Source of the DNA: Veterinaerplatzvirus T145P1
Strand: one strand, 5' to 3'
Length of the DNA: 45,062 bases
Sequence record: OZ035765.1
In this document: positions 1-45,062 of the stretch, piece after piece
How positions within the stretch are numbered: position 1 is the first letter of the stretch
How the letters are laid out: the number at the start of each line of letters is the position of its first letter
Notes under the pieces: generated by a model
What the model was told of the DNA's origin: nothing
What the model saw: the letters and a program-made list of their open reading frames with translations, nothing else
Databases searched by the model: none
Program-made: the position numbers and the translations under genes

Positions 1-29
1 ATAATCTGACCCAAACAAAGGAGGATTAA

Positions 30-536
30 ATGAGCAAAGCAGCATTAAAGATGGGTGAGGGAAATTTCAAGGCGCTCTACAACAAGAAGTATGGCGATAT
101 TGCTATGGTGGCAATTAACCGCAAGTACACGCCTGAGGAAGTTTTCGATTTCGCCGTTAGGTACTTCTCATGGGCTGAAAGTACGGCAATCAAGGCCGCT
201 GAGACAGCATCATTTCAGGGCATGGTCACTGAACACCTCATACATAAACCTCGAGTATTCACATTAACCGGGCTGGCGCTCTTCATGGGTGTTAATATCA
301 ATAGGTTCGCTCGCTGGCGTACTGAGGCTGGATACTCTGACGTGATGGAATTCATTGATAACGTAATCTACGAGCAGAAATACCAGCTTGGCGTCGCAGG
401 CATCATCAACTCCACCATCGTTGGTAAAGAGCTTGGCATTGATAAGCCGCAGGAGATTACCATTAGCAACAACTCCACAGCTAACGACGTTGACAGCATG
501 AAGGAAGCGCTGGAATCTGTTATTGGTAAACTATAA
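30..536 (+). CDS. terminase small subunit (putative)
   Basis: 168-aa ORF directly upstream of the large terminase; RBS AAGGAGG before the ATG; position-based call. Confidence 0.55.
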   Translation: MSKAALKMGEGNFKALYNKKYGDIAMVAINRKYTPEEVFDFAVRYFSWAESTAIKAAETASFQGMVTEHLIHKPRVFTLTGLALFMGVNINRFARWRTEAGYSDVMEFIDNVIYEQKYQLGVAGIINSTIVGKELGIDKPQEITISNNSTANDVDSMKEALESVIGKL

Positions 537-553
537 CAATAAGAGGGTATAAC

Positions 554-2119
554 ATGTCTTTAGTATGGGAAGAAATGACCATTCAGGAAAAGATGGCGGT
601 TAAGGCGATATCAGAACACAGCTTCGAGGGGTTTCTTCGCTGCTGGTTTTCAATAACGCAAGGCGAGCGATATATCCCTAACTGGCATCACAAATATCTA
701 TGCCGAATTATCGACGAGATTATTGCAGGTGAGCGCAAGGACACTATAATTAACATAGCGCCTGGTAGCGGGAAGACAGAGATCGCATCAATCCACTTCC
801 CGGCCTACTCGATGGTTAAGCTGAAGAAGGTGAGGAACCTTAACATCTCATTTGCTGACTCCCTGGTTAAGCGCAACTCTAAGCGCGTACGTGACCTTAT
901 CAAGTCTCAAGAATTTCAATCACTATGGCCTTGCAAGTTTGGCACATGCAAAGACGATGAACTTCAGGTTCTTGATGAGAGTGGCAGGGTTAGATTTGAG
1001 TCAATATCAAAGGCGGCTGGGGGTCAGATTACTGGTGCTCGAGGTGGTTATATAACAGAAACATATAGCGGAGCCGTTCTATTGGATGATTTTGACAAAC
1101 CCGCAGATATGCTTTCTCCGGTTTATCGAGCTAACAACCACGTAATGCTTAAGAACACAATTCGATCACGTCGCGCTAGCTCTGTAAAGGGAAAGGCAAC
1201 ACCAATTATCTCTATACAGCAGCGCCTGCACGTCAATGACTCAACCTGGTTCATGATGGAAGGCGGTATGGGCATCGAATTCGATTTAATTAAGATACCA
1301 GCGCTAGTTACCGATGATTACATCGATTCACTTCCTGACTGGATTAAAGATCAGTTTGCTGAGGACGTACTAAGCAGTGAATATATTGAGCGAGATGGAG
1401 TAAAGTACTACAGCTACTTTCCTAAAAAGGAATCCGTAAACGACCTGGTGGCAATGTGGGATAGTGACCCGTACACTTTCCTTAGCCAATATCAACAATG
1501 CCCAGTGGCTCTTGGCGGTAACCTGATTAACGTGGATTGGTTCCAGCGTCTTAGTGATACATTCAGGCCTCCAGCTAAGTACGATTACAGATTCATCACA
1601 TGCGATACTGCGATGACTACAAAGAGTTATAGTGACTTCTCCGTGCTTCAGTTATGGGGCTATAAGGATGCTAAGATTTACCTGATAGACCAGCGCAGGG
1701 GAAAATGGGAAGCACCAGAGTTGGAGGCTGAACTGCTGGACTTCGAGAAGAAATCAAGGGCAACCAGTCAGTCAGATGGTATCCTCAGAAGGATTATTAT
1801 CGAGAAGAAAGCGTCTGGTATCGGCCTGATTCAATCAGCTGGCAGGGTTATGCGAACACCGATAGAGCCATACGTACCGGATAACGACAAGCTGACTCGC
1901 GTAATGAGCGCATTGCCACAGATTAAGGCTGGTAATGTCGTTCTTCCAGAGTCTGCGCCGTGGCTAAACGGATTGCTTACTGAGGTTGCTGCTTTTACGG
2001 CAGATGATAGCCACAAACACGACGACCAGATTGACTGTCTAACTATGGCAATCAACCTGGTACTTAACATTGCGGACGACCCCAAAGCGCGACTAATGCG
2101 CATAGCGGGAATTAAATAG
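554..2119 (+). CDS. terminase large subunit
   Basis: 521 aa; Walker A-like NIAPGSGKTE near N-terminus, C-terminal nuclease-like acidic residues; sits before portal. Confidence 0.85.
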   Translation: MSLVWEEMTIQEKMAVKAISEHSFEGFLRCWFSITQGERYIPNWHHKYLCRIIDEIIAGERKDTIINIAPGSGKTEIASIHFPAYSMVKLKKVRNLNISFADSLVKRNSKRVRDLIKSQEFQSLWPCKFGTCKDDELQVLDESGRVRFESISKAAGGQITGARGGYITETYSGAVLLDDFDKPADMLSPVYRANNHVMLKNTIRSRRASSVKGKATPIISIQQRLHVNDSTWFMMEGGMGIEFDLIKIPALVTDDYIDSLPDWIKDQFAEDVLSSEYIERDGVKYYSYFPKKESVNDLVAMWDSDPYTFLSQYQQCPVALGGNLINVDWFQRLSDTFRPPAKYDYRFITCDTAMTTKSYSDFSVLQLWGYKDAKIYLIDQRRGKWEAPELEAELLDFEKKSRATSQSDGILRRIIIEKKASGIGLIQSAGRVMRTPIEPYVPDNDKLTRVMSALPQIKAGNVVLPESAPWLNGLLTEVAAFTADDSHKHDDQIDCLTMAINLVLNIADDPKARLMRIAGIK

Positions 2120-2159
2120 CACGAATTGCTAAACGCTAGAGCCACGGATGGCGTATAGT
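2117..2159 (+). promoter_or_regulatory. conserved promoter/operator module
   Basis: TAGCACGAATTGCTA, 22-bp spacer, TATAGT; stop codon of terminase gene is the TAG of the palindrome. Confidence 0.5.
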
Positions 2160-2190
2160 TACTTCACACCAACAAGAGGAGAAAAGGCAA

Positions 2191-2565
2191 ATGAAAAACA
2201 AATCAAAGGCTTTATATCTTGGAAACACTTATGACGAGTGTTGTGAATTCACGCCGGGAAGAGAGTACGATTGTTACGATCTTGGTGATGGATTTATTGG
2301 TCTTTGCGATGATAATGATACTGAACGTTGCATTAAAAACGGAACGTTCTACAAGTTTAAACTAATCAATGAGGAACATTTTGTAACTGAAACTGAGTGC
2401 GCATCCATGCAGCCTAGCGCCGATAAAAAACCCGAGTTTAGATATTACATCAATGGCGAAGTGGTTACTAAGGTAAAGTTCGACGATACGCTATTGTGCG
2501 TCAAGGACTTTGAATCTAGTGGGGTTGATACATCATCAATCAAGTTCGAAGTAAAATTCGAGTAA
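2191..2565 (+). CDS. hypothetical Cys-rich protein (moron-like)
   Basis: 124 aa, N-terminal cysteine cluster; own promoter module upstream (2117-2159) and terminator downstream (2586-2609). Confidence 0.5.
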   Translation: MKNKSKALYLGNTYDECCEFTPGREYDCYDLGDGFIGLCDDNDTERCIKNGTFYKFKLINEEHFVTETECASMQPSADKKPEFRYYINGEVVTKVKFDDTLLCVKDFESSGVDTSSIKFEVKFE

Positions 2566-2585
2566 TCAAAAACCGTGTGATAAAC

Positions 2586-2609
2586 TAGCCCCCACATGGG
2601 GCTTTTTTT
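2586..2609 (+). terminator. rho-independent terminator
   Basis: AGCCCC-CACAT-GGGGCT followed by T7. Confidence 0.6.
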
Positions 2610-2623
2610 ATTGGAGAAATGCA

Positions 2624-3874
2624 ATGGTAAAGACAGACAGCTACGCCAATATCTTTCTCGGCGGCAGTGATGGTAGTGAGATTTACGGGAGCTTACAGAA
2701 TCAGGAGCCTACAATCCTGGCTTCTCTTTATGCGAATAATGCGCTGGTACGTAGAATTATCGACACAATCCCTGAGACAGCATTAGCGGCAGGATTCCAC
2801 ATTGATGGTATTGATGATGAGCCAGCATTTTGGTCGCGATGGGATGACCTGGAAATGACGCAGAATATTAACGACGCCTGGGCGTGGGCGAGATTATTCG
2901 GTGGCGCCGCTATTGTGGCTATCGTTAAGGACAATAGGGCACTAACAAGTGCGGTCAGAGAAGGTGCTGAGCTTGAAACAGTTCGCGTTTACGACCGCAC
3001 GCAAGTAAAAGTACAAACTCGCGAGGAGAATCCCCGTAACGCACGTTTTGGTAAGCCACTAACCTATCGCATCACCACAAATGAGAGCGATATGTTCTAT
3101 GATGTGCACTACAGCCGAATTCACATCATTGACGGAGAGCGAATTCCTAACGTAATGCGTCGGCAAAATGATGGCTGGGGCCGTAGCGTTCTATCCAGTG
3201 ACATTCTTGACTCAATTAAGGATTACACCAACTGTGAACGACTTGCTACGCAGTTACTGAAGCGCAAGCAGCAGGCGGTGTGGAAGGCGAAAGGTCTGGC
3301 TGAGTTATGTGATGATAGCGAAGGATTTGGTGCAGCTCGATTGAGACTTGCACAGGTTGACAACAATAGCGGCGTAGGCCAGGCGATTGGTATCGATGCG
3401 GAATCTGAAGAATACAGCATTCTCAACTCCGATATTGGCGGGATCGATGCGTTCCTGGATAAGAAGTTCGATAGAATCGTTGCCCTGAGCGGTATCCATG
3501 AAATCATCCTGAAAAACAAGAACGTTGGTGGTGTGTCATCAAGCCAGAATACAGCCCTTGAGACATTCCATAAGCTAGTTGACCGCAAACGTAACTCTGA
3601 GTTGCTTCCTATTCTTGGGTTCTTAATCCCGTTCATCGTAAATGTAGAAGAGTGGTCAGTTGAGTTTTATCCTTTAGCTCAGGAATCAAGCAAGGATAAG
3701 GCTGAGATTCTGGAGAAGAACGTAAACAGCATTGCATCACTAATTGCATCTGGCGCTATGAATGCTAACGAGGCGCGTGATACACTACGAGCCATCGCAC
3801 CAGAGATTAAGATTGGTGATGGTGATATTGAAGCTCAACAACAAGAAAAATCAGAGGAGGTTGTGATTGCTTAA
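2624..3874 (+). CDS. portal protein
   Basis: 416 aa, immediately after terminase, acidic C-terminus; typical gene order. Confidence 0.75.
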   Translation: MVKTDSYANIFLGGSDGSEIYGSLQNQEPTILASLYANNALVRRIIDTIPETALAAGFHIDGIDDEPAFWSRWDDLEMTQNINDAWAWARLFGGAAIVAIVKDNRALTSAVREGAELETVRVYDRTQVKVQTREENPRNARFGKPLTYRITTNESDMFYDVHYSRIHIIDGERIPNVMRRQNDGWGRSVLSSDILDSIKDYTNCERLATQLLKRKQQAVWKAKGLAELCDDSEGFGAARLRLAQVDNNSGVGQAIGIDAESEEYSILNSDIGGIDAFLDKKFDRIVALSGIHEIILKNKNVGGVSSSQNTALETFHKLVDRKRNSELLPILGFLIPFIVNVEEWSVEFYPLAQESSKDKAEILEKNVNSIASLIASGAMNANEARDTLRAIAPEIKIGDGDIEAQQQEKSEEVVIA

Positions 3875-3939
3875 ATTAATTGGTTACGGTGGGGGTTAAT
3901 GAATGATGAATTTGATGGCTTTTAGTGAGGAGAATTGGG

Positions 3940-5028
3940 ATGTCTAAAATCCGATATGACAACGCAAAGTTTAAGGCAACAATCGACGAGAATGGATTCT
4001 TAGTAGATACGCCAGTTGTCGCACGTCTCGGCGTGCAAGTCTACTACATGGAGGACGGCCGCACTGTTCGGGAGTTTCGCCCAGCCGAGGAGGTTTTCAA
4101 AGATGAATCTCTAGCGAGCTACCAGGGCAAGCCAATGACCATGGACCATGTTTTCGTTAACTCAGAGAATGCTAAAGAGGTGGTGGTAGGATCGGTTGCT
4201 GGAAAGGCGGAGCCATTAGGCAGCTCTGTAGTTGCTCCAATTGTTATTTACGATAGTGCCGCCATCAAGGAAGCCATGGCAGGTAATGCAAAGGAGTTAT
4301 CCGTTGGATACTCATCAGTTATTGATTACACCCCCGGCTGGGGCGACCCTGTTACTGGCGAGTACTTCCTCAAGTCTGAAAGTGAGCTATTCGACGTACC
4401 AGAAGGATGGCAGGAGTTCGACGCAATTCAGCGTGACATTAAAGTGAACCATCTGGCAATGGTGTATCGCGGTCGCGCAGGCATTGCCAAATTGAATATG
4501 GACGGTGAGCAGGAAAACCCGTATACTACTGACGTTGATATCAATAAAGAGGATAAACAGGAAATGACAGTTAAAATTAAACTCGACGGCGCGCAGGAAT
4601 TTGAGGTCGCCCCGGAAATCGCCTCTCACATCGAAGCACTGAACGCAAAGGCTGACACCGCAATCGCAGAGCGCGATTCTCTGAAAGCTAAAGTAGATGC
4701 AATGCCAGCTGAAATCGAAGCTGCCGTTGCTAAAGCGAAAGCTGATGCTGATGCCCTAGCCGCTCTGGTTGCTGTTGCTGCTGAGGCTGGTGTTAAGGCT
4801 GACGGTCTGGATGCTAAAGGCATTAAAGTTGCTTACGTTAAAGAAGTCTCCGGTCTTGATGTTAGTGAGAAGTCTGACGCATACATCGACGCGGCATTCG
4901 ACATTGCCAAAGAATCTGATAAAATGGCTGAAGTACGTAAAGCAACTACTGCTTCCGACAAATCTGACAGCGCCGATGAGCCTAAGAAATTAGACCCACG
5001 TGCTCGTTTAGCTAAAATTAAGAAATAA
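3940..5028 (+). CDS. head morphogenesis / scaffolding protein
   Basis: Start moved to ATG at 3940 (RBS GAGGAG at 3927-3932); C-terminal Ala/Lys-rich coiled-coil region typical of scaffolds. Confidence 0.5.
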   Translation: MSKIRYDNAKFKATIDENGFLVDTPVVARLGVQVYYMEDGRTVREFRPAEEVFKDESLASYQGKPMTMDHVFVNSENAKEVVVGSVAGKAEPLGSSVVAPIVIYDSAAIKEAMAGNAKELSVGYSSVIDYTPGWGDPVTGEYFLKSESELFDVPEGWQEFDAIQRDIKVNHLAMVYRGRAGIAKLNMDGEQENPYTTDVDINKEDKQEMTVKIKLDGAQEFEVAPEIASHIEALNAKADTAIAERDSLKAKVDAMPAEIEAAVAKAKADADALAALVAVAAEAGVKADGLDAKGIKVAYVKEVSGLDVSEKSDAYIDAAFDIAKESDKMAEVRKATTASDKSDSADEPKKLDPRARLAKIKK

Positions 5029-5040
5029 GGAGTTATAAAC

Positions 5041-5562
5041 ATGGCAATTCGTTCCGTAGCACTGGCTGGTATGGTTTCTGATACTTCTCTGTACAACATC
5101 GACGGCGCTTGCGTAGTTGGCGGCGCAGCAGCCATTCCGGTTGGCACTTTTGTTGGCGTTACATCAGCTCAGCCTGTAGATGGTCACAAAGTTGTTGGGC
5201 TTCCTGCTGTGACTGGCACACCAGTTAAACCTTACGGTGTTGTTGTTAAATCTCATTATGAGACTCCAGATGGCACCGCTCGCGTAAATGAAGCGGTTAA
5301 CGTGATGACACACGGTCGAATCTGGGTTCGTACAACTCTAGCGGCTGCGCCAGTTTTTGGTAGTAAGGTTTACGTAAACGCGAGTGGCGTTGTTGCTGCT
5401 AAGGCTGCTACCACTACCTGGGAAACTGGTTTTACATTTGCTGGTGGCTATGTGTCGGCTTACGCTGGCGGCGCTGACCCAATTAAGCAAGGTGAAAGCG
5501 TTGATGGTGCAATGGTTGAGGTTCAGTTGATTCAATCAGCAGACTCAACTGTCGCCGCTTAA
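5041..5562 (+). CDS. head structural protein (decoration-like, putative)
   Basis: 173 aa Gly/Ala/Val-rich; between scaffold and major capsid; strong terminator follows. Confidence 0.4.
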   Translation: MAIRSVALAGMVSDTSLYNIDGACVVGGAAAIPVGTFVGVTSAQPVDGHKVVGLPAVTGTPVKPYGVVVKSHYETPDGTARVNEAVNVMTHGRIWVRTTLAAAPVFGSKVYVNASGVVAAKAATTTWETGFTFAGGYVSAYAGGADPIKQGESVDGAMVEVQLIQSADSTVAA

Positions 5563-5577
5563 TAATTAAGATATATA

Positions 5578-5602
5578 AAGCCTCCTTCGGGAGGTTTTTT
5601 TA
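5578..5602 (+). terminator. rho-independent terminator
   Basis: GCCTCC-TTCG-GGAGG followed by T7. Confidence 0.7.
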
Positions 5603-5607
5603 TACCA

Positions 5608-5635
5608 TTGCGTGGGCTAAAAACTCGTGTATAAT
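5608..5635 (+). promoter_or_regulatory. sigma70-like promoter for major capsid gene
   Basis: TTGCGT, 16-bp spacer, TATAAT; between terminator and capsid RBS. Confidence 0.55.
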
Positions 5636-5673
5636 GAACCCGTAGACACCTAACTGAAAAGGAACAATAAAGA

Positions 5674-6618
5674 ATGGCCATTAAATTTGATGCAGAACAA
5701 GCAAAAATCACCGCTCACCTCGAGCAAATGGGCGTAGAGAAAGCAGATGCCGCTGGTATCTGGACTGTTAAGCAACTGACCGCCAATCTGGCACGAGCTT
5801 ACGAAAAAGAATATGCAGACAACTCCGTTGTTAATATCTTCCCTGTGACCAATGAAATCCCTGGTCATGCGAAATATTTCGAATATCCAGAATTTGACGG
5901 CGTTGGCATTGCTCAGATTATCGCCGATTACTCTGACGACTTGCCGCTGGTTGATGCGTTTATGACCGAGAAACAGGGTAAAGTGTTCCGCTTTGGTAAC
6001 GCGTTCCTGATCTCCACTGACGAAATCAAAGCAGGTGCGGCAACTGGTCAGCCACTGTCGGCTCGCAAACAGGCTCTGGCATTCGAAGCGCATGATAACC
6101 TGCTGGATAAACTGGTATGGTCAGGCTCTACACCACACGGAATTCCTAGCGTGTTCAATCATCCGAACATCAACAACGTTGTTTCTGGTGGTGCGTGGAG
6201 CTCTGCATCTGCCGCCATGACTGATATTACCGCACTTATTGATGCAATCGAGACTGCGACTAATGGCACTCACACCGCAACTGATATCTTGCTGCCTGCC
6301 TCCGCTCGCCGCCTGATGCAAGAACTGGTGCCGAATACATCTATCAGCTACGCCCAGCTGTTCGCTACCAATAACTCTGGTATCACTCTGCGTTATCTTC
6401 AGTTCCTGGATAACTACGACGGAGCAGGCGGTAAAGCAGCATTGGCGTTTGAAAAGAATCCTCTCAACCTTTCGATTGAGATCCCGGAAGCGACCAATGT
6501 ACTTCCAGGACAGCCTAAGGATTTGCACATCCGCTACCCTGTTACCTCCAAAGCAACAGGATTGATTTTATATCGCCCTCTGACGGTGGCCGTAATGAAA
6601 GGTATCACCTTCGCGTGA
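5674..6618 (+). CDS. major capsid protein
   Basis: 314 aa; own sigma70-like promoter (TTGCGT-16-TATAAT), strong RBS and flanking terminators indicate very high expression. Confidence 0.65.
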   Translation: MAIKFDAEQAKITAHLEQMGVEKADAAGIWTVKQLTANLARAYEKEYADNSVVNIFPVTNEIPGHAKYFEYPEFDGVGIAQIIADYSDDLPLVDAFMTEKQGKVFRFGNAFLISTDEIKAGAATGQPLSARKQALAFEAHDNLLDKLVWSGSTPHGIPSVFNHPNINNVVSGGAWSSASAAMTDITALIDAIETATNGTHTATDILLPASARRLMQELVPNTSISYAQLFATNNSGITLRYLQFLDNYDGAGGKAALAFEKNPLNLSIEIPEATNVLPGQPKDLHIRYPVTSKATGLILYRPLTVAVMKGITFA

Positions 6619-6624
6619 TAAATC

Positions 6625-6647
6625 GCCCTCTTCGGAGGGCTTTTTTT
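6625..6647 (+). terminator. rho-independent terminator (after major capsid gene)
   Basis: GCCCTC-TTCG-GAGGGC followed by T7. Confidence 0.7.
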
Positions 6648-6710
6648 ACGTCTGTACCAAATGGATTTGTTGGGTTATAATCACTCAATCAGATAACAAA
6701 GGAGACAAAA

Positions 6711-6956
6711 ATGATTCGTTTAGAACACACTGGCGCTTGCCTTATCGTTTACAGGGGTGAGAAATATTTGCCTGGTGACACTTTCGAGGTTGATGCAATT
6801 TGCGACGGACTCAAGCGTTTAATCGCAGAGGGTAAACTCACCATTGAGGGTGACGCCAAAGCAACCAAACAAATCGCGCAAGAAGTTGTTAGCAAGAAAA
6901 AGCGCAGAGAACCGAAAACCATCTCCGAGGCTGAGACTGGTAACGAGTACAAATAA
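6711..6956 (+). CDS. hypothetical protein
   Basis: 81 aa, RBS AAAGGAG, terminator downstream. Confidence 0.45.
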   Translation: MIRLEHTGACLIVYRGEKYLPGDTFEVDAICDGLKRLIAEGKLTIEGDAKATKQIAQEVVSKKKRREPKTISEAETGNEYK

Positions 6957-6961
6957 TAAAC

Positions 6962-6984
6962 AGGGCGCTTCGGCGTCCTTTATT
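6962..6984 (+). terminator. terminator-like hairpin
   Basis: GGGCGC-TTCG-GCGTCC followed by TTTATT. Confidence 0.45.
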
Positions 6985-6997
6985 GTATGGAGCTAAT

Positions 6998-7399
6998 ATG
7001 AATGATGCAATTTTGGCGTTTATGCGCTCGCTTGTACCTGCTCTCAAAGCGGCGGATGACGAATCAATTAATGTATGGATTGATTTGGCACGTCTATACG
7101 TATGCGAAAGCAAGTTTGGAGCAGACAAAGACAAGGCTGTCGGCCTTTATGCATTGCACCTGATGCTTGCTGATGGCGCGTTTAAAGGCGAGAACGAAGG
7201 TCTGGAAACATACAGTCGTAGAATGGCAAGTTACGCACTGAGCGGTGAATTCTCTATCACATATGATACCCAATCAGCAGCATCTGGTGATTTATCATCT
7301 TCTCAATTCGGTAGGATGTATAAGGCGCTTCTTCGCAAGAAAGGCGGTGGATTTGGATTAATTACTTCCGCTACTGGCGGTGGGTGCGGTTGCCGATGA
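6998..7399 (+). CDS. head-tail connector/adaptor protein (putative)
   Basis: Start moved to ATG 6998 (GGAG 5 nt upstream); position between capsid and tail genes. Confidence 0.35.
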   Translation: MNDAILAFMRSLVPALKAADDESINVWIDLARLYVCESKFGADKDKAVGLYALHLMLADGAFKGENEGLETYSRRMASYALSGEFSITYDTQSAASGDLSSSQFGRMYKALLRKKGGGFGLITSATGGGCGCR

Positions 7400-7767
7400 A
7401 CTACAGCGAAATAGAATCAATCACTCGCGAAGGAATTAACTTCTTTAGTGATGCCAATGGCGTTTACGAGATGAGTACTGGCGCTGGATATGTTGAAATC
7501 GTTAACGGCGTTGAGGTTGAGTTTCCTTCGCAAACATTCCAGCTAAAGGGTTTGGTTCGAGAAATCAAGACTCGCGATATAGATGGTGAGTTTATCCATT
7601 TTGGCGATAAGCGCGGAATCTTCACAGCTCAGGTGGAAATTAAGCAGGGTTATCAGATTAAAGTTGATGGTGAGACTTTTGTTGTTGTTGATCCGCGACC
7701 AGTTAAACCAACTGGTACAGTGGTTGGTTACAGACCGATTCTTCGTAGGGTGGCTACTTATGGCTAG
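7396..7767 (+). CDS. head closure protein (putative)
   Basis: ATGA overlap with the upstream stop; position-based. Confidence 0.35.
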   Translation: MNYSEIESITREGINFFSDANGVYEMSTGAGYVEIVNGVEVEFPSQTFQLKGLVREIKTRDIDGEFIHFGDKRGIFTAQVEIKQGYQIKVDGETFVVVDPRPVKPTGTVVGYRPILRRVATYG

Positions 7768-8197
7768 AAATATTGGAAGCGTCGCTACGTTTGAGAAATC
7801 TATTACTGACTGGATTGACAGAGCAGATAAGGGATTTGAAATTGTGGTCGCTAATACGGTCACTAAAACAGCCAACGCAATTGTGGACCTTTCCCCTGTC
7901 GACACTGGTAGATTCAAGGCTAACTGGCAAATTACCGCAAACTCACCAGCCCAGCAGTCTCTGAATGAGTACGATCAGACTGGCGGGCAGACAAAAACAT
8001 ATCTCGCCAGACAAGCCAGAGCAGTAGCCAATTCAAAAGCCACTAGTGTTATTTATATTACTAACCGACTTGATTACGCAGCCGACCTTGAGTATGGAGC
8101 TTCAAATCAGGCTCCGTCTGGTGTTTTGGGCGTGGTGCAAGCGAGGCTTGGCAGGTATTTTCAAGAAGCAGTGGAGGAGGCTCGTCGTGCAATATGA
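7760..8197 (+). CDS. neck / tail completion protein (putative)
   Basis: Start moved to ATG 7760 (track ORF has a long in-frame N-terminal extension overlapping the previous gene); DTGRFKANW motif region. Confidence 0.4.
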   Translation: MARNIGSVATFEKSITDWIDRADKGFEIVVANTVTKTANAIVDLSPVDTGRFKANWQITANSPAQQSLNEYDQTGGQTKTYLARQARAVANSKATSVIYITNRLDYAADLEYGASNQAPSGVLGVVQARLGRYFQEAVEEARRAI

Positions 8198-8588
8198 ATT
8201 ATCATTAGCAGCAAGGAAATTCGTCAACGATTTGTTGGTAAATGAATTTCCGGTCAGATATCCAGTTGCGTGGGAGAATGCTGCATTCACCCCTCCTGCG
8301 GATGGATCAATCTGGCTTAAGTACGACTACACGGAAGTTGATACTGTAACCTACGGATTAAGCAGGAAGTGCAAATACTACGTAGGCATGGTGCAGATTT
8401 CTGTTTTCTTCAGCCCTGGCACTGGAATTGATAGACCCAGACAAATCGCTAATCAATTGGCAGAATCTATCGTTGATGGTACAATGCTTGACAGCGGGAC
8501 CATTTATGAGTCTGGAGTTGTTAACCCGGTTATCAAATCCAAATCTGGGTGGTTTATCCCGGTTCGTTTTTATGTTCGTCTAGACTAA
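8187..8588 (+). CDS. tail terminator-like protein (putative)
   Basis: Probable GTG start at 8187 after GGAGGAGG; directly precedes major tail gene. Confidence 0.35.
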   Translation: MQYELSLAARKFVNDLLVNEFPVRYPVAWENAAFTPPADGSIWLKYDYTEVDTVTYGLSRKCKYYVGMVQISVFFSPGTGIDRPRQIANQLAESIVDGTMLDSGTIYESGVVNPVIKSKSGWFIPVRFYVRLD

Positions 8589-8603
8589 CAAAAGGAAAAA
8601 TAA

Positions 8604-9260
8604 ATGGCTCATCTCAGCAATGGCACGCAGGTCTTCGTAGAAGGCTCTCGCGGAGCTGCAATTGACGTAACTGCAATTTCTAACGCAGTTACCCCTGTTT
8701 TAACTGTATCTGACGCCTCTGGCTTGGTCGTTGGTGATTACTTGCTTTTCACCTCTTCTGCCTCAACTCTTCTGGCTGACAAGCAGGTTCGCGTAACTGC
8801 AATCACTGATACGTCAGTAACCGTTGAAGGTATTGATACCTCCAGCACCACTAAGTTCCCTGCTGGTCTAACTGGTGAAGTTGTTAAAATTACTTCATGG
8901 TTCGAGGTTCCTTGTGTTCAGGACGTATCTACTGACGGCGGCGAACAGCAGTTCGTTAACTTCCAGTGCTTGTCAGATGACCGCGAACAGCAGATTCCGA
9001 CTTATAAATCTGCCGTAACAAACACCTTCACCTTTGCTCACGAGTACACTAACCCGGTTTATCCGGTTCTGCGTAACTACGACGAGTCTGGCCAGGTTGT
9101 TGCGATTCGTCTGTTCGTACCTCGCGCTCAGGAAATGCGTTTACAGTCCGGCACTATCGCTTTCAACGACACCCCTACCATTGGTGTTAACGAAATCGAA
9201 ACGGTATCCATCGCAGTATCCATTCGTGGGCGCCTATCCTCTGTGGCAGCAGAAGTTTAA
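8604..9260 (+). CDS. major tail protein
   Basis: 218 aa, Ser/Thr/Val-rich; sits before chaperone pair and tape measure; terminator follows. Confidence 0.6.
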   Translation: MAHLSNGTQVFVEGSRGAAIDVTAISNAVTPVLTVSDASGLVVGDYLLFTSSASTLLADKQVRVTAITDTSVTVEGIDTSSTTKFPAGLTGEVVKITSWFEVPCVQDVSTDGGEQQFVNFQCLSDDREQQIPTYKSAVTNTFTFAHEYTNPVYPVLRNYDESGQVVAIRLFVPRAQEMRLQSGTIAFNDTPTIGVNEIETVSIAVSIRGRLSSVAAEV

Positions 9261-9266
9261 AGCACA

Positions 9267-9289
9267 AACCCTCTTAGGAGGGTTTTTTA
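9267..9289 (+). terminator. rho-independent terminator (after major tail gene)
   Basis: AACCCTC-TTAG-GAGGGTT followed by T5. Confidence 0.65.
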
Positions 9290-9294
9290 TTGCA

Positions 9295-9337
9295 TAGCAC
9301 TTTTTGCTAAAGCGGTTATTCAACTTTGCTGTATAGT
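9295..9337 (+). promoter_or_regulatory. conserved promoter/operator module
   Basis: TAGCACTTTTTGCTA, 22 bp, TATAGT, leader TACCTCATCGAAACGA. Confidence 0.5.
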
Positions 9338-9370
9338 TACCTCATCGAAACGAAATGAGAGATTAAAGAA

Positions 9371-9619
9371 ATGAATAACGTTAAAAACATCATCAAGCTC
9401 GCTGCGGTTCTGTTTGCTTTTTATGCGGTAGTTCAGATTGTAGACCCAACAGGTGAGGCTGATGCCAATATCAAGGCAAACAAATATACTGTTGAATTTG
9501 CTAAGGCTGAGCGAGCATGTCAGGAGCTTGTAGGTGGCAAAGTTGACCAAATCATGAAATACGGCAAAGAGGTTTGTAAGGACTCGGCTGCTAAGATTGC
9601 AAAAGAAAACACTAAGTAA
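9371..9619 (+). CDS. hypothetical small membrane/secreted protein (moron-like)
   Basis: 82 aa with N-terminal hydrophobic segment; own promoter module at 9295-9337. Confidence 0.5.
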   Translation: MNNVKNIIKLAAVLFAFYAVVQIVDPTGEADANIKANKYTVEFAKAERACQELVGGKVDQIMKYGKEVCKDSAAKIAKENTK

Positions 9620-9657
9620 TAGAATACATACTCACAAACAATAAGAGGATTAACAAA

Positions 9658-9972
9658 ATGGCAAAGTTCAAACTTTCACTGGCAGCACTCCCAGACTTTA
9701 AGCTACCAGTAAAATTTAAGCTGGCTAACGACCAGGATGTAGAGGTTATCTTTACAGTCAAGCATAAGAAAACATCTGAGTTGCAGGAGCTGCTTAGCAA
9801 GGAAGACTTGAGCACAAAAGAGCTTATTATGGCAATTGCTTCTGATTGGGATCTGGAAGAAGAATACAACGAAGATAACGTTAATGAGTTCTCAGACCTT
9901 TTCCCGGCCTCAACTGTTGCACTGACAACTGCTTACATGCAAGCGCTTGCTGGTCAGCGAGTAAAAAACTAA
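9658..9972 (+). CDS. tail assembly chaperone (G-like)
   Basis: 104 aa acidic protein directly upstream of tape measure; ends at slippery AAAAAAC. Confidence 0.6.
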   Translation: MAKFKLSLAALPDFKLPVKFKLANDQDVEVIFTVKHKKTSELQELLSKEDLSTKELIMAIASDWDLEEEYNEDNVNEFSDLFPASTVALTTAYMQALAGQRVKN

Positions 9973-10292
9973 AACGAGCGGTGTATCTACAGTACCAGTC
10001 AGAGCCAACTGATGCCGAACTGGAAGCTATTGGGATGCGCCGCTCTGATTACGAAGATGAAGAGCCTGAGGTTTTACACTTCGACGACAACATGATGAAG
10101 GCGTGGGACATTTATTGTTCAATGGCTACGCAGTGGAGAGTAGGAGCCAATGGAGCTACAGGGTTAGATTACAACGTGCTAAATTTCCTCTTTAGAGTGT
10201 ATAATGTTTCTGAAGAAGAATTGGTACTCAGCGATTTACGCATCCTTGAAGCTAAGGCTCTTGAGATGATGGATAACCTGAGAAAAAAATAA
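9658..10292 (+). CDS. tail assembly chaperone frameshift fusion (G-T-like, -1 shift at 9963-9969)
   Basis: Heptamer A_AAA_AAC sits in the 0 frame at the 3' end of the upstream ORF; the -1 frame continues into the 9981-10292 ORF. Confidence 0.55.
9963..9969 (+). other. -1 programmed ribosomal frameshift slippery heptamer (A_AAA_AAC)
   Basis: Heptamer in the 0 frame immediately before the chaperone stop; -1 frame open through 10292. Confidence 0.6.
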
Positions 10293-10314
10293 CCCGCTTC
10301 GGCGGGTTTTCTAT
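10292..10314 (+). terminator. terminator-like hairpin before tape measure gene
   Basis: ACCCGC-TTCG-GCGGGT followed by TTTC. Confidence 0.45.
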
Positions 10315-10327
10315 TATGGAGGCTTAG

Positions 10328-13309
10328 ATGGCAACAAATGAATTAGCCGGAATCACACTAGCCGTAGATGTCTCGCAAGTAGACAGGGGAACGCAATCCC
10401 TGCAAAAGTTCAGACAGGCAAACCAGCAAGCCGCTTCCGGTATTAGTGAATTCGTCAACGCTGAGCAGGTTGCTAAAAAACAGGCGAGAGATACGGCTCG
10501 TGCACTTTCTGAGCAGCAAGCGTCACTAGCTAAATTGCAAACAGCTATCGACCCAACTGCTGCAAAGTTCCGCAAGCTGCAAGAGGCAGCGGTGGGTCTT
10601 GATAAGGCATTCGCTGCTGGCGTAGTTCCTGACGAGGAATTTTTCCGCTTAGGTGAGGCGCTAGAAACTCAAAACGCAAAACTTGCTCGTTCACGTGCGG
10701 CGCTAACTGAAGAGGGTAGGGCGGCAGCGCAGGCTGCAAAGGATAAGGCAAAAGCAAAGGCTGAAGCGGATAGATTCATTGCATCACTTGAGCGTCAGGC
10801 TCAAGCGGCAACATTGACGCGTGAGGAGTACTTAAAGTTACAAGCGGCCCAGCTTGGCGTTAGTTCTCAGGCAGCACCCATCATTGACAGAATCGCCGAC
10901 GCATCACAGAAGGCAAACACCCAGTTAATTGCTCAGAGTAATGCTTTTCAGAAATCAGGATTAAGCGCCGGGCAATACAAGAATGCCATATCTCAACTAC
11001 CAGCGCAGATTACTGATATTGGCACGTCGCTTGCTGGTGGCATTCCGATTTGGCTTATTGCAATTCAGCAAGGTGGGCAGATCAAGGATGCATTTGGCGG
11101 CATTGGTAACACCTTTAGATTCGCACTTGCAGCCTTAAACCCATTCAATGTAGCTGTTGGTGTTTTGGGTGGGGTACTTGTAGCTCTTGGTGTTGGTGCG
11201 GCTCAGGCTGAAAGTGAATTCAGAGCATTAAACTCTGCCATTGCATTTTCCAACAACTCTACAATCGCATCAATCTCGCAGGTTAGAGAGTTGGTTAGCT
11301 CTGTTTCTGATGCAACAGGTGCCACCAGAGGGCTTGTGACTAGCATCGCAACAAGCCTTATTGAGCAAGGGAACCTTACGCTGACGCAGATTGACAAGAT
11401 TACTAAATCGACCGCAAGATGGGCACAGTTGACAGGCAAGGATGCGAAGGAAATTACTGGTTACTATAACCAGATTGCGAGCGACCCAATACAGGGATTG
11501 GTTGATTTGGATAAGCGCTTTAACTTCCTCACTCAGGGGCAGTTGACGACAATCGAAAACCTGAGCAAGACAAAGGGAGAGGTCGAGGCCGTTACCGCCG
11601 CAATTGACATTTTCAGCAAGTCGCAGGAAGCAAACCTTAACGACATAGCAGCGCAGTTAACTCCACTTGAGTTAGCCTGGAATGACTTTAGAAAGTACAT
11701 CTCTGACATTTGGGATGCAATTAGCCGCAGAACGGTTGGGGCGCTAAACCTGTTTGTTGACGTAATTGCCGGAACAATTGAGCAGATCAGGGTCTTCATT
11801 AACCAGGGTGACGTACTGATTGGTGAATTCGTAATTAGCGCAACGCAAGCGCTGCAAAACATTCCTGGTCTTGATGGTGTTGGTGATGATGTCATAAAGA
11901 GCCAGCAGAAGATTATCGATGCAGCCAAGAAGCAAAACCTTGAGCTAGAAAAGTCTATCAAGGAGCGCGATGCCAGAATAAGAGAAGGAGAACTTGGTTA
12001 CGTTACTCGCAGAGAAAATCAGAATACCAATGAGCAGTCAGGCACGGATGAGGAGTTTGCAAAAAGGAAGAAGGCGCTTCAGGATGAACTTGATGCGATC
12101 AAGAAGAACAGGAAAGAAGAAAATGGCAGGGTTAAAGAGCAAAGAGACCTTACAATTGGTTACGAATCTGGCGTACTGGCACTTCAGGCTCAACTCAAGG
12201 TTCTTCAGGAAAATAGGGATATTGGCGCAGTAATAAGTAATGAGCGCAAGCAGTATCTTCAGGATGAAGCCAAATTCAGGATTCTTGAGCAGAGGCAGCT
12301 TGATGGTTCAATCACCAAAGAGCAGTCAAGACTTCTTCTTGAGAAGGATAAAGTCCTCGAATTGGCAAGGCAGAAGGCTGAACTTGGAGATCAGATTGTT
12401 TTGCAGGAGCGAGCCAATAAGTTAGCTGAAGATAACCGCAAGAAGATTCTTCAGATTAACAACGAAGCAAAAAACATTGATTTGGGGGCTGGTCTATCTT
12501 CTCGTGAACAACAGAGAGCCAAAGAGATTCAGGCTCTTCAGTCCAATCAGGTTAATGCTGGTGGCGCAATTGATGACGTGGATTTTCAGCAGCTTCTCGA
12601 GGCAAGACGTAACTTTTATGCTCAGGAAGATGCGCTACGTGAAAACTGGCTTGCTGGTGTGAACCAATCCTTTGCTAATTGGGCTGAGAGCGCGAAGGAT
12701 GCATTCTCAATTGCTGGAAGTTTAACCACCACAGTATTTGAAGGCATTACTGACCAGATTACTGACCTTGTAACAACTGGTGAAACTAACTTCAGAGAGT
12801 TCACTGTTAACATCCTTAAACAGATTGCTAAGATTGCGGCTCAGCTTCTTATTGTTAAGGCTATCGAGTCTAGTTTAAGTAGCTTTGGTGGTACTGGTGG
12901 CGCGATTGGCTCTATCGCATCTGCGATTGGTGGTGGATTCGCTAACGGTGGTTATACTGGTAATGGAGGGAAATACCAACCAGCAGGAACCGTACACCGT
13001 GGTGAGTTTGTATTCACAAAAGAAGCAACTAGTCGAATCGGTGTTAAGAACCTTTACGCTCTAATGAAAGGTTACGCAAACGGTGGTGTCGTTGGTGGTC
13101 CCTCTGGCTATGCAAATGGTGGCTTGGTTTCTGGAGGCACAGATGTTAATGTTAGTGGAATTACGGTTAACGTTAATAGTGGAATTGGAAGTGACCCAGA
13201 GCAGGCCAAGGCGCTGCAAAATGGCGTTAAGGCAATTGTAGCTGAAGAGATTTCTCAGTCTTTCCAGCAGGGTGGCAGAGCTTATCAGTACCTGCGCGGA
13301 TTTAACTAA
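10328..13309 (+). CDS. tail tape measure protein
   Basis: 993 aa, long coiled-coil, Gly-rich C-terminus; canonical position. Confidence 0.9.
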   Translation: MATNELAGITLAVDVSQVDRGTQSLQKFRQANQQAASGISEFVNAEQVAKKQARDTARALSEQQASLAKLQTAIDPTAAKFRKLQEAAVGLDKAFAAGVVPDEEFFRLGEALETQNAKLARSRAALTEEGRAAAQAAKDKAKAKAEADRFIASLERQAQAATLTREEYLKLQAAQLGVSSQAAPIIDRIADASQKANTQLIAQSNAFQKSGLSAGQYKNAISQLPAQITDIGTSLAGGIPIWLIAIQQGGQIKDAFGGIGNTFRFALAALNPFNVAVGVLGGVLVALGVGAAQAESEFRALNSAIAFSNNSTIASISQVRELVSSVSDATGATRGLVTSIATSLIEQGNLTLTQIDKITKSTARWAQLTGKDAKEITGYYNQIASDPIQGLVDLDKRFNFLTQGQLTTIENLSKTKGEVEAVTAAIDIFSKSQEANLNDIAAQLTPLELAWNDFRKYISDIWDAISRRTVGALNLFVDVIAGTIEQIRVFINQGDVLIGEFVISATQALQNIPGLDGVGDDVIKSQQKIIDAAKKQNLELEKSIKERDARIREGELGYVTRRENQNTNEQSGTDEEFAKRKKALQDELDAIKKNRKEENGRVKEQRDLTIGYESGVLALQAQLKVLQENRDIGAVISNERKQYLQDEAKFRILEQRQLDGSITKEQSRLLLEKDKVLELARQKAELGDQIVLQERANKLAEDNRKKILQINNEAKNIDLGAGLSSREQQRAKEIQALQSNQVNAGGAIDDVDFQQLLEARRNFYAQEDALRENWLAGVNQSFANWAESAKDAFSIAGSLTTTVFEGITDQITDLVTTGETNFREFTVNILKQIAKIAAQLLIVKAIESSLSSFGGTGGAIGSIASAIGGGFANGGYTGNGGKYQPAGTVHRGEFVFTKEATSRIGVKNLYALMKGYANGGVVGGPSGYANGGLVSGGTDVNVSGITVNVNSGIGSDPEQAKALQNGVKAIVAEEISQSFQQGGRAYQYLRGFN

Positions 13310-13339
13310 TTAACGGGGCTTCGGCCCCTAAGGATTTTT

Positions 13340-13690
13340 ATGGCAATAGATAATTTTACATGGTGTACACAAATCCAGAATGGTGGAGCTGCATTTTCCA
13401 ATACAAACAATGTTCGTATTGTTAGCTTTGGCAATGGTTTTGAGCAAAGAGGAACAGGGGGCTACCGCAGTAATAAGCGCAGCTACCAGATGACCTATAC
13501 AAACAAGGACTGGCGTGAGGTTATGGATTTCTGCTTCAATCACATCATCACACCATTCTTCTGGAAAACACCGCAAGGTGATACTTCTATGTTTGTTATT
13601 CAGCAGGATAGCATTTCAGTTACACCAATTAGTAGCGAAGTTCAGACTGTAAACATGCAATTCGTAGAAGTTTTTAGCTCAATGCGTTAA
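13340..13690 (+). CDS. minor tail protein (lambda M-like)
   Basis: 116 aa immediately after tape measure; canonical order. Confidence 0.8.
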   Translation: MAIDNFTWCTQIQNGGAAFSNTNNVRIVSFGNGFEQRGTGGYRSNKRSYQMTYTNKDWREVMDFCFNHIITPFFWKTPQGDTSMFVIQQDSISVTPISSEVQTVNMQFVEVFSSMR

Positions 13691-13693
13691 ACT

Positions 13694-13715
13694 AAGCCCC
13701 TATATGGGGCTTTTT
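13694..13715 (+). terminator. terminator-like hairpin
   Basis: AGCCCC-TATAT-GGGGCT followed by TTTTGTT. Confidence 0.5.
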
Positions 13716-13728
13716 GTTGGAGAAATAT

Positions 13729-14484
13729 ATGTTAAGTCCAAAGTTTGAAAATCAGTTGCAAAGCCTTTTCCCTGGTGAGATTGTGACACTAATCCAGGTT
13801 GACGGCACGTCCTTCGGGGGTCTCGTTTATTCGTTCCACAATGAGAACATCTCATACACTCCAGAAGAAATCATGCTGGCTCAAATGAATGGCGAGCCAC
13901 TACCAGAGAAAACCATCACATTTCGTGGTGAAGAGTACGGGCCTAGACCATTTGGAATCTCTGGCATAAATATGACTTCTGACGGAAAGGCCAATAAGGT
14001 TACATTAACGGTATCAAACGTTGACCAGCGTATTAGTGCGTTAATCCGAACATACAACGGACTTGTTAAAGCTAAGGTTACAATCTGGATTACTACGCGC
14101 GATAACATCAATGAGGATGGAAGCATTGCTGACGGGGACTATCGCAGATTCGTTTACTTTATTGAGCGACCGAAGCAGGTTGACTACAAGACCGCATCGT
14201 TTGAGCTAAGCAGCCCGATGGATATGGATGGTATTTATATCCCCGCAAGACTTGTTCAGTCTGTTTGCTATTGGGCTTCTAGGGGTTGGTATCGCAGCGG
14301 TAATGGATGCGACTACGCTGGCAATCGTTATTTTGACAAAGACGACAACCCGGTAAGTGATCCGTCTCTAGATTTCTGCGCCGGAACAGTTAATAGCTGT
14401 AAGATTAGATTTGGAGAGAATAACCAGCTTTCATTTGGTGGATGCGCAGCAGCAAGCCTTCAAGCTAAAGCGAATCAGAGCTAA
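13729..14484 (+). CDS. minor tail protein (lambda L-like)
   Basis: Start moved to ATG 13729 (GGAG upstream); canonical order. Confidence 0.8.
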   Translation: MLSPKFENQLQSLFPGEIVTLIQVDGTSFGGLVYSFHNENISYTPEEIMLAQMNGEPLPEKTITFRGEEYGPRPFGISGINMTSDGKANKVTLTVSNVDQRISALIRTYNGLVKAKVTIWITTRDNINEDGSIADGDYRRFVYFIERPKQVDYKTASFELSSPMDMDGIYIPARLVQSVCYWASRGWYRSGNGCDYAGNRYFDKDDNPVSDPSLDFCAGTVNSCKIRFGENNQLSFGGCAAASLQAKANQS

Positions 14485-14493
14485 GGGGGAACA

Positions 14494-15252
14494 ATGTTAA
14501 CACCAAAAGTTAAACTGGAAATCTTCCAGCACGCAAAGGAAGTTTACCCGCATGAGTGCTGTGGAGTTGTTACGCAGAAGGGTCGCGCTCAGAGGTATCA
14601 CAGAATCACCAATGTCAGCAAGGACCCGGAGAATGAGTTTATCCTTGATTCGAATGAGTATGCAGATGTTCTCTTTGAGTTGGCTCACAATGAATCTATT
14701 GTTTACGTAGTTCACTCTCATACGGGTGATGGCGCAACAACAAGGCCTAGCCCAGCGGATATTTGCAGCTGTAATGAATGCGAGGTTCCTTACGTTATTG
14801 TAAGCATCCCAGAGTTGGACATGAGAATCCTTGAGCCATCAACCATGCCTCTGATTGGTCGACCTTGGGGGCTTGGTAGCTTTGATTGCTGGGAGTTGGT
14901 AATGGCGTTCCACAAGAAATACGGCGTCAAACTGAATGACTACCGAGTTAATTACCCGTGGTGGGAGAAGCGGTACAATGAAAATATCTATGACGACAAC
15001 TGGATTAAGGAAGGATTTGAGTTGGTGAAAACTTCAGATATTACTGTTGGCTCAATGATTATGATGCAGGTCCAGAGTGAAGTAACAAACCACGCCGGAA
15101 TCTACATTGGCAACAACAGATTCATTCACCATCTTTATGGTAAAATGAGTTCCATTGATATCTATTCCGATTACTGGCGAGAGCGCACAGTGAGAATCGT
15201 TCGCCATAAGGATTTACCAGAGGATGTAATCTATGACCCAGAAACTGATTGA
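14494..15252 (+). CDS. tail assembly protein (lambda K-like, MPN/JAMM plus NlpC/P60)
   Basis: JAMM-like HSHTGDG...SPAD motif and C-terminal Cys/His NlpC-like residues. Confidence 0.85.
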   Translation: MLTPKVKLEIFQHAKEVYPHECCGVVTQKGRAQRYHRITNVSKDPENEFILDSNEYADVLFELAHNESIVYVVHSHTGDGATTRPSPADICSCNECEVPYVIVSIPELDMRILEPSTMPLIGRPWGLGSFDCWELVMAFHKKYGVKLNDYRVNYPWWEKRYNENIYDDNWIKEGFELVKTSDITVGSMIMMQVQSEVTNHAGIYIGNNRFIHHLYGKMSSIDIYSDYWRERTVRIVRHKDLPEDVIYDPETD

Positions 15253-15805
15253 TATTAAGTTAGGTCTGTCTCTAGGCCGCAAGTTTGGAAAGATTCACCA
15301 GATGGCAGTGAATAGCGTGCCGGAGGCAATGAGAGCACTTTGCTCACAGATTCCTGCATTCAAGGAGTTCATGAATAGCCACGTTGGTCAAAATACAAGG
15401 TACGCCGTGTTCGTTGATGGTAAAAATGTGAACGAGCATCGAATTTCTGATTTTAGTGCCGTTCAGGAGATACGAATCTTGCCAATTCCGCAGGGTCGCA
15501 AGTCAGGCGGCTTGTTTCAGACAATTTTAGGTGCAGCCCTTATCGTTGTTGGTATCTACACTGGCCAGGCTTATCTTGTTGGTGCAGGTATCTCTCTTGC
15601 TGCTGGCGGTGTTGCTCAGTTGCTTTCACCTCAAGCTACTGGGTTGAAAGACCAAAGTAACCAGACAAGTAACAGGGCATCTTACGCATTCGGCTCGGCT
15701 GTAAACACGGTAGCCGCTGGCTACCCGGTTTGCCTACCGTATGGCTATCGAACGGTTGGAGGTTCGGTGTTTAGCGCCGGCTCGTATAGTGAAGACATTG
15801 CTTAA
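15233..15805 (+). CDS. tail assembly protein (lambda I-like)
   Basis: 190 aa, hydrophobic Gly-rich segment; overlaps K-like gene. Confidence 0.75.
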   Translation: MTQKLIDIKLGLSLGRKFGKIHQMAVNSVPEAMRALCSQIPAFKEFMNSHVGQNTRYAVFVDGKNVNEHRISDFSAVQEIRILPIPQGRKSGGLFQTILGAALIVVGIYTGQAYLVGAGISLAAGGVAQLLSPQATGLKDQSNQTSNRASYAFGSAVNTVAAGYPVCLPYGYRTVGGSVFSAGSYSEDIA

Positions 15806-15812
15806 ATACCAT

Positions 15813-15836
15813 ACCCGCCTAGTGCGGGTTTTTTAT
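15813..15836 (+). terminator. rho-independent terminator between I-like and J-like genes
   Basis: ACCCGC-CTAGT-GCGGGT followed by T6. Confidence 0.6.
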
Positions 15837-15885
15837 TTAGTGTAGAATGGCACAAATGATCAAAACAAACATGAGGCTTTGTGAT

Positions 15886-18800
15886 ATGGCTGAAGATATT
15901 AAGATTTATGGTGCTAAGGGTGGTAGCCAGAAGCAGCACCAACCAGTGGAACAAGAAGACAACCTGATTTCATTAAACAAGGTCAAGGTATTACTTGCGG
16001 TTGCTGACGGCGAGGTTGACCCTAACTTCTCAATGAAAGATTTATACCTTGCTGACGTTCCGGTGCAAAACCAGGATGGTAGCTACAACTATGATGGTGT
16101 TCGCGCTGAGTTCCGTGCTGGCACGCAGTATCAGGACTATATCGCCGGGCTTGACGGTGCTAACTCAGAGATTCAGGCATCCAGAGAAATCAAGAACGAT
16201 ACCCCGTACATCATTGCGGTTAACAATACTCAGCTTTCAGCAATTCGAGTTAAGCTATTTTGGCCTCGACTGGTTAAGCAAGAAAACAACGGAGACCTGA
16301 ACGGAACAACTTGCGAGTACGCAATTGACCTTTCTGTTAATGGTGGTGCTTACCAGGAATACACTCGCGGAGTTGCTAACGGCAAGACAACTACAGGTTA
16401 CGACCGAAGCATTCGCGTAAACCTTCCGGCAGAGTTTGATAGTGCGCTTGTTCGCATCCGTAAGATTACAGCTGACTCAACGAGCAGCACACTGGTTAAC
16501 GGAATGCAGATTACAACCTATCAGGAAGTAATCGACGCCAAATTCCGCTACCCGCTTACGGCTCTGGTCTATGTTGAGTTTGGTTCTGACTTGTTCCCTA
16601 ACGGCATCCCGACAATCTCAATAAAGAAGCGTTGGAAGCTAATTCAGGTACCGACAAACTACGACCCGGAGACAAGGACTTACAGCGGGACATGGAATGG
16701 CTTATTCAAGATGGCATGGTCGAATAACCCGGCATGGGTTCTCTATGACCTGGTGACAAACCGACGCTATGGGCTTGACCAGCGAGAGTTGGGTGTAGAG
16801 ATTGATAAATGGGGCTTGTATGAAGCCGCGCAATTCTGTGACCAGATGGTTCCAGATGGTAAGGGTGGTTTAGAGCCGCGTTACCTTTGCGATATGGTTG
16901 TGCAAAACAAGGTTGAGGCCTACACGCTAATTCGTGATATCTGCTCAATCTTCCGTGGTCTGACTTTCTATGACGGTGAAAAGATTGGTATCGTGGTTGA
17001 TAAGCCTCGCAACCCATCTTACATCTTCACCAATGATAACGTTGTAAACGGATTGTTCAGTCGAACCTTTGCCAGTGATAAAAGCCTTTACACCACGGCA
17101 AACGTCCAGTTTGATGATGTAGAGAACAACTATCAACAGGATGTTGAGCCGGTATTTGAATTAGAGGCAACTCGTCGTTTTGGATTTAACCCTGTAGATT
17201 TAACTGCGATTGGATGCACTCGCAGAAGTGAAGCAAACAGACGTGGCAGATGGCTCCTGAAAACAAACCTGAGAAGCGAAACTATCAGCTTCACTACTGG
17301 GTTGGAAGGTATGATTCCGATGATTGGCGAGGTAATTGCGGTCAATGACGCTGCATGGTCTAGCAACTATCAGTTAAACCTTTCCGGTCGTATTGAGTCA
17401 GTTCAGGGGTTGCAGGTTTTTACCCCTTTTAAAGTTGACGCAGCGCCTGGTGACAGAATTCTTCTGAACAAGCCAGACGGAAGTCCAGAGGCAAGAACTA
17501 TTGCCAGCGTTTCGGAGGATGGAAGAACAATCAACCTTAACACTGCTTTTAGTTTTGTAGCTCAACCTGACACTGTTTTCGCAATCGATAAGGATAATCT
17601 CGCGCTTCAACAGTATGTTGTGACCGGGATTCAAAAAGCAGATTCTGATGGCTCTGATTCATTCCAGTATACGATTACCGCAGTAGAGTATGACCCGAAC
17701 AAGTATGATGAGATTGATTATGGTGTAAACATTGTTGACCGCCCAACATCAATTGTTGAGCCTGATAGATTGTCGCCACCTGAGAACTTAACAGTATCAA
17801 GCTACAGTAAGGTTGTTCAAGGGTTGTCAGTTGAGACGATGGTTATCGGATGGGATAAAGCTCCATACGCTAAAACATACAATGTTCAGTGGAGGAAAGA
17901 AAATGGCAACTGGATTAACGTACCCAGAACGGCAAGTACAGAGGTTGATATCGAAGGTATTTACGCAGGAATCTATGACGTTAGGGTTCGCAGCGTATCA
18001 GATACTGAAAACGTGTCTTCCTGGTCTGGCATTGTAACCGTATCGCTAACTGGCAAGATTGGTCGCCCATCGGCACCTACTGTTATCACGGCATCAACAG
18101 ATGAGGTATTTGGCATCCGTGTTAAGTGGGGTTTCCCTGAGGGTTCTGGTGACACTGCTTACACTGAACTTCAGCAGGTCCCTGATAATGGTGACGGCAC
18201 TTACAATCCTGATAACGCAAGTTTGCTGACGTTACTGCCTTATCCAGCCTATGAATACTGGCACACGCCAATTCAGCCGGGTAAGGTCATCTGGTATCGC
18301 GCAAGATTGATTGACAGAATCGGCAATACCTCTGATTGGTCTTATTTCGCTAGAGGTATGAGTACTGACGACGCCAACATCATCAACGATTATATCAAGG
18401 TTGATATTGAAGGCTCGGAGGGTTTTAAATACCTAGAGCAGAATGCGATTCAAAAGAACCAGGACATTCAGAATCAAGCCGAGGCAATCATCGAGAACGC
18501 GCTGGCTAATGATGGCGATGTTCGTCGCATGACTAAGGAGAACGGCAAGCGTAAGGCTGAATATGTTCAGGCTGTGAATCTCATAGCTGATGAAACTCAG
18601 GCGCGTGTAGAGGCTCTTACGCAGCTTAAAGCGCAGATTGATGATGAGGTTGTTTCATCGATTACAGAAGTTCAGACTGCATTAGCAACAGAGACAGAAG
18701 CAAGAACTACTGCGGATACGGCTCTATCAGCAAGACTTGGTGAAAACGAGGCTGCACTAAACCAGAAGCTGGACGCTTTTTCTAACGCCACATCGACTGG

Positions 18801-19272
18801 TGTACAGTATGGGATTAGTCTTGGCCTGAAATACAACGGACAGACTTATTCATCCGGCATGAGTATGGAGCTTGTTGGCACTGGTGGGAATGTTCGCAGT
18901 CAGTTCATCTTTGACGCAAACAGATTCGCAATCAGTAACGGCATTGGTTCTGGTTCCGGTCAGTGGCAACTCCCATTCGTTGTAGAGAATGGAAACGTAA
19001 TAATCCAAAGCGCAGTAATCGGCGATGGCTCAATTACTAACGCTAAGATTGGTAATATAATTTCATCAAATGATTATGTGGCAGGCTCTCAGGGATGGGC
19101 GATACTGAAAAGTGGTGCGTCAGAGTTCAATAACACAACTGTAAGGGGCAATCTTTACGCTAACAATGGTAACTTTGCTTTTAACGGAACCAATAACACG
19201 GTTCAGATTAACAATAACGGAATCACTGTAAACTTACCGAACGGAGGAAGAGTGGTAGTTGGAGTGTGGTAA
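15886..19272 (+). CDS. tail tip / host specificity protein (lambda J-like)
   Basis: Start moved to ATG 15886 (GAGG RBS; the track extension overlaps the terminator); 1128 aa. Confidence 0.85.
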   Translation: MAEDIKIYGAKGGSQKQHQPVEQEDNLISLNKVKVLLAVADGEVDPNFSMKDLYLADVPVQNQDGSYNYDGVRAEFRAGTQYQDYIAGLDGANSEIQASREIKNDTPYIIAVNNTQLSAIRVKLFWPRLVKQENNGDLNGTTCEYAIDLSVNGGAYQEYTRGVANGKTTTGYDRSIRVNLPAEFDSALVRIRKITADSTSSTLVNGMQITTYQEVIDAKFRYPLTALVYVEFGSDLFPNGIPTISIKKRWKLIQVPTNYDPETRTYSGTWNGLFKMAWSNNPAWVLYDLVTNRRYGLDQRELGVEIDKWGLYEAAQFCDQMVPDGKGGLEPRYLCDMVVQNKVEAYTLIRDICSIFRGLTFYDGEKIGIVVDKPRNPSYIFTNDNVVNGLFSRTFASDKSLYTTANVQFDDVENNYQQDVEPVFELEATRRFGFNPVDLTAIGCTRRSEANRRGRWLLKTNLRSETISFTTGLEGMIPMIGEVIAVNDAAWSSNYQLNLSGRIESVQGLQVFTPFKVDAAPGDRILLNKPDGSPEARTIASVSEDGRTINLNTAFSFVAQPDTVFAIDKDNLALQQYVVTGIQKADSDGSDSFQYTITAVEYDPNKYDEIDYGVNIVDRPTSIVEPDRLSPPENLTVSSYSKVVQGLSVETMVIGWDKAPYAKTYNVQWRKENGNWINVPRTASTEVDIEGIYAGIYDVRVRSVSDTENVSSWSGIVTVSLTGKIGRPSAPTVITASTDEVFGIRVKWGFPEGSGDTAYTELQQVPDNGDGTYNPDNASLLTLLPYPAYEYWHTPIQPGKVIWYRARLIDRIGNTSDWSYFARGMSTDDANIINDYIKVDIEGSEGFKYLEQNAIQKNQDIQNQAEAIIENALANDGDVRRMTKENGKRKAEYVQAVNLIADETQARVEALTQLKAQIDDEVVSSITEVQTALATETEARTTADTALSARLGENEAALNQKLDAFSNATSTGVQYGISLGLKYNGQTYSSGMSMELVGTGGNVRSQFIFDANRFAISNGIGSGSGQWQLPFVVENGNVIIQSAVIGDGSITNAKIGNIISSNDYVAGSQGWAILKSGASEFNNTTVRGNLYANNGNFAFNGTNNTVQINNNGITVNLPNGGRVVVGVW

Positions 19273-19277
19273 TAAAT

Positions 19278-19305
19278 AAAGCCCCTTAATTGGGGCTTTT
19301 CTTTT
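19278..19305. terminator. bidirectional terminator (J gene and convergent minus-strand operon)
   Basis: A-run, AGCCCC-TTAAT-TGGGGCT, T-run. Confidence 0.65.
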
Positions 19306-20275
19306 AGTAGAAGTTTGGGATAAATGGAAGTGCCATTGATATGTTCGTGTCGAAAGGAAACTGAGCGCCTGTCTGAGTTGAGTAGTTACCTATTACAGAT
19401 CCAGGAACAGCCCTAACGGAGCCTCCAGACATGCAAACACCCTTGTATCGTAAGTTGTTATACCCTCCGGTAACTCTAGTTGTAGCGCCGCACCTAAGCA
19501 GCGGGAAGAAACCACCATTTATTGACTGATATCCATTGCTTATTTGTATAAATCCACCAAGAACGAATGGGCGGCGAACACTTGAAAAAACAATCTGACC
19601 AGAACTATTTGACATTGTGAGTCCAGGCCCGGCCGGTGGTGGTTCATTCCTGAATATCACCAGCTGAACATGGGTACTTGCCGCAACATCATCTGTACCT
19701 CCGTAGGTTATATCCCTACACCATATTGTTGATCCATCTGATTCAAGTGATACGTTTGGATTATCCCACTTGCCGAATGGTATTCCGCTAACTGGTAGCG
19801 ATGCTGCACCGTTAACCTGTATGCCCCCAACCCAGGCCGCAGACATTAGCCGCGAGTTGCTTGATATAGCAAGGAAATCAGTTGAGTTCTCAACAAGTAT
19901 TCCAGGACTTGATGAGGATGAAGCCGGTAGTATCTCAAAGCAATTACCAGCAAAGTCAATTATTCGACCATTAGCACCATTGAAGTTGCTGATAGTTATC
20001 CTGCCAGTTCCGTCATTTACCTTTTGAAACCCGTTCATGTAATAAACTTCGGGTATAACATCGTAAGCGTCAACGTGGACTGCCTTCGTTGGTAGGCAGA
20101 AAGCCGTAGAGCCAGGAAACATTGTCAATCCAAAATCCCACGAGATTGCCGGGGTTGAAAGTCCATTGGTATTTATTGATCCAGTCACAGCAGGTGCCCT
20201 TAATCCTGCCGTGATTTCCATCGCTGGTCTTCCGTCATTGAGGTCAATCAATATACCCTGCGGCATTATTTCCAC
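19304..20275 (-). CDS. hypothetical beta-rich protein coupled to cor-like gene
   Basis: 323 aa, Gly/Asn/Ser-rich; start overlaps the stop of the upstream lipoprotein gene. Confidence 0.5.
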
Positions 20276-20511
20276 TCCTTACTGCCGTGATCTGCAACAG
20301 AACCGCCGTAACCGCCGCCAGATTTGCTTTCAATGCCAGCGTAGCGAATATCAACCTCACCAGCCGGAACAACTACACCGCCTTTCCACTTAGCTACGCA
20401 CACGCCGTTTGCTTGTGTTGCACACCACCCATCAGGTCGAGGACCAGAAGAACAACCTACTGTCATGATTACTGCCGCCGAGATGATTGCTGATTTGATG
20501 AAGTTAGTCAT
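20266..20511 (-). CDS. cor: Cor-like outer-membrane lipoprotein (superinfection exclusion, putative)
   Basis: Start moved to ATG at 20511 (AAGGAA RBS); signal peptide plus lipobox-like TVGC; located beside the J gene as cor is in FhuA-using phages. Confidence 0.5.
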
Positions 20512-20550
20512 TTTGTATTCCTTATTAAGTTGTTTCGTTTTGATGTAGTA

Positions 20551-20594
20551 ATAATACAACCGTCAGTGCGGAATGTCTTTAGCTATTCGTGCTA
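20551..20594 (-). promoter_or_regulatory. conserved promoter/operator module (cor operon)
   Basis: Minus strand TAGCACGAATAGCTA, 23 bp, TATTAT, leader TACTACATCAAAACGA. Confidence 0.45.
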
Positions 20595-20652
20595 TTGCAT
20601 ACACGTAACCGATGTAACTCGATGTATACAATCTCATCCGCGGAAAATGATA

Positions 20653-20678
20653 TACGCACTGTTACGCAAATTTACGCA
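20653..20678. repeat. three TACGCA motifs at exact 10-bp phasing
   Basis: TACGCA at 20653, 20663 and 20673. Confidence 0.6.
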
Positions 20679-20694
20679 TTGGTTACATTAAAAT

Positions 20695-20751
20695 ATCTAT
20701 ATATATCAACCTTTTACTCTTATTATTATTATATATATATTACTGTGTATA
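20695..20751. repeat. AT-rich block, copy 1 (divergent control region)
   Basis: ATCTATATATATCAACCTTTTACT-(ATT)n-ATATATAT-TACTGTGTATA; near-identical to 39509-39574. Confidence 0.7.
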
Positions 20752-20852
20752 TCATGTAACTACTTCTATAGAGTGTTCCGGTTATAATTTTAATATCATG
20801 TGGATTTATACAGTATTGCGCTGCAGCTATACCAATGCACCCTCAGCAATAA

Positions 20853-21251
20853 ATGATATACACGATATACACGATGGTTACATTGAGCTATAGCTGGGCC
20901 GAGATGCCAAAAAACGTAACTAGTGCCAATGCCTACACGGAATTACAAGGATTCACGCGTAAACTTAAATCAACGATTGGCAAAACCAATTGGACTGGTT
21001 ACGGTGCCGAATATATAGTTAACTCATCGAAAGCAAACAACCAGAGAGATACAGAAATGACCTACTACATTATCAAAGAGAAAAACAACGCACTGTTCGG
21101 TGATTGCTACTTTGGCGGCCCTGCTGGATATACCACAGATAAGAAAGAGGCTGACAGATTCGAGACTAAAGAAGAAGCCCGAGATGTGCTGACTGGTTAC
21201 TTCACTGAAGAAGATTTGAAGTCTGTTAAAGTGGTTAAGGTTAAGGAATAA
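20853..21251 (+). CDS. hypothetical protein (start uncertain)
   Basis: First ATGs lie inside the GATATACAC tandem repeat; alternative starts at about 20874 or further downstream. Confidence 0.35.
   Translation: MIYTIYTMVTLSYSWAEMPKNVTSANAYTELQGFTRKLKSTIGKTNWTGYGAEYIVNSSKANNQRDTEMTYYIIKEKNNALFGDCYFGGPAGYTTDKKEADRFETKEEARDVLTGYFTEEDLKSVKVVKVKE
20855..20872. repeat. tandem GATATACAC x2 (related copy at 39480-39502)
   Basis: GATATACACGATATACAC; related CGATATATACACACGATATACAA in the second control region. Confidence 0.6.
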
Positions 21252-21254
21252 AAT

Positions 21255-21452
21255 ATGAAGGCTTTTATAGACATAAATAAGTCACCATACAACGACGAGA
21301 AAGATCCTGAGGTAAGATTAAGGGTAAAATTTAGCACAGGAAGGGAGATAAATATAACAACTACATGTTCTGATTTAGCGAAAGCACTTATGGGTTGTAG
21401 TGAAGTTCCTGTTACTGTTTCAACGAGAAATGTTGAGGTGAAAATAAAATGA
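21255..21452 (+). CDS. hypothetical protein
   Basis: 65 aa, RBS AAGGAA. Confidence 0.4.
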   Translation: MKAFIDINKSPYNDEKDPEVRLRVKFSTGREINITTTCSDLAKALMGCSEVPVTVSTRNVEVKIK

Positions 21453-22414
21453 CTTTCAGGGTTTACACACGAGAGGAGCTAAGCAACGAGGATTACCACT
21501 CAGAGCAAGATCATATCTCCGGCAGCTCACTTGTCGAGATTATCCAAGGATCACCAGCTAAGTGGAAGTTCAAGCAACGCAATAGAGATAGCAAGGCGCT
21601 TAAGTTTGGTACCTTATCTCACTGCATGATTCTCGAACAAGATGTATTCGACAAGGAGTATTTGCGAGCAGTAGACCTTGACGCGATTGAAGGCTTAATT
21701 ACAAGCCAGGCAGGATTAGCAGCAGCACTTAAAAAAGTCGGTGTGGCTGGAACATCAGGGAAGGGCTATAGCGAGCTTGTAGAGATGATGTATCGTTCTG
21801 GCGAGGACTGGCCCATTAAGTGGCTAATTGATCAGCTGGAAAGCGCTCAAGCGCTTGTGGAGGGTAAGGAGCTAGTTAGCGCAGCAGACTATGACAAAGT
21901 TGTGGCTATGCGTGAGGTTCTTTGCAATATTCCGGCATACAATGCAATCGTGAATAGTGAGACGGCGCAGAAAGAGTTATCAATCTTCGGTGAGATTCTC
22001 GGCGTCGGCGTTAAGATTCGAATTGACCATGTTGATGTTGTTGATGGCGTCGTTCGGATCACGGATTATAAAACGACAGCCGACGCAAGCCCTGAAGGAT
22101 TTGGTAAGTCTGCATTTAATCACGGATACCTTGCAAAAATGGCGCTTCAGCGCGATCTGTTTGTGAAAGCATTTAACGAGAAGCGCAAGGTTGTTGTAGG
22201 ATTGCTGGCGCAGGAGAAGGTGGAGCCATACCTACCAATGCTGTACACACTAACCGACGAACAGCTGCGAATTGGTCGCCTTCAGTATCTTGAGGCACTT
22301 GCAACTTACAAGAAGTGCAAGGAGCTTGATATTTGGCCTGGATATTCTAACGGCATTACAGAGCAAGAGCTATTGGTTCCTGATTGGGCCATTAAACAAT
22401 ATAGAGAGATATAA
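21449..22414 (+). CDS. PD-(D/E)XK recombination exonuclease (putative)
   Basis: IDHVD...ITDYKT motif (D...D/E-x-K); located with Erf and SSB. Confidence 0.65.
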   Translation: MTFRVYTREELSNEDYHSEQDHISGSSLVEIIQGSPAKWKFKQRNRDSKALKFGTLSHCMILEQDVFDKEYLRAVDLDAIEGLITSQAGLAAALKKVGVAGTSGKGYSELVEMMYRSGEDWPIKWLIDQLESAQALVEGKELVSAADYDKVVAMREVLCNIPAYNAIVNSETAQKELSIFGEILGVGVKIRIDHVDVVDGVVRITDYKTTADASPEGFGKSAFNHGYLAKMALQRDLFVKAFNEKRKVVVGLLAQEKVEPYLPMLYTLTDEQLRIGRLQYLEALATYKKCKELDIWPGYSNGITEQELLVPDWAIKQYREI

Positions 22415-22415
22415 A

Positions 22416-22880
22416 ATGAACAAAGATTGCTGGCAGACTCCTTTAGACTTATTCAAACCGATAGATGATAAATACAAATTCAAGGTTGACGTGTGCGCAA
22501 GCCAAGAAAACGCGCTTTGTAAATATTACTGGACTGTAGATGATGACTGCTTGCAACAGGATTGGGGAGATGATGGTGGTTTCGTTTGGTGCAATCCACC
22601 ATATAGCAATCCATTACCATTTGTTGAAAAGTGCCAGCAATACGGCTATGCGGTCATGCTATTGAATCAGGATACGTCAACAAAATGGGCTAAGATAGTC
22701 TTTGAAAAAGCATCAAAGGTTATACTTTTATCAGACAGGGTTAGGTTTATAAATCCAGTAACAATGGAGGTTGGTAAGTCAAATCCTAAATGCCAGATGA
22801 TTGTAGTTTTCGACAGGCGTAGCAATTCTGGAGTTGATATACGTTGGTGTTCAATAAAAGAAATTCATAAGCAAATTTAA
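22416..22880 (+). CDS. dam: DNA N6-adenine methyltransferase (phage Dam family)
   Basis: Start moved to ATG 22416; catalytic NPPY motif (WCNPPYSN); about 154 aa. Confidence 0.8.
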   Translation: MNKDCWQTPLDLFKPIDDKYKFKVDVCASQENALCKYYWTVDDDCLQQDWGDDGGFVWCNPPYSNPLPFVEKCQQYGYAVMLLNQDTSTKWAKIVFEKASKVILLSDRVRFINPVTMEVGKSNPKCQMIVVFDRRSNSGVDIRWCSIKEIHKQI

Positions 22881-22881
22881 A

Positions 22882-22925
22882 TAGCATGAATTGCTAAAGA
22901 CAAAACTAAAGGGTGTGGGTATGAT
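22882..22925 (+). promoter_or_regulatory. conserved promoter/operator module (erf)
   Basis: TAGCATGAATTGCTA followed by a TGGGTA/TACCCA hairpin; -10 weak. Confidence 0.4.
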
Positions 22926-22954
22926 TACCCAATCAACAACGAACGAGGTTAAAG

Positions 22955-23605
22955 ATGAAAATTTCAGAATCATGCAAGTCAATTTTAAACGCTCTACACA
23001 CCGCCAAATCGCTATTTGCGAAGGCTGAAAAATCAAAACAGAACTCACACCTCAAGAACAGATACAGCACCCTTGATGATGTTCTTGCCGCTGTAGAACC
23101 AGGCCTTGAAGAATGTGGTCTTGTAATGTTTCAGAGCGTAATTGATAGCGAAGCTACTGGACTGCTGAAGGTTGAAACGAAGTTGTTCCATGCAGAGTCA
23201 GGCGAGTGGGTTAGCTTCTTAATGATTGTCCCTATCAGCAAGAATGATGCTCAAGGTTACGGATCTGCGCTTACATATGCTCGACGCTACGGAATTACAG
23301 CAGCTTTAGGTCTTAGTCAGGCAGATGACGATGGTAATCTCGCAGCTAAAGGCGTTAAAGACTTTAAACGTGAGCTTGAGAAGTGTAATAGTCTTGATGA
23401 GCTACGTAACGTATGGAAAGAGGCTAAGCAATCACTAGACGCTGCGGGATGGAAGGTTTTTGAACCTCACATTATCGAGCGCAAGGCAGAGATTGAAGCA
23501 AATGCAGCAACTGGCTTTAACCCTGCAACACCAAAGAAAGTTGCAGAAAAAAGTAGTACTGAAGAAAAGACTGAAGTAGAATCACAACAAATCGACACAT
23601 TCTAA
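22955..23605 (+). CDS. erf: Erf-family single-strand annealing protein
   Basis: NRYSTLDDVLAAV and GSALTYARRYG motifs. Confidence 0.85.
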   Translation: MKISESCKSILNALHTAKSLFAKAEKSKQNSHLKNRYSTLDDVLAAVEPGLEECGLVMFQSVIDSEATGLLKVETKLFHAESGEWVSFLMIVPISKNDAQGYGSALTYARRYGITAALGLSQADDDGNLAAKGVKDFKRELEKCNSLDELRNVWKEAKQSLDAAGWKVFEPHIIERKAEIEANAATGFNPATPKKVAEKSSTEEKTEVESQQIDTF

Positions 23606-23646
23606 ATTTAACGGGGCTGCGGCCCCAACCAATAGAGAGATAAAAC

Positions 23647-24072
23647 ATGCACGTAATTACTGGTCAGATTCGACGCGCTCCATTCACTAAAGAAGGTCAT
23701 AATGCTAATGGTACCTGGAAAATGTTTGCGGTTGATTTGAGTGAGCGATACAAAGATAAAGATGGTCAGACTCAGTATAGTAACTATCGCGCAGTCTTCT
23801 TCGCGAAAGAGTCAATGTTAGATTGGTATAATGAAGCTTTTCAAGAGGGTAAAGTTGTTAGCGTTAGCGCAGAGACTCTTTCTGTTGATGTTAGAGATAA
23901 AGATGGCAAGACTTACGTTACTGTCAACATGAACAATCCTAGACTTGAGTTTAGTCAGCGCGGTGAAGGTGGCGTGCAGCAGCAACCTAGACAACAGCAA
24001 CAAGCACAACAGCAACAACAGAATCAACAGCCAAAACAGCAAAAGCAATTCGAAGATGATATTCCTTTCTAA
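23647..24072 (+). CDS. ssb: single-stranded DNA-binding protein
   Basis: OB-fold-like N-terminus, Gln-rich linker, C-terminal acidic tail ...FEDDIPF. Confidence 0.85.
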   Translation: MHVITGQIRRAPFTKEGHNANGTWKMFAVDLSERYKDKDGQTQYSNYRAVFFAKESMLDWYNEAFQEGKVVSVSAETLSVDVRDKDGKTYVTVNMNNPRLEFSQRGEGGVQQQPRQQQQAQQQQQNQQPKQQKQFEDDIPF

Positions 24073-24076
24073 AGAT

Positions 24077-24101
24077 AAGGCCCCTTTTGGGGCCTTTTTT
24101 A
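24077..24101. terminator. bidirectional terminator (ssb and convergent tail fibre gene)
   Basis: AAGGCCCC-TTTT-GGGGCCTT followed by T-run. Confidence 0.65.
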
Positions 24102-26684
24102 TTAACCTATTTTAGTGTAAGTCCATTGGTATGTTGCAGCTCCCTTGGCAGTTATCCCGACAGTTCTTCCACTTACATCCATTGAAGTGAAAGCGCCAGT
24201 TTTTGTAATTGTTATTGATGATGTGGAACCATCAAAAAGTACGTCAGCAATTACACTATAGTTAGGTCCAGCACCAGTAACCCAGGTCGAAACCTTGTAT
24301 AAACCAGCGTTGTTTGGCAACTCAAAAAGACCAGTTGAAACATTCGCCTGAACAGCCATCGCGCCCTTTCCGGTGTACACACCGTCAGTTTTAAGACCTA
24401 ATGATGAATATGTTTGCTTATAGCCACCAATGATGGCACCACCCATAGGTTCAGTAAACCAGTTCACATTACCCTGACTAACAACAGATATCGCTGGAGA
24501 CCCCCCTTTAGCTGACTGAAACCTACCGCTTAAAATGTCAATTCTAGATGCTGAGTCCTGGGCGTAGATAGTTACAGGATACCCACCAGAACCAGTGTAA
24601 ACCAAGCCGTTATCATTAATGTCATCTTCAGACGAGTCAATGATTACATGGGAAGTTCCAGACGCCTTGATGAACGAAACAACACCGCTAGAACCAGCAC
24701 CTGTTGTTCTAACTTCATTCTTCCATGATGTTAGGCCTGAAATTCTGCCATTTGAGTTATTAAACCTAATCAGGCAACAATCTTGCGATCCGTTGGTGTC
24801 AATAATGTTACCTTCAACGTCCATCCCTAGTATGTTTACGCTATGGCTGTTGATGAAGTTAATCCCAGCACCACCGTAAGAACCAGATGTTGATGATATA
24901 TTACTGGCATCCATTGCGCAGTTAATCATTGTAACGCTCATTACCGAACCAAATTCATAAGGTGAAATGCAATCTGATGCGTAACAAGTCTCAAGCAATA
25001 TTGTCGTTCCTGTCGCCTTTATGAATCCAGTCCTGCAATTCCTGGCCCAAACATTCTGTAGCTTAGTCTGGTATGTTCCAGTGGTGTCCGTGTAGCAACC
25101 CCATGCTCCATGGACTGTGCAATCTTTGATACATGAATTTTCTAGCCCTGTTGCAGAACCAACATTAGAAACGAAGTTAAATGCTATCTTTTGATCATTC
25201 CCTGATGCTGAGGTAGGTGTAGTGCCTGGGTTATAAAAAATGTAAAGTCCCTCAATAAACACTTGATACATTCTTATGTTTTGCGCATCACCCTGAACCA
25301 GGGCGAATAGGTTTATGTTCCCATCAACTGAGATAAATGTTTGCGCCCTGTTAATTTGGTTTGTTCCCTCGCCAATAATTCTTGTACTGTTGCCAATCCT
25401 CACCGTCCTGTTAATGAACATAAAACCTTTTGGTATGTATACAGTTTTACCGGTATTAACTGCCGCCTGAAGCGCAACTGCGTCAAGTGACTCGTTAAGG
25501 TTTGATGCAAATGGATAAACAAACCGCGCATCCTCAATTGTCGAGAATTTAGATGAAAGAGGAACTAAAGTACCATTGTTTGTAGCACCAAAATCCATGA
25601 CGTTAACAAAGTCACCAAGTTTACTATCCTTACTCCTTTCTACAAATGAGGCCAATGTAGATTTGTAATTCATCGAACTGAATTGTGATTGAGCCTCTGT
25701 CTTTGAATAAACATCTGATCTTGGGTAAACCTCTGATTTTGAATAAACATCAAGCAAACCCCTAGCTCTTTCAGCAGTAGCGCCGCCAACCGACTCCCCG
25801 CCTTCAACCATAATGTATTCGCGTAAGTAGAAGTTTCTTGATCCTTTAGCGCCCGTCATCCTGAGGTGAGTAGCCCTATATGATGAATCAGAATTCAATG
25901 CCGGATATATATCAATCTCATAAGAGCCTTGAGCTCCACTTGTGCCCCTAACACATATAAAAAGCGTAGCGTTGGCTGTAGTGTATGTCGCAGCTAGTGA
26001 TGCTGGAACGTTTGTCATGTTAGATACTACAACTCGATAATTACCACCACTTTTAAATTCAACTTGCTGCCAATCCAATGATGGCATAGCTATTGTCGAT
26101 GTGCTTGCGATACCCTCATTGGCTAGAGTAACCAAAGTTGCAGCATCACCAGCGTTGGCAATGACATTAACTGTGTTGTTGTATGCCTCCTGCGCACTAC
26201 TTGCGCTTGATTCAGCCTGAGCCTTGCTTGTAGCGGCAGCTTGCTGGCTGGCAGATGCAGCCGATTCGCTTGAAGCCGCATTTGTTTCGCTTGCCTTCGC
26301 CTCATCAACTAATCGTTGTAACTTATCGAAATCAAAATCACCAGATTCAGCCAACTCAACAAGTGACGCAACCTCAGTTTCACGTGACTGATAGTAACGA
26401 AGAGTTTCCGCAACATCCTGAGCTAGCCCCTGAACGGTAATTCCATCATGCGCAAGGATAGCGTAACCAGTTCCAGCAGGAACAGTTTCGGAGTTAGGGT
26501 TGTAAACATTAATCTGCGTATCGCTGATAATTTCTGAGATGGTGTAAATCTGTACTGGTTCAGTTTTAAATACAATGGTTGCACCTACACGAATCAGTGT
26601 AAGAGGTGCTTTCCATGTTGTCCCGACGCCAGTCACCTCACCACTTGCTGCTAGAGAAGCTGTTCCTGAGTCATAAATTGCCAT
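24102..26684 (-). CDS. tail fibre / tailspike with beta-helix-like domain
   Basis: Probable ATG start at 26684; N-terminal anchor-like region, Ala/Ser-rich coiled coil, then repetitive G/N/S/T-rich region resembling a parallel beta-helix. Confidence 0.75.
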   Translation of the reverse strand: MAIYDSGTASLAASGEVTGVGTTWKAPLTLIRVGATIVFKTEPVQIYTISEIISDTQINVYNPNSETVPAGTGYAILAHDGITVQGLAQDVAETLRYYQSRETEVASLVELAESGDFDFDKLQRLVDEAKASETNAASSESAASASQQAAATSKAQAESSASSAQEAYNNTVNVIANAGDAATLVTLANEGIASTSTIAMPSLDWQQVEFKSGGNYRVVVSNMTNVPASLAATYTTANATLFICVRGTSGAQGSYEIDIYPALNSDSSYRATHLRMTGAKGSRNFYLREYIMVEGGESVGGATAERARGLLDVYSKSEVYPRSDVYSKTEAQSQFSSMNYKSTLASFVERSKDSKLGDFVNVMDFGATNNGTLVPLSSKFSTIEDARFVYPFASNLNESLDAVALQAAVNTGKTVYIPKGFMFINRTVRIGNSTRIIGEGTNQINRAQTFISVDGNINLFALVQGDAQNIRMYQVFIEGLYIFYNPGTTPTSASGNDQKIAFNFVSNVGSATGLENSCIKDCTVHGAWGCYTDTTGTYQTKLQNVWARNCRTGFIKATGTTILLETCYASDCISPYEFGSVMSVTMINCAMDASNISSTSGSYGGAGINFINSHSVNILGMDVEGNIIDTNGSQDCCLIRFNNSNGRISGLTSWKNEVRTTGAGSSGVVSFIKASGTSHVIIDSSEDDINDNGLVYTGSGGYPVTIYAQDSASRIDILSGRFQSAKGGSPAISVVSQGNVNWFTEPMGGAIIGGYKQTYSSLGLKTDGVYTGKGAMAVQANVSTGLFELPNNAGLYKVSTWVTGAGPNYSVIADVLFDGSTSSITITKTGAFTSMDVSGRTVGITAKGAATYQWTYTKIG

Positions 26685-26705
26685 TGTGTAGAGTCTCCAT
26701 TTGTA

Positions 26706-26745
26706 AAATAGCACGAATTGCTAAAGTGGATTGTAGCATCTTTGA
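26706..26745 (-). promoter_or_regulatory. palindromic operator copy at tail fibre 5' end
   Basis: TAGCACGAATTGCTA lies between a TACAAT-like box and the fibre start; operator rather than promoter geometry. Confidence 0.35.
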
Positions 26746-26768
26746 GTCATAAAAAAACCTCCCGTAGG
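26742..26768 (-). terminator. rho-independent terminator after primase gene
   Basis: Minus strand CCTCC-TACG-GGAGG followed by T7. Confidence 0.6.
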
Positions 26769-26771
26769 AGG

Positions 26772-27698
26772 TTAGTCTAGCAATTCGCTTGCCTTGTATA
26801 TTCGCTTTCTTATGCCTGACTTGAAAAAATTATCATCATTTGGCATTACCACATCAAGATCGCGATCGTCAGCAACGGCGAGTAAATCAAAATCGTTGCG
26901 AGTACAAGCGATGCGTAACTTGTATTTTCTAAGCGAGTAAGCAACCATTTCCATGTTGTAGCTGGAGTAGCAAACAAGCACGCAGCGGTTGCCAGTAGCA
27001 ATGTGAACACGATAGCCGTCAATGAGATTATCGACCAGATAAGCGTACTCATCATCCTTAAAGGAACCAATAACAGCAACAGACTGGCGAGTATAATCTT
27101 TTGCAGCATAACTAACATCTCCCTCTTCATTGATAAACATTACATTACACATTTCTTCTGATATACCGTCATTATAAGCCATAAAACACGGTACTGCGTG
27201 TATCAGTTCGCCTGATTTTGTCCTGCCAACATCAAAACCAAACTCGCTATAGATGCCCTCGTATGTGCTGAGCGGAGTTGATTCCACTCTTTCCGTCCTT
27301 TCCATTATCTCTAAGCATCTTTCGTGGTCAATCTGAGCGCCCATTTTGTATGGTGATGTTCTTGAAGCTCTTTTGTTTGCTTTTGATATAACCTCTACTG
27401 GAACGAGATTCAGCCAATCACCAAGCGTATCTATTGTTTCACTATAACTCATTCCAGAACACTTCATTACCCAACCAACACCAGAATCATTTCCACACTG
27501 GTTGCATATTGCTGCGCCATTTCCCTTTTCTTGACCTAACTCATCAGTGAAGCGAAACCTATCCTTGCCAAAGCAGTAAGGGCACGGACCATGTTTCTTG
27601 CTGAGATTCTCCTTTGTCCATCCAAGATGCGATGAGTAGAACTCACTCCACATCCCTTTCATCTTGGCTATCACTTCGTTCTTATCATGTTGACTCAT
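26772..27698 (-). CDS. DNA primase (zinc-finger type, putative)
   Basis: Start moved to ATG 27698 (GGAGGT RBS); CPYC...CNQC zinc ribbon; acidic DxD-type motifs. Confidence 0.6.
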   Translation of the reverse strand: MSQHDKNEVIAKMKGMWSEFYSSHLGWTKENLSKKHGPCPYCFGKDRFRFTDELGQEKGNGAAICNQCGNDSGVGWVMKCSGMSYSETIDTLGDWLNLVPVEVISKANKRASRTSPYKMGAQIDHERCLEIMERTERVESTPLSTYEGIYSEFGFDVGRTKSGELIHAVPCFMAYNDGISEEMCNVMFINEEGDVSYAAKDYTRQSVAVIGSFKDDEYAYLVDNLIDGYRVHIATGNRCVLVCYSSYNMEMVAYSLRKYKLRIACTRNDFDLLAVADDRDLDVVMPNDDNFFKSGIRKRIYKASELLD

Positions 27699-27753
27699 AA
27701 TTACCTCCATAAACAATAAAGGCACTATACATAATGCAAAGCGCCATTGTTTA

Positions 27754-28233
27754 TCAAATCGTGCTGTTTTGCTCTTTCTTCTTTTGGTTCTCTAATTTTA
27801 TCTTGCGCCATGAACGACACTCTGGCTTAGTGGCTAATTCAGCCTCAGTGACGACTCGCAGCATATGGCGCTTTTTGCACCGAAGTGTCAGCGGTTTCCC
27901 GTTGCCGTCGAATTGCAGGTCTGGTCGGCAGAATGTAGCGCGAAAACCTTCTCCATTTCGCTTATAGTAGTTGTGAGAAAGTTGAGCCCCACGCGCAGAA
28001 ATCATACCGCGCTTAAACCATTCTTCTACAGCCTGTGGTGTTACCTTTAACTGCTTTGCGATATTCGCCTTTGTGCCGAAGAAATCAAGAACTATCTCTA
28101 GCCGCGCGCGTAGCCCGGCTCTTACTTCATCTTTTAAAACATAGTAGCCTGAAGGTCGTTTACGTTGCTTTTTGTCTTCGGTGCGGATGGTTCCGTTATT
28201 GCCGTTAATTGTTCGCTTGTCGACTGTATTCAT
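27754..28233 (-). CDS. HTH DNA-binding protein (Cro/YdaS-like), candidate early regulator
   Basis: FGTKANIAKQLKVTPQAVEEWFKRG helix-turn-helix; own canonical sigma70 promoter; palindromic operator abuts its RBS. Confidence 0.55.
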   Translation of the reverse strand: MNTVDKRTINGNNGTIRTEDKKQRKRPSGYYVLKDEVRAGLRARLEIVLDFFGTKANIAKQLKVTPQAVEEWFKRGMISARGAQLSHNYYKRNGEGFRATFCRPDLQFDGNGKPLTLRCKKRHMLRVVTEAELATKPECRSWRKIKLENQKKKEQNSTI

Positions 28234-28246
28234 TTCATTACCTCAA

Positions 28247-28289
28247 TAGCATTTTTTGTTAAAAGTCATCCTGATTTGATGGTATTATT
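28247..28289 (+). promoter_or_regulatory. conserved promoter/operator module (helicase) overlapping HTH gene 5'UTR
   Basis: TAGCATTTTTTGTTA, 22 bp, TATTAT-like; same palindrome abuts the RBS of the divergent HTH gene. Confidence 0.45.
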
Positions 28290-28315
28290 GTACTCAATTA
28301 AACGCTACAAGACAA
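28287..28315 (-). promoter_or_regulatory. sigma70-like promoter for HTH regulator gene
   Basis: Minus strand TTGTCT, 17-bp spacer, TACAAT upstream of the 27754-28233 gene. Confidence 0.5.
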
Positions 28316-28334
28316 TTTTTATAGGAATTTAGAT

Positions 28335-30329
28335 ATGTTGCCTATCGAGAAGCTGGTTGCAAATTTCGATAAAGAAAGAATCAAACAGATTCAGAGAGAT
28401 TATCAGTTTGGCGAGATAACCCCTTACGAATTCCAGTGCGTAACATTTGATGCAATCGGGAAGGCTATTGGTAAGTATGAAGCGCCATTTATCGCTGACC
28501 TTTCAGTATCTGCGGGTAAGACAATCATTCTTGCCATGATTGGTAAGCGCATGGAGCAGCTTGGGCTTCCATATATGGTTCTCTCTCGCCAGTCAGAGAT
28601 TATCAGCCAGAACTCAGAAGAGCTTCGTAATTTCGGCATCCGTAATAGCGTCTATTGCGCTGGCCTTAACGTCAAATCAGTTTACTACCCAACTATAGTG
28701 GCCAGTGAGGGTACGGCAGCCAACGGCTTGTTTAAGGGGCTTGGTGACTATGTTCCGGCAGTTATCGCTATAGATGAGTGTCACATGGTCGATCACATGG
28801 ATATCGTGGAGGCTGAAGAGAATGAAGAAACATTTGAGCAAATGAGCACAAAGAAAGGCGATATGGTTTTTAAGGATGGCGTAAACACAGGATTGCTTGG
28901 TACTGGTCGTGCTCAGTACACGCTAATTATCACCGAGATGAAACGTCGTTGTCGTGAGAAGTACGGGCGTGAGCTTCGTATATTCGGTCTTACTGGCAGC
29001 CCGTATCGTAACAACGATCATATCGTCGTTAGCAACCCAAACATCCGTGGATTCTGGCGCAAAACAGTGATTCAGGTGCCAACAAATTATCTGGTTGATT
29101 TGGGCTTCGTGGTTCCTACTGTTTATGGTGAAGTTGGTGACCTGGGTTATGACCTTAGTGAGTTTGCGCCAGACGGAAGCGATGGCGTTAAAGACTTCAG
29201 CAAGAAAGAAATGGATGCAATGGCTGCAAAGATTCACGACAACCAATCAATGACCCAAAAGATAATGGGTTTTGTTGTGAAAATACTCGAGACTCGTAAC
29301 GCTGCATTGGTAACATGCGCTGGCAAACTCCATTGTGATGAGGCTGCTGCGGCACTACCAGATGGATACCCTTACGCCATCATCACAGACTCTACGGGAG
29401 AGAGGAAGCGCAGGGAGATTCTGGCTGATTGCCAGACAGGTAAGTACAAAATAATATTCCAGATTGGTTGTCTTACTACGGGCGTAAACCAGCCGCTGTG
29501 GGATACTAGCGTCATACTACGCAAGATTGGCAGCCTAACGCTTATGATTCAGCTTCTTGGTAGGGGGATGCGCAAACTTAAGAGATCTCATATTGATGCT
29601 GGTTTTCATAAAGAAGATCACCTTGTGCTGGATTTTGCTGGCGCACTTGATGATATGGCTGAGCTTTACTTTGACCCAATTATTGAAGAGATTCAGGCTG
29701 AGAAGTTTAAATCCTCAAGAAAAGGTGGCGATGAGGTTCGTCAGTGTCCGCAATGTGGATATGAAAATTCCCCATTCGCTCGTCGCTGTAGCAATAAGAT
29801 TGATGGCGTTAGATGCGATCACTTCTTTCAGTTCACAATTTGCGAAGACATTACCGACGCGCAAACTAAATCGGTAATTAAAAAGGGTTGTGGCGCTCGC
29901 AATGACATAGCAGCAAAGGTTTGCAGGGAATGCGGCGAGATGCTTAAAGACCCAAATGCTAACCTGACTGGCAAAATGTATCGTCGTGGTGATTACCTTC
30001 GTGTTTATGATTTTCAAGTTGGGTTAAGTAAGAATCAGACAGGCATTGTAGTTAAGTACAATATAATGGCTCATAACGGAGAGAGATTTAACGCTTGGGA
30101 GTTCTTTAATCCAGAATCAGACCATCGAGTTTGCAGTGTGCTCTGGAAGAACTTTTGCTTAGCTCATATTGATAATCGCACGGAAGCGGCACGAATTGGC
30201 AGGCTTAAAAATGCCAGAATGATTATGACTAACGTAGATAAGTTCCGTGCGCCAGTTCAGGTTACGCATCGCCGGAATGCAAAAGGAAAGGACGTGATAG
30301 CGTTTAAGAATTTTGGAGAATTATTATGA
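28335..30329 (+). CDS. SF2 DEAD/DEAH-box helicase
   Basis: Walker A VSAGKT, DECH box (AIDECHMV), C-terminal Cys-rich zinc-ribbon-like region. Confidence 0.8.
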   Translation: MLPIEKLVANFDKERIKQIQRDYQFGEITPYEFQCVTFDAIGKAIGKYEAPFIADLSVSAGKTIILAMIGKRMEQLGLPYMVLSRQSEIISQNSEELRNFGIRNSVYCAGLNVKSVYYPTIVASEGTAANGLFKGLGDYVPAVIAIDECHMVDHMDIVEAEENEETFEQMSTKKGDMVFKDGVNTGLLGTGRAQYTLIITEMKRRCREKYGRELRIFGLTGSPYRNNDHIVVSNPNIRGFWRKTVIQVPTNYLVDLGFVVPTVYGEVGDLGYDLSEFAPDGSDGVKDFSKKEMDAMAAKIHDNQSMTQKIMGFVVKILETRNAALVTCAGKLHCDEAAAALPDGYPYAIITDSTGERKRREILADCQTGKYKIIFQIGCLTTGVNQPLWDTSVILRKIGSLTLMIQLLGRGMRKLKRSHIDAGFHKEDHLVLDFAGALDDMAELYFDPIIEEIQAEKFKSSRKGGDEVRQCPQCGYENSPFARRCSNKIDGVRCDHFFQFTICEDITDAQTKSVIKKGCGARNDIAAKVCRECGEMLKDPNANLTGKMYRRGDYLRVYDFQVGLSKNQTGIVVKYNIMAHNGERFNAWEFFNPESDHRVCSVLWKNFCLAHIDNRTEAARIGRLKNARMIMTNVDKFRAPVQVTHRRNAKGKDVIAFKNFGELL

Positions 30330-30745
30330 AGATTACAGATAAAGAAGATTACATTGAGTTTTACCAGGGTCCGGTTAAGTCATGCCCTAAAGAGGATGAC
30401 GAACAAATCTTTTGCTCTGATTGGGTTAAGTATAACTACCCAGATATGGTATTTTTCCATTGCGTGAATGAGGGAAAGAAAACCATTGGTCAAGCAAGAA
30501 AAGACCAGGCTAAGGGGCTTCTAAAAGGCGTATCAGACTGTATGTTTCTTATTCCTGAATCACTTCGAGGTAAGTATCCTTTCGGAGCTATAGAGCTAAA
30601 GAGGGCTGGCAAAACTCAAGCAAGTCCAGTCAGCGAAGAACAGAAAGCATTCCTGAAAAGTGTAATGGAATCAGGCGGTTTCTCGGCAGTCGCCTACGGA
30701 CGTGAGGGTTTTCTTGCAGCATTCAAAGAAATGATTTCAAAATAG
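30326..30745 (+). CDS. VRR-NUC-like nuclease (putative)
   Basis: 139 aa; D...E-L-K type motif (DCMFLIP...AIELKR); ATGA overlap with helicase. Confidence 0.5.
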   Translation: MKITDKEDYIEFYQGPVKSCPKEDDEQIFCSDWVKYNYPDMVFFHCVNEGKKTIGQARKDQAKGLLKGVSDCMFLIPESLRGKYPFGAIELKRAGKTQASPVSEEQKAFLKSVMESGGFSAVAYGREGFLAAFKEMISK

Positions 30746-30785
30746 CACGAATTGCTAAAGACGATTTTAAAAGATGGGGTATAGT
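30743..30785 (+). promoter_or_regulatory. conserved promoter/operator module
   Basis: TAGCACGAATTGCTA, 22 bp, TATAGT, leader TACTCCATCGAAACGA. Confidence 0.5.
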
Positions 30786-30821
30786 TACTCCATCGAAACG
30801 AAACACAAAGAGAGTAATAAA

Positions 30822-31022
30822 ATGGCTACTATCTACACTGGAAAATTCTACGAATCACGCAAAACTGGTTACGAATATGAGTTGGTCATCACAGAAGATG
30901 GTTACATCCTCATTGATGTAATGGATGGAGATTACTCTTTCGAAGTTAGCCCAACCTACAAGGATGATTTAGAGACTGTTAAAAACGCATTCGGCGAAAA
31001 ATTTGATGAGGTACCAGAATGA
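30822..31022 (+). CDS. hypothetical protein
   Basis: Start moved to ATG 30822 after the conserved leader; promoter module at 30743-30785. Confidence 0.4.
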   Translation: MATIYTGKFYESRKTGYEYELVITEDGYILIDVMDGDYSFEVSPTYKDDLETVKNAFGEKFDEVPE

Positions 31023-31177
31023 GAGTGGTAGTTGTAAACTGGAAAACTGGAGAGGATTCAGAATTCTTCTTCAATACATTCCTGCAATACATTGATAAGT
31101 ATGTTTTCGTTATTGATGGTGAGTGTGAGGTTGTTGTTCCTATTAAGCTAATTGATGGATTGGGAGTATCAGGATAA
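31019..31177 (+). CDS. hypothetical protein (52 aa)
   Basis: Short ORF bridged by overlapping stop/start codons on both sides. Confidence 0.3.
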   Translation: MRVVVVNWKTGEDSEFFFNTFLQYIDKYVFVIDGECEVVVPIKLIDGLGVSG

Positions 31178-31398
31178 TGGCAATTTTTACATTTGAGAAT
31201 CAATGGGAAGTGTTTAAGTTAATGGTGTTACAGGAGCTAAATAAAGCAGGATATCAACCAAACCCATATGACCTAGCTGAGTCATTAGACTATAGTTTCG
31301 AGGAAGAATACCTAAACACTGATGTTGAAACATGGCGCGACCGTATGGTCGTTGATATAGAAGAAATGAAAAAAGATTGCCCGGAGGATTTCTTATGA
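31177..31398 (+). CDS. hypothetical protein
   Basis: 73 aa acidic; TAATG overlap. Confidence 0.4.
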   Translation: MAIFTFENQWEVFKLMVLQELNKAGYQPNPYDLAESLDYSFEEEYLNTDVETWRDRMVVDIEEMKKDCPEDFL

Positions 31399-31583
31399 TT
31401 GGCTTCTGCGTAAAAACAAATGGGCGATTTACACTATTTGATGATTACGAAATCAACTTTGATTCAGGCGGCGCAATAACAGTAAAAGGGGACGATGAAT
31501 TACATTGGTTCCTTAGTTATCAAGGTGATGGCTACTACGGATGCATTGATGCAAACGCAAAAGAAGTTAGTTTCTTAGTCTAA
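31395..31583 (+). CDS. hypothetical protein
   Basis: Start moved to ATG 31395 (GGAGG RBS). Confidence 0.4.
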   Translation: MIGFCVKTNGRFTLFDDYEINFDSGGAITVKGDDELHWFLSYQGDGYYGCIDANAKEVSFLV

Positions 31584-31626
31584 TAGCACTTTTTGTTAAA
31601 ACTAAAATCCACGGATGGATTATATT
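31584..31626 (+). promoter_or_regulatory. conserved promoter/operator module
   Basis: TAGCACTTTTTGTTA, 22 bp, TATATT; ATCCACGGATGGAT hairpin in spacer. Confidence 0.45.
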
Positions 31627-31657
31627 AAGCACATCAACAACACAGGGGGTTAAAAAA

Positions 31658-31858
31658 ATGAAGGCAGTTGTTGTTTACAACAAGAAAGGTCGTAATTACT
31701 TTACTGTTGGGAATATTTACGATGTTTCACCAGCTTACCCTAAAGATGAAGAACAGTTATTATTTGATGTTACTGACGATGAAGGCGATCGTGTCTCAAT
31801 AATAATTAGCGAATCTGCTGATTGCGCTCATGGTTTCGTTTGGGAGCTTTTAGAATGA
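31658..31858 (+). CDS. hypothetical protein
   Basis: 66 aa; promoter module at 31584-31626. Confidence 0.4.
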   Translation: MKAVVVYNKKGRNYFTVGNIYDVSPAYPKDEEQLLFDVTDDEGDRVSIIISESADCAHGFVWELLE

Positions 31859-31980
31859 AAATCGTAGACAAAGAAATGTTTGAAATTGCACAGACTTATG
31901 CAAATGAAGCAGTTAAAACCGGCTCATATTTCTACTGGATGTGCGCTAAAGAATACCTGAAAATGGCTTACGGGTTATGA
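31855..31980 (+). CDS. hypothetical protein (41 aa)
   Basis: Short ORF with ATGA overlaps on both sides. Confidence 0.25.
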   Translation: MKIVDKEMFEIAQTYANEAVKTGSYFYWMCAKEYLKMAYGL

Positions 31981-32225
31981 TAATTGAAACTGGGCGCGAA
32001 GCTGTATGGGCGCATTGCGGGGAGGCTGGATTGCAAGATGACATTAAGCAGATATCCCGCTTCTTTGAAATAAAAGATATCAGCGTTGTCTTTAATGGTA
32101 AATTCTCATACATGGATGAGAGACCAAGAAAATACGTAAGAGTTAAGCCAGGTGTCAGGATTGATGTTAATGAATTCCTTAAATCTGAGGGATTCAAGTT
32201 TAAGATAACGAAGTCTAAGGATTAA
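31977..32225 (+). CDS. hypothetical protein
   Basis: 82 aa. Confidence 0.4.
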   Translation: MIIETGREAVWAHCGEAGLQDDIKQISRFFEIKDISVVFNGKFSYMDERPRKYVRVKPGVRIDVNEFLKSEGFKFKITKSKD

Positions 32226-32227
32226 GT

Positions 32228-32479
32228 ATGTTGGGTTTAGATTTTCAGCCAGAGCATTATGATTTAGTGTATGGGCAAAGTGGATCGAAGTTTAGAGCGA
32301 TACCTATTGCTGACTGGTTCCCTCCTGACTATGTTGATGTGAACGCAAAAACTAAAGAAGGAAAGTGGGTACAGATTTACTACTCCCCGGCATGCGGAAA
32401 CCTTTGCATGACTGACCTTGATCAGAAATTAGCAATTAGTGCGGAAGTGATAGACTACTGGTTGAAAGAAGTTGAATGA
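32228..32479 (+). CDS. hypothetical protein
   Basis: 83 aa. Confidence 0.4.
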   Translation: MLGLDFQPEHYDLVYGQSGSKFRAIPIADWFPPDYVDVNAKTKEGKWVQIYYSPACGNLCMTDLDQKLAISAEVIDYWLKEVE

Positions 32480-32562
32480 CGAGCCTAATACTAGTAGCAT
32501 CGTTACCACTGTTTAGCTTTACTATCTTATACTTTATCGTAATGAATTAAGGAACTTTTATA

Positions 32563-33693
32563 ATGGCAACCGCAAAAATCACCAACGAACAATTGCGCGA
32601 AGAGTTAGCAAATGGCATGACCAACAAGGCAATCGCAGAGAAGTACGGAATGAACATTCGCAACGTTGAATTGCGTCGCAGTAAATTAGCTAAACAAGGC
32701 GAAGGGCATGGTCGCGATGTAAGCAACTTAATCCCTCAGGGCTATGCAGTTAAAGGCGTCTCCAGCTTAATTGGTGCTGATGGCGAGATTAAGCAACAGT
32801 GGGTTAAATCAGATATCGACAAGGAGAAGCAAGAAGAGATGATGCTTCAGGCAATTCAGGCCCTAACTGATGAGTTGCCGCGTGAGAAAGCTAAAGCTTT
32901 AAGGGTTGGTTTATGGGAAGATACTTTAAGCCTTTACCCCGTGTTCGACCTCCACATTGGAGCAATGGCTCATCATGCTGAGTGTGGTGAGAACTATAGT
33001 ACTGAAATCGCTGAGAGAGTTCTTAATGATTACTTTGATTACGCGGTTGCAAAGGCCCCCAACTCCAAGAAAGCTGTATTGCTGATTGGGGGTGACTTCC
33101 TTCACTCTGACGGAATGGAAGCGGTAACACCAACCAGTCGTCATGTTCTTGATCAAGATAGCCGTTATCACAAACTTGTTTACGTAGCAGTGCGATCGAC
33201 ACGTCGAGCAATTAGCCGCATGCTTGATAAGCACGCCGAGGTTGAGGTTCAGATTATTCCAGGTAACCACGATCTCTCAGGTATGATTTGGCTTCGTGCT
33301 GCAATGGCAGCTTTCTATATGGATGAGCCTCGAGTTAATGTTGATGCGTCCCCCGCTGCGCTTCACGTAACGCAATTTGGGAAGACGCTGCTTGGTTACT
33401 GCCATGGGCACGAACTCAAAAAGCCTGATACCCGACTATCAGCACTGGCTCGTGACCATCGCAAAGCATTTGGTGAATCAGAGTATGTTTACACCCATTC
33501 AGGCCACTATCACCATCAAACTATTACGGAAGGAAATCTGGGTATTGATGAATCACACGGCCAGCTTGGAGCGAAAGATGCGTACAGTGCTAACGGAGGT
33601 TATCGCTCTTACCGACAGGCTTCGGTGATAATTTATAGTCCTGAGTTTGGTGAGATTGGACGATTTACTTGCCGCCCGGAAATGTTTAGTTAA
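32563..33693 (+). CDS. calcineurin-like metallophosphoesterase with N-terminal HTH
   Basis: Motifs D-L-H, GGDFLHSDG, GNHD, GHxH (SGHYHH); N-terminal MTNKAIAEKYGMNIRNV HTH-like segment. Confidence 0.6.
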   Translation: MATAKITNEQLREELANGMTNKAIAEKYGMNIRNVELRRSKLAKQGEGHGRDVSNLIPQGYAVKGVSSLIGADGEIKQQWVKSDIDKEKQEEMMLQAIQALTDELPREKAKALRVGLWEDTLSLYPVFDLHIGAMAHHAECGENYSTEIAERVLNDYFDYAVAKAPNSKKAVLLIGGDFLHSDGMEAVTPTSRHVLDQDSRYHKLVYVAVRSTRRAISRMLDKHAEVEVQIIPGNHDLSGMIWLRAAMAAFYMDEPRVNVDASPAALHVTQFGKTLLGYCHGHELKKPDTRLSALARDHRKAFGESEYVYTHSGHYHHQTITEGNLGIDESHGQLGAKDAYSANGGYRSYRQASVIIYSPEFGEIGRFTCRPEMFS

Positions 33694-33737
33694 TAGCACT
33701 TTTTGCCTAACGCATGCCGTAGAAATGAGGCATAATT
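33694..33737 (+). promoter_or_regulatory. conserved promoter/operator module
   Basis: TAGCACTTTTTGCCTA, CATAAT, leader TACCACATCGAAACGAG. Confidence 0.45.
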
Positions 33738-33777
33738 ACCACATCGAAACGAGATGAACTAAACGAGGAAACACAAA

Positions 33778-33954
33778 ATGACTAAAATGATTTATTGCAC
33801 CAAAAACAACTCCAAAACGCTGCCATTTACAGTTAACCAGCCGTACAATGCAGAGTACCAGGGTGATGGATATTACAAGATTTACGGTGACGATATGACG
33901 TGGATTTTAGCGCCGATTGAAGGTTCACTGGTTGAATTTATTATCGCTGACTAG
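33778..33954 (+). CDS. hypothetical protein (58 aa)
   Basis: Follows promoter module 33694-33737; terminator after the stop. Confidence 0.35.
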   Translation: MTKMIYCTKNNSKTLPFTVNQPYNAEYQGDGYYKIYGDDMTWILAPIEGSLVEFIIAD

Positions 33955-33980
33955 CACAGAAAAAACATAGCGTTACGCAC

Positions 33981-34006
33981 GGGGGGCCTTTTGGCTCCCC
34001 TTTTTT
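33981..34006 (+). terminator. rho-independent terminator before lysis cassette
   Basis: GGGGGCC-TTTT-GGCTCCCC followed by T6. Confidence 0.6.
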
Positions 34007-34085
34007 ATGCTTCTTTTCCGAGCATGGCTCCTGTATCATGTTTACACTAACTTAAACATTGACAAATAAATAAATGGAGGATCAC

Positions 34086-34301
34086 ATGAGGGAAGTAATC
34101 AACGCCGCTACAGCGTCAACCGGCGGGGCTGCGGTAACTGGCGCAGCAACTGGTCAAATGACTATAGCAATAATCAGCCTTATCGCTTTAATCATTTTTG
34201 GCGCATGGGGTGCTTACTGGAAGTTTAAAGATAGCCAGGCGATTCGGCGTGCCATTGAATCTGGCGACCTAAAGACAGCAATCAAGATAAGGAGCAAGTA
34301 A
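34086..34301 (+). CDS. holin (single TMD, pinholin-like; possible dual start at 34074/34086)
   Basis: 71 aa with one hydrophobic TMD and a charged C-terminus; directly upstream of endolysin; two in-frame ATGs 4 codons apart. Confidence 0.6.
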   Translation: MREVINAATASTGGAAVTGAATGQMTIAIISLIALIIFGAWGAYWKFKDSQAIRRAIESGDLKTAIKIRSK

Positions 34302-34787
34302 ATGAAGCAGAAGCTGCTAATTAGCGCCGCTACGGCTGCGGCAATATACATCGCAGCACCGCTTATTGAGCTCGTAGAGGGTGTGGAGAACAAGCCTTAC
34401 ATGGACATTGCCGGGGTGAAAACCGTATGCGCAGGTATTACTGGCTCTGACGTTGTTTGGGGTAAGACTTACAGTAATAGGGAGTGCCGGAACCTGCTGG
34501 AGAAGCACATCCAGATTCATGGTAAGTATGTTCAGGATGCAGTTACCTACCCAATTGCACCACAGACAAGAGCTGCATTAATCAGCTTTAGCTATAACGT
34601 TGGCGGCAATGCAATGAGGAAGTCTACCGCTGTAAGGCTAATCAACCAGGGTAAAGTTGAGAAGGGTTGCAACGCTCTCGGGATGTGGAACAAAGCAAGA
34701 GTTAACGGAAAGCTGAAGGTAGTTAAAGGCTTGGTGAATCGCAGGAATGAGGAGATTAAGTTATGTTTAAGTGGATTGCAGCGTTAG
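34302..34787 (+). CDS. SAR endolysin (T4-type lysozyme fold, putative)
   Basis: N-terminal hydrophobic signal-anchor segment followed by E...D...T lysozyme-like catalytic region. Confidence 0.8.
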   Translation: MKQKLLISAATAAAIYIAAPLIELVEGVENKPYMDIAGVKTVCAGITGSDVVWGKTYSNRECRNLLEKHIQIHGKYVQDAVTYPIAPQTRAALISFSYNVGGNAMRKSTAVRLINQGKVEKGCNALGMWNKARVNGKLKVVKGLVNRRNEEIKLCLSGLQR

Positions 34788-35152
34788 TAGTGTGCGTAGC
34801 TTTATCTGGATGTTCGGCAACTGATGCACTGACTGGATTGATTGGAAGCAAGCCGGAAGTTACAGCTCAGGTCGGGGCTGAGAACAACAAGGTTGGCGTT
34901 GGGTTAACGAATAAGGTCGATTCCAGCAGCTCCAGTGAAGCCACGGTTAAAGATTCTAAAGTTGGGTCACTTGATAGCTCAAGCGGGAAAAAGACTGCTG
35001 ACAACTCGATTAAGGCATCTACAATCACTGCCGAAAAGATTGAGATTACCAACAACGACTCATCCGCGCCTCCATGGATTGTAATGGGAGCTATGGGGTT
35101 GCTGTTTTTTGTTCCACTTACCGCAATCTTAAGACGCAAAAAAGCCTCCTAA
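34763..35152 (+). CDS. unimolecular spanin (T1 gp11-like)
   Basis: N-terminal lipoprotein signal (LSGC) and C-terminal transmembrane helix followed by RRKKAS; overlaps endolysin 3' end. Confidence 0.7.
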   Translation: MFKWIAALVVCVALSGCSATDALTGLIGSKPEVTAQVGAENNKVGVGLTNKVDSSSSSEATVKDSKVGSLDSSSGKKTADNSIKASTITAEKIEITNNDSSAPPWIVMGAMGLLFFVPLTAILRRKKAS

Positions 35153-35168
35153 TGGAGGCTATATTTTT
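35137..35168. terminator. bidirectional terminator (spanin stop codon in loop)
   Basis: A6-GCCTCC-TAAT-GGAGGC followed by T-run. Confidence 0.65.
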
Positions 35169-35502
35169 AGCTAAATAACTCGTCGTCAGTCATTGTTCCT
35201 ATATTCATCATCTCTTTTATGTACTTGCTTTGATACCCGTTAAGCGCCTCGAAGTTAAACTCAAATGGCCTCTTCAAGCTACCATTGCTAGCAAACTCAC
35301 CGCACTTACCATCAATGTATCCCATGCTAAGCATCTTCGCGCAGAACTCCTTTGAAGCCGCGCTGCAAAACTCCCTATGCGATAATCCTGCCGCCTTACT
35401 GAATCTCTGAGAGTCCTTATGCTGGTAGATGAATCGCGCCAAATGCTGTCGCGTGAAAAAGCTGTAAGATTCGCAGAACCGGTACAAGTCAAGGATGAAC
35501 AT
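35167..35502 (-). CDS. hypothetical protein
   Basis: 111 aa, last gene of the minus-strand NTPase operon; bidirectional terminator after it. Confidence 0.45.
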   Translation of the reverse strand: MFILDLYRFCESYSFFTRQHLARFIYQHKDSQRFSKAAGLSHREFCSAASKEFCAKMLSMGYIDGKCGEFASNGSLKRPFEFNFEALNGYQSKYIKEMMNIGTMTDDELFS

Positions 35503-35504
35503 AA

Positions 35505-35591
35505 TTAACTCCTGAGCACTGCCAAAACAAATAGAAGCATCGAAATTGTTACAACAAAACCAAGTATTATCAGTAGTATCGATTCAATCAT
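35505..35591 (-). CDS. hypothetical 28-aa hydrophobic peptide
   Basis: ATG 4 nt after the NTPase stop; MIESILLIILGFVVTISMLLFVLAVLRS; stop abuts the next start. Confidence 0.3.
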   Translation of the reverse strand: MIESILLIILGFVVTISMLLFVLAVLRS

Positions 35592-35594
35592 AAA

Positions 35595-37178
35595 TCACCC
35601 CAGCAATCTCGGATTAATGTAAACTTTATCACCAATCAGGCACGTATAGTTTTTCTCATCAAGCATTGGCAGTAAGTGATCTTTAATCTTCGTCATCACT
35701 CCAGCCTGAGCCTCGAACGGCTTAACCTTTCGCGCCGCTTCATACAATGAGCGAATGCCAACAACACCCTTACCGTTTTTACCCTGCTTGATCAGGATAT
35801 CAATCAGCTTATTCATCTCGGCATTGTCGCCAGCGTGACCAGCCGCGTTGGCAGATGACAAATAAGTCTTGCTAAGCTCCTGGAACATGATTACAGCTTC
35901 TTGCATGGTATCAAGCTCAATCTCTCTGGATTTCTGTGGACTCCCACCGCTAGGGTTGAACCAGTTGCGCACTGTGTGAAGAACAGCAGCAATCCTGATA
36001 GCCTGCTTATCGAATTTACCCAGCGCGCCGCGCAACATTGTGTGGGAATACTTACCGCCGTCCGCAAGGTGCGGCTCCATTTCCTGACGTGCCCGGTTTA
36101 GATATTTCATCGCTGAGTTGCTAACCGTCAACTTTACTTCTTGCTCATTCATGATTTCGTGAACCAGGCGGAAGTAGTTAGCCTTAAGCTCACCATCAAT
36201 TGGCTCGTAAGTTGAGTTGCCATTCTCATCGACGAATACACGCTCGCCAAGGAATGATTTTTCACGCACAAGTAGAAAACGTTCCGACACACCAATACCA
36301 CGAGCACCAGCATTCATGATTGCGTTTATTGTCTCATCTTGCGCAATTACAGAGATGCATCCCATAGCGACGAAGCTCATGTTGTTTTCTGCGTTCGCAC
36401 GCGCAATGGACACGTTACCAGCATCCCACGCCTTGAGTACGAGCTCGCTGTTCGTTTTCTTTGAGCCATCACCATAGGTCATACCTAGCAGAGAGTTCAC
36501 GCTCGTTGCTTCATCAGAGATAACCGCGAAGTTGCCCTGGCGGTTGTTTATTCGCGCAAGACCTTCAGGTGTCGTATCTGATACTGGAAATACGATATCG
36601 CACATCTTTTCCAGCTTCTCCTCTAAATCCTCTTTCTCCTCAAAGAGAGACGCCATCTCTGATGGTGACTTTTCCTGCTTCATCTCTTTGGATAATGCAG
36701 ACAGCTTTGCCATAATCTTTTTACGCTCACGCTTTCGCACTTCATTAAGCCGCTCAGTCTCAGCAATCATTGGCGCAATAGAAAGCGAGTTAATTGCTGA
36801 TTTACCTGTGGATGGTGGCTGACTGGTTACTACGTATAGAGAGGTCGGTTGCTGGGTTCCGTGATACTCTACTGTAAAACGTCCCAGCATGGCGGCAGAA
36901 ATACACCCCAGAAAGTGCATATAAGCTGAAGACTCTGGAAATTGAACAGAACGGGCAATATTGGCTGACAGCTTACCAACAACATCAATGTCATTACCGA
37001 GTGAGATTACGGGATACTTGTCATTAGCCGCATCAATCTCAACTGGCGCTTTCCAGAATGATTGAGACTGACGATATCCATTGGCATTAATAGCGACGCG
37101 CAGGGGTGGGAGGTTGTCTGCGGCAGCAATTGCCATAACCTGTTCAACAGATAGCTTATCTTCGTTGAAATCAAACAT
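35595..37178 (-). CDS. P-loop NTPase of unknown function
   Basis: Walker A-like SQPPSTGKS and Walker B-like FAVISDEA separated by a charged coiled-coil insertion; own promoter module upstream. Confidence 0.6.
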   Translation of the reverse strand: MFDFNEDKLSVEQVMAIAAADNLPPLRVAINANGYRQSQSFWKAPVEIDAANDKYPVISLGNDIDVVGKLSANIARSVQFPESSAYMHFLGCISAAMLGRFTVEYHGTQQPTSLYVVTSQPPSTGKSAINSLSIAPMIAETERLNEVRKRERKKIMAKLSALSKEMKQEKSPSEMASLFEEKEDLEEKLEKMCDIVFPVSDTTPEGLARINNRQGNFAVISDEATSVNSLLGMTYGDGSKKTNSELVLKAWDAGNVSIARANAENNMSFVAMGCISVIAQDETINAIMNAGARGIGVSERFLLVREKSFLGERVFVDENGNSTYEPIDGELKANYFRLVHEIMNEQEVKLTVSNSAMKYLNRARQEMEPHLADGGKYSHTMLRGALGKFDKQAIRIAAVLHTVRNWFNPSGGSPQKSREIELDTMQEAVIMFQELSKTYLSSANAAGHAGDNAEMNKLIDILIKQGKNGKGVVGIRSLYEAARKVKPFEAQAGVMTKIKDHLLPMLDEKNYTCLIGDKVYINPRLLG

Positions 37179-37208
37179 TACTTCTCTCCGTGTTGTTTCT
37201 GAGCGGCC

Positions 37209-37251
37209 ATTATAACAACGACCGCTTATAAAGCATTATCAATTTGTGCTA
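37209..37251 (-). promoter_or_regulatory. conserved promoter/operator module (NTPase operon)
   Basis: Minus strand TAGCACAAATTGATA, 22 bp, TATAAT. Confidence 0.5.
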
Positions 37252-37418
37252 TTAATTGTTCTTAATCCACTTTAGACACATCCACAATCCAGCCCCATAG
37301 AATGCAATCTTGAGAACTTCAGCTAAGACAAGGATAATAAAGTATCCACCACCAAGTAAATCAATCATTTTTTAATCTCCATTTCCACAATTTCATAACT
37401 TATGTAATTATTTATCAT

Positions 37419-37604
37419 TCAAATAAGTGATTTTGGGTATGTCTTCATATGATTCTTGGCGGAATCTTCATCAAGATGTGCTGATATGTTGTGAAAATTG
37501 TATTCATAATCCATGCCAATTAGTATGTATATCTTATCGTGAGCATTAATGAAGTTATTTGATTTTATTTCCCCAAGCGACCAGCCCTTTCCTTTTCTAA
37601 TCAT
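37419..37604 (-). CDS. hypothetical protein
   Basis: 61 aa; ATGA overlap with the upstream gene. Confidence 0.4.
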   Translation of the reverse strand: MIRKGKGWSLGEIKSNNFINAHDKIYILIGMDYEYNFHNISAHLDEDSAKNHMKTYPKSLI

Positions 37605-37954
37605 TTGTATTGAGCCTCAAATCTGTAGTCGCCGCAGATTGTAATAAATCCAACCTCATCATCCCTTAAAAGCTGCCAAGCATTACCCTCTTTATCGTAA
37701 ATGCATCCAGCGCGCTGCCCAAGTCCAGCATGGAGATCTACTTGATATCGCTTACCTTCAGTAAAGTATTTTCGAATAGATGAGCGATGATTGACCTTTG
37801 TGCAATAAATTGTCTTTGTCTTAATATACTTTCCGCGCTCTTCCAGGTTAATCCATTTGCCATCTTTCTTGATTTGCTCTACACCATCTTTAACGCGAGA
37901 TTTGTAGAGTACGTTTTCGTTGCTGATCCAGTTTTTGGTAATCGTAGTAGTCAT
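37601..37954 (-). CDS. hypothetical protein
   Basis: 117 aa; promoter module on minus strand at 37996-38038. Confidence 0.45.
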   Translation of the reverse strand: MTTTITKNWISNENVLYKSRVKDGVEQIKKDGKWINLEERGKYIKTKTIYCTKVNHRSSIRKYFTEGKRYQVDLHAGLGQRAGCIYDKEGNAWQLLRDDEVGFITICGDYRFEAQYK

Positions 37955-37995
37955 TTCTTTTACCCTTCGTTGTTTCGTTTCGTTTCGATTGGATA

Positions 37996-38038
37996 ACTAT
38001 ACATTGAAAGCCCCGAAGGGCTTTAGCAATTAGTGCTG
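37996..38038 (-). promoter_or_regulatory. conserved promoter/operator module
   Basis: Minus strand TAGCACTAATTGCTA, 22 bp, TATAGT, leader TATCCAATCGAAACGAAACG. Confidence 0.5.
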
Positions 38039-38187
38039 TTTCGTGCTTTCTCTATCGCCTTGAGCATGATTTCGTGACTCTCAAGCAAATCCTCATTGAA
38101 CCAATCTCCGCAAGGCCAGCCCTTTCCGCTATACGCACTTATGACTTCCAGATCGAAATAATTTATCTCAGATGGCAGGAGCATCAT
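38023..38187 (-). CDS. hypothetical protein (54 aa)
   Basis: Translationally coupled; stop codon lies inside the operator palindrome. Confidence 0.3.
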   Translation of the reverse strand: MMLLPSEINYFDLEVISAYSGKGWPCGDWFNEDLLESHEIMLKAIEKARNSTNC

Positions 38188-38426
38188 TTCACCTCATCAA
38201 AAGTTGCAATCCCAGGAATAAACATCCCAACCTTCCAGCCTGCAATGGCAATCCATCCAGAATCGTGCTTGTGCGGTCGCTCAGCGCCATTAATCACCCA
38301 TTCGTTCGGGATTGTCTTGCCGTTAATGATTAGAGGCTCAGCGTCGTATACAGAGCCTTTAACGAATGGTGTTAAGGCTTTCTTGTCAGTGCTATTGATA
38401 ACGTTAGTGCAGATTATTTTAGTCAT
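38184..38426 (-). CDS. hypothetical protein
   Basis: 80 aa, GAGG RBS. Confidence 0.45.
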   Translation of the reverse strand: MTKIICTNVINSTDKKALTPFVKGSVYDAEPLIINGKTIPNEWVINGAERPHKHDSGWIAIAGWKVGMFIPGIATFDEVK

Positions 38427-38610
38427 TTACAACCTCGTACTCACCTTTATAAACAGCGACCTCTTCATTCACATTGTTTACAATCACTGCTAAACAAAGA
38501 GCACCCAAATATTTTACCACTTCGTACTCGCAGCCAAGCGTCAGACCATAGTCCTCACATGAACGTCCACTGCAATCTAAATCTTCGAATTTAACTAACT
38601 TAATTTTCAT
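38419..38610 (-). CDS. hypothetical protein
   Basis: 63 aa, GAGGA RBS. Confidence 0.45.
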   Translation of the reverse strand: MKIKLVKFEDLDCSGRSCEDYGLTLGCEYEVVKYLGALCLAVIVNNVNEEVAVYKGEYEVVND

Positions 38611-38620
38611 ATCTCAATCC

Positions 38621-38800
38621 TCAAATAAATGGCAAGCATTCGACGCAGCCAAGCCCATCACAGCACATGAATTCATCTTCTGACTGGAATTGCTTTGCTA
38701 AATCAATGTCTAGCCTTCCGCGCACCACAAGGTCGGTGTAATCTTCATTAAGCCCAATCAGTGCGCACTCGTTACGTAACTCATCTTTATTCTTTTTCAT
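38621..38800 (-). CDS. hypothetical Cys-rich protein (59 aa)
   Basis: C-terminal CCDGLGCVEC cluster; ATGA coupling with the upstream gene. Confidence 0.35.
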   Translation of the reverse strand: MKKNKDELRNECALIGLNEDYTDLVVRGRLDIDLAKQFQSEDEFMCCDGLGCVECLPFI

Positions 38801-38964
38801 TTATCCTGGCCTTTTAAATTATAACGCTCTCTCAGAACTTCAACCCATTCTTGCGCGTCATTCTCTCTCATGAAGAAACTTAAATTTGGGTACTTGTGAA
38901 ACCCTTTAAGTTCAACTATCCAATGACCACCTTCGTAACTATAACTAACTTTCTTCTCTGTCAT
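38797..38964 (-). CDS. hypothetical protein (55 aa)
   Basis: First gene of the minus-strand operon after a long structured leader. Confidence 0.35.
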   Translation of the reverse strand: MTEKKVSYSYEGGHWIVELKGFHKYPNLSFFMRENDAQEWVEVLRERYNLKGQDK

Positions 38965-39175
38965 TTTGTTACCTTTTGAGTTTTTTTATTATCGACATCT
39001 CTTCAACGTACTCGCTACAACTCGGGATTTTACTCCCGGCCCGGCATCCTAACAAAAGGACCCGATCGGCGCTTTGGTGGGTGAGGTAACGCTTCCTCAC
39101 ATTGCGCGGTAGTATTTACTCCTTTTGGTCTCTTTCGAGAGTGACTCAGAGTCTGCTACCGTGTCGATGAGATTA

Positions 39176-39219
39176 AGTATACGCATAGTTAGCCACACTG
39201 TCTTTAGCAAAAAGTGCTA
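39176..39219 (-). promoter_or_regulatory. conserved promoter/operator module (minus-strand small-gene operon)
   Basis: Minus strand TAGCACTTTTTGCTA, 23 bp, TATACT; followed by about 200 nt leader. Confidence 0.45.
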
Positions 39220-39232
39220 TTCGTTAGATTTA

Positions 39233-39321
39233 TGTATTGTTGCAGATATTGCAATGATTCACTTGATTATTGCACATACAGCAATATTGCTTCCGATGCA
39301 ATGATGTTTTTGATTGTTGCG
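39233..39321. repeat. iteron-like array of ATTG(N)TGCA / ATTGCAAT motifs
   Basis: At least six related motifs spaced 14-18 bp apart. Confidence 0.5.
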
Positions 39322-39508
39322 AAAAGTGAAATTAAGTGGTGAGTGAGTGAATGAAAGATGGATGGACTACCATACAAGTTGATTTTTACCAATCTATGGG
39401 AGCCTCACGGATATACGCGTATCCTCCGTATACTCAGTGTCGTCACAAAAGTTAGTGACCACTAACCTACGTTTTTACGCGATATATACACACGATATAC
39501 AATATAAT

Positions 39509-39574
39509 ATCTATATATATCAACCTTTTACTTTATTATTATTATTATTATTATATATATGTATACTGTGTATA
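39509..39574. repeat. AT-rich block, copy 2 with longer (ATT)n tract
   Basis: Same core as 20695-20751 with two to three extra ATT units. Confidence 0.7.
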
Positions 39575-39614
39575 CCGGTAATTGGTGAGATTATTGATAT
39601 GTTCCGCGCAGATA

Positions 39615-39632
39615 TTCTGACACCTGTCAGAA
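39615..39632. promoter_or_regulatory. perfect 8-bp-arm inverted repeat TTCTGACA-CC-TGTCAGAA
   Basis: Directly readable palindrome downstream of the AT-rich block and upstream of the 39850 gene. Confidence 0.45.
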
Positions 39633-39849
39633 ATGGATGGCATTGTAGGAATAAAAGGCACATATATAGGGAATGGCTTCAAAAATCTGTACACATCGGA
39701 TACGGCACATTTACAACCAGCAATGGAGGGGCCTCTGGAGGCAAGAAGCGTATCCATGATAAAATAGACGAAAATATACATTGACCGACACGTAAATAGA
39801 TGGCAATATAGCAGTCACTGAAACGAAGTAAAACAAACGAGGTATCAAC

Positions 39850-40398
39850 ATGCAGAAAGTAACACTAGGTGAAGTTATCCGTGAGATGGTGCGCAACGCG
39901 ATGGTGTCCGAGAGTGGTGAGTTTAAAGTTCCGGTTAGCCAGATATTCAAACTGGTTCGAGGCAAGGAATACCCTGAAATGGTGTATGACGAAGATACTA
40001 GTGAGATCCTCAACCTGGCAGATAGGGCGATGCCGGAACTAAAGAACTCATACATCTATAACACAGTGTCGAGAATGACAGAGCTTCGCGATGCTAATAA
40101 GCGAGCGAGATATAAGTTCATCTGGATTGATGATGACGGAGAGCAAACAAGGCCCGGTAGCTTCGACGGTGATGGCGCTGATAAATACCTGGTCATATAC
40201 ATTGAGAACGGCGCGCACTGGACTGGGAGTCGCGAAAAGAAAAAGCAGGAAGCGGAGAAAGAGGCGGCTATCATTGAAAAGTTCAAGTCTAGACTGCTCA
40301 AGCTGTCACCAAGTGTTGCTGGCTTGGAAGGTGAAGAACTTAAGGGCGCTGTTACAATGATTAATGCTTATCAGGAAATGATTAAGGAGACTAAGTAG
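39850..40398 (+). CDS. hypothetical protein
   Basis: 182 aa; first plus-strand gene after the divergent control region. Confidence 0.5.
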   Translation: MQKVTLGEVIREMVRNAMVSESGEFKVPVSQIFKLVRGKEYPEMVYDEDTSEILNLADRAMPELKNSYIYNTVSRMTELRDANKRARYKFIWIDDDGEQTRPGSFDGDGADKYLVIYIENGAHWTGSREKKKQEAEKEAAIIEKFKSRLLKLSPSVAGLEGEELKGAVTMINAYQEMIKETK

Positions 40399-40489
40399 TA
40401 GACTACCATACCACTTGCGGTACAGCGAGGAAGAGGTTGAGGTGGCCATTGAGTTCTATCGGAAAGCTAAATCACTACTGAATGGTAAA

Positions 40490-40533
40490 TAGCACTTTTT
40501 GCCTAACGCGGTAATGCCATGGATGGCATAATA
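40490..40533 (+). promoter_or_regulatory. conserved promoter/operator module
   Basis: TAGCACTTTTTGCCTA, CATAAT, leader GCCTCATCGAAACGAG. Confidence 0.45.
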
Positions 40534-40570
40534 GCCTCATCGAAACGAGATACGTAAATGAGGATTTAAA

Positions 40571-40789
40571 ATGAGCAAGACAATCACGCTGCAATGCCTT
40601 AAGACAAATAACCCAGAGTTCTTAAAAGGTCACAAATATGTGGCAACCCTGGTGGATGGGAAAACATGGGCGGTTAAGGGTGGATTCCAGGATTACAAAT
40701 TCCCACTTGAGCACATACCTGGCGGAAACCTTGGTTTTGTTAGTGACTGCCGCTCAGTTAAGTTTGTTTTTGAGGTTGTAATGAAATAG
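40571..40789 (+). CDS. hypothetical protein
   Basis: 72 aa; promoter module at 40490-40533. Confidence 0.45.
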   Translation: MSKTITLQCLKTNNPEFLKGHKYVATLVDGKTWAVKGGFQDYKFPLEHIPGGNLGFVSDCRSVKFVFEVVMK

Positions 40790-40829
40790 CAATAATTGCT
40801 AAATCTTCCGCAAGGCCATTTGATATAGT
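40787..40829 (+). promoter_or_regulatory. conserved promoter/operator module
   Basis: TAGCAATAATTGCTA, 22 bp, TATAGT. Confidence 0.45.
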
Positions 40830-40870
40830 GGCCTTGTTGAAGCAAAACAACCAATCACGAGGTATAAATT

Positions 40871-41098
40871 ATGGCTATCAATAGTGTTCGAATCTCTGAC
40901 GACTACAACGAGCAGGCTGAGGTTCTTGTTTACAAAGTCTTCAATATCGATCGGGATACAATGAAGGTTAAGCTCGACCTCAATCCTGATAACGAATCAT
41001 ATCCGTCAACATACATGCTGTACACGCCAGACCAGGCTCGCCAGTTAGCAGCGTATCTGATGGAAGCGGCCCACCGAGCTGATAAGGGGGTTTTATGA
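40871..41098 (+). CDS. hypothetical protein
   Basis: 75 aa; promoter module at 40787-40829. Confidence 0.45.
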   Translation: MAINSVRISDDYNEQAEVLVYKVFNIDRDTMKVKLDLNPDNESYPSTYMLYTPDQARQLAAYLMEAAHRADKGVL

Positions 41099-41310
41099 TT
41101 ACCGATCGCAAGCTCTTTAAAGACATGGAAGGCGATGACTGCTGGATTGACACGATGACAAATTTCGGAGATGTCACTGTCGAGATTGTAATTGACGATG
41201 AATCTGGAACCTTTCCCGTGCAAGATGCGGATACCGTACGCGCAATGGGTGAGCACTTAATCAAGATGGCTGACTACATGGAGAGCCAGGGGAAATTAGC
41301 TGTAAATTAA
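41095..41310 (+). CDS. hypothetical protein
   Basis: 71 aa; ATGA overlap. Confidence 0.4.
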   Translation: MITDRKLFKDMEGDDCWIDTMTNFGDVTVEIVIDDESGTFPVQDADTVRAMGEHLIKMADYMESQGKLAVN

Positions 41311-41342
41311 TCAAGATTCGCATTATCAATAACAACGAGGAA

Positions 41343-41552
41343 ATGAAGATGGAAAATATTCGTATTGAAGATGTTCACTTTGACCAAGCTGAGGTCGGAA
41401 TCACAAAAAGCGCTCGCGGAGACGTTGTATATCTGGACTTTAATCCGGATGACTACGGGGACGGCCAGATGCTGATGCACTACAGTCCTGATAAGGCGCG
41501 CAAATTGGCGGCAGCATTAATCCTGGCGGCGGAGGAGGTGGAGAAGCAATGA
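41343..41552 (+). CDS. hypothetical protein
   Basis: 69 aa; its Y/DxDxxM/xYxPDxARxLAAxLxxAA pattern resembles the 40871-41098 product, suggesting paralogues. Confidence 0.4.
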   Translation: MKMENIRIEDVHFDQAEVGITKSARGDVVYLDFNPDDYGDGQMLMHYSPDKARKLAAALILAAEEVEKQ

Positions 41553-41809
41553 AACGTTTAATGAAATGCATGACTATTATTGCGGCAATGATTGCTCTTA
41601 CTGGTTGCGAGAAGGCACCTGAGGTTCAGATTCAGTCAGGTGAATTCAATGTGGAGCGCCTATTCACAGTGGATGGATGTACCGCCTACCGATTCCGAGA
41701 TAGCTATAGAGCCATCTACTACACAAATTGCAATGGCAGTACGCAGAGTGAGTACAGGCACGGCAGGGCCATGAGACAAGAAACAGTTCAGACAGATCGC
41801 ACTAATTGA
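41549..41809 (+). CDS. hypothetical lipoprotein
   Basis: Signal peptide with lipobox LTGC; stop codon lies inside a promoter module. Confidence 0.45.
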   Translation: MKRLMKCMTIIAAMIALTGCEKAPEVQIQSGEFNVERLFTVDGCTAYRFRDSYRAIYYTNCNGSTQSEYRHGRAMRQETVQTDRTN

Positions 41810-41839
41810 TAAAAGGGGATCCATCCTGACTGGTATAAT
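41798..41839 (+). promoter_or_regulatory. conserved promoter/operator module (variant)
   Basis: CGCACTAATTGATA, 22 bp, TATAAT, with GGGGAT/ATCCCC hairpin enclosing the -10. Confidence 0.4.
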
Positions 41840-41992
41840 CCCCAGCATCAACCACATGAATGGAAGTTAAGTGACGATATACGAACATAAATTCAGTAGC
41901 AGGGGTATTGATATGCTCCTGCGCTATGTAGACGAAAAATACGCAAATCTCATGCTTAAGACGCATGGCGGCACAATAACGAGGATTGAGAT

Positions 41993-42322
41993 ATGAGTAA
42001 ATACGATCGCAAGATTATTGGCATTGATGGCACAGTAACAACAGTAGATGTTTATCGTGTTCTTGATGCGTTTGGCGTATCTGACCCAGCCACTCAGCAT
42101 GCGGTAAAGAAGATGCTTTGCACTGGCCTGCGTGGACACAAGGATTACTTAACTGACCTTAATGACTCCATTGAGTCACTACAGAAGGCTAAAGAGATTT
42201 ACTGGCAGAAGATGATTCATGAATCCGATAAAATCACTGATTCAATTTTAAATCCACCAAAAGAAGCGAGATTTAGTACTGCTAATGGTTCAGAATTCAC
42301 TTTCGGAAAGGTTAGAGTCTAA
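41993..42322 (+). CDS. hypothetical protein
   Basis: 109 aa. Confidence 0.45.
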   Translation: MSKYDRKIIGIDGTVTTVDVYRVLDAFGVSDPATQHAVKKMLCTGLRGHKDYLTDLNDSIESLQKAKEIYWQKMIHESDKITDSILNPPKEARFSTANGSEFTFGKVRV

Positions 42323-42323
42323 A

Positions 42324-42366
42324 TAGCACGAATTGCTAAACCCGCTCCTGCGGGTTTTGTTATAGT
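42324..42366 (+). promoter_or_regulatory. conserved promoter/operator module
   Basis: TAGCACGAATTGCTA, 22-bp spacer that is itself a terminator-like hairpin, TATAGT. Confidence 0.5.
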
Positions 42367-42394
42367 TAGTTCACACCAATCGAGAGGTAAGAAA

Positions 42395-42487
42395 ATGAAG
42401 CAATACACATCAAGCAATCACCATAACGGTCACATCATGCAGTTCTATCGCCACAATCTGAAGACTAAGGTAGTGTTTGGAAAATGA
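42395..42487 (+). CDS. hypothetical peptide (30 aa)
   Basis: Follows module 42324-42366; ATGA-coupled to next gene. Confidence 0.25.
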
Positions 42488-42702
42488 TTACAATTAACCT
42501 GTCAGAAAAGCAAGCAGCAGAACTCAAGTGCATGCTGTCAATCTTTGAGAAGACAAGTGACCGAGCAATTGCAAAAGAGGTCACGACTCAAATCAACAAC
42601 CAGCAGTTCGACGTCAGTGACTTCGAGTCGTCACGGCAGTACGAAGCATTAAGCGTCAACGCTGCATACCTGGCTAACTGGGATAAGGCAACGAAGAAAT
42701 GA
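42484..42702 (+). CDS. hypothetical protein
   Basis: 72 aa. Confidence 0.4.
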
Positions 42703-42836
42703 TTTACATCCACACGTACTACACTGGTAAGTTTAATAGCGTCAAACATGTCCGTGTTCACGATAACTACGAGAGCGCAAAAGCTCAATGGTTGGTTCTT
42801 GGTGGTGACATTAATTCATACAGAGTTGCTGAGTAG
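42699..42836 (+). CDS. hypothetical protein (45 aa)
   Basis: ATGA-coupled; stop TAG is the first triplet of the next module. Confidence 0.3.
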   Translation: MIYIHTYYTGKFNSVKHVRVHDNYESAKAQWLVLGGDINSYRVAE

Positions 42837-42876
42837 CACTAATTGCTAAAACAGTATTGGGGTAATTTGTTATAGT
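42834..42876 (+). promoter_or_regulatory. conserved promoter/operator module
   Basis: TAGCACTAATTGCTA, 22 bp, TATAGT, leader TACCCCATCGAAACGAGAGAGG. Confidence 0.5.
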
Positions 42877-42906
42877 TACCCCATCGAAACGAGAGAGGAA
42901 TAAGAA

Positions 42907-43086
42907 ATGACATTTCAACAAAGTGAGCCAAAGCTCCAGGCTAATCACTTCGATGGTTATTCGACCTTTATCATTGCCCAGGCCTGCGGGATGCGTGACG
43001 AACCACAGGTTCACACAATTCACTTAACCGAAGAGCAGGCTCGAGAGATTGCTTACGAAATTCTTGAGCAATTGAACCGAATTTAA
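42907..43086 (+). CDS. hypothetical protein (59 aa)
   Basis: Follows module 42834-42876. Confidence 0.35.
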   Translation: MTFQQSEPKLQANHFDGYSTFIIAQACGMRDEPQVHTIHLTEEQAREIAYEILEQLNRI

Positions 43087-43135
43087 CGCGACTAAAGCGC
43101 ATTCTAACTAACGATAATTTAAGTAAGGTAATTCT

Positions 43136-43297
43136 ATGATTAAGATTGTTTATGTTGGCGAGAGTGATTATGTGGCGCTCATTCAGCGTGGTGATGTGTT
43201 CTTCGCTGAGCTAAGTGAGGATGGAAAATATTACATTGTAAAGAATAAGAATGGCGAGGATATTTACCTATCAAAAGATGAGGTCATAGTTCACTGA
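43136..43297 (+). CDS. hypothetical protein (53 aa)
   Basis: Short ORF in the early-gene string. Confidence 0.3.
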   Translation: MIKIVYVGESDYVALIQRGDVFFAELSEDGKYYIVKNKNGEDIYLSKDEVIVH

Positions 43298-43428
43298 TGG
43301 ATAACTACGAATCACCAAGCCAGTGGGCCAAACGAATGCAGGACGAAGCCAAGACTGGTGAAGAGGCGATGGCTTACTACGAGATAGCGCAAATTTGGAT
43401 GAAGCGGGAGGGCAAGAGCAATGATTAA
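43297..43428 (+). CDS. hypothetical protein (43 aa)
   Basis: Overlapping stop/start. Confidence 0.25.
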   Translation: MDNYESPSQWAKRMQDEAKTGEEAMAYYEIAQIWMKREGKSND

Positions 43429-43573
43429 CACTTGCATTTATTTTTATGGCCATGAATTTATTGATGACTTAATGTACTTTCACGAAAAGTATGGCGACAC
43501 ATTCGAATGCGATGGTGACAATCTTGAGGTTCTAGCGACATTCAACAGGGGTGGCAAAAATGAGTTTCACTGA
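43421..43573 (+). CDS. hypothetical protein (50 aa)
   Basis: Overlaps neighbours; Cys/His-containing. Confidence 0.25.
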   Translation: MINTCIYFYGHEFIDDLMYFHEKYGDTFECDGDNLEVLATFNRGGKNEFH

Positions 43574-43703
43574 ATATGTTATCGCATGTGAACGACTGGT
43601 CTTTGATATGAAGACTTTTCACTGGTTCATAATTAAGGATTTAGTTAAGCCTTATAAGAAAGGTGTTATGCCAGAGCAGTTTGTTAAGTCGTTCTACAAA
43701 TAG
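43560..43703 (+). CDS. hypothetical protein (47 aa)
   Basis: Stop TAG embedded in module 43701-43743. Confidence 0.25.
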   Translation: MSFTEYVIACERLVFDMKTFHWFIIKDLVKPYKKGVMPEQFVKSFYK

Positions 43704-43743
43704 CACGAATTGATAAACCAGATCGCCACGGATGGCATATAAT
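43701..43743 (+). promoter_or_regulatory. conserved promoter/operator module
   Basis: TAGCACGAATTGATA, 22 bp, TATAAT. Confidence 0.5.
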
Positions 43744-43776
43744 CACCATATCAATACAACGAGAGAGATAAAGCAA

Positions 43777-43974
43777 ATGAACAACAAATCAAATGAAGTG
43801 ACAAAGGTTAAATCACATATCGCAGAAAATAATTATGATGAGTCTTTGGATTTAGGTTTCAATTCAAGAAAAGTAGTTGTTAACGGAATCATGGGTTTTC
43901 ATTCTCGCTGCGTTATGGCTAAACCAGTTATTGGCTTTGAGTCTCGATGCGTCTTTGTTGGTGGAGTCTTATAA
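43777..43974 (+). CDS. hypothetical protein
   Basis: Start moved to ATG 43777 (purine-rich RBS). Confidence 0.4.
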   Translation: MNNKSNEVTKVKSHIAENNYDESLDLGFNSRKVVVNGIMGFHSRCVMAKPVIGFESRCVFVGGVL

Positions 43975-44213
43975 TGTTCGGATTATCAGAAGCACACTTC
44001 AACGCAGTTAAACGTCAGGCCGCAAAGTTGAACGAAGAGTACAGCAAGCTATCGCCAAAGCAGCGTAAGGACGATAGGCATGTTGCGACGTTGATTTCTA
44101 AGATGTGGGAGCCAGTTTTTACAATCATTAGTCGAGATCGCTTTGTTTGGACCAGTGGTTATCTTAAGGGTCGCGTCGGTCATGATGAGAATGGGAACAG
44201 CCTTTATGAGTGA
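43974..44213 (+). CDS. hypothetical protein
   Basis: Start moved to ATG 43974 (TAATG overlap). Confidence 0.4.
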   Translation: MFGLSEAHFNAVKRQAAKLNEEYSKLSPKQRKDDRHVATLISKMWEPVFTIISRDRFVWTSGYLKGRVGHDENGNSLYE

Positions 44214-44270
44214 GTTAACAATCTGGTTTATCGCGGGACTGATTACTTGGGCTTACTTTATGGTGGCGGC

Positions 44271-44495
44271 ATGAGAACATTGAGGCAGATTTTATTCGGT
44301 TGCAAGAAGCATCACTACGTTTACTATCGTGATATTAAATGGTTCGAGGAGGCTCATTGCAAGGGTGGTTACAAGACGAAGTTGATATGTAAGAAATGCA
44401 GGCACGTGACCAACAGCAAGGTTGATATGATGATTTGCCGTAGCACTCTTGATTATATGCGTTACGGGCTCATAAAACCGCCAGTTAAGCCTTAA
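44271..44495 (+). CDS. hypothetical Cys/His-rich protein
   Basis: CKKHH...CKKCRH suggests a small zinc-binding protein; start uncertain (44247 or 44271). Confidence 0.35.
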   Translation: MRTLRQILFGCKKHHYVYYRDIKWFEEAHCKGGYKTKLICKKCRHVTNSKVDMMICRSTLDYMRYGLIKPPVKP

Positions 44496-44509
44496 TTGTT
44501 AAAAATAGC

Positions 44510-44538
44510 TTGCATCACTGACCGGAATTATCTAATAT
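44510..44538 (+). promoter_or_regulatory. sigma70-like promoter upstream of tRNA-Arg
   Basis: TTGCAT, 17-bp spacer, TAATAT. Confidence 0.5.
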
Positions 44539-44704
44539 TAACCACGTAGACAAACGAGCCATCCAAGATGGAACGGCGCACGGAGCGCAACTACTAAGTC
44601 CGTTGCTCATTAAGTAGCGTATGCGGCATTAAGACCTAGCGCAAATAGGCAGATTAATCGGCTGTATCAGGCAGCCCCGGAGCCGTAACCGTGACTAATT
44701 CAAG

Positions 44705-44781
44705 GCTCGAGTGGCGAAAGTGGATATCGCAAGAGACTTCTAATCTCTAGATTGCTGGTTCGAATCCAGCCTCGAGCGCCA
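44705..44781 (+). tRNA. tRNA-Arg (anticodon UCU)
   Basis: Hand-folded cloverleaf: 7-bp acceptor GCTCGAG/CTCGAGC, D-arm GCGA/TCGC with GG loop, anticodon stem AGAGA/TCTCT with loop CTTCTAA, T-arm GCTGG-TTCGAAT-CCAGC, discriminator G, encoded CCA. Confidence 0.85.
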
Positions 44782-44796
44782 ATCAAGGAGTTCATT

Positions 44797-44979
44797 ATGT
44801 GGGATGTGAAGTTGTCCATTCGCTTAATGGGCCGCTCGTGCAATAGCTGCACCCAAGATTATGTCGCGTCAGTTGCCGCAATCAGCGCTGAGGATGCGGT
44901 AGCGAAAGTAAAGGAGATGTCAGGCGCTGACCCTGACACTCACAAATTCCTGGTAGCTTACGTTCGTGAGCGAAAGTAA
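44797..44979 (+). CDS. hypothetical protein (60 aa)
   Basis: Start moved to ATG 44797 (AAGGAG RBS) because the track ORF's 5' part is the tRNA. Confidence 0.4.
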   Translation: MWDVKLSIRLMGRSCNSCTQDYVASVAAISAEDAVAKVKEMSGADPDTHKFLVAYVRERK

Positions 44980-45023
44980 AAAGTGTTATACCCTCGTTAA
45001 GTTTCGTTTCTCTCGTTGTTTTT

Positions 45024-45047
45024 AGCCCTCTCTTGAGGGCTTTTTTT
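45024..45047 (+). terminator. rho-independent terminator
   Basis: AGCCCTC-TCTT-GAGGGCT followed by T7. Confidence 0.65.
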
Positions 45048-45062
45048 CGTCTGCAATATGGT

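Follow-up and report, generated by a model that had tools for sequence, protein, structure and literature searches.

Inward-facing iteron arrays around AT-rich blocks mark two candidate replication origins in an Rtp-like coliphage

The window, by which we mean the entire 45,062-nucleotide stretch of DNA analyzed here, comes from an Rtp-like coliphage (Drexlerviridae, Veterinaerplatzvirus T145P1) and resembles a mosaic of T145P1 isolates. Two of its intergenic regions, region 1 (~20512–21056) and region 2 (~39210–39849), are both long, non-coding, and located between diverging leftward and rightward operons, in agreement with a first-pass annotation that had placed both loci at divergent operon junctions. 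Each region carries one copy of an AT-rich block with its surrounding repeats (copy 1 in region 1, copy 2 in region 2), and the flanking operons have consensus promoters of their own, 100–290 bp from the block. Left of copy 1, EC3a and 12397V have one additional gene, and the flanks hold variable accessory genes. The promoters and genes that frame the two regions, together with the genes of two candidate binding proteins, are as follows:

20551..20600, minus strand: leftward consensus phage promoter of region 1, in which the 21-nt repeat (reverse complement AATAGCACGAATAGCTAAAGAC) is accompanied by AAGACA and TATTAT, 17 nt apart
20991..21056, plus strand: region-1 promoter for rightward transcription, TGGACT and TATAGT being separated by 17 nt, plus the consensus leader CATCGAAAGCAAAC and a ribosome-binding site
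21057..21251, plus strand: 64-aa gene (phrog_5247), with its real start at 21057
27754..28233, minus strand: Cro-like helix-turn-helix (HTH) protein of 159 aa, its gene flanked by those of the primase and the SF2 helicase
35595..37178, minus strand: DUF3987 protein of 527 aa, which is an AAA+ helicase of the MCM family carrying a winged helix at its C-terminus, in the leftward operon starting at region 2 (PMC4889955)
39176..39221, minus strand: region-2 consensus promoter for leftward transcription, with the 21-nt repeat and with AAGACA and TATACT 17 nt apart
39775..39849, plus strand: probable rightward promoter of region 2 (TTGACC at 39781–39786, CAATAT/TATAGC at ~39804–39812, consensus-like leader)

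The leftward promoter at 20551–20600 is predicted to drive a cor-like lipoprotein gene (ATG at 20511). The probable rightward promoter of region 2, with the ATG of the DUF7174 gene (39850) on its 3′ side, was assigned from its likeness to the leader consensus; it does not figure among the hits of the promoter scan. The left flank of each region holds one copy of the 21-nt repeat (20576–20597 and 39199–39221), the promoter-associated repeat of the Drexlerviridae described for TLS (PMC11447400).

The 27-mer AATATCTATATATATCAACCTTTTACT occurs exactly twice, at 20692–20718 and 39506–39532, and has 0 matches in shuffled sequence even when 3 mismatches are allowed, so the earlier observation of near-identical blocks at two loci stands. 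The blocks had been described as differing in the length of an (ATT)n tract; the tract next to the 27-mer reads (ATT)3(AT)5 in copy 1, and its copy-2 counterpart is (TTA)7.3. A 7-bp motif, KWTACRY (TTACGC, GTTACAT, TATACAC), forms arrays with a spacing of ~10 bp that point inward on both sides of the ~55-bp AT-rich block. These repeats, hereafter iterons, and the blocks are laid out as follows:

20603..20628, minus strand: three leftward iterons at 9–10 bp spacing (ACGTAAC 20603, ATGTAAC 20612, ATGTATA 20622; reverse complements GTTACGT, GTTACAT, TATACAT), invariant in relatives
20651..20688, plus strand: four direct iterons toward the AT block at 10/10/11-bp spacing (TATACGC 20651, GTTACGC 20661, TTTACGC 20671, GTTACAT 20682)
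20689..20744, no strand assigned: AT-rich block of copy 1 (27-mer at 20692–20718, (TA)4, IHF-consensus core TATCAACCTTTTA at 20704–20716, (ATT)3(AT)5 at 20722–20740)
20745..20760, minus strand: two iterons facing back to the AT block (GTGTATA 20745, reverse complement TATACAC; ATGTAAC 20754, reverse complement GTTACAT)
20767..20788, plus strand: conserved TATAGAGTGTTCCGG, then TTATAAT
20857..20883, plus strand: second direct iteron triple (TATACAC 20857, TATACAC 20866, GTTACAT 20877), containing two copies of GATATACAC
20914..20963, minus strand: two single inverted iterons (ACGTAAC 20914–20920, GCGTAAA 20957–20963)
39409..39424, no strand assigned: back-to-back iteron pair in the near-palindrome GGATATACGCGTATCC (TATACGC 39412, GCGTATC 39417)
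39474..39502, plus strand: direct iterons of copy 2 at 11-bp spacing (TTTACGC 39474, TATACAC 39485, degenerate TATACAA 39496)
39503..39558, no strand assigned: AT-rich block of copy 2 (27-mer at 39506–39532, IHF-consensus core at 39518–39530, (TTA)7.3 at 39533–39554)
39559..39574, minus strand: two inverted iterons of copy 2 (ATGTATA 39559, GTGTATA 39568)
39689..39716, plus strand: degenerate phased triple at 10/11-bp spacing (GTACACA, GATACGG, TTTACAA), a partial match to KWTACRY read from the sequence

Around copy 1, a group of three leftward iterons is followed by four rightward ones, then by the AT block, and then by two leftward iterons, at 9–11 bp spacing, and copy 2 is likewise arranged inward, with two to three rightward iterons, the block, and two leftward iterons. 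Of the 121 matches to KWTACRY in the genome, 23 fall within the two 650-bp regions (3.5 expected, p = 8e-13), and the two densest 300-bp windows are copy 1 (12 sites) and copy 2 (6 sites). Six other phages show the same clustering pattern, and an unbiased 6-mer enrichment recovers the same words. The array at 20651–20688 takes in three TACGCA hexamers (20653, 20663, 20673) to which attention had already been drawn; the window contains no other triple phased in this way, against an expectation of 0.03, and the hexamers are helically phased, binding-site-like repeats. For the phased iteron triple, 0 matches are expected from shuffles. Further out, ~28 bp separate iteron 20957–20963 from the −35 element, downstream of it, in the region-1 rightward promoter, GGTTACGG falls within the spacer of that promoter, and two iterons (TATACAT 39775 and ACGTAAA 39790) overlap the probable rightward promoter of region 2.

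The second triple, at 20857–20883, is non-coding and stays invariant while its flanks vary among relatives; its counterparts are three copies of GATTAACAC in T1 and GTGAACAC GTGAACAGC GATGGAACA in TLS, and its positional counterpart in region 2 is the degenerate triple at 39689–39716. Closer to the block, TATAG(A/C)GTGT(TCC) reappears on the right side in copy 2 of both TLS and T1. The tandem GATATACAC reported earlier is indeed present (2.3 copies, 20855–20875), but it does not overlap a start codon as had been proposed, the ATG at 20853 being the start of a mechanical open reading frame only. Several relatives have lost both this ATG and the one after it (20874), 12397V has a 1-nt indel in the supposed coding stretch, and a conserved ribosome-binding site and start codon lie at 21057; the upstream 68 codons of ORF 20853–21251 are not coding. 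A coding sequence beneath the GATATACAC repeat was accordingly rejected, as was a structured or small RNA in copy 1, where folding gave no sign of RNA structure (z-scores of 0.28 and 1.86) and a search of Rfam found nothing even at E <= 1.

The two blocks are extreme in their duplex stability. The least stable 60-bp duplex genome-wide is the block of copy 2 (z 5.6), and the second least stable is that of copy 1 (z 5.1). The same holds in 9 of 9 Drexlerviridae genomes from 4 lineages (the window, EC3a, ETEP102, Rtp, Msk, A110b, T1, TLS, and Webervirus mtp21), despite diverged block sequences, with z-scores of 4.5–5.9 for the blocks vs at most 3.8 for the next window. Runs of (ATT) with at least 3 units occur only in the blocks in the window, and such (ATT)/(AAT) runs are essentially confined to the blocks in Braunvirinae, TLS, and Webervirus, the T1 blocks being without them. 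Contigs matching a block 25-mer were all of Drexlerviridae type, with none from outside this phage family. IMG/VR, searched by protein, yielded 6–7 loci per search, and complete phage records were used for the comparisons in their place. AT-rich simple repeats do arise and vary by slippage, and (ATT)n varies among relatives, such that one could read the blocks as chance low-complexity sequence without function; the practically negligible likelihood of this reading follows from its being already contradicted by the exact shared 27-mer with 0 matches expected, by conservation of the element at both positions in four lineages and of copy 1 as the most conserved 200 bp of the genome, and by the restriction of (ATT) runs of at least 3 units to the blocks.

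Two of the 4 IHF core consensus sites (WATCAANNNNTTR) in the window lie in the blocks on the same strand (20704 and 39518), and each of these perfect cores is preceded by ATATCTATATA. The core is kept in copy 1 of all Braunvirinae tested, with 1–2 mismatches in several copy-2 versions; it is perfect only in Braunvirinae copies, and the consensus is absent from the T1 and TLS blocks. The earlier suggestion of IHF as a candidate factor appears apt, given the placement of half of these sites.

Across six relatives, the most conserved 200-bp window of the genome is 20601–20800 (96.6% vs a mean of 62.7%), and the DUF3987 and HTH genes also rank among the top conserved windows. Copy 1 lies directly upstream of recE-erf-ssb in all 4 lineages compared, and is ~100% identical in ETEP102, which aligns across just 39% of the genome. 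This last observation, the variable accessory genes in the flanks (including the extra gene of EC3a and 12397V), and the mosaic look of the window would all suit a recombination boundary, where near-identity results from crossover between exchangeable modules and the sequence has no binding function of its own. We nevertheless consider this highly improbable, as it leaves the phased and oriented arrays, the replacement of the motif between lineages, and the duplex instability unexplained, and copy 2 has the same architecture yet is only ~58% conserved.

The iteron word changes with lineage (TATACAC/GTTACAT in the window, TTAACAC/GTTACAC in T1, TGAACAC in TLS, ATCTTAC in Webervirus) while the architecture is retained, which would imply a phage-encoded, co-evolving binder rather than a host factor. 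Such a change is not expected of a site for the host factor DnaA, and there is no strict DnaA box (TTWTNCACA) in either region in 6 genomes, with one-mismatch forms such as ATATACACA only. A DnaA-dependent origin was rejected on these grounds, the box-like ATATACACA and the resemblance of (ATT)n to DnaA-trios/TTATT motifs notwithstanding. Two phage proteins are candidates. The DUF3987 helicase is a candidate initiator-helicase that would read the iterons; its gene lies ~2.2 kb from copy 2, which is upstream in the same leftward operon, and ~14 kb from copy 1. Its winged-helix residues show no obvious co-variation with the iteron word, TLS resembling the window despite a different motif. The 159-aa HTH protein is an alternative candidate, equally open, and its recognition helix differs among Braunvirinae, T1, and TLS; this helix changes with lineage, the helicase winged helix less clearly so. 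The matches of the HTH protein are solely to the Cro-like fold, with weak E-values, and the idea that it has a known initiator fold was set aside.

A Cro-like fold whose recognition helix differs between lineages with different iterons would also suit a regulator, and we see a real, if doubtful, possibility that the iterons are operators at which a phage regulator (e.g., the HTH protein) switches the divergent early operons, with the AT block and bend site as an upstream enhancer or promoter (TTTACT, 17-nt spacer, TATATT). Both elements lie between divergent operons, iterons abut or fall within the rightward promoters (20957, GGTTACGG in the 20991 promoter spacer, 39775, and 39790), the position of copy 1 next to recE-erf-ssb is constant across four lineages, and both blocks contain promoter-like hexamers scoring 9/12 (TTTACT-17-TATATT at 20713–20741 and TTTACT-16-TATTAT at 39527–39554). 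These matches are, however, no commoner than in shuffles (6 within the block vs 3.4 ± 2.1), and TTTACT is not retained in copy 2 of Rtp, EC3a, and Msk, nor in T1. Furthermore, the distance from array to promoter is variable, with a 25-bp insertion in EC3a and 12397V and a gap to the leftward promoter of ~30 bp in region 1 vs ~190 bp in region 2, and selection for extreme duplex instability across diverged lineages is not expected of operators, while inward arrays around an AT core match the layout of an origin. We note that the origin and operator readings are compatible.

Variation in (ATT)n length had been proposed to tune promoter strength by slippage. The length is indeed variable: relatives have 2 to 6 units, and the suggested comparison among isolates gives 3 or 4 units in T145P1, where four T145P1-type genomes have either (ATT)3(AT)5 or (ATT)4(AT)4 in copy 1, a net change of 1 bp, and an invariant copy 2. 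The tuning itself is unsupported: between the conserved core and the inverted repeat that comes after it, the spacing is held at 27–30 bp in 18 of 20 distinct copies, which argues for constrained spacing and not free tuning. Overall, every sequence feature listed in the first-pass annotation is present and non-random, and its proposal of two copies of one cis-acting control element at two divergent junctions is consistent with the sequence, such that the interpretation as a whole is partly supported; the wider anatomy is a better match to an origin-type assembly site than to a promoter that can be tuned.

In P1 pac and lambda cosB, an IHF site is likewise flanked by repeats, a layout that the repeats of the present element around its IHF-type site resemble by analogy. 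In a packaging (pac) site of this kind, the small terminase subunit would bind the phased repeats and, together with IHF bending, set the first cut. This is relevant to copy 2, as the T1 record begins at the start of its 2.8-kb terminal repeat and the TLS record at its assigned pac site, and both of these first positions map ~120–210 bp to the left of copy 2 (PMC11447400), aligning to ~39280–39300 within the following zone:

39225..39345, no strand assigned: TTGCA, TGCAATGAT, and GATTGTTGC repeats and GTGAGTGAGTGAATG, in region 2 only

That this zone has repeats of its own, which are lacking in region 1, argues against the element itself being pac, as do the mid-genome position of the better-conserved copy 1, where no packaging end has been reported, and the description of T1-type packaging as starting at a single pac site. 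We therefore regard a packaging site as quite unlikely for the element, and the zone at 39225–39345 as probably the pac neighborhood, separate from the iteron/AT element, although copy 2 could contribute to packaging.

Taking these points together, we consider it quite plausible, if short of probable, that the two regions are two replication origins, or one origin and an auxiliary site. We infer protein binding, melting, and replication initiation at both regions from the anatomy, statistics, duplex instability, conservation, lineage-specific motif, and protein folds described above. In the proposed mechanism, a phage-encoded DNA-binding protein would fill the KWTACRY arrays, one helical turn apart, which aim inward at a ~55-bp AT-rich unwinding element where, in this lineage, an IHF-type bend site is also located. 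Occupancy of the arrays, bending, and transcription from the flanking divergent promoters would then melt the (TA)n/(ATT)n tract, allowing the MCM-like DUF3987 helicase and the DnaG-type primase to load, after which the host polymerase would take over. Copy 1 (20603–20760), which in every case immediately precedes recE-erf-ssb, would serve as the main origin, and copy 2 (39409–39574), adjoining the probable pac region, a second origin or auxiliary site, while the outlying iterons beside or within the rightward promoters probably link initiator occupancy to early transcription. A more specific version, which we think unlikely, would have two MCM-type origins in which the (ATT/AAT)n tract between two (TA)n runs is a sequence-specific single-strand landing pad for the helicase, analogous to DnaA-trios, and copy 2 physically links initiation with the pac site beside it, within the terminal redundancy. 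The landing pad is allowed by the near-restriction of (ATT)/(AAT) runs to the blocks; the T1 blocks are without such runs.

Several observations weigh against an origin. Two origin-like copies per genome are unusual, the iterons far from the block and beside or within rightward promoters suit a transcription factor equally well, copy 1 could be the control region of the recE operon that it always precedes, copy 2 is ~120–210 bp from the packaging end placed by the T1 and TLS records, the IHF consensus is missing from the T1 and TLS blocks, the winged-helix residues of the helicase do not obviously follow the iteron word, and neither copy abuts the helicase gene, as an origin of the type found in staphylococcal pathogenicity islands (SaPI) would.

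The origin reading nevertheless has its closest parallel in the SaPI origins, which have 6–12 short iterons and an AT-rich center with at least two opposed iterons on each side, and whose iterons a self-loading Rep recognizes through its winged helix (PMC9371898). As in the SaPIs, where Rep is an SF3 or MCM-like SF6 protein, the iterons are short (5–7 bp, 6–12 per SaPI origin; PMC9371898), both copies have an AT-rich center with at least two iterons per side in opposite directions, and the element encodes an AAA+ helicase with a C-terminal winged helix (here DUF3987). Unlike in the SaPIs, where the origin is immediately downstream of the rep gene, there are two copies here, neither adjoining the helicase gene; extra iteron triples reach 100–300 bp toward the promoters; an IHF-consensus site lies inside the AT block; the element is in a virulent Gram-negative siphovirus; and the helicase is only a putative binder, with the separate HTH protein equally a candidate. 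Origins of the iteron-plasmid and lambda types (such as pSC101, R6K gamma, and lambda ori) are also similar in layout, with phased initiator sites beside an easily melted AT-rich tract and an IHF site, and, as in autoregulated plasmid initiators, putative initiator sites here overlap a promoter. In those origins, however, the iterons are 17–22 bp, direct, and on one side of the AT tract, with DnaA or host helicase loading, whereas here the sites are 7 bp, opposed, and on both sides, with no strict DnaA box. In satellite phage P4, ori and crr are bound by the alpha primase-helicase at octamers with roughly helical spacing, and the repeats are read by the C-terminal winged-helix domain of this replicative helicase. 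Like P4, the present genome has two separated cis sites with the same short repeat and a T1-like primase of the same zinc-ribbon type (PF08273); unlike P4, where alpha is one fused SF3 protein, the primase and the MCM-like helicase are separate genes, and the repeat sequence differs.

T1 is one of the original T phages, and the T1-like phages are infamous as contaminants of laboratories and fermentations. Their replication origin is so far unmapped: recent genome papers found no origin or iterons (PMC7718038, PMC11447400), and we found no usable mapped T1 origin, pac sequence, or transcription-start data in the literature. The present analysis offers two candidate sites, each precisely placed and found across the family, along with two proteins that are candidates for binding them. 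If the origin reading is true, an origin type with a self-loading MCM-like helicase and short opposed iterons would reach beyond staphylococcal islands into a large family of virulent phages of enterobacteria, and the most conserved 200 bp would offer a compact, essential cis target by which to detect, engineer, or block these phages. We note, finally, that the 21-nt Drexlerviridae repeat, aaATAGCACnnnTTGnTAAAA (TLS, T1), is like the present element a family-wide repeated non-coding motif, but has ~12–14 dispersed copies, all of them immediately 5′ of a gene and invariant across the family, whereas the blocks and iterons differ from it in sequence and occur at two loci only, with iterons that are lineage-specific.

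Two divergent intergenic stretches of the window, region 1 (20512–21056) and region 2 (about 39210–39849), each carry arrays of short repeats (iterons) around an AT-rich block of roughly 55 bp (20689–20744 and 39503–39558, respectively), and this element, present as copy 1 and copy 2, is genuine, under strong selection and found throughout the family. The window represents an Rtp-like Escherichia coli siphovirus of 45 kb (Drexlerviridae, Braunvirinae, Veterinaerplatzvirus T145P1), with identities of 98–100% to three T145P1 assemblies and 84–96% to Rtp, CEB_EC3a (EC3a), SU57 and others, and its layout is as follows:

First part: terminase, head, tail, cor-like lipoprotein (minus strand), region 1, recE-erf-ssb
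After recE-erf-ssb: tail fibre, primase and HTH protein (all minus strand), SF2 helicase, lysis genes
27754–28233, minus strand: 159-aa HTH protein with a Cro-like core, between the primase and SF2 helicase genes
Last part: leftward early operon including the DUF3987 helicase (35595–37178, minus strand), region 2, rightward small early genes
44705–44781, near the right end: tRNA-Arg gene (anticodon TCT)

The first-pass annotation had placed the same AT-rich block at two loci, and indeed the only two occurrences of the 27-mer AATATCTATATATATCAACCTTTTACT are at 20692–20718 and 39506–39532; shuffled sequence yielded none even at 3 mismatches, which excludes chance similarity. The three TACGCA hexamers that it listed at 10-bp steps (20653, 20663 and 20673) were confirmed, against an expectation of 0.03 phased triples, as were a tandem GATATACAC (20855–20875) and the divergent setting, both sites lying within long non-coding stretches with divergent operons on either side. 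The trinucleotide tract of copy 2 is (TTA)7.3, at 39533–39554. Structured RNA was excluded as an explanation of the element.

TACGCA, GATATACAC and GGTTACAT are variants of one 7-bp word, KWTACRY, for which 23 of 121 genome matches fall inside the two 650-bp regions (expected 3.5; p = 8e-13). The densest 300-bp windows for this word genome-wide are copy 1 (12 sites) and copy 2 (6 sites), with the same pattern in EC3a, ETEP102, Msk, A110b and Rtp, and more weakly in T1, and a blind 6-mer enrichment recovered the same words. The layout of copy 1 is fixed across all Braunvirinae and its core plan is repeated in copy 2, while additional region 2 sites overlap the rightward promoter near 39781:

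20603, 20612, 20622: copy 1, three leftward sites
20651–20688: copy 1, four rightward sites (spacing 10/10/11 bp), followed by the AT block
20745, 20754: copy 1, two leftward sites right of the AT block
20857, 20866, 20877: copy 1, rightward triple
20914, 20957: copy 1, two single leftward sites just ahead of the rightward promoter 20991–21019
39474, 39485, 39496: copy 2, rightward sites left of the block
39559, 39568: copy 2, leftward sites right of the block

We note that in copy 1 of all Braunvirinae, as well as in copy 2 of Rtp, TCCGCGGAAA (20641–20650) stands ahead of the direct iterons, and that CCGCGG is confined in Rtp to the two regions (6/6 strand counts genome-wide); this may be a further binding site. 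In addition, TATAG(A/C)GTGT(TCC) lies 20–30 bp right of the AT block in window copy 1 (20767–20781), TLS copy 2 (about 270–290) and T1 copy 2 (about 300–315), and is conserved across subfamilies.

The tandem repeat had also been described as overlapping the first ATG of the downstream ORF, which does not hold, as ORF 20853–21251 is mechanical only. EC3a, Msk, A110b, Rtp and four relatives from IMG/VR lack its first two ATGs, and in 12397V a 1-nt indel falls within the supposed coding stretch, which excludes coding sequence as an explanation of the element. What is conserved is a ribosome-binding site with an ATG at 21057, so that region 1 is about 545 bp of non-coding DNA (20512–21056); the 68 upstream codons (20853–21056) belong to this non-coding DNA and are regulatory, and the gene proper, an ORF of 64 aa, starts at 21057. 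As annotated in Rtp (rtp46) and EC3a (Ec3a_41), the 132-aa ORF extends too far at its 5' side.

By nearest-neighbour duplex stability in 60-bp windows, no part of the genome is less stable than the two blocks, which take the first two ranks at z 4.5–5.9, with the third-ranked window never above 3.8. This extreme is seen in 9 of 9 genomes (the window, EC3a, ETEP102, Rtp, Msk, A110b, T1, TLS and Klebsiella Webervirus mtp21). Since the blocks of T1, TLS and the Webervirus are only loosely similar in sequence to those of the window, the conserved property is the instability together with a pattern of two (TA) runs, each of 4 or more units, about 32–40 bp apart. Both window blocks contain a perfect IHF core consensus (20704–20716 and 39518–39530, two of the four genome matches), which is not conserved in T1 or TLS.

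Every block except those of T1 contains an (ATT)n or (AAT)n run, and trinucleotide runs of at least 3 units number exactly two per Braunvirinae genome, both within the blocks. The suggestion that (ATT)n length varies is borne out, with (ATT)n(AT)m taking the values (2,5), (3,5), (4,1), (4,4), (5,3), (5,4), (6,2) and (6,4) among 20 distinct copies, but the accompanying proposal of promoter tuning is not, as 18 of these 20 keep the first inverted iteron 27–30 bp from the conserved core. Copy 1 at n = 3 and copy 2 at n = 6 differ in this distance by only 2 bp, and among T145P1-type genomes the net change is one base pair in copy 1 and none in copy 2. Variable repeat number at near-constant distance points to a spacer or unwinding tract under constraint, and away from a tuning device.

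The most conserved 200-bp window of the genome is 20601–20800, at 96.6% (mean of six relatives), above every coding window and against 62.7% for the genome on average (unaligned positions scored as zero); the DUF3987 helicase and HTH genes are also among the top windows. In ETEP102, copy 1 is about 100% identical although the alignment spans only 39% of the genome. Within region 1 the triple 20857–20883 is invariant while the preceding 40 bp vary freely, and copy 2 keeps its architecture under fast sequence change (about 58%). Across lineages the word itself changes: the phased triple reads GATATACAC GATATACAC GATGGTTACAT in the window, three times GATTAACAC in T1 and GTGAACAC GTGAACAGC GATGGAACA in TLS, and the Webervirus has ATCTTAC/GTAAGAT at least 12 times around its blocks. 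Such retention of architecture with replacement of the word is the hallmark of a cis site that co-evolves with a protein encoded by the phage. It also speaks against host factors such as DnaA, and no strict DnaA box was found. Whatever its other neighbour, copy 1 always immediately precedes recE-erf-ssb. In mtp21 (13964–15426), where the replication genes are rearranged, copy 1 is flanked by the primase gene, which ends 165 bp before it, and by recE; the element thus travels with recE, and sits there within the replication module.

Origins of staphylococcal pathogenicity islands (SaPIs) consist of 6–12 short iterons and an AT-rich centre, with at least 2 iterons per side in opposed orientation; a self-loading Rep helicase of SF3 or SF6 recognizes the iterons through its winged helix and melts the centre (PMC9371898). 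The anatomy of both elements matches theirs, although SaPI origins abut the helicase gene and neither element here does. By this analogy, the two regions are most likely replication origins of T1-like phages, or an origin and an auxiliary site, the latter option on the pattern of ori and crr of P4. A predicted initiator would bind the iterons, upon which the AT centre would melt and replication would start. Candidate binders are the HTH protein, whose recognition helix differs between Braunvirinae, T1 and TLS, and the DUF3987 helicase, neither of which is preferred. According to the SU57 and TLS genome papers, neither an origin nor iterons could be found (PMC7718038, PMC11447400), a gap that the origin reading would close, and we found no earlier description of the element in the literature searched. 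The element would then add a further case to the iteron/AT-rich origins on which an MCM-like helicase acts.

The iteron arrays could also be operators controlling early promoters, as some iterons touch rightward promoters and copy 1 lies immediately 5' of recE-erf-ssb. Operators alone, however, leave both the conserved duplex instability and the variable distances to promoters unexplained, and since initiators often autoregulate, an operator role is compatible with an origin. Across the genome, a promoter module of about 15 copies consists of AAATAGCACGAATTGCTAAAG, about 22 nt, TATAGTTAC and then the leader CATCGAAACGA:

2110–2177, 9288–9355, 22875–22927, 26702–26735, 30736–30803, 31581–31644: promoter module
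33691–33754, 40489–40550, 40780–40803, 42317–42369, 42827–42894, 43694–43746: promoter module
20574–20597, 38018–38041, 39199–39221, minus strand: promoter module

This module is the known 21-nt TLS/T1 repeat, which holds a perfect palindrome, TAGCA-N5-TGCTA, centred by our own count near −41.5 from the likely transcription start, the typical position for a promoter dependent on a dimeric activator.

For copy 2 only, a pac role is suggested by position 1 of the T1 record (the start of its annotated 2.8-kb terminal repeat) and of the TLS record (the assigned pac, AGATTT), both of which align to about 39280–39300. These ends fall in a TTGCA and GATTG repeat zone without counterpart in region 1:

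39225–39345, region 2 only: TTGCA, TGCAATGAT and GATTGTTGC repeats, then GTGAGTGAGTGAATG

From these alignments, the zone is likely a packaging-initiation region, and pac thus more likely adjoins copy 2 than coincides with the element.

The best-matching T145P1 assembly changes along the window (100% to OZ035786 in region 1 and to OZ035767 in region 2), and T145P1 genome lengths differ (44.8–45.5 kb), which suggests recombinant or indel variants among the isolates. MG065688 (Campylobacter phage A110b), PP134917 (Pseudomonas phage PsgS01F) and OR786094 (Streptococcus phage MBBL140) are T1/Rtp-like coliphage-type genomes with 87–93% nucleotide identity or 73% helicase identity to the window, and their host names likely reflect mislabelling or contamination. 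The sole bacterial-genome match to a 25-mer of the block is NZ_VSMK01000220.1, a 46.7-kb contig of a 'Nitratidesulfovibrio liaohensis' assembly, which is 72–89% identical to this phage (8 kb compared) and probably represents a T1-like phage within the assembly, not bacterial chromosome.

Follow-up and report, generated by a model that had tools for sequence, protein, structure and literature searches.

What use would a T1-like phage have for an adenine methyltransferase of its own, when its usual Escherichia coli host already has Dam? The question is raised by a small gene of phage T145P1, whose genus belongs to the subfamily Braunvirinae of the Drexlerviridae. The window (i.e., the whole stretch of DNA analyzed here) comprises 45,062 of the 45,312 bases of the genome and is thus a nearly complete genome. 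The T145P1 genome is already public as OZ035786.1 without annotation (the region is 100% identical), and the only literature match for the phage is a preprint about amyloid signaling in antiphage defense. With a probability of roughly 0.55, the gene encodes a functional minimal SAM-dependent N6-adenine methyltransferase, probably acting on GATC, that tops up methylation against GATC nucleases; its physiological pay-off is presumptive.

The coding sequence extends from 22416 to 22880 on the plus strand, including the stop codon, begins with ATG, and specifies a protein of 154 residues with profile matches to PF05869 and TIGR01712. The catalytic motif IV, NPPY, is encoded by AAT CCA CCA TAT at 22593–22604 (+) and corresponds to N60, P61, P62, and Y63 both in the sequence and in the alignment columns. 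A sequence-only reading of this DNA had predicted a 154-residue NPPY protein located between an exonuclease gene and an Erf gene; the open reading frame bears out the former and profile searches of both neighbors the latter. A longer frame, starting with TTG at 22272, was rejected as the true gene because it overlaps the exonuclease gene. Since all homologues also begin with MNKDCWQTP, 22416 is taken as the real start.

The upstream neighbor is a RecE/ExoVIII-like PDDEXK exonuclease (DUF3799) at 21449–22414 (+), identified by profile searches, and the downstream neighbor is a single-strand annealing protein of the Erf family at 22955–23605 (+), identified by Pfam and PHROG profiles. The final gene of the operon encodes a single-stranded DNA-binding protein (23647–24072, +; phrog_44, E = 1.2e-27, with weak NCBIfam SSB matches). 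A hairpin scan placed a GC-rich, terminator-like hairpin followed by a T run at 24077–24096 (+), closing the operon, and the annotation of phage SU57 has a terminator at the equivalent position. Two small ORFs without known function (132 aa, phrog_35664; 65 aa, phrog_1222) stand at the head of the plus-strand gene block (20853–21452). The 132-aa ORF (20853–21251, +) matches its profile with E = 8.9e-86 and is partly conserved in relatives (65–91% identity over 92–122 aa). A promoter scan of 20300–24300 was uninformative, with 9 sites where shuffled sequences predict 8.5.

The exonuclease stop codon precedes the methyltransferase start by a single base, forming a TAA-A-ATG junction (22412–22418, +) that is also present in phages vB_Ec-G8 and JeanPiccard. 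As a sequence arrangement, this junction suggests translational coupling of the two genes, and together with the operon position it suggests co-expression with recombination functions. A functional tie of the methyltransferase to recombination is speculation drawn from gene position.

The protein matches Pfam PF05869 (“DNA N-6-adenine-methyltransferase (Dam)”) with E = 1.1e-38 and 133 bits (cutoff 28.1), the NCBIfam equivalog TIGR01712 (“phage N-6-adenine-methyltransferase”) with 106.9 bits (cutoff 97.05), and phrog_111 (“DNA methyltransferase”) with E = 3.9e-54. These matches are far above chance level, and by profile the protein reads as a clear PF05869/TIGR01712 member. The label “Dam-type” given by the sequence-only reading is apt insofar as PF05869 is a “Dam” adenine methyltransferase family, but it does not extend to the family of E. 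coli Dam, since a Pfam scan of the protein gave no match to PF02086 (MethyltransfD12, alpha class).

In an alignment of 53 PF05869 family members, N60, P61, and Y63 are invariant and P62 is present in at least 90%. T8, P9, D25, D86, and R108 are likewise invariant across the 53 members, and all are present in the T145P1 protein. A further stretch, R108-F111-T116-N123-K125, is conserved (invariant in a nine-sequence alignment) and sits between the strands at residues 101–105 and 127–133 of the structural model; we infer that it is likely the base- and DNA-contacting element. The AlphaFold2 model, built from the 53-sequence alignment, is confident (pLDDT 93.2, pTM 0.90) and shows a single compact domain, so that the enzyme is a small single-domain methyltransferase without a separate target-recognition domain. 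Judged by this model, it would be a minimal gamma-type core, fitting “group 2” of Iyer et al. (PMC4738411). A sequence search of the PDB found no structure of the family and returned only a chance match to isocitrate dehydrogenase (E 0.77). By fold, the top structural match is PCIF1.

To see whether the methyltransferase has a restriction partner, we collected every window ORF of 45 aa or more, discarded any that a longer ORF covered for the most part, and used tblastn to locate the others in four relatives, of which three carry informative annotation. All filtered ORFs map to the genome of a relative with the exception of one of 66 aa (31658–31858, +), for which none of the four gave a tblastn match. 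It belongs to a cluster of small genes that follows those for the helicase and the VRR-NUC protein, and may be strain-specific, or not a gene. According to the relatives' annotation, the mapped window ORFs include no restriction enzyme and no second methyltransferase, and neither was found in Pfam scans of 16 ORFs or PADLOC scans of eight. Within these Pfam scans, a set of ten ORFs apart from the operon yielded just five kinds of match: a VRR-NUC nuclease, a Metallophos domain (weak), two DUFs, and a Cro-like regulator. The best PADLOC matches for the methyltransferase are orphan-methyltransferase models, and PADLOC returned nothing else. The VRR-NUC protein (30326–30745) and the weak Metallophos protein (32563–33693) were considered as partners and rejected, as both are conserved core genes in relatives that have no methyltransferase. 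With no endonuclease partner among the scanned window ORFs, the arrangement is not that of a type II restriction–modification system but that of a solitary (orphan) methyltransferase, as the sequence-only reading had held, and the ORF mapping and both sets of scans agree with it on this point; small ORFs of unassigned function may leave room for a partner.

Comparison with relatives shows that the gene is an accessory cassette, optional in the T1-like group. Copies at least 80% identical were found by tblastn in only six phage records, and the next-best levels are ∼50% in Dhillonvirus, ∼39% in Stx phages, and ∼28% in T1/Tls-like phages. Orthologues in the same slot are 88–92% identical and already annotated as N6-adenine methyltransferases. 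vB_Ec-G8 and JeanPiccard carry the gene between exo and erf, while in SU57, vB_EcoS-12210III, and JulesPiccard exo is followed directly by erf. In the phages without the gene, exo ends in KQYKEI-TAA and is followed by ATAGCAC; in T145P1, exo ends in KQYREI-TAA and is followed by one base and the methyltransferase ATG. The methyltransferase in turn ends in KEIHKQI-TAA, followed by the same ATAGCA flank as in the gene-less phages. From TAAATAGCA onward, the T145P1 sequence equals that found after the exo stop codon in phages without the methyltransferase. The TAA-A-ATG junction therefore forms the 5′ edge of the cassette, and the methyltransferase stop codon with the spacer to erf (22878–22954, +; comparison with SU57 and 12210III) forms its 3′ edge. 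The GC content of the gene is 38%, versus 44% for the genome. Against its orthologues, dN/dS is 0.05–0.11 at dS 0.3–0.55; because dN/dS is about 0.1, the gene is under strong purifying selection and not an insert in decay.

The exo-Dam-Erf-SSB order recurs in five metagenomic contigs, beside different tail-spike genes. Elsewhere, the closest of the more distant homologues (150 aa, 53% identity) directly follows a VRR-NUC gene (metagenomic contig SRR27603322_2565, 931–1756), and the T1 Dam gene follows the helicase gene and ST21, which is the slot of the VRR-NUC gene in the T145P1 lineage. Given these two kinds of position, exo/erf and helicase/VRR-NUC, the small Dam family is found in two or more slots among these phages.

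Other parts of this neighborhood vary as well. Upstream of the recombination operon lies a second variable slot, the divergent intergenic region at 20560–20850, which has no gene in T145P1; it was compared with 20962–21651 and 4782–5435 of two other sequences. The equivalent slot holds a Dcm-like C5 methyltransferase in JeanPiccard, an annotated anti-repressor in G8, and a pRha-family gene in three metagenomic contigs. Adjoining the operon is an 870-aa lateral tail fibre/tailspike gene (24102–26714, −), which is mosaic: it is 80% identical to that of JeanPiccard, 91% identical over part to that of SU57, and ∼52% identical over part of its length to those of G8 and 12210III. Metagenomic contigs that share the exo-Dam-Erf block have different spike domains. 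A tRNA-Arg (anticodon TCT) lies at 44705–44781 (+) and is also annotated in JeanPiccard, SU57, 12210III, and JulesPiccard.

Of the 256 tetramers in the window, GATC shows the strongest depletion, with 61 observed versus 212 Markov-expected occurrences (ratio 0.29). Eight genomes were compared. The ratio is 0.29–0.34 in six genomes of the T145P1 lineage, with or without the methyltransferase gene, in contrast to 0.78 in T1 and 0.83 in the Dhillonvirus Gluttony, the two genomes on which this contrast is based. T1 and Gluttony both carry a PF05869 gene, at a position other than that of the T145P1 gene. As depletion is equal with and without the gene, carrying it has brought no visible easing of selection on GATC. 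One passage of PMC5014478, citing Deschavanne and Radman 1991 and McClelland 1984, ascribes GATC avoidance in enterobacteriophages to MutH cutting of unmethylated sites, among other causes. The GATC pattern speaks for a role in shielding the DNA from nucleases with unmethylated GATC as their target, e.g., MutH or enzymes of the DpnII type. Several 6-bp palindromes are also nearly absent from the window (CTGCAG, 1 versus 8.5 expected; AAGCTT, 2 versus 14.1; GGCGCC, 2 versus 9.2), and CCCGGG, GGGCCC, and CCTAGG do not occur at all; this scarcity looks as if type II restriction sites were being avoided.

The probable target of the enzyme follows from its characterized relatives. M.EcoVT2Dam is reported to target GATC (PMC6602927), and M.EcoT1Dam is GATC-specific (PMC4996451). 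M.Btr190III, which has 35% identity to T1 Dam, also modifies GATC and showed notable off-target activity when cloned (PMC4996451). M.Phi93DAM, in which NPPY is the sole recognizable motif, makes G6mATC and protects lactococcal phage DNA against DpnII (PMC4190342). Matches in lactococcal phages have ∼25% identity to the T145P1 protein and lie in the packaging module, which fits the description of M.Phi93DAM. Because all characterized family members found in the literature make G6mATC, the T145P1 methyltransferase likely methylates the adenine of GATC, judged by homology. We infer this specificity across only 29% identity (T1 protein) to 41% identity (a Stx-phage homologue of the VT2 Dam annotation type), in a family without a dedicated recognition domain.

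It is hypothesized that the methyltransferase, starting one base after the exo stop codon, is expressed with the early recombination genes. In Dam+ E. coli, it would top up methylation on fast-replicating, recombining phage DNA, such that the ∼60 GATC sites still present would not persist in an un- or hemimethylated state. The methylated sites would then be safe from MutH of host mismatch repair and, where present, from MboI/DpnII-type enzymes. Any extra benefit of a phage Dam in a Dam+ host is conjectural. A bolder and rather doubtful extension holds that Dam is placed in the exo-erf-ssb operon in order to work with recombination: full GATC methylation would block MutHLS cutting of the mismatched heteroduplexes made by Exo/Erf in mixed infections, and GATC depletion and an accessory Dam would be interchangeable answers to the same host nuclease.

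The sequence-only reading had assigned the gene a role in protection against host restriction. In the classical form of this proposal, phage DNA would be pre-methylated against host type II restriction–modification, i.e., MboI/DpnII-like enzymes that cut unmethylated GATC. We entertain this tentatively, as the patchy, accessory occurrence of the gene is like that of many counter-defense genes, PADLOC groups the protein with orphan methyltransferases, and M.Phi93DAM of the same family shields its phage DNA from DpnII (PMC4190342). However, the DNA of a phage grown in Dam+ E. coli hosts would be largely GATC-methylated already, and we found no evidence on the frequency of GATC-cutting, Dam-sensitive systems in E. 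coli. For want of a recognition domain, the minimal single-domain enzyme might instead have relaxed or non-GATC specificity and methylate adenines broadly, a decidedly unlikely alternative that would accord with the off-target methylation by cloned M.Btr190III (PMC4996451) but not with the common GATC target of the characterized family members. The restriction phenotypes of an orthologue carrier bear on both proposals. EcoRI (GAATTC), EcoRV (GATATC), EcoKI, and EcoP1 are all blocked by adenine methylation within their sites. JeanPiccard (Bas02 in the BASEL S1 Data), whose orthologue is 92% identical and in the same slot, nonetheless forms no plaques on EcoRI or EcoRV hosts, and its efficiency of plating is ∼1e-5 on EcoKI, ∼2e-3 on EcoCFT_I, ∼1e-5 to 1e-4 on EcoCFT_II, and ∼1e-6 to 1e-5 on EcoP1 hosts. 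The orthologue thus confers no protection against the six tested systems, and JulesPiccard (Bas03), without the gene, fares no worse on these six non-GATC systems. The BASEL authors likewise found no simple link between methyltransferase genes of Drexlerviridae and restriction resistance. These phenotypes and the authors' statement argue against both broad adenine methylation and generic anti-restriction; protection remains a plausible idea solely for enzymes whose target is unmethylated GATC.

A regulatory or packaging role, in which methylation at particular GATC sites would time transcription or packaging, has a precedent in P1, for which such a role has been proposed according to passages in PMC4190342 and PMC4738411. 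We consider it unlikely here. The 61 occurrences of GATC are spread out and form no marked cluster near genome ends or promoters of the kind expected at a pac or regulatory site, and close relatives that lack the gene were isolated as viable phages and share the genome layout. For both reasons, the enzyme is unlikely to have an essential regulatory role. It is highly improbable that the protein is no DNA methyltransferase at all, being either an inactive remnant, a notion at odds with the purifying selection, or an RNA adenine methyltransferase like PCIF1. PCIF1 acts on mRNA caps, and an RNA-methyltransferase reading based on its rank as top fold match was rejected. A GATC methyltransferase that tops up host methylation is our preferred reading.

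As a gene product, this is a small orphan phage Dam of a well-known and already known kind. The PF05869 family has long been known from T1, HP1, and Stx phages, and close orthologues already bear the name phage N6-adenine methyltransferase in GenBank and NCBI nr. The modest value of the locus lies in a natural presence/absence series: a single phage lineage has members with and without the gene, the cassette is cleanly delimited, and BASEL phenotypes are already available, which makes a cheap test bed for the role of a phage Dam in a Dam+ host. It lies also in the strong GATC depletion found alongside the gene in T145P1, set against near-normal GATC in the Dam carriers T1 and Gluttony.

Among known systems, M.EcoVT2Dam-type enzymes of Stx/lambdoid phages share with the T145P1 enzyme the PF05869 family, the small single domain, orphan status, and NPPY; the homologue of Stx phage PA16 is 41% identical over 137 aa. 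However, their N- and C-terminal tails are unlike those of the T145P1 protein, and their genes lie in the nin region of temperate phages, between ninB and ninE, rather than between exo and erf. M.EcoT1Dam (T1 ST20) is likewise an orphan PF05869 enzyme of a drexlervirid, but has 237 aa with an N-terminal extension of ∼55 aa, and its gene stands outside the recombination operon, after helicase and ST21, whereas that of T145P1 stands inside. M.Phi93DAM of a lactococcal 936-type phage and M.Btr190III of a Bibersteinia prophage are also small Dam-like enzymes, for which G6mATC formation has been shown experimentally; compared by description, with exact sequences unaligned, they differ in their distant hosts and in genomic module. 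The alpha-class enzymes E. coli Dam and T4 Dam (PF02086) probably make the same product, G6mATC, by the same (D/N)PPY chemistry, but have a target-recognition domain inserted before motif IV that the T145P1 enzyme does without. The group 2 cores of M.TaqI, HsdM, and PCIF1 (PMC4738411) belong to proteins of 380–610 aa with added recognition or partner domains, and their sequence identity to the T145P1 methyltransferase is only 11–18%.

Follow-up and report, generated by a model that had tools for sequence, protein, structure and literature searches.

The lateral tail fibre of T1-like phage T145_P4 probably joins a conserved anchor to a mobile beta-helix module for host O-antigen under a promoter of its own

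Lateral tail fibres of the Drexlerviridae (T1 gp26, Rtp50, JeanPiccard Bas02_0034, SU57_00050 and that of ETEP102) share a locus, a strand and an N-terminal anchor with the fibre described here, and their C-terminal module is variable, as it is for this fibre. [quoted passage not shown] For the coliphage relatives the substrate is undefined, whereas for the T145_P4 fibre we propose O2 from host data.

Two groups of solved structures come closest. Among the Klebsiella Drexlerviridae, the Webervirus depolymerases Depo32 (7VZ3/7VYV) and 7LZJ have a homologous anchor and neck (residues 1-198), are trimeric, carry a beta-helix body and are encoded at the same family locus; however, their bodies have no detectable sequence relation to the body studied here, and they cut the Klebsiella K2 capsule, whereas the fibre of an E. 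coli phage most likely targets O-antigen. The O-antigen tailspikes of Sf6, P22 and HK620 and of the Pseudomonas phages phi297 (gp61) and LKA1 (gp49) share the same fold and, when searched with a family profile, sequence similarity in the neck or cap that precedes the helix (4RU5, E 9e-24; 4RU4, 5e-21; Sf6, 4e-7), and a P22-type head-binding domain is fused to a homologue of our module in E. coli prophages. Those tailspikes, though, serve podovirus attachment rather than as siphovirus side fibres, and their catalytic residues are not alignable with ours. We consider it probable that the T145_P4 protein is a lateral tail fibre (tailspike) in which a conserved anchor and neck carry a mobile beta-helix module that binds, and probably cleaves, O-antigen (most likely O2), and that it has its own promoter with a palindrome.

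The fibre gene at its family locus

The window analysed (45,062 nucleotides) is the complete genome of T145_P4 (Drexlerviridae, Veterinaerplatzvirus), a virulent T1-like siphovirus. The fibre coding sequence (24102..26684, minus strand) runs for 860 codons plus stop from an ATG at 26684, 10 nt downstream of a Shine-Dalgarno sequence GGAG (26695..26698, minus strand); counted from an in-frame GTG, the open reading frame spans 24102..26714 and 870 residues. It converges with ssb (23647-24072, plus strand; 141 aa; phrog_44, E 1e-27), which is annotated as such at the matching gene in SU57 and JeanPiccard, across a 29-nt gap that holds a GC-rich hairpin (24077..24096). This hairpin scores as a terminator for ssb, while on the minus strand only TTAAAAGG follows it; in SU57 it is annotated for both strands. 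A first-pass annotation, made from the sequence alone, had described an 860-aa minus-strand gene convergent with ssb and far from the tail module, and had taken it for a separately encoded tail fibre or tailspike. Both statements hold: the product matches phrog_24092 (E 3e-126) and nine more PHROG tail-fibre families, with matches spanning residues 1-368, and its counterparts in JeanPiccard, SU57 and Rtp carry the annotation lateral tail fiber or tail spike. In all, 959 phage records match the fibre, most of them via residues 1 to ~350 only, and the gene is 99.8-99.9% identical to those of the T145 sister phages.

Its distance from the tail module, ~4.8 kb past the J-like gene and behind the recombination module, is ordinary, this being the fixed place of the fibre gene in all Drexlerviridae. 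When the window is compared with SU57, JeanPiccard, Rtp and T1, the fibre has the recombination/ssb genes on one side, primase on the other and the strand opposite to ssb, and the order ssb, fibre, primase, regulator, helicase is kept throughout. For a T1-like coliphage such a side tail fibre (tailspike) is ordinary, and its kind is well known. The lambda J-like tip protein that had been noted alongside it is also present, as a central fibre gene (15847..19272, plus strand) with the Pfam domains FNIII-A_GpJ, Phage-tail_3 and Phage_Tail_Tip; it would form the second arm of host recognition. Downstream of J lie genes for a DUF6453 protein and a phage lipoprotein (19304..20559, minus strand), at a locus that in Drexlerviridae carries terminal-receptor specificity and superinfection exclusion (PMC8594841). 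The DUF6453 protein is 88.5% identical to its counterpart in the O157 phage AHP42, a comparison in which no link to a named receptor was found.

A modular fibre with a predicted beta-helix

All domains of the fibre are encoded on the minus strand. Residues 1-80 (26445..26684) form a beta domain, conserved throughout Drexlerviridae, at the N-terminal end of the virion anchor, and residues 81-197 (26094..26444) an Ala/Ser/Gln-rich helical neck, presumably a trimeric coiled coil. Two Klebsiella phage depolymerases of solved structure, 7LZJ and 7VZ3, have an N-terminus that matches residues 1-198 (E 8e-42, or 6e-46 with the family profile), in keeping with the anchor-like N-terminus proposed in the first pass, and the first ~200 residues are the conserved anchor and neck of the family. 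The Ala/Ser/Gln-rich stretch noted there is equally real (42% Ala+Ser+Gln over residues 81-197); helices are predicted at 84-113, 119-133, 139-177 and 181-189, modelled as a monomer with low confidence, and the neck aligns with that of Depo32/7LZJ. Because the Depo32 and 7LZJ entries are trimeric (three chains each), we infer a homotrimeric side fibre suspended from the tail tip. A small beta 'knob' domain of the fibre shaft (residues 198-292; 25809..26093) and a poorly modelled linker (residues 293-356; 25617..25808; pLDDT 26-39) follow.

The remainder of the protein had been read as a long Gly/Asn/Ser/Thr-rich region with the look of a right-handed parallel beta-helix. Its composition agrees (Gly+Asn+Ser+Thr make up 39-42% of residues 357-860), and structure prediction bore out the fold: AF2 models residues 357-745 (24450..25616) as a right-handed parallel beta-helix of depolymerase type, with pLDDT ~90 across the helix, followed by a C-terminal beta domain that forms the tip (residues 746-860; 24105..24449; strands within 750-858, pLDDT ~80-90). 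The helix would be the receptor-binding and putative glycanase body, and the tip domain is kept in all homologues.

Judged by where its sequence recurs, the receptor-binding module of ~515 residues is a mobile cassette. SU57 shares residues 345-860 at ~91% identity with a different middle region, so that homology resumes at about residue 345, near the end of the linker; both SU57 and T145_P1, whose module is ~92% identical, have a PF18668 module in the middle (neck plus knob), unlike T145_P4. JeanPiccard is 85% identical over the module and 79% over the whole fibre, while the T1 fibre has an unrelated C-terminus. From about residue 345 onwards the module is common to SU57, Guernseyvirinae-like phages and P22-like tailspikes, and in phages of other types it follows at least four further N-terminal adaptors. 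Homologues at 46-61% identity begin with PF18668 or PF09008 (P22 head-binding), or are 751-aa tail proteins of E. coli prophages, and one sits after the tail genes of a 44-kb siphovirus encoding PolA and SNF2. At the DNA level, nine complete RefSeq E. coli genomes match the module, at 65% identity; ETEC strain names of module-carrying genomes were not found in PMC11267873. One module protein cluster happens to be named 'Escherichia coli O2', an anecdotal observation.

Polysaccharide binding, cleavage and the likely substrate

The term depolymerase is applied to this fibre only by virtue of its predicted fold. The beta-helix might instead bind polysaccharide reversibly and without catalysis, as an adhesin-type beta-helix like T5 pb1 or the O-antigen receptor-binding proteins of cluster I Webervirus. 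Such a role would accord with the lack of Pfam matches above threshold (PF12708, Pect-lyase_RHGA_epim, reaches 17.3 bits against a cut-off of 27) and with catalytic residues that are not assignable by comparison with known structures: in the PDB the family profile finds chains that match the anchor and the pre-helix neck only, so that none could be transferred, and for the body no solved structure shows a relation in sequence. Non-enzymatic O-antigen-binding proteins do occur at the same locus in Webervirus (PMC13463945), but they are described as having no depolymerase-type domain, whereas the T145_P4 fibre has one, and the characterised phage tailspikes among its fold matches are mostly enzymes. 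Against a pure adhesin also stand about a dozen Asp and Glu residues of the helix that are at least 80% conserved among homologues with identities as low as 40% (the conserved acidic residues of the fibre are E439, E515, D533, E565, D592, D622, E624, D683, E686, D687 and D710), as well as the haloed plaques of SU57 (PMC7718038), whose module is 91% identical; halos are an indirect sign, however, reported as typical for T1-like phages generally. We regard a purely adhesive fibre as unlikely, and favour a beta-helix that would bind and probably cleave the O-antigen of the host, most likely O2.

This choice of substrate draws on host range. The isolation host T145 is O2:H6 K1 and the SU57 host ECOR-57 is O2:H1 K7, sharing O2 but not the capsule. 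In published host-range data 12 of ~403 strains give T145_P4 a score of 2 or higher: 6/6 O2:H6 strains (among them the capsule-gene-negative NILS62), two more of type O2, three that are rough or O-negative, and one of type O18. The association of lysis with O2 (Fisher p ~4e-8 to 2e-6) suffers from clonal confounding: the O2:H6 strains, all six, are related and have one common outer-membrane-protein variant profile. O2 strains from phylogroup D and from clade I are weakly lysed by T145_P1 too, and the T145 phages also plate on rough MG1655 and BL21. Many other O2 strains, on the other hand, are barely or not lysed (ST73 O2:H1 K7 including ECOR-57, several ST95, and ST79 O2:H4), and the isolation on K-12 of JeanPiccard, with its 85%-identical module, counts against the O2 link. 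Because T145_P4 plates on 6/6 O2:H6 strains and on rough strains, the O2 O-antigen is the best substrate candidate and K1 an unlikely one; where the first pass had left 'capsule or O-antigen' open, the evidence favours the latter.

A depolymerase for the K1 (polysialic acid) capsule of T145, rather than for O-antigen, would nonetheless fit the K1 type of that host and the weak lysis (scores 1-3) that T145_P3, P4 and P5 produce on many K1 strains of O1, O7 and O45, in step with the score of the K1-specific podovirus T145_P2. Such weak scores, however, are what carry-over of T145_P2 in lysates from the same host would give, and the K1 pattern is absent for T145_P1 despite its ~92%-identical module. 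Moreover, NILS62 (O2:H6) is lysed while it has no ABC capsule genes, many K1 strains other than O2 score 0 (ECOR-24, 35, 38, 40 and 41; IAI36, 53, 56 and 61), and a K7 strain supports growth of SU57, whose module is 91% identical. The K1 depolymerases known so far belong to the beta-propeller endosialidases (preprint 10.1101/2023.11.22.567924), and this fibre does not; a Pfam search of the fibre gave no match to the K1-endosialidase beta-propeller domain PF12217. K1 as the main substrate is highly improbable and, given NILS62, the K1 strains scoring 0, T145_P1 and SU57, was dropped.

With O2 O-antigen as the most likely target, the virion would make its way across the LPS layer, bringing the J-like tip complex to its outer-membrane protein receptor, and the fibre would be dispensable on rough strains. 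The O2 polysaccharide is neutral. Should it be the substrate, a glycoside hydrolase would be expected, such as an endorhamnosidase of the Sf6 and P22 type, rather than a lyase. The fibre itself adds little new biology, being one more case of a modular side fibre by which T1-like phages determine their host range; its practical value lies in a testable assignment. The ~515-residue cassette, which recurs in siphoviruses, in P22-like prophages and on further tailspike scaffolds, probably serves to recognise E. coli O2, a serogroup of major importance among extraintestinal and avian pathogens. Were activity confirmed, the cassette could be used in phage engineering, serotyping reagents and anti-virulence enzymes.

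Promoter, palindrome and candidate regulator

Just upstream of the fibre promoter, an intrinsic terminator (26756..26773, minus strand; annotated in SU57) closes the regulator-primase unit and would insulate the fibre gene from it. The fibre would be transcribed from its own extended -10 promoter, TGcTACAAT without a -35 (26730..26738, minus strand; conserved in SU57, JeanPiccard and Rtp), with the 15-bp palindrome TAGCAATTCGTGCTA (26709..26723) over the predicted start, at about +1 to +15. The palindrome begins 6 nt past TGcTACAAT and 24 nt ahead of the fibre ATG, so that the operator rather than activator position seen in the first pass, between a TACAAT-like box and the start codon, is confirmed: the site lies at or after the predicted start of a recognisable promoter, unlike the other copies. 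T1 is laid out alike, with the identical 15-mer at the same place although the flanks have diverged and aTGaTAAAAT in place of the -10 element. Across the window TAGCAnnnnnTGCTA occurs 17 times with at most one mismatch, versus 1.84 expected and with 0/100 shuffles reaching 17; 14 other copies lie ~42 bp upstream of predicted transcription starts, and the regulator gene has a site past its own promoter as well. The candidate binder is a 159-aa helix-turn-helix protein (27754..28233, minus strand), encoded by the first gene of the fibre's minus-strand block and matching phrog_2856 'transcriptional regulator' (E 7e-83; counterpart annotation Rtp52/T1 gp23).

The arrangement resembles lambdoid Cro/CI-type systems in its 15-bp two-fold symmetric site near -42 at promoters without a -35 (class II), in the placement of sites downstream of the promoter at the regulator and fibre genes, and in a Cro-like helix-turn-helix whose Pfam P22_Cro match (26.9 bits) falls below the 30.2 cut-off. 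It differs in that T145_P4 is virulent, without a lysogeny switch, and in having 14-23 predicted site copies per genome. The candidate regulator may activate at least 14 promoters with a site at about -42, and limit or time the fibre promoter and its own. Extending this on the basis of site positions and conservation only, we suggest, tentatively and with more doubt than confidence, that T1-family phages, from T1 to Rtp-like members, control most of their transcription with a single 15-bp palindrome and a single small helix-turn-helix protein, by class II activation near -42 at 14-23 promoters without a -35 and by repression at the regulator and fibre promoters (site at or after the start), which would give the fibre a separate programme.

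An alternative is that the fibre copy acts as RNA, with a 5'-terminal stem-loop stabilising the fibre mRNA, instead of binding a protein as an operator. A start ~7 nt past TACAAT would indeed make the palindrome the first 15 nt of the mRNA, with a possible 5-bp stem, but that stem has little stability (-3.6 kcal/mol) and does no better than shuffled sequences (z -0.31 in the window and +0.12 in T1), and the 14 other functional-looking copies lie upstream of -10 boxes and would not be transcribed by their own promoters, which fits a DNA site. With its stem at z ~0 we consider the RNA role very unlikely and have set it aside in favour of an operator. Three further readings were rejected: the palindrome half TTGCTA as a -35 box would lie 21-23 nt from the -10, too long for sigma-70; a sigma-54-like element has the wrong GG/GC spacing (by inspection); and an antisense promoter at the fibre copy finds no TAnnnT 19-25 nt downstream on either strand.

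A search of the papers in the literature library consulted did not return the 15-mer in either orientation, PMC4070988 gives generic sigma-70 promoter counts only, and the SU57 authors doubted any transcription of the fibre gene; the conserved promoter-plus-palindrome arrangement looks undescribed. For basic biology it weighs more than the fibre, offering an easy way into the transcription programme of the T1 family, which has hardly been studied. If the palindrome does have the dual role suggested, expression of the host-range fibre would be separate from that of all other structural genes, and a promoter of its own would explain how a structural gene is expressed inside the replication block, behind a terminator.

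Locus and anatomy of the fibre

The fibre gene is a single long minus-strand ORF running from a GTG at 26714 to 24102, within which an ATG at 26684, 10 bases past a GGAG, opens a protein of 860 aa. It is convergent with ssb (23647-24072, 141 aa, phrog_44), and the 29-nt gap between the two genes holds a GC-rich hairpin. Upstream on the same strand lie the genes of a primase (Zn_Ribbon_Prim) and of a 159-aa helix-turn-helix protein (27754-28233), separated from the fibre ORF by an intrinsic terminator (26773-26756). The first-pass annotation had placed and described this gene correctly, including the convergent ssb and a lambda J-like gene, which we find at 15847-19272. Records under the name Veterinaerplatzvirus T145P1 match the fibre gene at 99.8-99.9% identity. 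Downstream of J, at 19304-20559 on the minus strand, are genes for a DUF6453 protein (PHROG 'membrane protein'; 88.5% identical to its counterpart in the O157-specific phage AHP42) and a phage lipoprotein; in Drexlerviridae this locus has been connected with the choice of terminal receptor and with superinfection exclusion.

SU57, JeanPiccard, Rtp and T1 share this arrangement in their annotations: recombination genes and ssb, then the fibre gene on the other strand, followed by primase, regulator and helicase. The label of the fibre gene varies between tail spike, lateral tail fiber and tail fiber; the Rtp record reads 'putative tail fiber with beta-helix fold; similarity to T1 gp26 limited to N-terminal region'. 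This is the Drexlerviridae lateral tail fibre locus of the BASEL paper, conserved only at its 5' end, whose authors proposed that the fibres touch O-antigen first and that the receptor-binding proteins associated with J then engage an outer-membrane protein, LptD in the case of JeanPiccard (PMC8594841). [quoted passage not shown] Given the family-wide locus and the published two-step model, the position far from the tail module and the dual receptor recognition suggested in the initial observations are traits of the family rather than peculiarities of the window. The finding is real and was correctly interpreted; what it concerns is the ordinary lateral tail fibre of an established phage family, and the phage itself has been deposited before.

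Across residues 1-198 the protein aligns with the N-terminal ends of two trimeric depolymerases of Klebsiella phages, 7LZJ and Depo32 (7VYV/7VZ3), with E-values of 8e-42 from the single sequence and 6e-46 from the family profile. Helices are predicted in residues 81-197, which are 42% Ala+Ser+Gln, and model quality is poor across residues 293-356. The beta-helix read from the sequence alone is borne out by structure prediction, in which residues 357-745 form a beta-rich body (pLDDT ~85-96) followed by a beta domain up to residue 860. The case for a depolymerase has limits. Pfam PF12708 scores 17.3 bits, below its gathering score of 27, and the family profile matches solved structures (phi297, LKA1, Sf6, CBA120 TSP3) only at the anchor and the neck/cap preceding the helix, so that catalytic residues are not transferable from them. 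About a dozen Asp/Glu residues of the helix are shared by 80% or more of homologues, and among the best fold matches are an epimerase and an adhesin that is not an enzyme. It is likely, though unproven, that the fibre beta-helix has enzymatic activity.

A mobile cassette and its candidate substrate

Residues 200-860 used as query retrieved 109 proteins. Full-length relatives (62-97% identity) sit on phage-sized contigs, and the last ~515 residues recur behind other adaptors at 46-61% identity: PF18668 (TSP1/gp66 N-terminal domain) is one such adaptor, PF09008 (P22 head-binding domain) is another, seen in a cluster of 122 E. coli prophage sequences, and further homologues are 751-aa prophage tail proteins of E. 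coli and E. marmotae. In a different phage family, a 44-kb siphovirus encoding PolA, a helicase of the SNF2 type and an Enc34-type ssb has a 664-aa version behind its tail genes. In SU57 and T145_P1, residues 1-~105 are kept at 92% and 345-860 at 91%, while neck and knob are replaced by a PF18668-containing segment. The swap spans window 25617-26400 (residues ~106-345) against 6316-6730 in SU57, the fibres being otherwise ~91% identical; those of SU57, T145_P1 and RobRod40 are 777 aa long, with the PF18668 segment in the neck/knob region.

T145_P4, whose complete 45,062-bp genome is the window, is a Drexlerviridae phage (Veterinaerplatzvirus) from sewage isolated on E. coli T145 (10.1101/2024.11.07.622273), a phylogroup B2, ST141 strain with O2:H6 antigens, K1 capsule and R1 core (preprint 10.1101/2023.11.22.567924, supplement). 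SU57 plaques have halos (PMC7718038). The isolation hosts of two phages whose modules are ~91% identical are both O2 but have different capsules: T145 is O2:H6 K1 and ECOR-57 is O2:H1 K7. According to the published matrix of interactions and the accompanying strain table, 12 of ~403 strains give T145_P4 a score of 2 or more: all six O2:H6 strains (T145, IAI51, IAI74, NILS54, MT1B1 and NILS62, the last without ABC-capsule genes), two other O2 K1 strains (IAI06, IAI69), the rough or O-negative ECOR-13, BL21 and BE, and one O18:K5 strain (IAI79). The O2 enrichment gives a Fisher p of ~4e-8 to 2e-6, phylogeny ignored, the range being set by the number of O2 strains assumed in the remainder of the table. 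Weak lysis by T145_P1, which has the same module, extends to O2 strains from phylogroup D and from clade I (ECOR-49, ECOR-50, NILS52, M863). The T145 phages plate on MG1655 and BL21 too, as expected if the fibre is needed on smooth strains only.

The alternative that the fibre is a K1 capsule depolymerase would draw on the weak scores that T145_P3, P4 and P5 reach on K1 strains with various O types. The values rise and fall with those of T145_P2, a podovirus specific for K1 that came from the same host, and T145_P1 has none of them in the published matrix; they may reflect carry-over in the lysates, or else a contribution from the neck/knob module, which is missing in T145_P1. A K1 depolymerase does not fit the lysis of NILS62, the many K1 strains not lysed, or the presence of the module in phages without a K1 lysis pattern. 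The best substrate candidate is the O2 O-antigen, to which we give only an even chance, because the O2:H6 strains are clonally related (sharing one outer-membrane-protein variant profile), many O2 strains, ECOR-57 among them, are not lysed, and the statistics are blind to phylogeny. The O2 repeat (rhamnose, GlcNAc, Fuc3NAc) is not known to contain a uronic acid; with none in the substrate, cleavage by a beta-elimination lyase would be ruled out and the enzyme should be a hydrolase. The O2 assignment for a widely shared receptor-binding cassette is worth carrying forward.

Promoter and palindrome

The interval between terminator and ATG reads gaTGcTACAATccacttTAGCAATTCGTGCTAttttacaaatGGAGactctacacaATG. 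It contains an extended -10 without a -35, and a 15-bp palindrome (26723-26709) that begins 6 bases past the -10, at about +1. The description of this copy as lying in operator rather than activator position is accurate as geometry; its function as an operator we infer. An RNA hairpin from the palindrome is weak and no better than shuffles, and the 15-mer was not found in a literature search. An obvious candidate for binding the palindrome is the 159-aa helix-turn-helix protein (phrog_2856), whose Cro-like motif scores below threshold. The authors of SU57 found no promoter at the fibre gene and questioned its transcription (PMC7718038).

Where 1.84 copies of the palindrome, TAGCAnnnnnTGCTA, would be expected in the window, there are 17, and the fibre-gene copy is the only intergenic one without a downstream -10 and with an upstream one. 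In 14 of the 17, a 5-6/6 match to TATAAT lies 21-23 nt downstream in one orientation, which places the palindrome at about -49 to -35 of promoters without a -35 box. These canonical 15-bp sites are at 2117, 9295, 20580, 22882, 28247, 30743, 31584, 37237, 38024, 39205, 40787, 42324, 42834 and 43701; their -10 boxes are strong, mostly TATAGT, and the sites themselves often touch or overlap the stop codon of the gene before. Two mismatched intragenic copies look like chance. The canonical layout recurs in T1, a phage from a different subfamily, with 23 copies, and together, judged by sequence, these sites look like a family-wide activator-dependent promoter type. The T1 fibre gene reads aTGaTAAAATcattgctTAGCAATTCGTGCTAtttacttAAGGAG...ATG, with the identical 15-mer in the same place and diverged flanks; this conserved promoter-operator layout within a family-wide palindrome-based promoter system also merits carrying forward.

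In the divergent gap (28234-28334) between the regulator (27754-28233) and helicase (28335-30329) genes, the palindrome at 28247-28261 lies ~42 bp upstream of the helicase start (about -42 of the helicase promoter) and also between the regulator's predicted promoter (TTGTCT 28315-28310 / TACAAT 28292-28287) and its ATG. T1 has the same arrangement, and the layout suggests that the regulator may control its own expression. A conserved initial transcribed sequence, TAC(C/T)(C/T)CATCGAAACGAAA, is absent at the fibre promoter and follows canonical -10 boxes at window 9295, 30743, 42834, 38024(-) and 20580(-), and at T1 1451, 2270, 6532 and 39977.

Follow-up and report, generated by a model that had tools for sequence, protein, structure and literature searches.

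A regulator gene with a promoter of its own

The 45,062-nucleotide window analyzed here (sequence record OZ035765.1) is from Veterinaerplatzvirus T145P1, a T1-like coliphage of the Drexlerviridae. In it, a regulator gene lies on the minus strand between a DNA primase gene and a divergent helicase gene, with the following features in and around it:

26772..27698, minus strand: DNA primase gene (zinc-ribbon primase), downstream of the regulator, with its own box promoter
27724..27729, minus strand: primase -10 TATAGT, 18 bp past the ACAGCACGATTTGATAAACA box
27748..27767, minus strand: second marbox-type box, ACAGCACGATTTGATAAACA, in the primase promoter; 15.4 bits on the MarA matrix described below
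27754..28233, minus strand: Pir-type regulator open reading frame, 159 aa, ATG 28233-28231, TGA 27756-27754
28241..28245, minus strand: regulator Shine-Dalgarno sequence TGAGG, read from the sequence, 7 nt before the ATG
28246..28265, plus strand: 20-bp marbox-type box ATAGCATTTTTTGTTAAAAG (15-bp core 28249-28263), directed toward the helicase gene
28280..28288, plus strand: helicase extended -10 TGgTATTAT, 17 bp past the box and without a -35; inferred start ~28295
28287..28292, minus strand: regulator -10 TACAAT, overlapping the helicase -10 on the opposite strand; predicted start ~28280
28310..28315, minus strand: regulator -35 TTGTCT, with a 17-bp spacer to the -10, inside the helicase 5' leader
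28335..30329, plus strand: SF2 helicase gene, divergent, served by the putatively box-dependent promoter

The 159-aa reading frame singled out by the original prediction is a real gene, as its homologs and its profile match to phrog_2856 ('transcriptional regulator'; E 6.9e-83, residues 1-155) attest. Homologs are found by tblastn in 824 phage records, and the regulator occurs in all Drexlerviridae; clustered at 50% identity, the full-length family makes up only ~14 of 1.84 billion representatives. The same place between primase and divergent helicase is occupied in 2725-N35, T1, Rtp, Vc1, Motto, Snitter and NJS1, as well as in egaa, SECphi27, phSE-2, Reinasaurus, pSf-2, LF82-40 and the most divergent contig, L135. 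The T1 protein in this synteny, Orf23, shares 52% identity with the regulator over 133 aa (BLASTP, E 3e-46) and is known as Pir, for prophage induction regulator (Laganenka et al. 2019, mBio; PMC6737242). The gene thus encodes a DNA-binding regulator that is the Rtp-group ortholog of T1 Pir; no other protein of the phage is predicted to bind DNA, and an annotated relative lists no other regulator.

Four parts can be told apart in the protein: a basic, conserved arm at the N-terminus (residues ~4-26), a helix-turn-helix core of Cro fold (~30-95), a conserved C-core (96-120) and a basic tail (136-159) that is lineage-specific and missing in many homologs. A Cro/YdaS-like helix-turn-helix had been proposed, and the fold is right: prediction of the monomer structure gives a confident all-alpha Cro fold with a helix-turn-helix, and the N15 Cro-operator complex 6on0 is among its structural matches. 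The Pfam assignment does not carry over, with scores below the gathering thresholds of both P22_Cro (PF14549; 26.9 bits against 30.2) and YdaS (PF15943; 18.6 against 30), although some homologs have precomputed matches to PF14549 or PF15943. Set beside the all-alpha Cro proteins of P22, N15 and Xylella (Xfaso1 Cro), the regulator is twice as long, carries an invariant basic N-arm and a conserved C-core without a structural match, and stands without a repressor partner in a virulent phage.

Conservation within the family is unevenly distributed. The N-terminal arm, DKRTxNGNNGTxRGxDKKxRKRP, is the most conserved part of the protein, unchanged even in the most distant homologs, and is modelled at low confidence and predicted to be flexible. 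The recognition helix is the most variable segment: its entropy is 2.1 bits, where the N-arm and C-core have 0.8-0.9, and homologs show 10-13 different residues at positions 66, 70 and 74. It reads TPQAVEEWFK in the Rtp-group regulator and SNQTVQGWKE in T1 Pir, from which the Rtp-group protein also differs by its extra basic C-terminal tail. Of the basic, cysteine-containing C-terminus described originally, the cysteines C102 and C119 are kept in at least 90% of homologs, but the tail is not a family feature. A zinc finger or site in this region was considered and rejected, the cysteines being few; we regard it as unlikely because T1 lacks C102 and the tail varies by lineage.

The regulator gene has its own box-independent, sigma70-type promoter. 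The position and sequence originally given for it (TTGTCT, 17 bp, TACAAT) are exact, but 'textbook' overstates a 9/12 match; 20 kb contain 50 matches of this quality, where shuffles contain 43 ± 5, and taken alone the promoter is not significant. Its reality rests on conservation across relatives: in 13 of 13 Drexlerviridae lineages examined, and in the most divergent contig, a box-less -35/-10 pair with a spacer of 16-17 bp stands at the same place on the strand of the helix-turn-helix gene. In all of these the -10 hexamers of regulator and helicase overlap, usually as TATAATA read both ways; in the window the helicase promoter consists of TG (28280-28281) and TATTAT (28283-28288), and its overlap with TACAAT is only 2 bp (28287-28288). 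The gene had been set apart from most early genes on account of this promoter, but the window has other promoters without a box.

A layout in which one box adjoins the ribosome-binding site and also serves the divergent helicase promoter was correctly recognized, and is kept family-wide, with the box between the predicted transcription start and the ribosome-binding site of the regulator. On the regulator transcript the box lies in the 5' leader in reverse orientation, ending one base from the Shine-Dalgarno sequence. The palindrome copy assigned to 28247-28261, which reads TAGCATTTTTTGTTA on the plus strand, does adjoin the ribosome-binding site, but its dyad is imperfect (TAGCA against TAACA). 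The second box, at 27748-27767, takes in the final codons of the regulator reading frame together with its stop.

The repeated box matches the marbox of the host

The motif first written for this repeat, TAGCAC-N4-TTGCTA, was mis-specified, giving 3 matches at no more than 2 mismatches against 4.8 expected, and was replaced by a 20-bp directional box obtained by repeat analysis. About 19 promoters of the phage carry this box, ahead of genes of every functional class, the earliest small genes among them. T1, Vc1, Motto and Snitter have 16-25 copies each, and exact matches among viral contigs fall almost entirely in contigs of 41-53 kb. The box contains a 5+5 dyad, TAGCA-N5-TGCTA, with half-site centres 10 bp apart, and an A at position 3 in 88% of copies extends it. 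The whole is nevertheless strongly directional: its matrix scores 27.0 bits forward and -4.2 bits as the reverse complement, G4 is invariant and its dyad partner C14 is not, and the conserved flanks A0, A1, C7, T11, A17 and A18 break the dyad. This directionality makes it a poor fit to a symmetric Cro-type dimer.

The geometry is equally regular. Every box that has a -10 faces it. The spacing is 18 bp for 14 of the 19, 19 bp for three and 17 bp for one, so that the core is centred near position -40 relative to the predicted start; downstream comes a conserved leader, CATCGAAACGA. Spacing and forward orientation are the same in T1, Vc1, Motto and Snitter. The copies divide into a T-tract and a GAATT variant: the pir/helicase box belongs to the T-tract group in all lineages and the erf box is A-type throughout, whereas Dam, DUF3987 and other promoters change sub-class between lineages.

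Which protein would recognize such a site? Marboxes are read by the host activators MarA, SoxS and Rob, and by RamA in other enterics, all monomers with two helix-turn-helix motifs. The published marbox consensus is gcactaattgctaaa (PMC5684230), and the window holds two exact copies, at 38022-38036 and 42836-42850 (15/15 positions), and 18 matches at no more than 3 mismatches against 2.0 expected. A matrix derived solely from 33 MarA sites found by ChIP-seq in E. coli gave 17 matches of at least 14 bits, where 0.9 would be expected. On it the phage boxes reach 15-19.2 bits; for the E. coli sites themselves the median is 12.4 and the highest score 19.2. The regulator/helicase box scores 15.0 bits and is one mismatch from the ypeC MarA site, gcattttttgctaaa. 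Class II sites are forward sites centred between -36 and -55 (PMC12052159), and the E. coli micF promoter has the forward orientation and the 18-bp box-to--10 spacer, with the MicF RNA starting 7 nt past the -10. In sequence, polarity and distance to the -10, the box is a consensus marbox of MarA/SoxS/Rob, and by these sequence measures it is indistinguishable from the best E. coli sites and has the exact class II geometry of micF. The identity of the box as a host marbox implies that the phage protein is probably not its reader.

The likeness to class II marbox promoters such as micF extends to the missing -35 hexamer. The phage boxes differ from the marbox consensus in that positions 0-3 (AATA) are also conserved, the consensus leaving position 3 unspecified, and in the leader that follows. 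They are also far denser than the E. coli MarA regulon, with ~19 near-consensus sites in a 45-kb phage against 33 ChIP-detected sites in a 5-Mb genome. No phage-encoded MarA/AraC homolog was found below E 0.4 by phmmer and hmmsearch over all 720 six-frame segments (with MarA and SoxS sequences as queries), and a Pfam scan of ten unassigned phage proteins found no HTH_18/AraC domain. A literature search found no paper linking marboxes, MarA, SoxS or Rob with T1-like phages, whose genome papers predicted promoters against the sigma70 consensus only, and rob, marA and soxS go unmentioned in the preprint of a large host-factor screen.

Two observations count against host factors as readers. T1-like phages grow vigorously without mar/sox inducers, and the same boxes occur in phages whose records give V. 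cholerae or P. aeruginosa as host, although Motto has 45% G+C and the host labels are given as recorded.

Responses of T1 promoters to Pir

Pir is the only regulator of a T1-like phage with any experimental record. In T1 reporter assays it represses its own promoter (Ppir) and PrecE and stimulates Pdam and Phol, and CRISPRi of pir blocks lysis (PMC6737242). Without infection, reporters of Pdam, Phol and Porf65 are already active, and for Pdam this holds in a lysate of uninfected cells as well. Porf65 is Pir-independent, a second regulator, Orf65, represses pir (PMC6737242), and Ppir is repressed by CRP; the lysogeny context of the Pir study is disputed (PMC8262962). T1 Pir and the regulator share the phrog_2856 family, the position between primase and divergent helicase, the box-less promoter, the shared -10 and the box in the leader. 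T1 Orf65 has no homolog in the window. Because these assays on the ortholog show both regulation and autoregulation, the parts of the original prediction that concern them are supported, though no longer novel, and the gene is likewise a known one, being the Rtp-group copy of a regulator whose action was studied in T1. By analogy, the regulator would repress its own promoter and the box-less exonuclease-operon promoter and raise some middle or late ones.

We mapped the box onto the T1 promoter fragments. Those with a box show no common response to Pir, Pdam going up, Ppir down and Porf65 staying unchanged, and those without a box respond too, Phol going up and PrecE down. The Porf65 box is perfect and has class II geometry. 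The two Pir-responsive fragments with a box, Pdam and Ppir, carry the T-tract variant and the unresponsive Porf65 the GAATT variant (n = 3), and we treat the sub-classes as a lead, not a rule.

If Pir does not read the box, where does it bind? A lineage-specific site around the shared core promoter is a more likely operator than the invariant box. In T1 an inverted repeat of 14 nt surrounds the shared -10; the intergenic region of the window has no inverted repeat of 9 nt or more, and no counterpart of the T1 repeat was found in the window. Even in T1 the core of this repeat, GTAAACGTT, is barely enriched, with 19 matches against 11.5 expected and 4 of 100 shuffles reaching 19. No repeats or iterons were found near the regulator gene. 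As for CRP, its site TGTGA-N6-TCACA was sought at up to 2 mismatches, with no match in the fragments of the window or of T1.

Discussion

From the sequence features, fold, conservation and marbox identity established here, we infer that a Pir-type, Cro-fold regulator gene is interlocked with a promoter of the host MarA/SoxS/Rob type, whose box would be read by host activators; we give this reading a probability of roughly 55%. Unmodified host RNA polymerase would transcribe the regulator from a -35/-10 pair that needs no box, and the helicase promoter, lacking a -35, would use the marbox 17 bp upstream of its -10 in a class II-like manner. The two promoters face away from each other, and polymerase could presumably occupy only one at a time. 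A host activator on the box would recruit polymerase in the helicase direction, the recruited polymerase would take the shared -10 from the regulator promoter, and the bound activator would sit on the regulator leader. Through this competition and leader occupancy, regulator expression would be highest when occupancy of the box is low.

The original prediction had the palindrome as the operator of the regulator and the regulator as the switch that turns on the module promoters. On such a model a dimer would bind TAGCA-N5-TGCTA, activate these promoters in class II fashion and repress its own gene through the leader copy; the marbox likeness would then be secondary, for instance if host factors used the box early in infection and the phage protein used it afterwards. 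Several observations fit. Pir activates a promoter with a box (Pdam) and represses its own, which has one in the leader; Cro-fold proteins bind pseudo-palindromes as dimers, as the 6on0 match recalls, and A3 extends the dyad; the T-tract variant goes with the Pir-responsive T1 fragments and is invariant at the pir/helicase box. The regulator, moreover, is the only candidate DNA-binding protein and co-occurs with the box in every genome examined, including the contig of its most divergent homolog, but both are family-wide and the co-occurrence test is therefore uninformative. We nevertheless consider this model unlikely. In T1 the response to Pir does not track the box, since Porf65 has a perfect box and ignores Pir and the box-less Phol and PrecE obey it. 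Nor does the T1 module promoter Pdam wait for a switch: it works without any phage protein, in uninfected cells and in their lysate, an activity that the prediction itself had named as contrary to it. The earliest small genes, with boxes of their own, would all have to await the regulator. The box is directional, fits the site of a monomeric two-helix-turn-helix activator at 15/15 positions and keeps the 18-bp spacing of micF. It is, finally, invariant in the same phages whose regulator varies at the base-contacting positions of the recognition helix, which leaves a role as the operator of the regulator unsupported, although the invariant N-terminal arm could read an invariant site despite the variable helix.

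That arm also figures in a less probable proposal, in which the regulator acts through the host marbox activators without binding the box, by raising marA/soxS, freeing sequestered Rob or co-activating on RNA polymerase via the N-arm. An arm that is invariant and predicted to be flexible points to a partner that does not vary, not to an operator that does. Pir also raises Pdam when no infection is under way and the host factors are present, and a regulator promoter competing with a box promoter would feed back on activator availability. The silence of Porf65, which has the best box, and the responsiveness of the box-less Phol speak against such indirect action, and the Cro fold argues for DNA binding. 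Least credible to us is that the regulator is mainly a DNA-binding protein of the replication module, concerned with the origin or helicase loading, and that its effects on transcription are side effects of over-expression. Its conserved synteny inside that module is suggestive, and two large non-coding regions contain GATATACRC repeats, iteron-like in form, and share an AT-rich element of 75 nt, none of which has an assigned binder; yet the iterons are absent near the regulator gene, the protein has no similarity to known initiators, and T1 Pir has specific, opposite effects on four promoters and stops lysis when knocked down by CRISPRi.

The preferred reading, a host-read box with a competing regulator promoter, has partial parallels elsewhere. 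In phage T4, the early protein MotA, with AsiA, reads a MotA box that replaces the -35 at many promoters, and this is the logic that the original prediction proposed. The present case differs in that the motif equals the site of a host activator and that promoters work without phage proteins in T1, and no MotA-like or AsiA-like protein was found among the open reading frames scanned. Warman and colleagues are said to have described, in 2021, bidirectional bacterial promoters with a shared symmetric -10. The likeness lies in the overlap of -10 elements on opposite strands, TATAATA reading both ways in most lineages, from which starts ~18 bp apart are predicted; the differences are that the overlap in the window is 2 bp, that one arm would depend on an activator and the other uses a -35, and that the starts here are predicted ones.

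The main point of this analysis is a correction of the supposed operator of the regulator, and if the preferred reading is true, Pir would be recast as one arm of a promoter-competition switch rather than a master activator. Tentatively, and at a little under even odds, we extend this to the family: the Drexlerviridae may depend on near-consensus class II marboxes, and so on Rob, MarA and SoxS, for nearly all of their transcription, with the Pir gene wired against them so that its output would report low activator occupancy. This would explain the presence of strong promoters without a -35 in a virulent phage that has no polymerase or sigma factor of its own. It would also couple infection to the bile, antibiotic and oxidative-stress state of the host, a marA soxS rob strain would be a poor host, and the infection efficiency of a phage family very common in the gut and the laboratory would be tied to the regulators of antibiotic and oxidative stress.

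The regulator gene and its divergent promoters

The window is a T1-like siphovirus of 45 kb (Drexlerviridae, Braunvirinae), to which Escherichia phage 2725-N35 and Veterinaerplatzvirus T145P1 are 98.4% identical over the region. Its helix-turn-helix regulator is a genuine, widespread gene, matching phrog_2856 (E 6.9e-83), with 113 clustered homologs in contigs of about 45-53 kb and homologs in 824 phage records (tblastn). The original prediction placed the ORF correctly, and likewise the copy of a palindromic box, at 28247-28261.

26772-27698 (-): zinc-ribbon primase gene, one flank
27754-28233 (-): regulator ORF, 159 aa
28245-28241 (-): regulator Shine-Dalgarno, TGAGG
28280-28288 (+): extended -10 of the helicase promoter, TGgTATTAT
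28292-28287 (-): regulator -10, TACAAT
28315-28310 (-): regulator -35, TTGTCT, 17-bp spacer to the -10
28335-30329 (+): divergent SF2 helicase gene, other flank

The sigma70 promoter proposed for the regulator, TTGTCT-17-TACAAT, was positioned correctly, but it matches consensus at 9 of 12 positions, and such matches are no commoner than chance (50 per 20 kb versus 43 +/- 5 in shuffled sequence). That it is real is argued by its conservation across lineages. We compared the regulator-helicase intergenic regions of 13 Drexlerviridae (T1, pSf-2, Rtp, LF82-40, NJS1, egaa, SECphi27, phSE-2, Reinasaurus, Vc1, Motto, Snitter and the window), adding the contig that carries the most divergent homolog; all carry a -35-like hexamer on the regulator strand (TTGACT, TTGTCA, TTGAAT, TTGAGT, TTGATG or TTGTCT), a spacer of 16-17 bp and a -10 of TATAAT, TATCAT or TACAAT. 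In most lineages the regulator -10 is TATAATA, whose opposite strand reads the helicase -10, TATTAT; one -10 is read on both strands, and the two promoters therefore diverge with a common -10 region (overlap in the window, 28287-28288). The box was rightly described as lying between the predicted regulator start and the ribosome-binding site and facing the helicase, an arrangement present in all compared phages and thus a family trait.

A directional box in a repeated module

The palindrome as originally written is not enriched in the window. Repeat analysis instead yields about 19 copies of a module comprising a 20-bp box, about 18 bp, a TATAGT-like -10 and a leader, CATCGAAACGA. The box consensus, AATAGCAC(G/T)(A/T)(A/T)TTGCTAAA, includes the dyad TAGCA-N5-TGCTA. 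Despite this dyad the box is directional: copies score 27.0 bits forward versus -4.2 bits when reverse-complemented, the invariance of G4 is not matched by its dyad partner C14, and A0, A1, C7, T11, A17 and A18 are conserved without dyad partners. Its orientation relative to the -10 is forward throughout, with a spacer of 18 bp in 14 of 19 cases, 19 bp in three and 17 bp in one, the helicase copy. Box promoters precede not only early, replication and lysis genes but structural ones too.

Box starts, (+): 2116, 9294, 22881, 28246, 30742, 31583, 33693, 40489, 40786, 41796, 42323, 42833, 43700
Box starts, (-): 20595, 27767, 37252, 38039, 39220

T1, Vc1, Motto and Snitter (25, 16, 19 and 17 box matches) share this spacing and polarity. 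Vibrio phage Vc1 (stated host V. cholerae) and Pseudomonas phage Motto (stated host P. aeruginosa; G+C 45%) have the same modules and the same regulator; either the stated hosts are questionable or the boxes function in hosts perhaps without MarA/SoxS/Rob orthologs.

The transcribed leader CATCGAAACGA(G/A)A is conserved 7-20 nt past the -10 of most module promoters (for example 9344-9355, 30792-30803 and 42883-42894), and CACACCAACAA is a second variant in this position. The leader motif is likewise found after the box-less promoter at 21014.

The box matches the host marbox

What reads the box? A full-text literature search with box sequences returned one paper, in which Sharma et al. 2017 mapped MarA by ChIP-seq and gave the consensus marbox as 5'-gcactaattgctaaa-3' (PMC5684230). 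This exact 15-mer occurs at 38022-38036 (-) and 42836-42850 (+), and at most three mismatches give 18 matches in the window versus 2.0 expected. A matrix built from 33 E. coli ChIP-seq sites alone, with phage boxes excluded against circularity, gave 17 matches of at least 14 bits versus 0.9 expected, 16 of them boxes of the module. Phage boxes score 15-19.2 bits, whereas authentic E. coli MarA sites reach 19.2 at most (median 12.4). The copy beside the regulator, GCATTTTTTGTTAAA (15.0 bits), differs from the ypeC MarA site at one position and from the footprinted xseA site at two.

In a class II marbox promoter a forward site lies over the -35, its centre at -36 to -55 (PMC6900184; PMC12052159). 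The E. coli micF promoter served as a worked control for this geometry: the ChIP-seq sites include its core, GCACTGAATGTCAAA, exactly 18 bp separate its 20-bp box from the TAGAAT -10, as at most phage boxes, and MicF RNA starts 7 nt past the -10. The phage boxes also fit the older 20-bp consensus AYnGCACnnWnnRYYAAAYn in a pattern test, and the 18-19 bp rule reportedly set out by Martin et al. in 1999. We found no AraC/MarA-like protein encoded by the phage and no literature linking marboxes to T1-like phages. One further near-consensus core, GCACTAATTGCTAAT (16 bits; 32428-32442, -), lies antisense within a coding region and is followed by no recognisable -10.

Pir responses and the box

Judged by 52% identity over 133 aa and the same synteny, the regulator is the ortholog of T1 Orf23, named Pir by Laganenka et al. 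2019 (PMC6737242), and so a further member of an already known family. In that study, plasmid-borne Pir in uninfected E. coli raised Phol and Pdam, lowered Ppir and PrecE and left the orf65 promoter unaffected; CRISPRi against pir abolished lysis; and Ppir, Pdam and PrecE were active in uninfected-cell lysate and repressed by cAMP-CRP (PMC6737242). Its lysogeny claim is disputed (PMC8262962), its reporter data are not. Because the T1 ortholog has this reporter record, the predicted autoregulation is supported and already known. We placed the reporter fragments (-150 to +15) on the T1 genome and checked them for the box.

Box content and Pir response of T1 promoters
Pdam: class II box, 25.9 bits; box-dependent core; up
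Porf65: perfect class II box, 30.5 bits; box-dependent core; none
Ppir: box in leader; -35/-10 core; down
Phol: without box; TTGTGT-17-TAAAAT; up
PrecE: without box; TTGACT-16-TATAAT; down

The Pir response in T1 does not track the box. Nor does the regulator appear to be needed to turn on module promoters, as had been proposed, since a module promoter works without phage protein, the very outcome that the original prediction had set against itself. Across 35 aligned homologs no segment varies more than the recognition helix (residues 66-75; mean entropy 2.1 bits), where positions 66, 70 and 74 each admit 10-13 residue types, while the box is identical across phages whose helix varies; the helix is thus not expected to read the box. 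Near-invariant at 0.8-0.9 bits are the N-arm DKRTxNGNNGTxRGxDKKxRKRP, the RGMIS motif and the FCRPDLxFDxNGKP core. The N-arm (residues 4-26; 28156-28224, -), predicted at low confidence, is the family's best-conserved part, is kept in the most distant homologs too and has no known counterpart.

Together with the marbox match, the box-independent Pir response and the variable helix leave the palindrome unsupported as the regulator's operator. Direct binding of the box by the regulator accordingly seems unlikely to us, though several observations speak for it: no DNA-binding protein other than Pir is predicted, and Pir accompanies the box in all genomes examined; A at box position 3 is conserved past the marbox consensus and extends the dyad; the Pir-responsive T1 boxes are of a T-tract variant and the unresponsive one of a GAATT variant (n=3); the pir/helicase box keeps its T-tract in all lineages while other orthologous promoters change variant; and the invariant N-arm could touch invariant DNA. 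We give a slim chance to the regulator acting via host activators, and hardly any to a mainly replicative role.

In T1 (36462-36499) and pSf-2 a 14-nt inverted repeat, AACGTTTACTTTAT / ATAGCGTAAACGTT, lies on either side of the -10 that Ppir and Phelicase have in common and may be an operator for Pir specific to that lineage; the window's regulator-helicase intergenic region has no inverted repeat of 9 nt or longer.

Box-less promoters and non-coding regions

The regulator promoter is not unique: the window has further box-less promoters.

20991-21019 (+): TGGACT-17-TATAGT, before the exonuclease/recombination operon
39781-39809 (+): TTGACC-17-CAATAT, before a DUF7174 gene
26735-26730 (-): -10 of the tail-spike promoter, extended -10 TGCTACAAT, before the tail-spike gene
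26708-26727 (+): top-scoring box, reversed in the tail-spike leader directly downstream of that -10

The first two have good -35 hexamers. At 20991-21019 a TTGGCAAAACCAA palindrome stands in the box's place; PrecE, repressed by Pir (PMC6737242), is the T1 equivalent of this promoter. The tail-spike leader is a second conserved case of a box within a box-less promoter's leader, seen also in T1 (34902), genome L006 (13808) and the contig with the most divergent homolog (5091); on its own strand this box faces only a terminator.

Two large non-coding regions between divergent operons, 20600-21040 and 39230-39850, both candidates for an origin or packaging role, share a 75-nt AT-rich repeat (20684-20758, 39498-39572); the window's five exact GATATACRC copies all lie within them. 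Three 20-nt repeats, ATTGTTGCAGATATTGCAAT, TTGCA-N5-TGCAA-like palindromes at 39236-39332, immediately precede the leftward box promoter (39220).

A proposed host-activated promoter in competition

We favour, at a probability of roughly 0.55, an account in which a host-marbox-activated helicase promoter competes with the regulator promoter and the regulator acts via sites other than the box. The regulator's own -35/-10 promoter would be served by host RNA polymerase; a marbox activator of the host, at 28246-28265, would recruit polymerase to the extended -10 TGgTATTAT in the helicase direction, depriving the regulator promoter of the shared -10, and would also cover the regulator leader. The Cro-like regulator may exert feedback both on its own promoter and on the box-less promoter of the exonuclease operon, and may modulate some others, through putative, probably lineage-specific sites; the corresponding Pir activities are those established in T1 (PMC6737242). 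Sequence features, fold, conservation and the marbox match are results of the present analysis; the protein on the box, the promoter competition and both start sites are inferred. The promoter motif common to T1-like phages looks like a host MarA/SoxS/Rob site, a likeness that is unexpected and apparently unreported.

Follow-up and report, generated by a model that had tools for sequence, protein, structure and literature searches.

The locus analyzed here is an ordinary pair of genes of T1-like coliphages, already annotated and already known, in which a helicase gene is followed by the gene of a small junction-cutting nuclease. Within the window, i.e., the whole 45,062-nt stretch of DNA from Veterinaerplatzvirus T145P1 (OZ035765.1) that was analyzed, the two genes form a conserved pair within the early module for replication and recombination; the phage is a T1-like siphophage (Veterinaerplatzvirus, Drexlerviridae). 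The overall explanation we favor, with confidence just above even, is that a coupled RadD-like motor and a dimeric, junction-cutting VRR-NUC nuclease process the same recombination branches.

The two open reading frames and the ATGA overlap between them, as delimited in a preliminary description of this DNA, were recovered exactly (Table 1), and the junction reads ...GGAGAATTATTATGAAG.... At the window GC of 0.443, the chance of one frame staying open is about 2e-4 for 139 codons and about 3e-18 for 664 codons, and both frames can be taken as real genes, since 1702 phage records have a homolog of the helicase and 1508 one of the nuclease. The overlap itself is not distinctive, as 4-nt overlaps are common in related genomes (in the related phage AugustePiccard, about 12 of 78 neighbouring pairs of genes). 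Judging by the letters of the junction, translational coupling fits the ATGA overlap together with the conserved tightness of the junction; the Shine-Dalgarno-like GGAG inside the helicase gene could also permit independent initiation of the nuclease, and GGAG or GAGG at a comparable spacing is seen in the junction strings of most related loci. The divergent intergenic region upstream of the helicase gene contains promoter-like sites by consensus matching at 28259-28288 (+) and 28315-28287 (-); evidence for a promoter is nevertheless weak, because the 12 matches observed in the region equal what shuffled sequences lead one to expect (11.3). A terminator scan of the window found none 3' of the nuclease gene, the promoter and terminator counts being at chance level.

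Table 1. Features of the helicase-nuclease locus and its genomic surroundings (window coordinates).
Feature	Position	Strand	Details
RecE-like PD-(D/E)xK exonuclease	21449-22414	+	Pfam DUF3799/ERF and PHROG 412, 155, 44 for the whole 21449..24072 set
Erf-family single-strand annealing protein	22955-23605	+	Pfam/PHROG scan
SSB	23647-24072	+	Pfam/PHROG scan
Primase gene, divergent from helicase	26772..27725	-	Pfam PF08273, PHROG 510
Divergent intergenic region, Cro-like regulator gene (-) / helicase gene (+)	28234..28334	.	Candidate early-promoter region
RadD-like SF2 helicase/translocase gene	28335..30329	+	664 aa, ATG start
Helicase motif I, AGKT	28512-28523	+	Residues 60-63
Helicase motif II, DECH	28773-28784	+	Residues 147-150
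Helicase motif III, TGS; motif VI, QLLGRGMR		+	Residues 220-222; residues 406-413
Zinc-binding segment of helicase	29745..29933	+	Corresponds to RadD ZF1 and ZF2
C-terminal domain of helicase	29976..30326	+	Residues about 548-664; predicted beta-sheet and helices
Shine-Dalgarno-like GGAG	30315..30318	+	Within helicase CDS, 7 nt 5' of nuclease ATG
ATGA overlap	30326..30329	+	Nuclease ATG 30326-28, helicase TGA 30327-29; sequence read
Standalone VRR-NUC (PD-(D/E)xK) nuclease gene	30326..30745	+	139 aa, ATG start
Nuclease catalytic/signature residues	30392-94; 30536-38; 30593-95; 30599-601; 30641-43	+	E23; D71; E90; K92; Q106
D...E-L-K motif of nuclease	30536-38; 30593-30601	+	D71; E90-L91-K92
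Second helicase-like gene, DUF3987 P-loop protein	35595..37178	-	527 aa; PF13148 E 5.6e-42; PHROG 2373 'DNA helicase'

The larger product, which the preliminary description had called an SF2 helicase, can be named more exactly on the strength of domain, sequence and fold matches: it is predicted to be a RadD-family (YejH) SF2 motor, whose core is followed by putative tandem zinc elements and a C-terminal domain. Helicase motifs I, II, III and VI are invariant in 24 homologs and align to RadD, and between motifs II and III, in RecA domain 1, the phage protein has approximately 35-55 additional residues without a counterpart in RadD. Pfam returns Helicase_C and weak zinc-ribbon matches, the PHROG match is 16 ('DNA helicase'), the top PDB sequence match is E. 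coli RadD (E 2.7e-30), and BLASTP against RadD gives 25% identity at E 1e-40. In a Foldseek search with the AF2 model (pLDDT 81.8; residues 552-650 confident), the top eight matches were all RadD (E 1e-33 to 1e-26), and in both the sequence and the fold comparison RadD leads the next family by some 20 orders of magnitude; the fold alignments run over approximately 665-671 columns, yet with a global TM-score of only 0.45-0.53. The NCBIfam model heli_RadD_YejH (NF053632) matches at E 7.8e-51 with 173 bits, which is far below its curated equivalog cutoff of 720 bits, and the helicase is therefore a relative within the RadD family and not a RadD ortholog; the helicase of Brucella phage Tb, at 420 bits, likewise falls below this cutoff. 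The same model spans the phage protein to residue 653 (profile position 564 of 573), and the BLASTP alignment stops at residue 548.

The zinc-binding segment aligns with CPACG...RRC...C...CNAENDIAARRCREC of RadD, whose zinc fingers have been described (PMC9049331), and all eight of its cysteines (C471, C474, C485, C494, C503, C519, C530 and C533) are invariant in the helicase alignment (A2). These would correspond to two tandem zinc elements following RecA domain 2, and are best regarded as predicted metal sites.

The smaller product is, as predicted from its sequence, a standalone, psNUC-type VRR-NUC nuclease (PD-(D/E)xK) whose catalytic residues are intact. It had been proposed to be VRR-NUC-like on account of a D...E-L-K motif, and this holds: the match to Pfam PF08774 (VRR-NUC) over residues 49-126 scores 33.0 bits (E 6.7e-8), above the curated gathering cutoff of 23.8 bits, and the alignments show an intact catalytic set where the loss of the conserved VRR-NUC residues had been named as what would overturn the assignment. 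Sought as a Glu in helix 1, an Asp ending strand 2 and a Glu-x-Lys in strand 3, the PD-(D/E)xK set is found with E23, D71, E90-L-K92 and, additionally, Q106 invariant among 28 homologs; in a set of 38 more remote family members, E23, D71 and K92 never vary, and conservation of E90 stands at 90% or higher. In the alignment with psNUC, D71 and E90-x-K92 match the active site and Q106 matches the Gln of 'PAQKE'; this conserved Gln (Q57 in stNUC, Q102 in psNUC) forms a hydrogen bond to the catalytic Lys (PMC4103454). A further motif, H45-x-x-N48-E49, is family-specific and invariant in the alignments. The predicted fold is nearest to psNUC (4QBL) and the other two solved standalone VRR-NUCs, followed by FAN1, Hjc and RecU. 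The linker between strands 1 and 2, the place of the FAN1-type helical insertion that would block dimerisation, spans 26 residues (46-71), is modelled at lower confidence with one short helix (54-62), and aligns with the psNUC extension, which is compatible with a dimer.

Pfam alone under-calls this family, since its VRR_NUC model misses the nuclease homologs of the Akira, pIS4-A, PS34B.2 and Tb phages and even the known stNUC scores below the cutoff; homology for these four is indicated by BLASTP (E 1e-13 to 1e-16) and by the conserved residues, E23, D71 and E90-x-K92 aligning in the nucleases of the other phage lineages.

As for how widely the two genes travel together, a helicase homolog was the upstream gene in all 80 of the related loci surveyed, which are phylogenetically redundant, and in 76 of these the junction measured from -11 to +2 nt (-4 nt in 41 loci, -1 in 12, +1 in 6, +2 in 14 and -11 in 3); the remaining four consist of one probable artefact of start-codon picking and three loci with an inserted ORF. 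Among 50,697 phage records, the genus counts of nuclease and helicase homologs nearly coincide. The pair is also kept in phages of the Akira, pIS4-A, Vibrio PS34B.2 and Brucella Tb types, where the helicases are only 24-41% identical, and three uncultivated phages have it with one intervening ORF, at an identity of 27-28%. A profile search of a 5.8-billion-protein set with the nuclease alignment (A1) had only Drexlerviridae among its top 120 matches, and a genome-contig scan with the helicase alignment returned three loci, all of them T1-like phage sequence inside bacterial assemblies. Single-protein locus scans with nuclease relatives gave three loci for one of them (P0296) and nothing for three others (P0337, P0377 and P0400).

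The surroundings of the pair in the window are those of a replication/recombination module (Table 1), with the counterpart of the divergent gene labelled 'DNA primase' in MN840485 and the counterpart of the DUF3987 gene labelled 'putative helicase' in AugustePiccard. The annotation of the related genome AugustePiccard lists neither another junction resolvase nor a RecA homologue, and a RecA homologue was likewise not found among the ORFs scanned in the window. RadD has been linked to RecA strand exchange and to the handling of branched intermediates of recombination (PMC7470958, PMC7145654, PMC8887467), and also to binding of the SSB C-terminus and acceleration of RecA strand exchange (PMC10238739, PMC8887467). 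The standalone VRR-NUCs psNUC, stNUC and saNUC form dimers and cut four-way junctions in a symmetric manner (Pennell et al. 2014, PMC4103454). The branch-processing helicase-nuclease unit for recombination-dependent replication that the preliminary description had proposed is thus a reasonable reading of the locus, because standalone VRR-NUCs are resolvases, RadD acts on recombination intermediates, and the RecE-like exonuclease, Erf and SSB are present; a unit for branch migration and resolution is plausible.

In the favored explanation, helicase and nuclease would be read from a single transcript, and ribosomes ending the helicase would re-initiate at the overlapping ATG, so that production of the nuclease would depend on that of the helicase. 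The nuclease dimer would cut Holliday junctions and other branched DNA, with such branches arising as the RecE-like exonuclease, Erf and SSB drive the recombination-dependent formation of concatemers, and the RadD-like motor would remodel or branch-migrate the very intermediates that the nuclease cuts. Branch cutting would in turn leave linear DNA fit for headful packaging. A literature search returned no biochemical or genetic data for T1-family members of either protein. The stricter version, namely that a RadD-family motor and a VRR-NUC dimer constitute a dedicated two-protein machine for branch migration and resolution in T1-like and allied siphophages, seems improbable to us; if true, the conserved pairing would point to the targets of the RadD family, namely four-way or three-way junctions passed on to a resolvase.

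The adjacency of the two genes may also be just inherited synteny, and the main competitor of the favored explanation, which we consider unlikely but by no means negligible, builds on this: the two proteins would have independent jobs, the helicase starting or driving replication together with the divergent primase, the VRR-NUC being a free-standing debranching/repair nuclease comparable to T7 endonuclease I, T4 endonuclease VII or lambda Rap, and their adjacency reflecting compact operon packing inherited with the replication module. It agrees with the re-annotation of phage TLS, in which primase Gp56 and helicase Gp58 figure as replication initiators and Gp59 is listed separately as 'Holiday junction recombinase' (PMC11447400), and with the fact that lineages keeping the pair also retain primase, exonuclease, annealing-protein and SSB neighbours. 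The frequency of 4-nt overlaps speaks for it, as does the occurrence, in some loci, of mobile HNH genes between helicase and nuclease without apparent harm; nor were any helicase-nuclease fusions found among the best 150 nuclease-family representatives, all of which are standalone proteins of 52-183 aa. No RadD-like helicase was present within 5 kb on either side of remote nuclease members in Bacteroides, Salinibacter, Nitratiruptor, Alteromonas and Methylophilaceae phages, so the nuclease can do without this partner, as independent jobs would have it. Set against this, the RadD family, to which the helicase belongs, is not a replicative helicase family, and the genome offers, in the DUF3987 protein, a separate alternative candidate for the replicative helicase. 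Furthermore, the pair is kept in Brucella phage Tb, where the genes likewise overlap by 4 nt but the annotated neighbours are different ones: over the 8.4 kb examined there, no primase, RecE-like exonuclease, Erf or SSB is annotated.

T1 degrades host DNA, and a much less probable reading, to which we give little credence, is that of an offensive or takeover nuclease degrading host or competing DNA, with the helicase feeding it substrate. In T6SS effectors, VRR-Nuc domains can indeed act as toxic nucleases with structure specificity (PMC9635880); the phage nuclease, however, is a minimal standalone protein, closest to the junction-specific psNUC, on which no targeting or toxin-delivery domain was found, and its gene is located in the replication/recombination module. 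Least credible of all, and rejected since the nuclease has no PADLOC match, is a phage-borne helicase-nuclease defence, superinfection-exclusion or counter-defence system. Defence systems often combine a helicase with a nuclease, and the helicase does match mREase_IV and PbeA weakly in PADLOC, but these matches (29 and 25 bits) are confined to the generic Helicase_C region. In addition, the pair occupies the same replication-module position in all 80 family loci surveyed for which upstream sequence was available, which is not how a variable accessory island behaves.

The importance of all this beyond correct annotation is small. Braunvirinae records, among them MN840485 and AugustePiccard, still give the gene following the helicase as 'hypothetical protein'; it can safely be named a VRR-NUC family nuclease, putative junction resolvase, with the helicase named RadD-like. 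Of modest wider interest is that a RadD-family motor has been kept beside a nuclease of the junction-resolvase type in several phage lineages, and the phage pair offers a simple system for probing RadD-like action on branched DNA.

Compared with known systems, the phage nuclease is 13-24% identical to psNUC (4QBL), stNUC of Salmonella phage SETP3 (4QBN) and saNUC (4QBO), from which it differs in an extra N-terminal beta-hairpin and in the invariant H-x-x-N-E motif; in SETP3, stNUC lies near an SNF2-type helicase and not a RadD-like one. E. coli RadD (6JDE, 7R7J) shares with the phage helicase the order in which a DExH-bearing SF2 core, a cluster of zinc cysteines and a C-terminal domain (predicted in the phage protein) follow each other, and the signature ...NDIAA+.CR.C...L.DPN within the zinc cluster, whereas the phage cysteine pattern is shifted, lacking a counterpart of C434 and having the extra C485. 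The settings also differ, as E. coli radD sits between rsuA and rplY without a nuclease neighbour and the phage encodes an Erf-type annealing protein. Archaeal XPB-Bax1 was considered as well, its Bax1 being a multidomain DUF790 protein that cuts bubble/flap substrates in nucleotide excision repair (PMC7293015), and homology was rejected, the structural resemblance being only remote.

If it works as proposed, the pair would resemble RuvAB-RuvC or RecG-RusA in function, the logic putatively shared being an ATP-driven motor acting on branched DNA together with a dimeric junction nuclease; homology to the phage pair is lacking in both cases. RuvB belongs to the AAA+ proteins, RuvC folds like RNase H, and the fold of RusA is its own. 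In T1, a terminator is annotated immediately 3' of the nuclease gene, followed by dam, neither of which is seen in the window, and the T1 pair can be regarded as a two-gene unit because of that terminator. T1 (ST22/ST21), TLS (Gp58/Gp59), Sfin-1 (CDS58/CDS57) and other Drexlerviridae have the orthologous pair in identical order and with the same 4-nt overlap, the Tunavirinae versions being approximately 50% identical at the protein level for both helicase and nuclease, and across Drexlerviridae the labels range from 'ATP-dependent helicase' with 'VRR-NUC domain-containing protein' through 'radD' with 'putative endonuclease' to 'Holiday junction recombinase'.

An ORF scan and a direct reading of the sequence bore out the two ORFs and the ATGA overlap claimed in the preliminary description, the ATG of the nuclease gene (30326-28) being overlapped by the TGA of the helicase gene (30327-29) at the junction GGAGAATTATTATGAAG, with a GGAG lying 7 nt 5' of this ATG. 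At the window GC content of 0.443, chance open frames of 139 and 664 codons would be expected at ~2e-4 and ~3e-18 per frame, respectively, and well over 1000 phage homologs exist for each protein. The 3.4 kb around the pair share 99.5% identity, at nearly equal coordinates, with Veterinaerplatzvirus T145P1 record OZ035793, and the region is 99% identical to that of Escherichia phage 2725-N35, whose annotations for the large and the small gene are "DNA helicase" and "hypothetical protein", respectively. As Veterinaerplatzvirus belongs to the subfamily Braunvirinae of Drexlerviridae, the phage is a T1-like siphophage. GATC is strongly depleted across the window (61 sites in 1-45062 vs. ~170 expected from base composition; five in the helicase gene, none in the nuclease gene). 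T1 has a dam gene after its nuclease gene, whereas the window has none at this place.

Features of the helicase/nuclease locus and of genes further downstream
Feature	Coordinates	Strand	Remarks
Helicase ORF	28335-30329	+	664 aa
Acidic motif II-III insertion of helicase	~28796-28940		residues ~154-200
Eight-cysteine zinc segment of helicase	29745-29933		residues 471-533
Nuclease ORF	30326-30745	+	139 aa
H-x-x-N-E motif of nuclease	30458-30472		H45, N48, E49
Metallophos (calcineurin-like) gene	32563-33693		"DNA repair exonuclease"; 1.8 kb downstream of nuclease gene
Second helicase-like gene	35595-37178	-	527-aa DUF3987 P-loop protein; PHROG 2373 "DNA helicase"

The VRR-NUC call on the small ORF was correct, its Pfam VRR_NUC score being 33.0 bits (gathering score 23.8), and it withstood the check proposed along with it, namely a search for lost catalytic residues, since E23, D71, E90, K92 and Q106 are all present in the alignments and invariant among 28 homologs (identity down to 48%). 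E23, D71, K92, H45 and G68 do not vary among 38 representatives of the wider family (20-55% identity), in which E90, Q106, N48 and E49 reach at least 90% conservation. In the HMMER alignment, D71, E90-x-K92 and Q106 match the equivalent residues of psNUC (4QBL), the conserved Gln of VRR-NUC proteins being one that touches the catalytic Lys (PMC4103454); Foldseek placed 4qbl first for the nuclease model (probability 1.0), and the HMMER alignment runs through the extension that psNUC has between strands 1 and 2 (PMC4103454). Together with stNUC (4QBN) and saNUC (4QBO), psNUC is one of the dimers that cleave four-way junctions symmetrically (Pennell et al., PMC4103454). The H-x-x-N-E motif lies outside the canonical PD-(D/E)xK set, and G64, K67 and G68 of the strand 1-2 linker are also conserved (G64 at a level of at least 90% across the wide family). 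The family is under-annotated in phage genomes, as Pfam VRR_NUC at E < 0.01 misses the nuclease homologs of phages Akira, pIS4-A, PS34B.2 and Tb (L085-L088), and even the crystallised stNUC of Salmonella phage SETP3 (L090 27422-27709) scores 22.5 bits against the cutoff of 23.8.

Pfam recognised only Helicase_C and zinc ribbons in the large protein; the earlier assignment to SF2 helicases holds, with motifs I (AGKT), II (DECH), III (TGS) and VI (QLLGRGMR) invariant among 24 homologs and RadD (YejH) of E. coli as the best match. The latter is the closest solved relative by sequence (E 2.7e-30; BLASTP, 25% identity over 546 residues, E 1e-40), and the best eight Foldseek matches of the AlphaFold model (pLDDT 81.8) are all RadD (E 1e-33 to 1e-26, ~665-671 columns), the next family being XPB at 1e-12. 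As the NCBIfam RadD equivalog model (residues 193-653, E 7.8e-51) gives 173 bits, far under its cutoff of 720, the protein is a relative within the RadD family rather than an ortholog. The eight cysteines of the putative zinc segment, invariant in the 24 homologs, align with the two zinc elements of RadD, but C434 of RadD has no phage counterpart and the invariant C485 is a phage extra. The wiring of the two zinc sites may therefore not be the same as in RadD. A further difference from RadD is the ~35-55 additional residues between motifs II and III, which are predicted with high confidence to form helices and a beta-hairpin and are highly variable in length among homologs (columns ~165-230 of helicase alignment A2). 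The 931-aa RadD-like helicase of an uncultivated phage (L093 1314-4109) carries ~900 nt, possibly an intein or homing element, between the regions matching residues 179 and 214 of the window helicase; an intein is annotated in the helicase of SETP3.

A helicase homolog lies upstream of the nuclease gene in all 80 related loci with upstream sequence; these are mostly IMG/VR contigs and phylogenetically redundant. By length, their junctions are -4 nt (41 loci), -1 (12), +1 (6), +2 (14) and -11 (3), with one probable artefact of start-codon picking, and an extra ORF intervenes in three: a 157-aa HNH homing endonuclease (PF13392; L007 3526-3999), an ORF within a 469-nt gap (L008) and a 79-aa ORF without a family match (L010 3765-4004). 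Phages T1 and Sfin-1 both have the 4-nt overlap, and the rho-independent terminator annotated directly 3' of the T1 nuclease gene (L091 8974-9002) makes the pair a two-gene unit in T1; a scan of the equivalent place in the window (30746-30773) found no terminator-like site. Beyond Drexlerviridae, the pair occurs in Salmonella phage Akira, Aeromonas phage pIS4-A, Vibrio phage PS34B.2 (with a 67-aa ORF in between) and Brucella phage Tb (4-nt overlap), whose helicases are 41%, 40%, 38% and 24% identical to that of the window, respectively, with RadD the top NCBIfam hit for each (for Tb, 420 bits and 35% identity to E. coli RadD); in three uncultivated phages, a 27-28% identical helicase lies one ORF 5' of the nuclease. 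Genus counts of helicase and nuclease homologs across 50,697 phage records are nearly equal (e.g., Klebsiella 483 vs. 482, Brucella 40 vs. 41, Shigella 39 vs. 39). T1-like genes in 20 records titled "Campylobacter phage", as well as a 46.7-kb contig of a Nitratidesulfovibrio liaohensis assembly (L082, NZ_VSMK01000220.1; helicase 81% identical), have the appearance of contaminating or mislabelled coliphage sequence.

Other genes of the window code for a RecE-like exonuclease, an Erf annealing protein, an SSB and a primase, and the related phage genome AugustePiccard (Bas01) has no other junction resolvase annotated. T1 and TLS have no DNA polymerase gene and package by headful from concatemers (PMC11447400). 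RadD has been connected with RecA strand exchange and with postreplication intermediates that are branched (PMC7470958, PMC7145654, PMC8887467), and is described as having no stand-alone helicase activity. The putative VRR-NUC dimer would most likely cut away Holliday and other branches arising from phage-driven recombination, leaving concatemers that could be replicated and packaged. The RadD-like motor would act in the remodelling of these intermediates, and co-transcription plus re-initiation at the ATGA would couple the production of the nuclease to that of the helicase. With both proteins identified, their activities, translational coupling and any complex between them are what we infer, and a functional unit of the two is plausible. 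The Metallophos exonuclease may be a second recurrent neighbour of the nuclease; in Alteromonas phage P24 (L099 5400-6500), a calcineurin-like exonuclease lies immediately downstream of the nuclease homolog.

The main rival reading assigns the helicase a simple role in replication and the nuclease a separate one in debranching; the DUF3987 protein is an alternative candidate for the replicative helicase. The conserved pairing speaks for a functional unit, but inherited synteny accounts for part of it, as the lineages keeping the pair mostly retain the primase, exonuclease, annealing-protein and SSB module too, and the ATGA overlap is a general trait of these compact genomes, 4-nt overlaps being found in ~12 of the 78 adjacent gene pairs of AugustePiccard. 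A physical complex gains no support from fusions, none of which was found among the 150 best family representatives (all standalone, 52-183 aa). No RadD-like helicase was found within 5 kb either side of the more remote nuclease relatives in Bacteroides BS-TP4, Salinibacter 13_1, Nitratiruptor NrS-4, Alteromonas P24 and Methylophilaceae P19250A, and in Nonlabens P12024L the sole SF2 helicase is weakly related and three ORFs away. A defence-system reading is unsupported, as the nuclease has no PADLOC match.

The pair was read correctly, and neither it nor the phage is new: many T1-like GenBank records already annotate a "VRR-NUC domain-containing protein" with an "ATP-dependent helicase" (others have "radD: putative DNA helicase" with "putative endonuclease", or "Holliday junction branch migration helicase"), the VRR-NUC domain appears in papers on 2019SD1, Sfin-1 and KMI8, and the 2024 re-annotation of TLS has "Holiday junction recombinase" for the gene following the helicase (PMC11447400). 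A literature search found no functional test of the pair for any family member. Among the known systems, radD of E. coli has no nuclease gene as its neighbour, and the experimentally studied stNUC of SETP3 is encoded near an SNF2-type helicase.

Follow-up and report, generated by a model that had tools for sequence, protein, structure and literature searches.

A helix-turn-helix metallophosphoesterase gene of T1-like phages belongs to a very common phage family and is a candidate stand-alone DNA nuclease

The stretch of DNA analysed here (the window, 45,062 nucleotides, sequence record OZ035765.1) is a complete genome of a T1-like phage of the Drexlerviridae, with about 98% identity to Veterinaerplatzvirus T145P1/JeanPiccard. 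The gene under study (Table 1) is already known, and is an ordinary member of a known, very common and uncharacterised phage family. Its 376-aa product, which has 100% identity to that of T145P1, represents the allele of the Veterinaerplatzvirus/JeanPiccard type. An earlier note, made from the sequence alone, had described an N-terminal helix-turn-helix (HTH) joined to a calcineurin-like metallophosphoesterase (MPE): the open reading frame is exactly as it was described, and both the structural model and the motifs agree with that architecture.

Table 1. Coordinates of the gene, of the segments and motifs of its product, and of the neighbouring elements
Feature	Position	Strand	Basis or remarks
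Ribosome-binding site AAGGA, 9 nt 5' of the ATG	32549..32553	+	Read from the sequence
CDS, 376-aa HTH-metallophosphoesterase protein	32563..33693	+	ATG start; ortholog of phage T1 gp16; PHROG 704
Three-helix HTH, residues 8-44 (helices 8-16, 21-28, 32-44), LuxR/GerE, sigma-70 region 4 or resolvase type	32584..32694	+	
Conserved beta-hairpin 61-85 (near-invariant G74, W80) and helix 87-103, joining the HTH to the core	32743..32871	+	AF2 model; 135-sequence alignment
Binuclear metallophosphoesterase core, residues 118-376, nuclease-type, without capping domain	32914..33690	+	
Motif I, D129-L-H131, metal ligands	32947..32955	+	Invariant in 135 homologs
Motif II, G177-D178-F-L-H181-S-D183-G184	33091..33114	+	D178 metal ligand, invariant; H181 99%, D183 92%
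Family-specific segment T189-P-x-S-x-H-x-L-D197-x-D199-x-R201, between motifs II and III	33127..33165	+	T189 99%, L196 93%, D197 97%, D199 92%, R201 95%
Motif III, G234-N235-H236-D237	33262..33273	+	N235 and H236 invariant
Motif IV, H281-G-H283	33403..33411	+	H281 invariant, G282 98%
Motif V, G314-H315-Y-H317-H318	33502..33516	+	G314 99%, H315 96%, H317 99%
DUF7244 (SH3-like) ORF, 58 aa, last gene of the transcription unit of the metallophosphoesterase gene	33778..33954	+	Pfam PF23896, E=2.6e-29; context, not part of the enzyme
Intrinsic terminator GGGGGGCC-TTTT-GGCTCCCC followed by a T-run	33981..34006	+	Terminator scan: 8-bp stem, 7 GC pairs

The transcription unit contains, in this order, an SNF2-type helicase gene (28335-30329), a VRR-NUC gene (30326-30745), small ORFs, the MPE gene, the DUF7244 gene and the terminator, which divides the helicase/VRR-NUC/MPE unit from the lysis cassette; phage CEB_EC3a has a terminator annotated at the same place. 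The genes for RecE (exonuclease VIII), Erf and SSB, which the earlier note had also placed in this genome, lie at 21449-24072. A DUF7244 (SH3-like) gene has been described for the Drexlerviridae, 508 of 522 of which carry an exonuclease-holin-endolysin-spanin module, which puts the exonuclease gene among the core genes, at a constant position; in the phages that lack the SH3 gene, it is most often adjoined by genes for a polynucleotide kinase and a dNMP kinase (PMC13164509). The latter neighbourhood is likewise found in Yersinia phage 636. More generally, homologs are located at the early/late boundary, by lysis or packaging genes, in Drexlerviridae, Dhillonvirus, Yersinia phage 636, Rhizobium phage RHEph19 and Vibrio phage 217E38-1. 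A conserved partner gene was considered and rejected: the neighbours called 'DNA-binding protein' in Jerseyvirus ZCSE9 and Vibrio phage 217E38-1 are an Ant-like anti-repressor and an HNH endonuclease, and they are not conserved.

The protein matches PHROG 704 ("DNA repair exonuclease") over its full length (E=6.2e-149; residues 4-375 cover positions 2-389 of the 390 in the profile). Its homologs occur in 2048 phage records, that is, in more than 2,000 phage genomes, and fall into 4,682 representative clusters with an E threshold of 0.001, or 1,003 with a threshold of 1e-30. The T1 ortholog is gp16 (ST16, 377 aa), similar in length and in genomic position, upstream of the lysis cassette, and the TLS counterpart is gp66; a cluster representative (P0057) from Tunavirus, the genus of T1, has about 63% identity to the 376-aa protein. 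T1 gp16, TLS gp66 and PHROG 704 share one HTH-hairpin-MPE layout across 135 representatives, with no substantive difference from the protein studied here. Orthology with gp16 and full-length membership of PHROG 704, both of which the earlier note missed, thus mean that the fusion of an HTH to an MPE is family-wide, already on record and not peculiar to this genome. Public labels for the family ('DNA repair exonuclease', 'proof-reading exonuclease', 'phosphoesterase') are all similarity-based, and in the literature we found no experiment on any member of the gp16/PHROG 704 family.

Conservation was assessed on the alignment of these 135 representatives, which have 29 to 71% identity to the query. 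The metal ligands D129, H131, D178, N235, H236 and H281 are invariant in all 135, and H315 and H317 are conserved at 96 to 99%. All five motifs of the superfamily (DxH, GD, GNH(D/E), H and GHxH), which had been read from the sequence in the earlier note, are present, and the model has the metallophosphoesterase beta-sandwich fold. Ahead of the core, the family carries an N-terminal extension of 130 residues (median), in which a flexible linker (residues 45-60 in our protein) separates the HTH from the hairpin/helix module. The Pfam Metallophos model (PF00149) narrowly misses the protein (20.9 bits, for a cut-off of 21.5) and gives 18.8 bits for T1 gp16; the family is too divergent for this model, and it is by motifs and fold that the protein is placed in the superfamily. 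A sequence search of the PDB with the single protein gave no match, and the family profile searched against PDB sequences reached GerE (E=0.028) and Thermotoga Mre11/SbcD (E=0.036, aligned over motifs I-II).

As to the HTH, the Pfam GerE model stays below threshold (E=0.044, 13.8 bits for a cut-off of 23.5), but the domain is confirmed structurally and can be superposed on the effector domains of NarL/GerE; since resolvase, Tc3 and sigma-4 HTH domains match about as well as GerE, the assignment stops at the general HTH class. The question arises as to whether the protein could be a transcription factor or an RNA-polymerase-binding regulator, its HTH controlling the lysis/late switch or host shut-off and its MPE serving as a sensor or accessory. 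An HTH of the LuxR/sigma-70 region 4 class would suit such a role, as would the position at the early/late boundary, by lysis or packaging genes, in unrelated lineages. Moreover, for an architectural analogue, phage T5 A1, both binding to host RNA polymerase and a requirement in pre-early gene shut-off have been reported (PMC8541194). However, the metal ligands are the most conserved residues of the family whereas the HTH sequence is variable, which indicates that selection acts on catalysis, and the strong terminator parts the gene from the lysis cassette, such that their adjacency may reflect module order only. The match to PHROG 836 ('late transcriptional activator') is weak and, at E 0.05, not significant, and the genome has a separate, dedicated regulator (PHROG 2856) at 27754-28233. 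We therefore find a regulatory function very unlikely.

Three catalytic functions had been proposed from the sequence, namely a nuclease, a protein phosphatase and a phosphodiesterase acting on nucleotide second messengers, together with a comparison to SbcD/Mre11 and lambda phosphatase by profile and structure. In that comparison the nuclease-type MPEs come nearest. The top structural neighbours of the model are the PolD DP1 exonuclease, SbcD and Mre11, and in hhalign comparisons the catalytic domain of the family gives a probability of 49% with T4 gp47 (E 1.7e-4), although only 2.3% with E. coli SbcD. Motif II, GDFLHS, is of the Mre11 type (GDLLHS in Thermotoga Mre11), as opposed to the phosphatase-type GDxxDRG. 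The histidine of this motif, H181, corresponds by its place in the motif to His81 of Pseudomonas putida MPE, which is required for DNA cleavage but dispensable for bis-pNPP hydrolysis (PMC7826289). Fold and profile comparisons thus group the catalytic domain with PolD DP1, SbcD/Mre11 and T4 gp47, and of the three proposed functions the nuclease is the best supported, with the caveat that every sequence link to a characterised nuclease is weak (probability of at most 49%). We also observed that the family-specific segment near the active site is acidic (D183, D197, D199), which is atypical of a DNA-binding surface.

The phosphatase proposal fares poorly in the same comparison. In lambda, too, the gene for a metallophosphoesterase of the same superfamily, the protein Ser/Thr/Tyr phosphatase NinI (lambda-PP), immediately precedes Q and the lysis cassette, but hhalign gives only 0.8% between NinI and the catalytic domain. 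The combination that marks PPP/lambda phosphatases, GDxHG, GDxxDRG and GNHE motifs with profile similarity, is not found in the protein. Fold and profile comparisons argue strongly against a phosphatase of this kind, which we consider barely credible.

With PolD DP1 among the closest structural neighbours, a 3'-5' proofreading exonuclease may also be envisaged. Neither of the close relatives T1 and CEB_EC3a has an annotated phage DNA polymerase, and the window contains no polymerase or DP2-like ORF; as T1-like phages lack a DNA polymerase gene, a proofreader would have to help the host replicase. Host Pol III already has a proofreader, DnaQ. DP1 itself acts in a DP1-DP2 complex and has an OB fold, and both the OB fold and the DP2 partner are absent here; the two proteins have 12% identity, the MPE part alone can be aligned, and the margin of DP1 over SbcD/Mre11 is small (16.2 vs 14.8). 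The name 'proof-reading exonuclease' found in databases derives from the same structural similarity and is not independent evidence. Such an activity is, in our opinion, highly doubtful.

The remaining proposal of the earlier note, a phosphodiesterase, would act on nucleotides, on second messengers such as cyclic mono-, di- or oligonucleotides, or on other small phosphodiesters, in nucleotide metabolism or anti-defence, with the HTH ensuring regulation or localisation. It sits poorly with an N-terminal HTH found throughout the family, with the nuclease-associated H181, and with best structural and profile matches that are nucleases. Anti-defence genes are usually patchy in distribution. Ours is a core gene, with the fixed position given above for 508 of 522 Drexlerviridae (PMC13164509), and is present in more than 2,000 phages; the NCBIfam model for a PADLOC-type anti-phage phosphoesterase gives 12.5 bits, for a cut-off of 420. 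A phosphodiesterase of this type therefore appears quite improbable. Calcineurin-like proteins described in papers on Metis and on bacterial NLRs were set aside as unrelated components of host defence, and a paper on STAND/Avs systems makes no mention of the protein studied here.

If the catalytic core resembles that of Mre11, SbcD and T4 gp47, with which it shares the MPE nuclease domain and the motif II histidine, the rest of the system differs. Mre11 and SbcD carry a capping domain, whereas the model of the 376-aa protein stops with the catalytic core at residue 376, and only 184 to 189 residues align to the SbcD and Mre11 chains (319 to 362 residues). Conversely, the N-terminal HTH and hairpin module is undetected by Pfam in SbcD-type models, and no SbcD or Mre11 model was among the NCBIfam matches of the protein at E up to 10. 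Mre11, SbcD and gp47 work with an ATPase partner, Rad50, SbcC or gp46, and none is encoded in the whole genome. The earlier statement that no SbcC-like partner lies nearby can thus be extended genome-wide: each ORF above 300 aa has another assignment (terminase, portal, protease, capsid, tape measure, tail tip J, tail fibre, helicase, primase, RecE or membrane protein). Rad50, SbcC or gp46 is likewise not annotated in T1, nor in the part of CEB_EC3a that was examined. Another nuclease with an MPE domain, P. putida MPE/PdeM, a ligase-associated ssDNA endonuclease, has a structural score much below those of Mre11 or DP1 and has no HTH; the NCBIfam PdeM model (TIGR04123) gives 19.7 bits for a cut-off of 150, and the window contains no ligase or Lhr-type gene, hence no Lhr-LigD-type ligase/helicase operon. 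A viral compendium paper was discarded as a lead, as it covers Mre11-Rad50 fusions only.

Another solo phage protein offers a parallel. T5 A1 (PHROG 1745, 'DNA transfer protein') has a C-terminal MPE with invariant ligands (D304, H306, D340, N396, H397, H476, H501 and H503 in alignment A3) and requires no Rad50 partner, and many A1 homologs have an N-terminal HTH (Pfam HTH_23, HTH_38, HTH_7), so that the architecture of an HTH with a solo C-terminal MPE is common to both families. In vivo, A1 is reported to be necessary and sufficient for the degradation of host DNA, and the same kinds of structural neighbours, double-strand break repair nucleases and polymerase proofreading subunits, are named by its authors (bioRxiv 10.64898/2026.04.02.716235). 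Degradation of host DNA is a trait of both groups of phages (PMC11447400). The two proteins differ in that A1 is longer (556 aa, with an N-terminal region of about 290 residues) and is expressed pre-early in T5, and A1-type genes belong to other phage lineages, namely T5-like phages, phiCbK-like phages and some podophages. The evidence for A1 as a putative nuclease is from in vivo work.

Could gp16 and A1 be related by descent? By eye, they seemed to share the series of motifs (II and III being 57 residues apart in either protein), a 'NHDxxxxxWL' stretch and a C-terminal 'ITY' strand, and cross-family HMM scores exceed those of shuffled controls. Comparisons by hhalign gave 41% with trimmed profiles and 27% with A1 as a single sequence, motifs I-II being out of register, and with full profiles the HTH alone was aligned (21%). 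Real controls were at the same level or higher: 49% for gp16 with T4 gp47, and 42% for A1 with SbcD. The 376-aa protein does not match PHROG 1745, one A1 homolog matches PHROG 704 weakly (E 0.15, too little for kinship), and Foldseek against a viral structure library, many targets of which are nameless, returned no identifiable T5 A1 entry. As the similarity does not exceed that of real controls, specific kinship is unsupported; we reject a specific homology and treat A1 as an analogue, not as a demonstrated relative.

Taking these elements together, we favour, with moderate confidence, the view that this gene of the replication/recombination operon encodes a Mn-dependent DNA nuclease that works alone and is tethered by its HTH; the metal, DNA as the substrate and the biological role are what we infer. 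The nuclease-type core, with its full set of metal ligands and H181, would bind most likely two Mn2+ ions, and the N-terminal HTH, via the linker and the hairpin/helix module, would bring it to DNA. Unlike Mre11/SbcD, such a nuclease would work without capping domain or Rad50/SbcC ATPase. Transcription at the end of the early/middle helicase/VRR-NUC operon suggests that it acts on DNA during replication.

For this putative nuclease, two roles have about the same plausibility. It may degrade the chromosome of the host so that nucleotides can be salvaged, in the manner of T4 gp46/47 and T5 A1, or it may serve the RecE/Erf/SSB recombination-dependent replication from which T1 concatemers arise, by processing ends, hairpins or branched intermediates. 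Concerning the first role, infection by T1 or TLS entails breakdown of the host genome and reuse of its nucleotides, and the responsible gene has yet to be assigned (PMC11447400). Gene order by itself gives only an ambiguous assignment of the classical T1 gene 2.5, or of the host-chromosome-degradation mutants, to gp16. A bolder proposal, tentative and rather unlikely in our judgement, is that the gp16-type HTH-MPE is the enzyme with which T1-like phages destroy the host chromosome and recycle its nucleotides. It would then be an Mre11-like DNase that is guided by its HTH, needs no Rad50 and corresponds in function to T5 A1. Against a host DNase, the sparing of phage DNA is left unexplained. 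RecE and VRR-NUC are equally available candidates for host DNA breakdown.

The gp16 family is very large, core in T1-like phages and frequent in other siphophages, yet uncharacterised as far as the literature shows; its size, together with the reported role of T5 A1 in host DNA degradation, makes the gene a concrete and cheaply testable candidate. If it is a host DNase, T1 gp16 mutants would be expected to show raised transduction, like classical mutants in host-chromosome degradation, and to escape defences that sense DNA breakdown products, and fusion to a DNA-binding domain could free Mre11-type nucleases from the need for Rad50. Solo HTH-MPE proteins would then represent a widespread means by which phages demolish the host genome, with consequences for generalized transduction and for such defences.

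The gene for the helix-turn-helix (HTH)-metallophosphoesterase (MPE) protein matches PHROG 704 ('DNA repair exonuclease') over its full length (E = 6e-149), has tblastn homologs in 2,048 phage records, and has orthologs in T1 (ST16/gp16) and TLS (gp66); it is therefore real and strongly conserved, and it is already named by similarity in databases. Hosts and groups of these homologs, hereafter the gp16 family, include coliphages, Klebsiella Webervirus, Salmonella Jerseyvirus, Dhillonvirus, and Vibrio, Rhizobium and Flavobacterium phages. Of 1.84 billion cluster representatives searched exhaustively, 4,682 matched at E <= 0.001 and 1,003 at E <= 1e-30, nearly all family representatives among the matches listed being 370 to 420 aa long. 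Public records use the names 'DNA repair exonuclease', 'proof-reading exonuclease', 'phosphoesterase' and 'winged HTH protein', every one of which is a prediction, and a literature search for experiments on any member found none. Within this very large phage family, which is annotated already and whose function is predicted only, the gene is an ordinary member. The window comprises the whole genome of a T1-like siphophage. The surroundings of the gene are 98.4% identical to Veterinaerplatzvirus T145P1 and 97.7% to Escherichia phage JeanPiccard, the protein is the T145P1 product at 100% identity, and gene order is shared with the annotated relative vB_EcoS_CEB_EC3a (Drexlerviridae, Braunvirinae).

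The observation made in the earlier note is confirmed: the ORF is present, and all the MPE motifs it listed were found (D129-L-H131; G177-D178-F-L-H181-S-D183-G184; G234-N235-H236-D237; H281-G-H283; G314-H315-Y-H317-H318). Among 135 aligned representatives (29 to 71% identity to the query), D129, H131, D178, N235, H236 and H281 are invariant, and H181, H315 and H317 are kept in 96 to 99%. The Pfam Metallophos score narrowly misses its threshold (20.9 versus 21.5 bits), so that the superfamily assignment rests on motifs and structure. An alignment-based AlphaFold2 model is confident (pLDDT 92.9, pTM 0.85), and its residues 118-376 superpose on solved MPEs. The model also bears out the proposed N-terminal HTH, which is likened to sigma factor region 4 and Tc3 transposase, among others; weak GerE profile matches (E 0.03-0.04) agree with it. 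Between HTH and core lies a linker of lower model confidence (residues 45-60), then a conserved beta-hairpin (61-85) and a helix (87-103). Since essentially all representatives carry an N-terminal extension (median 130 residues ahead of the core), the fusion is a family-wide property. Two further elements, 91 to 99% conserved in the 135 homologs, are not accounted for by generic MPE motifs: G74 and W80, near-invariant in the hairpin (window 32782-32802), and a family-specific segment between motifs II and III, T189-P-x-S-x-H-x-L-D197-x-D199-x-R201 (window 33127-33165).

The question arises as to which MPE class the protein belongs to, a nuclease, a protein phosphatase and a phosphodiesterase having been offered earlier. 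In structure comparisons, additional Mre11 and SbcD structures scored 12.6 to 13.3, and PPP-type and lambda-phosphatase-like protein phosphatases only 8.7 to 9.4. Scores fall gently, and small-molecule enzymes followed closely (MJ0936 14.1, LpxH 13.4, YfcE 12.9, Rv0805 12.5); the modeled fold by itself leaves the substrate undecided. Three other lines favor DNA. Searched against PDB sequences, the family profile matched in its catalytic domain only Thermotoga Mre11/SbcD, through motifs I-II, 'GDFLHS' aligning on 'GDLLHS'. In a P. putida MPE, His81 (motif II Asp +3) and His113 of the GNH motif are essential for DNA cleavage and not for bis-pNPP hydrolysis (PMC7826289); the equivalent positions in the gp16 family are H181 (99%) and H236 (100%). 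Finally, hhalign aligned the catalytic domain with T4 gp47 at 49% probability (E 1.7e-4, 195 columns), against 0.8% for the lambda NinI phosphatase. Motifs, structure comparison and this last value effectively rule out a lambda-type protein phosphatase. A nucleotide or second-messenger phosphodiesterase, although compatible with the fold, is unlikely, as it fits poorly with the conserved DNA-binding domain, the nuclease-type histidine and the fixed core gene status. The earlier interpretation is thus partly supported, the nuclease being the favored option. Among predicted viral structures, Foldseek returned many phage proteins of 400-500 aa to which the automatic names 'DNA polymerase II small subunit' (DP1-like) or 'metallophosphatase' had been given.

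Even so, the protein falls outside the Mre11/SbcD family proper: unlike that family it lacks a capping domain, it has no match to any curated SbcD or Mre11 model, and a Rad50/SbcC-like ATPase is neither encoded in the window nor annotated in T1. The earlier remark that no SbcC-like partner lies nearby extends to the entire window, whose large ORFs are all assigned elsewhere (TerS, TerL, portal, protease, capsid, tape measure, tail tip J, tail fibre, two helicases, primase, RecE, Erf, SSB, membrane protein).

T5 provides a comparison. According to a 2026 preprint, host DNA degradation in vivo requires its pre-early A1 protein, a 'predicted metallo-phosphatase', which also suffices for it; A1 was there likened to double-strand-break-repair nucleases and polymerase proofreading subunits (10.64898/2026.04.02.716235), the same two groups as the structural neighbors of the HTH-MPE protein. 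Pfam finds no domain in A1 itself; in its family the MPE ligands are invariant in the C-terminal half (D304, H306, D340, N396, H397, H476, H501, H503), and many homologs of 530 aa have an HTH_23, HTH_38 or HTH_7 domain at the N-terminus, so that both families share an HTH-plus-solo-MPE architecture. Genes of the A1 type were found in 1,135 phage records, from lineages other than those of the gp16 family (T5-like, phiCbK-like, some podophages). Cross-family HMM scores exceed shuffled controls, one A1 homolog weakly matches PHROG 704, and a trimmed profile-profile alignment reached 41% probability, with motifs III-V and the C-terminal strand in register and motifs I-II out. However, controls gave 49% (gp16 family versus T4 gp47) and 42% (A1 family versus E. 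coli SbcD), so that the specificity was lost and a sister-family relationship is not supported. It is defensible that both belong to the nuclease branch of the superfamily, with a common architecture.

Features around the HTH-MPE gene, and T5 A1 (window positions unless stated)
Feature	Position	Strand	Remark
RecE, Erf, SSB	21449-24072		
Primase and regulator	26772-28233		
SNF2-type helicase	28335-30329	+	start of transcription unit
VRR-NUC nuclease	30326-30745	+	Pfam E 6.7e-8
Several small ORFs	between VRR-NUC and HTH-MPE gene	+	no assigned function
Ribosome-binding site AAGGA	9 nt 5' of HTH-MPE ATG	+	sequence
HTH-MPE ORF	32563-33693	+	ATG start, 376 codons (376 aa)
DUF7244/SH3-like ORF, 58 aa	33778-33954	+	PF23896, E = 2.6e-29; 3' of HTH-MPE gene
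Strong intrinsic terminator	33981-34006 (also given as 33981-34000)	+	just 5' of holin gene
Holin, SAR-endolysin, spanin genes	34074-35152		after terminator
T5 A1 (PHROG 1745, 'DNA transfer protein')	1706-3376 of T5 locus L009	-	

The gene lies near the end of a rightward transcription unit. The 4-nt ATGA overlap of helicase stop and VRR-NUC start suggests that these two genes are translationally coupled. The annotations of two close relatives, T1 and CEB_EC3a, list no phage DNA polymerase. Both the sigma-4/LuxR-like HTH and the location at the early/late boundary hint at a primarily regulatory protein, and with the reported binding of A1 to RNA polymerase (PMC8541194) the HTH may still have a part in regulation; however, conservation is highest at the catalytic residues, and the terminator stands between the gene and the lysis cassette. 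The DUF7244/SH3 gene, described in a 2026 paper as a shell component near the Drexlerviridae lysis module in 188 of 522 genomes (PMC13164509), here shares the transcription unit of the replication operon and is set apart from the lysis genes. Where it is missing, polynucleotide kinase and dNMP kinase genes are most often 3' of the exonuclease gene (PMC13164509), an adjacency also present in Yersinia phage 636.

Lysis genes adjoin the homolog in Dhillonvirus Sponge, Rhizobium phage RHEph19 and Vibrio phage 217E38-1; in these, in Yersinia phage 636 and in the window (32563-35152), which represent several unrelated lineages, it lies within a few genes of endolysin/holin, at the packaging/late module boundary. 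In lambda, an MPE gene of another class occupies a comparable position (ninI-Q-S-R-Rz). Such proximity may be functional or mere module order. In Jerseyvirus the homolog sits in an island among tail genes, and no conserved protein partner emerged from the compared neighborhoods. A small PHROG 2452 protein (window 41993-42322, +), with a further match to 'ATPase' PHROG 17613 in its C-terminal part, has a homolog in that island (L003 7681-7908), two genes from the phosphoesterase gene. Two GTG-start ORFs with no PHROG match at E <= 1e-5 (38074-38493, +, 139 aa; 39437-39784, +, 115 aa) may be non-genes or lineage-specific early genes.

The best-supported reading is that of a stand-alone DNA nuclease, probably Mn-dependent, which the HTH would tether to DNA and which would act in the replication phase. 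It could plausibly process ends or secondary structures for RecE/Erf/SSB-dependent recombination and replication, or, also plausibly, take part in host chromosome breakdown; the Mre11/Rad50-like T4 gp46/47 is annotated as used in both recombination and host DNA degradation. T1 and TLS break down the host genome and reuse its nucleotides, and the authors of the 2024 TLS study could not identify the gene behind this degradation, which they listed as an open question (PMC11447400). That the HTH-MPE protein degrades the host chromosome in T1-like phages is, in our estimate, rather unlikely. The residual interest of the gene is that it offers a cheaply testable hypothesis for host chromosome degradation by these phages.
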